Positions 1 through 14,065 of a DNA stretch of 14,065 bases are shown in pieces. A model generated the notes under the pieces. The model did no database searches. It saw only the letters and a list, made by a program, of their open reading frames with translations, and was not told the origin of the DNA. Made by a program: the position numbers and the translations under genes. The stretch spans positions 1-14,065 of the forward strand of contig JBHIAH010000066.1 in NCBI GenBank assembly GCA_046758505.1. The letters are read 5' to 3'. The stretch is from Candidatus Methylomirabilales bacterium (GTDB taxonomy: Bacteria; Methylomirabilota; Methylomirabilia; Methylomirabilales; CSP1-5). How positions within the stretch are numbered: position 1 is the first letter of the stretch; each line of letters starts with the position of its first letter.

Positions 1-386
1 AGGAGCGCCACGCGGCGCCGCAGCCGCAGCGTCTCCTCCCCCTGACCTCCTCGCTTGAGACCTTCGACGAGTTTTGGCCCCAGAAAGAAATCGTGCAGAA
101 GGCTCAGAACAAGGATGGCCCCCACCAGGGCCAACTTGGCGGCAAGAACCGAAGAGATTTGAAAGCCGCGGAGGGCCCACAGCATCGGGCCCGTGAGCAG
201 CAGGACCGCGAGTCCCGCCCAGCCCACTTTCAGGAAGCGCCGGCCGACGGCGCTCAGGAGCGCCGTCCGTTCCACCGGAGGCCGCTCGCGCAGGATCGGT
301 GTGAGCACCAGGACCACGAAGAGCATCCCACCGATCCAGACTACTGCCCCCAGCAGGTGAAGGGTCACGAGGGTCAAATAGCCCAT
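1..386 (-). CDS. CopD/DUF4149-like (CopD/HemJ clan) multi-pass membrane protein, 3' end beyond window edge; not in ORF track
   Basis: Manual minus-strand translation from ATG at 386-384, with AGGGAG upstream: MGYLTLVTLHLLGAVVWIGGMLFVVLVLTPILRERPPVERTALLSAVGRRFLKVGWAGLAVLLLTGPMLWALRGFQISSVLAAKLALVGAILVLSLLHDFFLGPKLVEGLKRGGQGEETLRLRRRVAL... It is open to position 1 and shares the HLL.A..WIGG, GR.F, KL.LVG and LHDF motifs with the 1950..2366 protein. Confidence 0.85.
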   Translation of the reverse strand, partial: MGYLTLVTLHLLGAVVWIGGMLFVVLVLTPILRERPPVERTALLSAVGRRFLKVGWAGLAVLLLTGPMLWALRGFQISSVLAAKLALVGAILVLSLLHDFFLGPKLVEGLKRGGQGEETLRLRRRVAL

Positions 387-506
387 GTCCCGCTCCCTGA
401 TGGGCAAGCCCAGGGGGGACCGACAGCATGTCCCCGCCCGGATGTACCGCCAACGGTCGCAATACCATACCACAATTTCAGCGAGAGCGGCCCCACACGG
501 ATTCAG

Positions 507-536
507 TTGACCGCGGAAGGCTTCCAGGCATATAGT
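507..536 (+). promoter_or_regulatory. Candidate sigma70 promoter for the haem operon
   Basis: TTGACC (507-512), an 18-nt spacer and TATAGT (531-536) in the divergent intergenic region. The spacer holds a GGAAG-G-CTTCC dyad (515-525). Confidence 0.45.
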
Positions 537-704
537 TAGGTGTCGTTGTATTGCTCGACTCCCTGAGCGGAATGGACCTGAGGTGTCTCGGCTTTTGGGG
601 GCCCGGGCAGACATAGAAAGAGCCGGCCCTGCGGCTCGTCGGCACCGGCATATCCAGGTCGACCCACCGGATATCCACGCAGTCCTTGCGGAGGAGACGG
701 GAAC

Positions 705-1370
705 ATGACTGAGATACAAGTGCACGGATTCCTCTACTTCCGGGTTCGGCCCGGATGTCGGACCCGGGAGGAGCGCGACAAGGCTCGCCAGGGGGTGGAA
801 GAAGCCCGGAAGGCTCCTGGCGTGGTGGCCCTCTACCCGTACAGCCTGGTGGGACTTCGCGCCTCTGCGGATCTCGGTTTCTGGGTGGCGACGGAGACGC
901 TCGAGGCCTATCAGAATGTGGGCAGCCGTCTTCTTCGGACGCATCTGGAACTCACCGCGAGTCTCTGGGGATTCGTGCGGCCTTCGCAGTACACCGGCCA
1001 GAGCGGCATCAGCGTGGAGGTCCCGGGGGAGCGAAAGCGGTACCTGGTGGTCTATCCTTTTGTCAAGACCCATGACTGGTACCAACTGTCGGCCGAGGAG
1101 CGCCGGACCATGATGAAGGATCACGCCCGGGTGGGACACGCCTTTAAGGAGATCGACCAGGTCCTGGTGTACTGCACGGGTCTCGCCGACGCGGAGTTCG
1201 TGGTCGGGTACGAGATGGATGACCCGCAGCGTTTCTCCGAGCTCGTGACGGCACTCCGGAGTACGGCGGCGCGGCCGTACACCCGCCGTGACACCCCCAT
1301 CTTTACCGGGCGCCACGGCGCGCTCACAGCCGTGCTGGATGAGGTCTTCGGGGAGGAAGACGGGCAATGA
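705..1370 (+). CDS. chdC: Coprohaem decarboxylase (ChdC/HemQ), chlorite dismutase superfamily
   Basis: YPFVK motif (Y117/K121) matches the ChdC Y-P-M/F-x-K/R signature. Also WY.L...ER..MM..H (proximal H140), Gln152 rather than Arg at the approximate distal position, and C-terminal DTPIFTG. GGAGGAG RBS; clustered with hemE and hemH. Confidence 0.8.
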   Translation: MTEIQVHGFLYFRVRPGCRTREERDKARQGVEEARKAPGVVALYPYSLVGLRASADLGFWVATETLEAYQNVGSRLLRTHLELTASLWGFVRPSQYTGQSGISVEVPGERKRYLVVYPFVKTHDWYQLSAEERRTMMKDHARVGHAFKEIDQVLVYCTGLADAEFVVGYEMDDPQRFSELVTALRSTAARPYTRRDTPIFTGRHGALTAVLDEVFGEEDGQ

Positions 1371-1404
1371 ACAACTCCCCTGTCTGCTGAACGCTTGTGC
1401 GCCT

Positions 1405-1908
1405 ATGTCCACGGATCCTACCCTGCTTCGTGAAGTCTTTTTCTCCCTGCTCGCGGAGAACCGGATCATGACCCTGGCAACCTGGGGAGCCGAGGGTCCC
1501 TGGGCGGCACCCGTCCTCTACGCCCGCGAGACCAACCCCGCGGCGCTTTCGCTTTACTTCATGTCCCGTCTCTCCACGCGTCACGTCAGGGACCTCTTAG
1601 CAAAGCCCCGGGTAGCGGCGGCCATTCATCCCAATGAAACCCGACCCCTACGCGGCCTACAGATTGATGGCACCGCGGAACTGCTGCGGGGCAAGGAGGC
1701 GCTGCGGGCCATCAGAATCTACCTCCGTCGCTTCCCCCTGGCCAGGGGCCATTTCTCTATCCGAGCAGTGGTGCAGGAAAGCCTGGACCTCCGGTTCTTC
1801 CGCTTCTCGCCTGAGCGCGTGTTTATCCTGTCGGAGGAACATTTTGGATGGGGAAACCGGGTCCTATTGGAGCTCACTACCGATCCGGTTTCCCCGGTGA
1901 AGGGATAA
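1405..1908 (+). CDS. Pyridoxamine 5'-phosphate oxidase-like split-barrel protein (YhbP-like)
   Basis: MTLAT...GPWAAPVLY, LYFMS...TRH, P.VAAAI and GLQIDG.A motifs of the FMN-binding split-barrel family. ATG 1405 is preferred over 1288, which overlaps chdC. Confidence 0.75.
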   Translation: MSTDPTLLREVFFSLLAENRIMTLATWGAEGPWAAPVLYARETNPAALSLYFMSRLSTRHVRDLLAKPRVAAAIHPNETRPLRGLQIDGTAELLRGKEALRAIRIYLRRFPLARGHFSIRAVVQESLDLRFFRFSPERVFILSEEHFGWGNRVLLELTTDPVSPVKG

Positions 1909-1949
1909 CAGTGCAATGGTTGCGAGATCCGCACCCGGCGGAGTGAGGC

Positions 1950-2366
1950 ATGATCTATACCGGCGTCCTCTTCCTGCACCTGCTATCCGCCGTGACCTGG
2001 ATCGGAGGAAACATCCTCTTTTTCGCTGCGGCCCCCCGGCTCCGGGCGAACCCCGAGAGTGGCCCCTTTGCCCTCCGCGTGCTTGGCCGAACCTTCCGGG
2101 TCCTGTCCTGGATCGCCTTTCTCCTGCTCCTGGGAACGGGAGCGGTTCTCGTCGGCCGGGGATGGGATTACCGCATGTGGCCCCTATCGTTCAAGCTGAT
2201 CCTGGTGGGAATCGCGCTGCTGTTCAAGGTGCTGCACGATTTCTGGATCGCACCCGCGGCGGCGCGGAGGAAGGGGGCCTTCTTCACCGCCGCGCTCTGG
2301 ATCGGACGGACCAACCTGTTCCTGGGTCTCGTGATCTTGTACCTGTCCGTGCGGATGCGCGGGTGA
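1950..2366 (+). CDS. CopD/DUF4149-like 4-TM membrane protein (CopD/HemJ clan)
   Basis: Four hydrophobic segments, HLLSAVTWIGG and KVLHDFWIAP motifs, and a GGAGTGAGG RBS-like element upstream. Paralogue of the 1..386 gene. Confidence 0.75.
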   Translation: MIYTGVLFLHLLSAVTWIGGNILFFAAAPRLRANPESGPFALRVLGRTFRVLSWIAFLLLLGTGAVLVGRGWDYRMWPLSFKLILVGIALLFKVLHDFWIAPAAARRKGAFFTAALWIGRTNLFLGLVILYLSVRMRG

Positions 2367-2384
2367 AGCAGACGGGTCGGAACA

Positions 2385-3401
2385 ATGCGTGACCGAATTC
2401 TCAAGGCGGCCCGCAGAGAGCCGGTAGACACGACGCCCGTCTGGATCATGCGCCAGGCGGGGCGGTACCTCCCCGAGTACCGCGAACTCCGTAAAAAATA
2501 CTCGATGGAAGAGATCTGCCGGACCCCGGAGCTCGCCGTGGAAGTGACGCTCCAGCCCCTTCGCCGCTTCGATCTCGATGCGGCGATCCTCTTTTCGGAC
2601 CTCCTCGTTCCGCTCTGGGGGATGGGGGTGTCGTTTGACCTGGTGGAGGGAAAGGGTCCGGTGTTACGAAAGGCCCTCATCCCCCACGATCTCGCGACGC
2701 TGCCTTCCCTCGACCTCACCCGCCTGGACTTCACCTTCGAAGCCATCCGGCTCCTCCGTCAGGCGCTGGATCGCCCTCTCATCGGCTTTACCGGAGGACC
2801 CTTCACCTTCGCCTCGTACTTGATCGAGGGGAAACCCTCTCGGGATTATCCGAAGACGCGCGCTTTTCTCCACACCCACCCTCTGGAGTGGAAGGCCCTC
2901 ATGAAGCGCCTCGCCGAGAATTTAGCACTCTATCTCCAGGCCCAGATCGAGGCGGGCGTGCAGATGGTGCAGGTCTTCGATTCCTGGGTCGGTGTCCTCT
3001 CGCCGGAAGACTTCCGGGAACGCGTGAAACCGCACCTGACCGCCGAGCTCCAACAGGCGGGAAACGGGGTGCCCCGGATTTATTTCAGTACGGCAAGCGC
3101 GCACCTCTTCCCCCAGTTCGCGACCTTGCCCGCAGAGGTGATGGGGGTGGACTGGCGGGTTTCCCTGACGCAGGCACACGGCATGCTTGATCACGCGTAC
3201 GCCATCCAGGGGAACTTGGATCCCATCCTCTTGCTCGGCAACGAAGAGGACCTCTTCGTCAAGGCCGCAGAGATCGTGACAGAAGGCCGGTCTCTCGCCG
3301 GGCACATCTTCAACCTCGGCCACGGCATCCTTCCCCCCACTGCACCGGAGCGGGTAGAGCGCCTGGTGGACTTCGTGCACGCACAAGGAGCACGACGATG
3401 A
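2385..3401 (+). CDS. hemE: Uroporphyrinogen decarboxylase (UroD)
   Basis: PVWIMRQAGRYLPEY, DAAILFSD, LIGF.GGPFT.ASY, QVFDSW, QGNLDP and HIFNLGHG motifs; 338 aa. Confidence 0.97.
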   Translation: MRDRILKAARREPVDTTPVWIMRQAGRYLPEYRELRKKYSMEEICRTPELAVEVTLQPLRRFDLDAAILFSDLLVPLWGMGVSFDLVEGKGPVLRKALIPHDLATLPSLDLTRLDFTFEAIRLLRQALDRPLIGFTGGPFTFASYLIEGKPSRDYPKTRAFLHTHPLEWKALMKRLAENLALYLQAQIEAGVQMVQVFDSWVGVLSPEDFRERVKPHLTAELQQAGNGVPRIYFSTASAHLFPQFATLPAEVMGVDWRVSLTQAHGMLDHAYAIQGNLDPILLLGNEEDLFVKAAEIVTEGRSLAGHIFNLGHGILPPTAPERVERLVDFVHAQGARR

Positions 3402-4321
3402 TCGGTGTCCTGCTTATGGCCTACGGGACCCCCAGGACTCTCGAAGAAGTGGGGGCCTATTTCACCCATATCCGTCGGGGCCGCATACCGGCGGCGGAGG
3501 AAGTCGAGGAGCTCACCGAGCGGTACCGGGCCATCGGCGGGGCCTCGCCGCTGTACCACATCACCGAGGCCCAGGCGAAGGGACTTCAGGAGGTCCTCGA
3601 TCGAAAAGCGCCGGGACGCCTCCACGTCTATCTCGCCATGAAGCATACCCCTCCCTTCATCGCCGAGGTGGCCACGCAGATGATCCGGGACGGCATTCGG
3701 GAGATCGTTGCCCTGGTGCTCGCGCCTCACGAGTCCCGCATGATCATCGACGATTACATGCGGTACGCGAGAGAGGTCCTGGAGGCGCAGCCGGATGTGA
3801 ACGTACACGTCGTCCGGAGCTGGCACCTCAACCCCAAGTACCTCTCTGCCCTCACGCGCAGAATCCAGCGCGAGCTGGCCGCCTTCCCGCGGCCGGGGAC
3901 CGGGCAGACCATGGTGCTCTTTACGGCCCACAGCCTCCCCGAGAAGATCGTCGCCAGGCACGACCCGTATCCGACCCGGCTGGAGGAGACGGCCCGGGCC
4001 CTGGCAGAGCGACAGTCCCTCCGCAACTGGCGCCGGGCGTACCAGAGCGCTGGGAAGACCCCCTTTCCCTGGCTGGGCCCCGACCTCCTCGAGGTGCTGG
4101 AGCAACTTAAAGCAGAGGGACGTTCTCAGGTACTGGTGGTTCCCATCGGCTTTGTCGCCGACCACCTGGAGATTCTGTACGACATCGACATCGAGGCTCA
4201 AGCCAAGGCGCAAGAGCACGGTCTCACCCTCCGACGGACCGAATCCCTGAACACCGACCCCGAGTTCCTCGAGGGGCTGGCGGACGAGGTGCTCCAGCCG
4301 ACAGCCTCCTCACCCCGTTAG
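3398..4321 (+). CDS. hemH: Ferrochelatase, Firmicute-type coproporphyrin ferrochelatase (CpfC)
   Basis: LLMAYGTP, THIRRG, RY.AIGG.SPL, FTAHSLP, QSAG..P.PWLGPD and VPIGFVADHLEILYD motifs. No C-terminal Cys cluster. ATGA overlap with hemE. Confidence 0.95.
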   Translation: MIGVLLMAYGTPRTLEEVGAYFTHIRRGRIPAAEEVEELTERYRAIGGASPLYHITEAQAKGLQEVLDRKAPGRLHVYLAMKHTPPFIAEVATQMIRDGIREIVALVLAPHESRMIIDDYMRYAREVLEAQPDVNVHVVRSWHLNPKYLSALTRRIQRELAAFPRPGTGQTMVLFTAHSLPEKIVARHDPYPTRLEETARALAERQSLRNWRRAYQSAGKTPFPWLGPDLLEVLEQLKAEGRSQVLVVPIGFVADHLEILYDIDIEAQAKAQEHGLTLRRTESLNTDPEFLEGLADEVLQPTASSPR

Positions 4322-4330
4322 GTCTCCTCT
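4254..4330 (+). repeat. Direct repeat copy 1 (3' end of hemH plus 9 nt)
   Basis: Matches 8875-8951 at 71/77 positions without gaps; the first 40 bp (4254-4293) are identical. Confidence 0.95.
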
Positions 4331-4706
4331 CCCTTCCTCTTACTTTTACTCCCCACTTTCGGCTCTCCCCCCCTTCCCTGCCCCCTCCCCTTTGCCACAT
4401 CCTTCTCCGGAAGGCGGTTCAGAATGTTGCCCGGCGCTCATGGCCTTCGCGGGGCATCATCTCCACACTGGGACACTCGTGCCCCACAAAAAACCGTTCT
4501 TACCTCTCGATAATAGTGGGCTGGGCAAAGAACTGCTGTCCCACGAGTGGTACACTTAGAAATAAAGCATCGAGTTTATCCTGAAATTTTCCTGAAAATT
4601 CAAGTAGATACATTCATCCACGGTTCTGGCACTTTTCTCGCACCCAGCGGTCCCACAATCCGGCCCATACGCCTGCTCAGTCCAGCCACAGGGAGAGGGA
4701 GGCTTG

Positions 4707-5616
4707 ATGGATCCGCTCCTCAGGAAGTTAGTATGGCTGGGTATCCTGCTGCTGGTTCTTTTTTTTCGGCCTCATCGATGTGGTGTATCCAGTTCCCTTT
4801 CCCGCCGGACACGCCGACCTTCATACCCACATATGGCTCTTCGCCGCGGTTGCGCTCGGCGCAGCTGGGTTTTGCTTTGCCGTCTGCCGGGCTCTTGCCT
4901 CAAGGAGTGAGGTCGACCGCCAGGTCGCAGTGCTCCAGGAGCAGCAGCGACTGGCCCGTGAGCTCCACGACGATCTGGCCCAGTTGGTAACTTTCTTACA
5001 TATAAACCTCACCGCGTTGGAACGGGAGCTCGGTTCCTCAGGGGACCCAGAACTCAGCAGGCGTGTCAACGAGCTCCTTCTGGCGACTGAAGGCGTTTAT
5101 GACAAGATCCGCGAACTCATCTGTTGCCGGCGCATGGAGGGGGTGTACGGAGAAGGGTTTTCCACAGCCCTCCAGGCTTGCGCACACGAGTTCGCTGTTC
5201 TGACCGGGATTCCGGTCCGGGTTGAGCTCCCCCCCGATGACACAACCCGGATCCAAGGCCTCGTATCCGCGCAGCTCGTCCGAATCATTCGCGAGGCCCT
5301 TCACAACATTTACCGCCATTCTGGTGCCCGTCAAGCCAGGATCTCCGCCGAGGTGACGGATATAGATCTTATCGTCAACGTTTCGGACAACGGGCGGGGC
5401 TTTGAACCCTCGACTGTGGTGGCCCCGTTCAAGCATGGCCTTCAAATCATGCGGGAGCGAGCGGAACTCGTGCGCGGCTCGCTCTGCGTAACGACGGCGC
5501 CGGGCGAGGGGACCCAAATCACGGTGAAGGTGCCGCTGGATCAGGAGAGATCGAAGTGGAACAATCAGTGCGAATCCTGGTCGCTGATGACCACACCCTC
5601 GTCCTCAAGGGGCTGA
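4707..5616 (+). CDS. NarX/UhpB-like sensor histidine kinase (HisKA_3 + HATPase_c), apparently frameshifted at T8 4759-4766 (intact frame 4780..5616)
   Basis: EQQRLARELHDDLAQ H-box, REALHNIYRHS N-box, SDNGRGF, GL..MRERA and PGEGT. GGAGG RBS plus ATG 4707 begins a TM helix in a different frame. Deleting one T joins it to the kinase frame, which is otherwise closed by TAG at 4729. Confidence 0.85.
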
Positions 5617-6236
5617 TCAACCTGCTCTCGGCGGAACCCGGACTCGAGGTAATCGGCGAGGCCGAGACGGGCCGGACGACCCTGGAGAAAACTCGGGACC
5701 TCATGCCGGACGTGGTCCTCATGGACGTCTACATGCCGGACGGGGACGGCATCAAGACCACCCGTCGCCTCAAGGCCGAGTTCCCTTACGTGAAGATCAT
5801 CGTCCTGACCATCGCCGAAGAGGAGAAGATCCTCTTCGAGGCGGTGAAGGCCGGGGCCCGGGGCTATCTCCTGAAAAAGGTCAAGCCCCAGCAGCTCTTC
5901 GACTCGATACGAGGCGTCGCCCGTGGTGAGGCGGCCATTGCCGGCCACCTGGCTGCCAAGCTCCTGGAAGAGTTTGCCCGTCAAAAAAAGGAGGAGGACG
6001 AGAACACCCCGCTGCAGCAGCTCACCTGCCGGGAACGTGAAGTGCTCCAGCTCCTCACCCTGGGGAAGACAAACAAGGAAATCGCAGATAAACTCGGCAT
6101 CGCCGCGAACACGGTGAAGAATCACTTGACGAACATCCTCGAGAAGCTCCACCTACAAAACCGCGTCCAGGCAGCCGCCTTTGCGCTCGAACAAAGGACG
6201 GTTTCCCCCTCCCCTGCCAATCAGCCTGCCAGATAA
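5556..6236 (+). CDS. NarL/FixJ-family response regulator (REC + LuxR HTH)
   Basis: ILVADDH, PDVVLMD..MP, GARGYLLK and LT.RE.EVL.L...G.TNKEIA..L.I...TVKNH..NIL.KL. AGGAG RBS at 5543-5547. Confidence 0.95.
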   Translation: MEQSVRILVADDHTLVLKGLINLLSAEPGLEVIGEAETGRTTLEKTRDLMPDVVLMDVYMPDGDGIKTTRRLKAEFPYVKIIVLTIAEEEKILFEAVKAGARGYLLKKVKPQQLFDSIRGVARGEAAIAGHLAAKLLEEFARQKKEEDENTPLQQLTCREREVLQLLTLGKTNKEIADKLGIAANTVKNHLTNILEKLHLQNRVQAAAFALEQRTVSPSPANQPAR

Positions 6237-6310
6237 GGCCCCGCGGCCCTTCCCTTCTTCAAGGATCCCTGCGCCCGTCTGAGGAAATTTGCCAAGGGGC
6301 AGGCCTCTCT

Positions 6311-6383
6311 AGGAAAAGCAGACTATATCGGATAGCCGCTTTTTCTCGCAAAATTGTGATGTTCGGGGGATAGCGCTTTCTCT
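6311..6383. promoter_or_regulatory. Candidate transcription-factor operator array upstream of the cyc2-like gene
   Basis: GGATAGCCGCTTTTTCT (6330-6346) and GGATAGCGCTTTTTCT (6368-6383) form a direct repeat. AGGAAAAGCAGACTAT (6311-6326) is an imperfect inverted copy. Confidence 0.45.
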
Positions 6384-6585
6384 GGATTTGTCCAATCCTA
6401 GAGGACGAAGCACCCTCTATCGGCCCGGTGCAGGGCAGTGCAAGTCATGCACACCGTTAAAGTCCGTAGGAGAGGCACAGTGGATCCGAGGCAGACGATA
6501 GAGGGGATAGTGAATCAGCAAATAATGAAACCCAGGACGGTGAGAACGAGGAAGTGTGAAACGGCCCGAAGGAAAGGAGGAACGC

Positions 6586-7872
6586 ATGCACAAGAAATGT
6601 CTGATTGTGTTATTCCTCTGTATCCCAGCATTCCTGGTTTTCTCGAAGGAAAGCCAGGCAATGCCGAACTTTGCACGAAAATACGGTGCAGATTGCAGCA
6701 TGTGTCATACGGCGGTCCCCAAGCTGAACAGCCTCGGCTATGAATTCAGGCTGGCAGGTTACAGACTCCCTTCTGGAATAGGGGAAGCGGAAGAAGCTTT
6801 CAAGCTAGGCGATTTCTTTGCGGCAAGGCTTCAAGAGCAGTTCACCTACAAGCACCATAATGACGCAGCACCAGGAAAGGACTTCAACAGCAATCAGCTT
6901 GAATTCAAGGAATTCACTATTTACCCGCTCACCGGCGCTTGGGGCAAATACTTCGCCTCCCTGGGTGAGTTTTCGATGTCGCCTGACGATGTCTTTGAGA
7001 TCGAAAATGCCTTTGTCAGAGGGGTCTATGGGGGTGAGACCGGATGGGCCCAGGCCAGGATCGGTGTTATGCACCCGTGGGAAGGCTTCGGCGCCTCCGA
7101 CAGACCAATTTCACTTTCACGGCCATTGTTTCAAAAGGTCCCGGCAGTGGGATCTCCGTTCTTCCTCTGGAACTTGGATGAAGTGGCTGCCGAGGTGGGG
7201 TATCATTTCGCAAAGACGGAGACCACGGTAGCCGCCCGGGTGAGTAACGGTATTCTCTGGAAAGAAGACGGTTCGGGCAAGGCAGAGCCCGCTCAGGGTG
7301 GTGAGTTAACCAAACCAGGGAATGTCACTGGGCGGAATGACAAGAGCTTCCAGTTCTTTGCGAATCAATTTTTCGCAGAGGAATCGGCTGTGTCGCTCTA
7401 TTTTTACCGGGGTGTAGTTCCCTTCCCCGACCCCAACCACATCCCCGCTGCTCCGGTGACCACCCGTGATACTTTTTGGAGACTTGCAGCCTATGCGAAC
7501 TACTTCGTGTTACCCGAAAAGCTCAATCTCCTTGCCGGCTATGAGCGTGGACACGATTCCCTTGATAATTCGTCGGTGAGCACCCCCGACGGCGCGCAGG
7601 TCGGCTCTCAAGTCGGCAGCAGCGAAGGGGTCTTCGGAGAGGTGAACTTCCATGTAACACCACAACTTGCATTTGCTGCGCGCTACGACTGGTATGACCC
7701 GTCAAAGGATGTGAGTCATAACAGCCAGACCGCCTTCACGTTTGCCGGCAACTGGCGAATCTGGGGAGGGCTACAGTTCATCGGCGAATTCCAGCACAAA
7801 GATGCGGACCGGGCAGCGGGCGGCACAAATAAAGACGACAGTCTCCAAGCACGATTAATCTTTATATGGTAA
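6586..7872 (+). CDS. Cyc2-like outer-membrane monohaem cytochrome c-porin fusion
   Basis: AAGGAGG RBS then ATG 6586. Signal peptide ends SQA, and the mature N-terminus MPNFARKYGADCSMCHTAVPKLNSLGYEFRLAGY fits the Cyc2-type P.FAR.Y...CxxCH...P.L...G..F...GY pattern. Single CxxCH (6694-6708), beta-strand-like body and C-terminal aromatic (LQARLIFIW). Confidence 0.8.
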   Translation: MHKKCLIVLFLCIPAFLVFSKESQAMPNFARKYGADCSMCHTAVPKLNSLGYEFRLAGYRLPSGIGEAEEAFKLGDFFAARLQEQFTYKHHNDAAPGKDFNSNQLEFKEFTIYPLTGAWGKYFASLGEFSMSPDDVFEIENAFVRGVYGGETGWAQARIGVMHPWEGFGASDRPISLSRPLFQKVPAVGSPFFLWNLDEVAAEVGYHFAKTETTVAARVSNGILWKEDGSGKAEPAQGGELTKPGNVTGRNDKSFQFFANQFFAEESAVSLYFYRGVVPFPDPNHIPAAPVTTRDTFWRLAAYANYFVLPEKLNLLAGYERGHDSLDNSSVSTPDGAQVGSQVGSSEGVFGEVNFHVTPQLAFAARYDWYDPSKDVSHNSQTAFTFAGNWRIWGGLQFIGEFQHKDADRAAGGTNKDDSLQARLIFIW

Positions 7873-7886
7873 ACGCATCGTACAGC

Positions 7887-7913
7887 GCCGGGACCTCTCC
7901 GGGGGGCCCCGGC
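7887..7913 (+). terminator. GC-rich hairpin after the cyc2-like gene (possible terminator or stabiliser)
   Basis: GCCGGG...CCCGGC stem extended through one mismatch and a G-U pair, 14 nt after the stop. No immediate U-tract. Confidence 0.35.
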
Positions 7914-8041
7914 ATCCCTCATTTTACCCTCTACTCTTTCACCGCACAATGAGGGGACCATTTCTGTTTATACGACGAACTCAAGAGACCGGGACTGTTC
8001 TCACGAATTATTTGGTACACGATTGGGGGATACGGAAGATC

Positions 8042-8728
8042 ATGAGAACCACAATTGCAATGATTGCGATAATTCTTCTAAGTAGTGTTTTCTTTGTGTC
8101 TGGGACTGCTTTCGGACTCACCACGGATGAGATGATCCAACTCAAGAAAACGGGCGTCCCGGAAAACACGATTCTCTTTATGGTCGAGAACAATTATAAA
8201 GATGTGGACAGGGTGATCAAGTTGAAAGAAGCAGGCTTTAAGGACGAAACGATATTGTCCACCATAAAAAATGATTTGAAGGGCAAACCTGCCACGGGTA
8301 CATCGCAGGAACAAACGGGAAAAGACACTTCTGGCGGCCGTACTGAAATCGAGTCGGCTTCGAGAATTAAGATTCTCTGGTATATCGTCCACAGGGGAGA
8401 TCCTGTTCTGCAAAATAGTCAGACCATCGATGATGCAAGAATTGCTGTGCTGAGCGGCAACCGCATTAAGTTTGAGTGGGATGACAAAGGAGGGCTCGGT
8501 CTTCTCGATGCATTCTATAAGAAACCGTTTAAAAGCCCTTTTTTCTGGGAGATTAACGAAAGCGATAGCCTCGGACACGGGAAGGAGGGATACTCCTATA
8601 TGATCCAGTCAACGGTCAATCACAAAGGAAAACCTGATACCGACGGCTCCCATTACTGGATCCTTTACCTCGACCCGAAGGACACAAAGATCGTTGACTA
8701 CATGAAAGAAAGATTTTCCGGCCAATGA
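8042..8728 (+). CDS. Secreted/periplasmic hypothetical protein
   Basis: Signal peptide MRTTIAMIAIILLSSVFFVSGTAFG. Two tandem short helical repeats (DEMIQLKKTGVPENTILFM / DRVIKLKEAGFKDETILST), a low-complexity linker and a beta-rich C-terminal region. ATG 8042 was chosen because it places the signal peptide at the N-terminus. Confidence 0.7.
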   Translation: MRTTIAMIAIILLSSVFFVSGTAFGLTTDEMIQLKKTGVPENTILFMVENNYKDVDRVIKLKEAGFKDETILSTIKNDLKGKPATGTSQEQTGKDTSGGRTEIESASRIKILWYIVHRGDPVLQNSQTIDDARIAVLSGNRIKFEWDDKGGLGLLDAFYKKPFKSPFFWEINESDSLGHGKEGYSYMIQSTVNHKGKPDTDGSHYWILYLDPKDTKIVDYMKERFSGQ

Positions 8729-8874
8729 TACTCTCCGCGGGCCTCTCACCGAAACATACGCACAAGACGAGAACTTCCATGACCACTACATAGCGGAAAA
8801 ACCTGTCCGAGATTATTGTTGAGGCATTCACCATCCGGCTTGTTCCATCAATTATTCATCCAAATTCCTTATAG

Positions 8875-8951
8875 CCGACCCCGAGTTCCTCGAGGGGCTG
8901 GCGGACGAGGTGCTGCAGCCGACGGCCTCCCCGCCCCATTAGGGCTCCTCT
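8875..8951 (+). repeat. Direct repeat copy 2: orphan hemH 3' fragment
   Basis: Translates DPEFLEGLADEVLQPTASPPH*, versus DPEFLEGLADEVLQPTASSPR* in hemH. The TAG stop is conserved. Confidence 0.95.
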
Positions 8952-9317
8952 TCGCGCGTCTCCTTATTTCCCCCTCTCCCCGATGAGACCACCCCTCCCC
9001 GCGGCCTGCCAATATCGGGACAGACACCTCTCGACCGTCCCAAGCCCTTCCGAATTCGACCCATCGAAGAAGACTCATCAAGAAACTCCCCCCAATCGCA
9101 ACTCCGGAGACATATCAGCAGATCCACCAGACAGGCGACCGGTATCTGGAAAATTCAGCACTTACAATCTCCGCTCCTCTCCTCGTTGCTGCCCAACTAC
9201 CTTTATATATATGACGAGGATCATGTCTGTTTCCAACTCGCATCATTGATTGAGAATCACCGACATCCTAACCTCACCGCAACGGAGCCAAAAGAGCCGA
9301 AAGGTCCATGTGATCTT

Positions 9318-9743
9318 ATGCACCTCAGCCGGGAAAGTGAATACGGACTCAAAGCGATGATCTACCTGGCCCAGCAGCCCCCGGCGACGGTCCTCACCCT
9401 CAACCAGATCGCCGAGGCAGAAGATCTGCCTGTCGGCTTCCTGGCCAAAACCCTTCAGAAGCTCGCACGCCACGGACTGCTCCAGTCCTTCCGGGGCCGT
9501 CATCGTGGATACTGCCTCGCCCGCGACGCCTCGGAAATCAAACTGCGAGAGCTGCTCGAAGCCATCGAGGGGCCCGACCTCTTGCTCCGATGTCTTTTCT
9601 GGGGCCGCCGGTGCGGCGACAGCAACCCCTGCATGCTTCACGCCGGCTGGCGCGAGATCAAACCCCACCTCGCCGTCTTCCTCGAGGCGACAACCCTGGC
9701 CAGCCTGGCCCAGGACGGAGGCAAAGGTGCAGGTTCAATATGA
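9318..9743 (+). CDS. Rrf2-family transcriptional regulator with Fe-S ligands
   Basis: LSRESEYGLKAMIYLA, FLAK.LQ.L...GLL.S.RG...GY.LA and LLEAIEG motifs, with C-x6-C-x5-C-x2-H and terminal TTLA.L. ATG 9318 gives a typical 141-aa length. Confidence 0.92.
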   Translation: MHLSRESEYGLKAMIYLAQQPPATVLTLNQIAEAEDLPVGFLAKTLQKLARHGLLQSFRGRHRGYCLARDASEIKLRELLEAIEGPDLLLRCLFWGRRCGDSNPCMLHAGWREIKPHLAVFLEATTLASLAQDGGKGAGSI

Positions 9744-10647
9744 GCCGGCCCTCCTCGACGCCGTGCTTTCGGCCCTGATTCAGGAACGCGAGGCGAGCGG
9801 CGACCTTCGCTTCACTCACGAGTACCACGCCCTGACCGATCCGGCATACGGCCTCGCTCCCTCCGCTCGGGAGGAAGCCTTCCGGCATATCCACCGGCGC
9901 CTCTTTCGCCGGTGGAAGCTGACAGCGCCGGTCGAAGCAATCCTTGCAGAGTTTCCAGAGATTCAAGAGCAGGTCACGACCCTGTGGGTGGTCGGGGCCC
10001 CGACCCCCCGGGATGAGGGTGCGGACCTCCAGGTGTCGGGGCAGACCACGGCAAGCCTCCGCCTTCTGCCTCGACGCCTCCTTGATCCGCGAGGCCTGCA
10101 ACGTCTCCTGCGCCATGAGCTCACCCACCTTGCCGATTTGCTGGACCCAACCTTCGCGTACGATGCTGTCGCGCAGATCCCCGGGATCCTGCCGGCCGAA
10201 GAGCCGCTTATCCAAGACCGCTACCGCCTCCTGTGGGACATCACCGTCGACGGCCGTCTCCTCCGGGCCGAGCGCGAGACGGTGGCCAGCAGGGAGCAAC
10301 GCCGAACCGAGTTCGAGGCCCAGTACCGGGGAGTTCCGGGTCCGCTCCTGGAGAGGACCCTCAGACGTCTCGCGGAAATGCCCAGGCCCGCGCACCCCGA
10401 CCTGCTGGAGATGGCCACCGACCCCGGCCGGGCCCTCTTCGGAACGAGGGAGGGCACCAACCATGTCCCCCCCGGCTCTCTCTGTCCGCTCTGCCGCTTC
10501 CCCTCCGCACAGATCCTGCACGGTCCGGGACAGATCGCGATGCCGCTGGCCGAGACAATCCGCGGTGATTTCCCGGAATGGCGACCCGAACTTGGCGCCT
10601 GTGAGCGATGCCTGGAAAGATATACCGTGTGTCGCGAGACGCCCTAA
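9727..10647 (+). CDS. Hypothetical protein with HExxH motif and C-terminal Cys4 (CPLC...CERC) site
   Basis: GGAGG (9717-9721) then GTG 9727, overlapping the rrf2 end by 17 nt. RHELTHLADLLDP (HELTH at 10114-10128), CPLCRFP (10483) and W.P..GACERC (10600). Confidence 0.75.
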   Translation: MQVQYEPALLDAVLSALIQEREASGDLRFTHEYHALTDPAYGLAPSAREEAFRHIHRRLFRRWKLTAPVEAILAEFPEIQEQVTTLWVVGAPTPRDEGADLQVSGQTTASLRLLPRRLLDPRGLQRLLRHELTHLADLLDPTFAYDAVAQIPGILPAEEPLIQDRYRLLWDITVDGRLLRAERETVASREQRRTEFEAQYRGVPGPLLERTLRRLAEMPRPAHPDLLEMATDPGRALFGTREGTNHVPPGSLCPLCRFPSAQILHGPGQIAMPLAETIRGDFPEWRPELGACERCLERYTVCRETP

Positions 10648-10724
10648 GAGCTTCCCCGCGCCCCCGACCGCTCCAAAAGGGACAGGGTGACGGGAATCGG
10701 ATTTCGGAGAAAGGGGGATGACCT

Positions 10725-13700
10725 ATGGAGATCACGCGCAGAACCTTCCTCAAGGCCTCCGTGACCGGCGCGGCGACCCTGGTCGCAAAGGATGCGCTCG
10801 CCCTGACGTTCCTCAAGCCCATCGATGTTGAGAATCCCCTCGGTGTGTATCCCAATCGTGGCTGGGAACGGATCTATCGAGACCAGTACCGCTTTGACCG
10901 GAGTTTCACGTGGGTCTGTGGCCCGAATGACACGCATATGTGCCGCCTTCGAGCCTTCGTCCGAAACGGGGTCGTGATCCGTAGTGAGCAAGAGTATTCC
11001 GATGGGCGCCACGGCGATCTCTATGGCAACCAGGCCTCGGTCAACTGGAATCCTCGTGGTTGCTTGAAGGGCTTTACCTTCCACCGACGGGTGTACGGTC
11101 CCTATCGTCTCAAAGGTCCCGTGATCCGCAAAGGATGGAAGGAGTGGGCGGATGCCGGTTTCCCCTCACTCTCGGATCAGCCGGACCTTCGAACACGCTA
11201 CCGCTTTGACGACCGGGGAAATGACGAGTTTGTACGGATCTCCTGGGACGAGGCCTTTCGCTATGCAGCCGAGGGACTGGCGGCGACCGCCACGACATAC
11301 AGCGGCGATGCGGGAAAACGCCGACTGCTCGCGGACGGGTACGACCCGTTGATGCTCACCCACTGGAATGGTGCGGGGACACGGACGATGAAGTTTGGAT
11401 CGAACCTTCCCATCCACGGCATCATCGGGAAGTTCGGGATCTACCGGTTCGCCAACATGATAGGGCTGCTGGACCATCACGTCCGAGGTGTCCCGGAGGA
11501 CAAGGCCATCGGGCCCCGGGATTGGAATGAATACACCTGGCGCGGCGACCAGGCCCCCGGCCAGCCCTTCGTCCATGGCCTCCAGACGTCCGACTGCGAC
11601 TTCAACGATCTCCGCTTCACCAAACTGCACATCCAGGTGGGAAAGAACCTGATCGAGAACAAGATGCCGGATTCTCACTGGATGGTGGAGACCATGGAAC
11701 GGGGCGGCAAGATAGTCGTCATTTCGCCAGAGTACAATGCCCCTGCGACGAAGTGTGACGTCTGGATTCCGGTCCGGCCGGGCCTGTCGGACACCGCCGT
11801 CTTCTTAGGAATCGCCAAGATCCTCATGGACGAGGGGTGGTATGATGCCTCTTTCGTGAAGGAGTTTACCGACCTGCCCCTCCTCGTCCGGACCGACACC
11901 CTCAAGCGCCTCAAACCTCAGGAGATCTTCCCCGGCTATCGGAACCGAGACCTCTCTCGGGGGCCCAGTGTTCGGATCCACGGCCTCACCCCCGCCCAGC
12001 GGGAGATCGTCGGAGATTTCGTCATCTGGGACCAAAAGACCAACGCCCCACAGCCGGTCACCCGGGATGACGTGGGGGCCAAGCTTCGTGCGAAGGGCCT
12101 CGACCCCACCCTGGAGGGAACCTTTCAGGTCCGTACCGTGGACGGCACCCCCCTCGAGGTCATGCCGATCTTTGAGATGCACAGGCGACACCTCCGAGAC
12201 TACGACCTCGAGACAGTCGAGGCGATCTCTGGGGCGAAGAAGGACGTCGTGTATCAGCTCGCGAGGGACATCGCCACCATCAAGCCGGTGGCCATCCACA
12301 TCGGCGAAGGGATCAACCACTACTTCCATGCCACGCTCCACAACCGGGCAACCTACCTCCCGCTGATGCTGACCGGCAATATCGGCCGCCACGGGGCCGG
12401 CACGTTCACCTGGGCCGGTAACTACAAAGGGGCCCTGATGCAGGCCTCATCCTGGACAGGACCGGGCGTCGGTGTATACACCCACGAGGATCCATTTCAC
12501 CCAACCCTGGACGAGCATGCGCGGATCACCCACGCACAGCTCCGGAACACCACTAAAGGGGAGGAACCCTCTTACTGGGGCACTGGGGAACGGATCCTGG
12601 CGGTGGACACTCCGGAGGGCCGCAAGGTTTTCACCGGCGTCTCGCATCTGCCCTGTCCGACCAAGGCCATGTGGTACAACAACGCGAACTTCATCAACCA
12701 GGCCAAATGGGTGTACAACCTCGTCGTACATGTCTTCCCAAAGATCGACATGATCGTCGACCAACAGATTGAGTGGACGGCCTCCGCCGAGTACGCCGAC
12801 CTGGTCCTTCCGGCGAACTCCTGGATCGAGTTCCAGGATACGGAGTGCGCCGGGTCTTGTTCGAACCCCTTCATCCAGGCATGGGGCGGAGACGGGATCA
12901 AACCCCTGTACGATTCGAAGGACGATGCGGCGATCTTCGCCGGTGTGGCTCAGGCCCTGGCGCAGAAGTTCGGGGAGCCGCGGTTCCGCCATTACTGGAA
13001 GTTTGTGTCGGAGCAGAAGGCCGCCGTCTACCTGCAGCGGGTCTTCGACAGCTGCACCACGACGCGAAGCCAGGACGACTCCTACCAAGTCGACAAGCTC
13101 CTCAAGGGCGACTACGGGGGCCCCGGCACCGCCTTGATGCTCTTCCGAACCTATCCCCGGGTTGCCTTCTGGGAACAGGTCCATGACAACGTTCCCTTCT
13201 ACACCGACACGGGACGCCTCAACGCCTACTGCGATCTCCCGGAGGCCATCGAGTACGGCGAGAACCTCATCGTTCACCGGGAGGGGCCCGAGGCAACGCC
13301 GTACCTGCCGAACGTCATCGTCTCGCAGAGCCCCTACACCCGGCCACGCGACTACGGTATCCCGCTCGAAGCGATGGAGGCCGACCTCCGCATGGTCCGG
13401 AACATCAAGATGTCCTGGGCCGAGGTGCAGAAGACCGTCAACCCCCTCTGGGCCCGCGGCTATCGCTTCTTCTGCTCGACCCCCAAGAGCCGACACTCGA
13501 CCCATTCCTCCTGGTCCACCGTGGACTGGAACTGGATCTGGTCCTGCAACTTCGGCGATCCGTACCGGATGGACAAGCGCGCGCCGGGGGTCGCCGATCG
13601 GCAGATCCAGATGAATCCGCAGGCGGCCAAGGACCTCGGATTGCATGACGGCGACTATGTCTTCGTGGATGCCAATGTGGCCGACCGGCCCTATAAGGAC

Positions 13701-14065
13701 TGGAATCCCTCCGATCCACGCTACCGTGCGTTCCGGTGCATGGTGCGGGTCAAGTTCAATCCGGCCCTCCCCTACACCTTCAGCATCCTCAAGCACACAG
13801 GCTGGATCGCAACCGAGCGAAGTGTCCGTGCCCACGAGAGCCGACCGGACGGGAGGGCGCTGTCCCCCGAGACGGGGTACCAGGCGTCCTATCGGTATGG
13901 CTCCCAGCAATCCATCACCCGAGGCTGGCTCCCGCCCATGCATCAGACCGATACGTTGTTCCACAAGAAGACTGGGGCCATGGGCTTCGTGTTCGGTTTC
14001 GATGTGGACAACCATGCCGTCAACACGGTCCCCAAAGAGACGCTGGTCAAGATCACCAAGGCCGA
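10725..14065 (+). CDS. nxrA: Tat-exported type II DMSO-reductase-family molybdoenzyme alpha subunit, Nitrospira/anammox-type NxrA-like; truncated by window edge and not in ORF track
   Basis: MEITRRTFLK Tat signal; FS0 motif C65-x3-D69-x3-C73-x39-C113; CLKGFTFHRRVYGPYRL; YTWRGDQAPG (Asp275, putative Mo ligand); GKNLIENKMP; TPKSRHSTHSSW. The same frame ends VNTVPKETLVKITKA at the edge (~1113 codons). The middle of the gene was not checked codon by codon. Confidence 0.88.
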   Translation, partial: MEITRRTFLKASVTGAATLVAKDALALTFLKPIDVENPLGVYPNRGWERIYRDQYRFDRSFTWVCGPNDTHMCRLRAFVRNGVVIRSEQEYSDGRHGDLYGNQASVNWNPRGCLKGFTFHRRVYGPYRLKGPVIRKGWKEWADAGFPSLSDQPDLRTRYRFDDRGNDEFVRISWDEAFRYAAEGLAATATTYSGDAGKRRLLADGYDPLMLTHWNGAGTRTMKFGSNLPIHGIIGKFGIYRFANMIGLLDHHVRGVPEDKAIGPRDWNEYTWRGDQAPGQPFVHGLQTSDCDFNDLRFTKLHIQVGKNLIENKMPDSHWMVETMERGGKIVVISPEYNAPATKCDVWIPVRPGLSDTAVFLGIAKILMDEGWYDASFVKEFTDLPLLVRTDTLKRLKPQEIFPGYRNRDLSRGPSVRIHGLTPAQREIVGDFVIWDQKTNAPQPVTRDDVGAKLRAKGLDPTLEGTFQVRTVDGTPLEVMPIFEMHRRHLRDYDLETVEAISGAKKDVVYQLARDIATIKPVAIHIGEGINHYFHATLHNRATYLPLMLTGNIGRHGAGTFTWAGNYKGALMQASSWTGPGVGVYTHEDPFHPTLDEHARITHAQLRNTTKGEEPSYWGTGERILAVDTPEGRKVFTGVSHLPCPTKAMWYNNANFINQAKWVYNLVVHVFPKIDMIVDQQIEWTASAEYADLVLPANSWIEFQDTECAGSCSNPFIQAWGGDGIKPLYDSKDDAAIFAGVAQALAQKFGEPRFRHYWKFVSEQKAAVYLQRVFDSCTTTRSQDDSYQVDKLLKGDYGGPGTALMLFRTYPRVAFWEQVHDNVPFYTDTGRLNAYCDLPEAIEYGENLIVHREGPEATPYLPNVIVSQSPYTRPRDYGIPLEAMEADLRMVRNIKMSWAEVQKTVNPLWARGYRFFCSTPKSRHSTHSSWSTVDWNWIWSCNFGDPYRMDKRAPGVADRQIQMNPQAAKDLGLHDGDYVFVDANVADRPYKDWNPSDPRYRAFRCMVRVKFNPALPYTFSILKHTGWIATERSVRAHESRPDGRALSPETGYQASYRYGSQQSITRGWLPPMHQTDTLFHKKTGAMGFVFGFDVDNHAVNTVPKETLVKITKA

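Follow-up and report, generated by a model that had tools for sequence, protein, structure and literature searches.

A four-gene block behind hemH in a Methylomirabilales bacterium, probably added by recombination at the 3′ end of the gene

Results

Gene content of the locus

The window analysed here is the 14,065-nucleotide stretch at positions 1 to 14,065 of contig JBHIAH010000066.1 from a Candidatus Methylomirabilales bacterium (assembly GCA_046758505.1, labelled G000 below); all features described lie on its forward strand, and it holds no Rfam or tRNA match. An intact hemH gene (3398..4321; ferrochelatase, 307 aa, PF00762 and TIGR00109 above cut-off) ends a run that leads from a hemQ-like gene to hemE and hemH, and congeners keep the same order. 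The end of hemH forms the left copy of a direct repeat (4254..4330), the right copy of which (8875..8951) has a frame open to its TAG and no start codon. The 4.6-kb block between them opens with a non-coding leader (4331..4706) and carries four genes, whose products are a sensor kinase, a regulator of NarL type, a cytochrome-porin with a Cyc2 motif and a protein without family. Past the right copy lie a spacer (8952..9317) with a conserved box at ~9209–9250, which may be Crp/Fnr-like, an rrf2 regulator gene (9318..9743, PF02082) and an nxrA/narG-type gene (10787..14065). The latter has ~97% DNA identity to its counterpart at locus L053, from another species, while the flanking genes are 65–81% identical, which marks a recent allele exchange between species.

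The HisKA_3/HATPase sensor kinase (4707..5616, profile match) is split by a one-base frame shift at a T8 run (4759–4766) into a hydrophobic N-terminal piece starting at 4707 and a main frame at 4762–5616; the base at 4759 is missing in the unitig of one of four sequencing runs. It is followed by the response regulator of NarL/LuxR type (5556..6236; PF00072 and PF00196, with NarL the best NCBIfam match, below cut-off). This kinase–regulator part has a GC content of 0.60, near that of the host, and finds its best DNA match on contig C17 of the same genome, which carries, inverted and ~27 kb further along, a decayed paralogue of the hemH end, leader, kinase stub and regulator (regulator 79% identical, leader 253 of 404 aligned columns). 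The stretch 3′ of the left copy likewise matches C17 and has no good match to congener spacers. The cytochrome-porin (6586..7872) has a weak porin match and agrees with the published definition of Cyc2 (10.1101/228056: Cyc2 motif, CxxCH, PxL), in having an N-terminal Cyc2 motif before a single CxxCH, a PxL after it and more than 365 aa; like Cyc2, it has a predicted signal-like N-terminus and what would be a porin-like body. Its gene is likely foreign (GC3 0.60); its closest relatives are 69% identical, a search of 150 further genomes from the class gave a full-length match in one, and no relative was found in the PDB by sequence. The last cargo gene (8042..8728, GC 0.45) encodes a protein with a hydrophobic N-terminus, whose relatives reach at most 59% and which directly follows the porin in genome G019 too; it matched no family, and searches of genome_contigs and of the Atlas gave no relative and no usable hit, respectively. 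None of the four cargo proteins matches a recombinase family in profile searches, as the sequence-only reading had claimed in calling the block integrase-free.

The duplicated hemH end

Direct alignment bore out the repeat as first described: the two copies are 77 nt long, 4,621 bp apart and identical at 71/77 positions, with a 40-bp core free of mismatches (left copy 4254–4293, hemH codons 286–299) and all differences in the 37-bp tail downstream that includes the stop. The local alignment score was 124, as against at most 40 in 20 shuffles, and no second repeat as strong occurs within the window. Recomputing the codon changes gave the same result as before, namely synonymous differences at 4294 (CTC/CTG) and 4303 (ACA/ACG), Ser/Pro at 4310 and 4312 and Arg/His at 4317, with a sixth mismatch at 4323 falling 3′ of the TAG, which both copies retain; the two hemH tails thus differ by two residues. 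Beyond 4330 the likeness is weak (20/45), while the 15 bases before the right core (8860..8874) match the corresponding hemH sequence imperfectly, at 9/15 vs. 14/45 further out, and could be a microhomology junction or decayed homology. The GC content, proposed as a check, is 0.545 between the copies and 0.636 and 0.629 in the flanks. Taken alone, the polarity of the mismatches in G000 is unremarkable (P ~0.10) when a faster-changing tail is allowed for.

Since the genome is fragmented, we considered that the arrangement might be chimeric, with the repeat as the point where sequences of two populations were joined. Short-word unitigs break at a 40-bp core and do not by themselves separate a linear insertion from a mixture of circle and empty site, and the unitig just 5′ of the left core was deeper than the cargo in all four runs. 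Against this, the cargo and both junctions formed one 4.6-kb unitig in each of the four runs (assembled separately, from one study and possibly the source DNA), the depth of the cargo (31, 22.6, 28.4 and 17.8) equalled that of the longer flanking unitigs (31–32.5, 22.4–23.5, 29–30 and 14–20), the contig ends overlap by 55 bp, which is more than the core length, and a congener has the same anatomy. To the extent that unitigs reveal it, the assembly artefact that had been named as a refuting case was not seen, and we regard such a chimera as very improbable. Nor did the unitigs, which would not display a circle, give any sign of excision through the 40-bp core.

An empty site and a second event in congeners

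In the congener G003, another species and not a strain of the source genome, hemH is followed by a ~190-bp spacer and rrf2, which is the empty site that the sequence-only reading had proposed looking for. Moreover, the spacer 3′ of the right copy in the window is homologous to those of G003, G006 and G009 (0/300 shuffles each). An insertion of the block at the 3′ end of hemH, with hemH left intact, is supported, and the right copy appears from these comparisons to be the native hemH 3′ end, displaced, whereas the left-copy tail would be the incoming allele. hemH was present in 11 of the 13 congeners searched, eight of them with enough downstream DNA; rrf2 comes after hemH in five of these eight, across 0.2 to 11 kb of differing genes, and a hemH duplicate occurs in only one. 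Beyond rrf2 the respiratory modules differ among congeners, so that of the ancestral hemH–rrf2–nxrA order suggested at first, the hemH–rrf2 part is supported and the third gene is not fixed.

A donor allele, in which this leader comes immediately after hemH, was not found in 14 family genomes or 80 metagenome loci, which counts against entry by recombination, and the porin gene, the gene at 8042–8728 and the leader had no DNA match in the 14 other genomes of the family. The 80 loci also showed no hemH duplicate; 18 of them were at least 77% identical and five of these had 10 kb downstream, including the G006-like locus L095, in which the expected copy would lie just past the flank.

The one congener with a hemH duplicate, G006, carries at the same site an unrelated 10.9-kb cargo of respiratory and regulatory genes, together with its own duplicate of the hemH end, in which 73 perfect bases precede a stretch of 45 with 11 mismatches (P ~1e-5 under a uniform spread of mismatches). 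The perfect core corresponds to 4180–4252 of the window and so adjoins 4254–4293 without overlap, and the duplicated fragment measures ~126 bp compared with 77 bp in G000. The 15 bases before the right copy of G006 match imperfectly (10/15). G000 and G006 have a 10-mer in common before their right copies; it was considered as a conserved element end and rejected as chance (127/300 shuffles). The presence of a different block in a relative, at the same spot and with other break points, suggests that the end of hemH is likely a site of recombination-driven capture and not of an integrase-inserted element.

Gene-end copies elsewhere in the genome

The same anatomy recurs at unrelated genes of G000. 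polB has four 3′ remnants (93, 79, 76 and 73%), each with a different start point, and a 64-bp perfect copy of the end of a metallo-beta-lactamase-fold hydrolase gene brackets a Phd/PIN pair, which all three congeners having the hydrolase gene lack at this position. With break points varying among these loci, and with the G006 core lying outside that of G000, the att site in the integrase sense that had been proposed at hemH is not supported. A genome-wide tally of gene-end copies gave 23 downstream vs. 18 upstream in unfiltered frames; this shows no polarity and the tally is uninformative. Exact repeats of at least 30 bp numbered 26, many of them paralogues or dispersed repeats, and 15 pairs were inspected.

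Local duplication or integrase insertion

The kinase–regulator part, close to the host in GC and best matched on C17, would fit a history without a foreign hemH end, in which a segment that begins in hemH underwent duplication or rearrangement inside the respiratory cluster, a C17-type kinase–regulator paralogue and the porin pair took the place of its interior, and gene conversion maintained the likeness of the cores. The region is indeed rich in paralogous kinase–regulator–porin and rrf2-headed modules, and the two hemH tails of G000 are 93% alike from codon 286 but at most 78% identical to that of any congener. However, the C17 paralogue (regulator 79%, leader 63%) long predates a perfect core of 40 bp, the toxin–antitoxin pair enclosed in the hydrolase case is plainly foreign, and the G006 tails, which agree at only 66% next to a perfect core of 73 bp, require a second allele. 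We consider local duplication rather improbable.

Islands and islets mobilised by integrases can carry att sites that restore the target gene, and a perfect 5′ part with a diverged 3′ part is also typical of such sites. A tyrosine integrase, acting in trans or since lost, might thus have put a circle with a replacement 3′ end into an attB around hemH codons 285–288. The block resembles integrase islands in its direct repeat with the target 3′ end, its 3′-side mismatches, its lower-GC cargo and the empty site in relatives, and its gene-restoring anatomy has a sharp 5′ edge: in the left copy an imperfect 6-bp dyad surrounds a 7-bp spacer (4249–4267), and identity sets in one base ahead of that spacer. 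The G006 core stops at the adjacent base, the two cores abutting at 4253, and a 7-bp stretch (4256–4262) is identical within both pairs; the C17 remnant begins within ~15 bp of the same place. This dyad follows, however, from conserved codons and is absent in the right copy, and four dyads of its type occur in the 110 bp scanned. In G006, perfect homology reaches upstream from that point over 73 bp, more than an attP would need, and the polB and hydrolase cases, with their scattered break points, would require several lost integrases. Unlike integrase islands, the two hemH events share no common perfect core, and no integrase lies in or near the element.

As to the enzymes themselves, the recombinases of G000 are XerD, a XerC-like gene and two scraps of C-terminal sequence; resolvases and large serine recombinases were not found in this genome, nor was a dedicated integrase for the block. 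That G000 is only 96.8% complete, in 149 contigs, and that congeners have up to 24 PF00589 matches speaks for an integrase; among the matches listed in 14 genus genomes, none lies on a hemH contig, where the sequence-only reading had proposed to search, and the hemH-end pattern or peptide is absent from the viral contigs searched. An integrase-inserted islet appears unlikely on this evidence. Members of the comEC and dprA families are present in the host as candidate competence genes. MutS1 and MutL were not found in G000; MutS1 is present in six of 13 congeners, and since G006, with its own duplicate, has MutS1, loss of mismatch repair was rejected as the cause.

Discussion

Keeping in mind the second event in G006 and the parallel loci in one genome, we attribute the block, with a probability of roughly 0.6, to host recombination that used a short stretch of hemH as anchor, that is, to additive displacement of the 3′ end and not to a fixed att site. 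Of the ways of entry first proposed (mobilisation in trans, a lost integrase or recombination), the last fits best, with an integrase in trans keeping a small chance. We infer a donor, an uptake route and a recombination route as follows. DNA from a close relative, with hemH followed by leader, kinase and regulator and possibly by the porin gene and the gene at 8042–8728, would have been taken up by the cell, with natural transformation the probable route; the hemH end of this DNA would have paired with the resident hemH, and the other end would have been joined inside hemH at a microhomology patch. The donor DNA may have closed to a circle before single-crossover integration, or may have bridged sister chromosomes. 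By either route hemH would stay whole with the last codons of the donor, and the old tail, spacer and rrf2 would be pushed downstream. Against host recombination stand the anchors, which are short (77 and ~126 bp) and partly diverged, and such anchors are a poor substrate for RecA; the abutting cores, the common 7-bp stretch and the left-copy dyad also resemble a tyrosine-recombinase site.

The mechanism itself is probably recombination that is already known, and the surprise is accordingly moderate. In tip displacement at Rhs/MafB loci (Jackson et al. 2009, PMC2935791), where fragment length varies, and in effector displacement in the V. cholerae T6SS (PMC5361080), the 3′ part of a gene receives incoming DNA by recombination, the gene stays whole and the old end is shunted downstream, with variable fragment length and no integrase, and with a circle plus single crossover or HFIR proposed. 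Here, too, a same-strand 3′ fragment lies downstream of a whole gene and its length varies, at both hemH and polB. Unlike in those systems, the anchor here is a housekeeping gene whose tail has no variable domain, the cargo comprises unrelated regulatory and respiratory genes, and hemH has one tandem remnant (plus one inverted and decayed) and not a long array; no new functional C-terminal domain, as toxin with immunity gene, was gained, the tails differing by two residues. The hemH event thus works like Rhs-type displacement and is not a member of that class.

Insertion–duplication offers a second comparison. In E. coli, recircularised donor DNA and one crossover gave duplications of 109–950 bp (PMC3240628), and bridging of chromatids by transforming DNA has been described (PMC3784515). 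Such events would share with ours a homologous junction paired with a putative one of microhomology type, duplication of the anchor over ~100 bp or more and reliance on host enzymes alone, and the competence genes that HFIR presupposes have candidates here in comEC and dprA. Unlike classical HFIR, in which recipient DNA is deleted, the recipient end and spacer are retained and duplicated, and the perfect cores (40 and 73 bp) are shorter than the duplications reported in E. coli; the route suggested here is a proposed one. The hotspots of horizontal transfer without mobile elements outlined by Oliveira et al. 2017 (PMC5635113), which are fed by recombination at flanking core genes, likewise have variable genes between fixed neighbours, flank recombination and competence genes; unlike their double-crossover swap, the cargo here was added with a duplicated gene end. 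Our literature search found nothing relevant on hemH or ferrochelatase as an integration site, which island databases and supplements may list, or on displacement at housekeeping genes.

More tentatively, the genus may possess a general, integrase-free capture of genes behind the ends of housekeeping genes, copying 40–220 bp of the target (hemH, polB, hydrolase), with the hemH end kept as the place where respiratory modules come in; this capture may be driven by a dedicated recombination factor that cuts close to hemH codon 285. Because island finders look for integrases and tRNA sites, they leave uncounted any additive capture behind housekeeping genes, which becomes visible here through an empty site, through a second event of independent origin and through parallel cases within one genome. 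The signature of a perfect core, a diverged tail and a variable break point can be counted and could gauge the amount of accessory DNA that is gained with no mobile element involved. Cumulatively, these observations would extend tip displacement from toxin arrays to ordinary genes, with capture feeding a respiratory cluster of nitrate/nitrite oxidoreductase, oxidases and Cyc2-like porins.

The hemH-end repeat and its surroundings

The end of hemH (3398-4321, forward strand) is repeated downstream, the copies at 4254-4330 and 8875-8951 agreeing at 71/77 positions with the identical 40 bases (4254-4293) coming first; the six mismatches listed in the sequence-only reading were all confirmed, the last lying 3' of the stop codon. 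hemH is intact by its family profile matches and the left copy forms its end, and in the right copy the same 23 codons are readable without a start. The 4621-bp block between the copies, which that reading took for an inserted cassette, indeed has a lower GC content (0.545) than its surroundings (0.63). No tRNA or Rfam match was obtained in the window.

We consider this observation real. The assembly comprises 2.99 Mb in 149 contigs, the window being one entire contig (C66), and four DNA runs of a single study, possibly the source DNA, contain the stretch. The cargo and both junctions form a single unitig in each run, with depths (31, 22.6, 28.4 and 17.8) resembling those of longer flank unitigs; C66 and contig C17 share a 55-base overlap, and congeners align through the join. 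That the arrangement was created by misassembly is very unlikely. The unitig immediately 5' of the left core was deeper in 4/4 runs (38.2, 26.3, 44-47 and 21.5), and the unitigs, being split at the core, read alike for a linear insert and for an empty site plus circle.

The hemH-rrf2 interval in relatives

hemH is present in 11/13 congeners, with sufficient downstream DNA in 8. An empty site, as predicted from the sequence alone, occurs in congener G003, where hemH is followed by about 190 bp and rrf2. Between the two genes lie one small gene in G008, a low-GC nitronate-monooxygenase-family gene in G009, 4.1 kb in G005 and 10.9 kb in G006; rrf2 was not seen in the fetched hemH-downstream DNA of G001, G007 and G012. 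The spacer 3' of the right copy (8952-9317) shows homology with the corresponding spacers in G003, G006 and G009 (0/300 shuffles), making the right copy the displaced native hemH end. G006 alone has the same anatomy, with unrelated cargo followed by a hemH-end copy of 73 perfect bases and then 11 mismatches in 45, its core being equivalent to window 4180-4252.

A conserved dyad box, possibly Crp/Fnr-like, precedes rrf2 (9318-9743) at 9209-9250, with counterparts at 10998-11039 and about 12300 in L053, a locus of another species. In G009 and L053 this spacer box flanks the inserted low-GC gene at either end, which could be a weaker third case or, alternatively, two regulator sites. Rrf2-headed respiratory modules are also stacked one behind another, with three such modules in G006 (G006:C3:71769-105127; also G009:C163 and C282), possibly a second additive array.

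Composition of the cargo

The cargo encodes a HisKA_3 kinase, a NarL-type regulator, a protein of 428 aa that combines a Cyc2 motif, a single CxxCH and a porin-like body (6586-7872), and an unknown protein (8042-8728). A single-base shift in the T8 run at 4759-4766 breaks the kinase frame (4707-5616); the unitig of run X4 lacks the base at 4759, which rejoins both frames, reflecting either a strain difference or a slippage switch. The last two genes are jointly low in GC (0.51), have nearest relatives at 69% and 59%, respectively, and adjoin each other also in G019, a genome of another family; the leader, porin and unknown gene had no DNA match in 14 other family genomes.

The kinase-regulator part, of GC close to the host's, has an older, inverted paralogue about 27 kb on, in C17 (C17:17639-18856; L132:2640-3857), consisting of a decayed hemH end, the same leader, a kinase stub and the regulator. 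Because this paralogue includes the hemH end and leader, the hemH-leader-kinase-regulator order is long-standing in the lineage. Its tail resembles the right copy and its leader the left copy, a pattern expected at the junction of a circle that had excised earlier. The genome has four Cyc2-like cytochrome-porin paralogues (6586-7872; C17:19650-20864; C17:25314-26651; C141), of which three belong to the respiratory cluster of C66-C17, where each follows a kinase-regulator module.

Parallel sites and recombination capacity

Comparable structures occur elsewhere in this genome. The last 64 bases of a metallo-beta-lactamase-fold hydrolase gene are copied perfectly, enclosing an 891-bp Phd/PIN toxin-antitoxin islet (C11:36370-37337; L126) absent from that place in 3/3 congeners having the gene. 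polB is followed by a polarised row of four 3' remnants with different start points, whose identity declines with distance from 93 to 73% (C6:61019-68949). A 220-bp 5'-end copy of a yifB/comM-like gene encloses cargo including an IS200-like transposase, merR has a 5'-end copy, and 1.6 kb of sequence is bracketed by copies of a tRNA end. Other repeats present in two copies have perfect cores of 24-227 bp, enclose 0.4-4.4 kb and are located at gene starts, at leaders and at a tRNA end (C3:72164-77033; C18:30936-32779; C48:18155-18933; C10:45417-46376; C93:1612-2458; C27:16109-17797).

The recombinases found in the host genome were XerD, one XerC-like gene and two integrase scraps, with no match to a resolvase or large serine recombinase; comEC and dprA are present. 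None of the PF00589 matches listed for 14 genus genomes lies on a hemH-bearing contig, and the hemH end was not found in viral contigs. A 363-aa ORF of G003, tyrosine-integrase-like by eye and absent from the PF00589 matches listed, has dnaA and a kinase-regulator-porin module in its vicinity (L122:15632-16723; G003:C52). MutS1 and MutL had no match in the host genome, and MutS1 is present in G006. It occurs in only 8/41 genomes (the host and 40 relatives) and patchily in the genus (6/13); in the host, one match to MutS_V and two weak NucS-like ones were obtained.

The nxrA/narG-type gene (10787-14065; compared with L053/L054 and G009:C163) has about 97% DNA identity to L053, whose rrf2 region and flanks are 65-81% identical and whose hemH protein is 80% identical. 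This contrast marks recent allele transfer, and kilobases pass from one species to another here by recombination.

Probable mechanism of displacement

Because the break points vary, several unrelated targets are involved, no integrase is found and interspecies recombination occurs at this locus, we favor additive displacement by host recombination (probability roughly 0.6). Resident hemH would pair with a hemH end carried by donor DNA, and the far end of the donor would join inside hemH at microhomology; imperfect pre-core matches to hemH, which may instead be decayed homology, are 9/15 here and 10/15 in G006. This could proceed by circle formation and a single crossover, a route observed in E. 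coli (PMC3240628) and proposed for Rhs (PMC2935791), or by bridging of sister chromosomes (PMC3784515); homology-facilitated illegitimate recombination (HFIR) has been put forward for a similar pattern in V. cholerae (PMC5361080). Against host recombination stand the short anchors, and the donor allele was absent from the 14 family genomes and 80 metagenome loci searched. An origin of the second copy by local duplication with gene conversion seems improbable.

The earlier proposal of hemH as an att site fared less well, since no integrase was found in the cargo and the perfect cores (4180-4252 in G006 vs 4254-4293) do not overlap, features in which the element also differs from integrase-mobilised islands. 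Integrase-mediated insertion, with which the abutment of the two cores at 4253, a 7-bp identity common to both core pairs and the left copy's dyad are consistent, is rather unlikely, though slightly less so than local duplication. Displacement by host recombination works as in Rhs, although the functional variable tip is lacking, and the insertion sits in an element-free hotspot of the kind described in PMC5635113. Nothing on hemH as an insertion target was found in the literature searched, island databases and their supplements apart. Given the layout of the repeat, recombination through the core would yield hemH, still intact, next to its native spacer.
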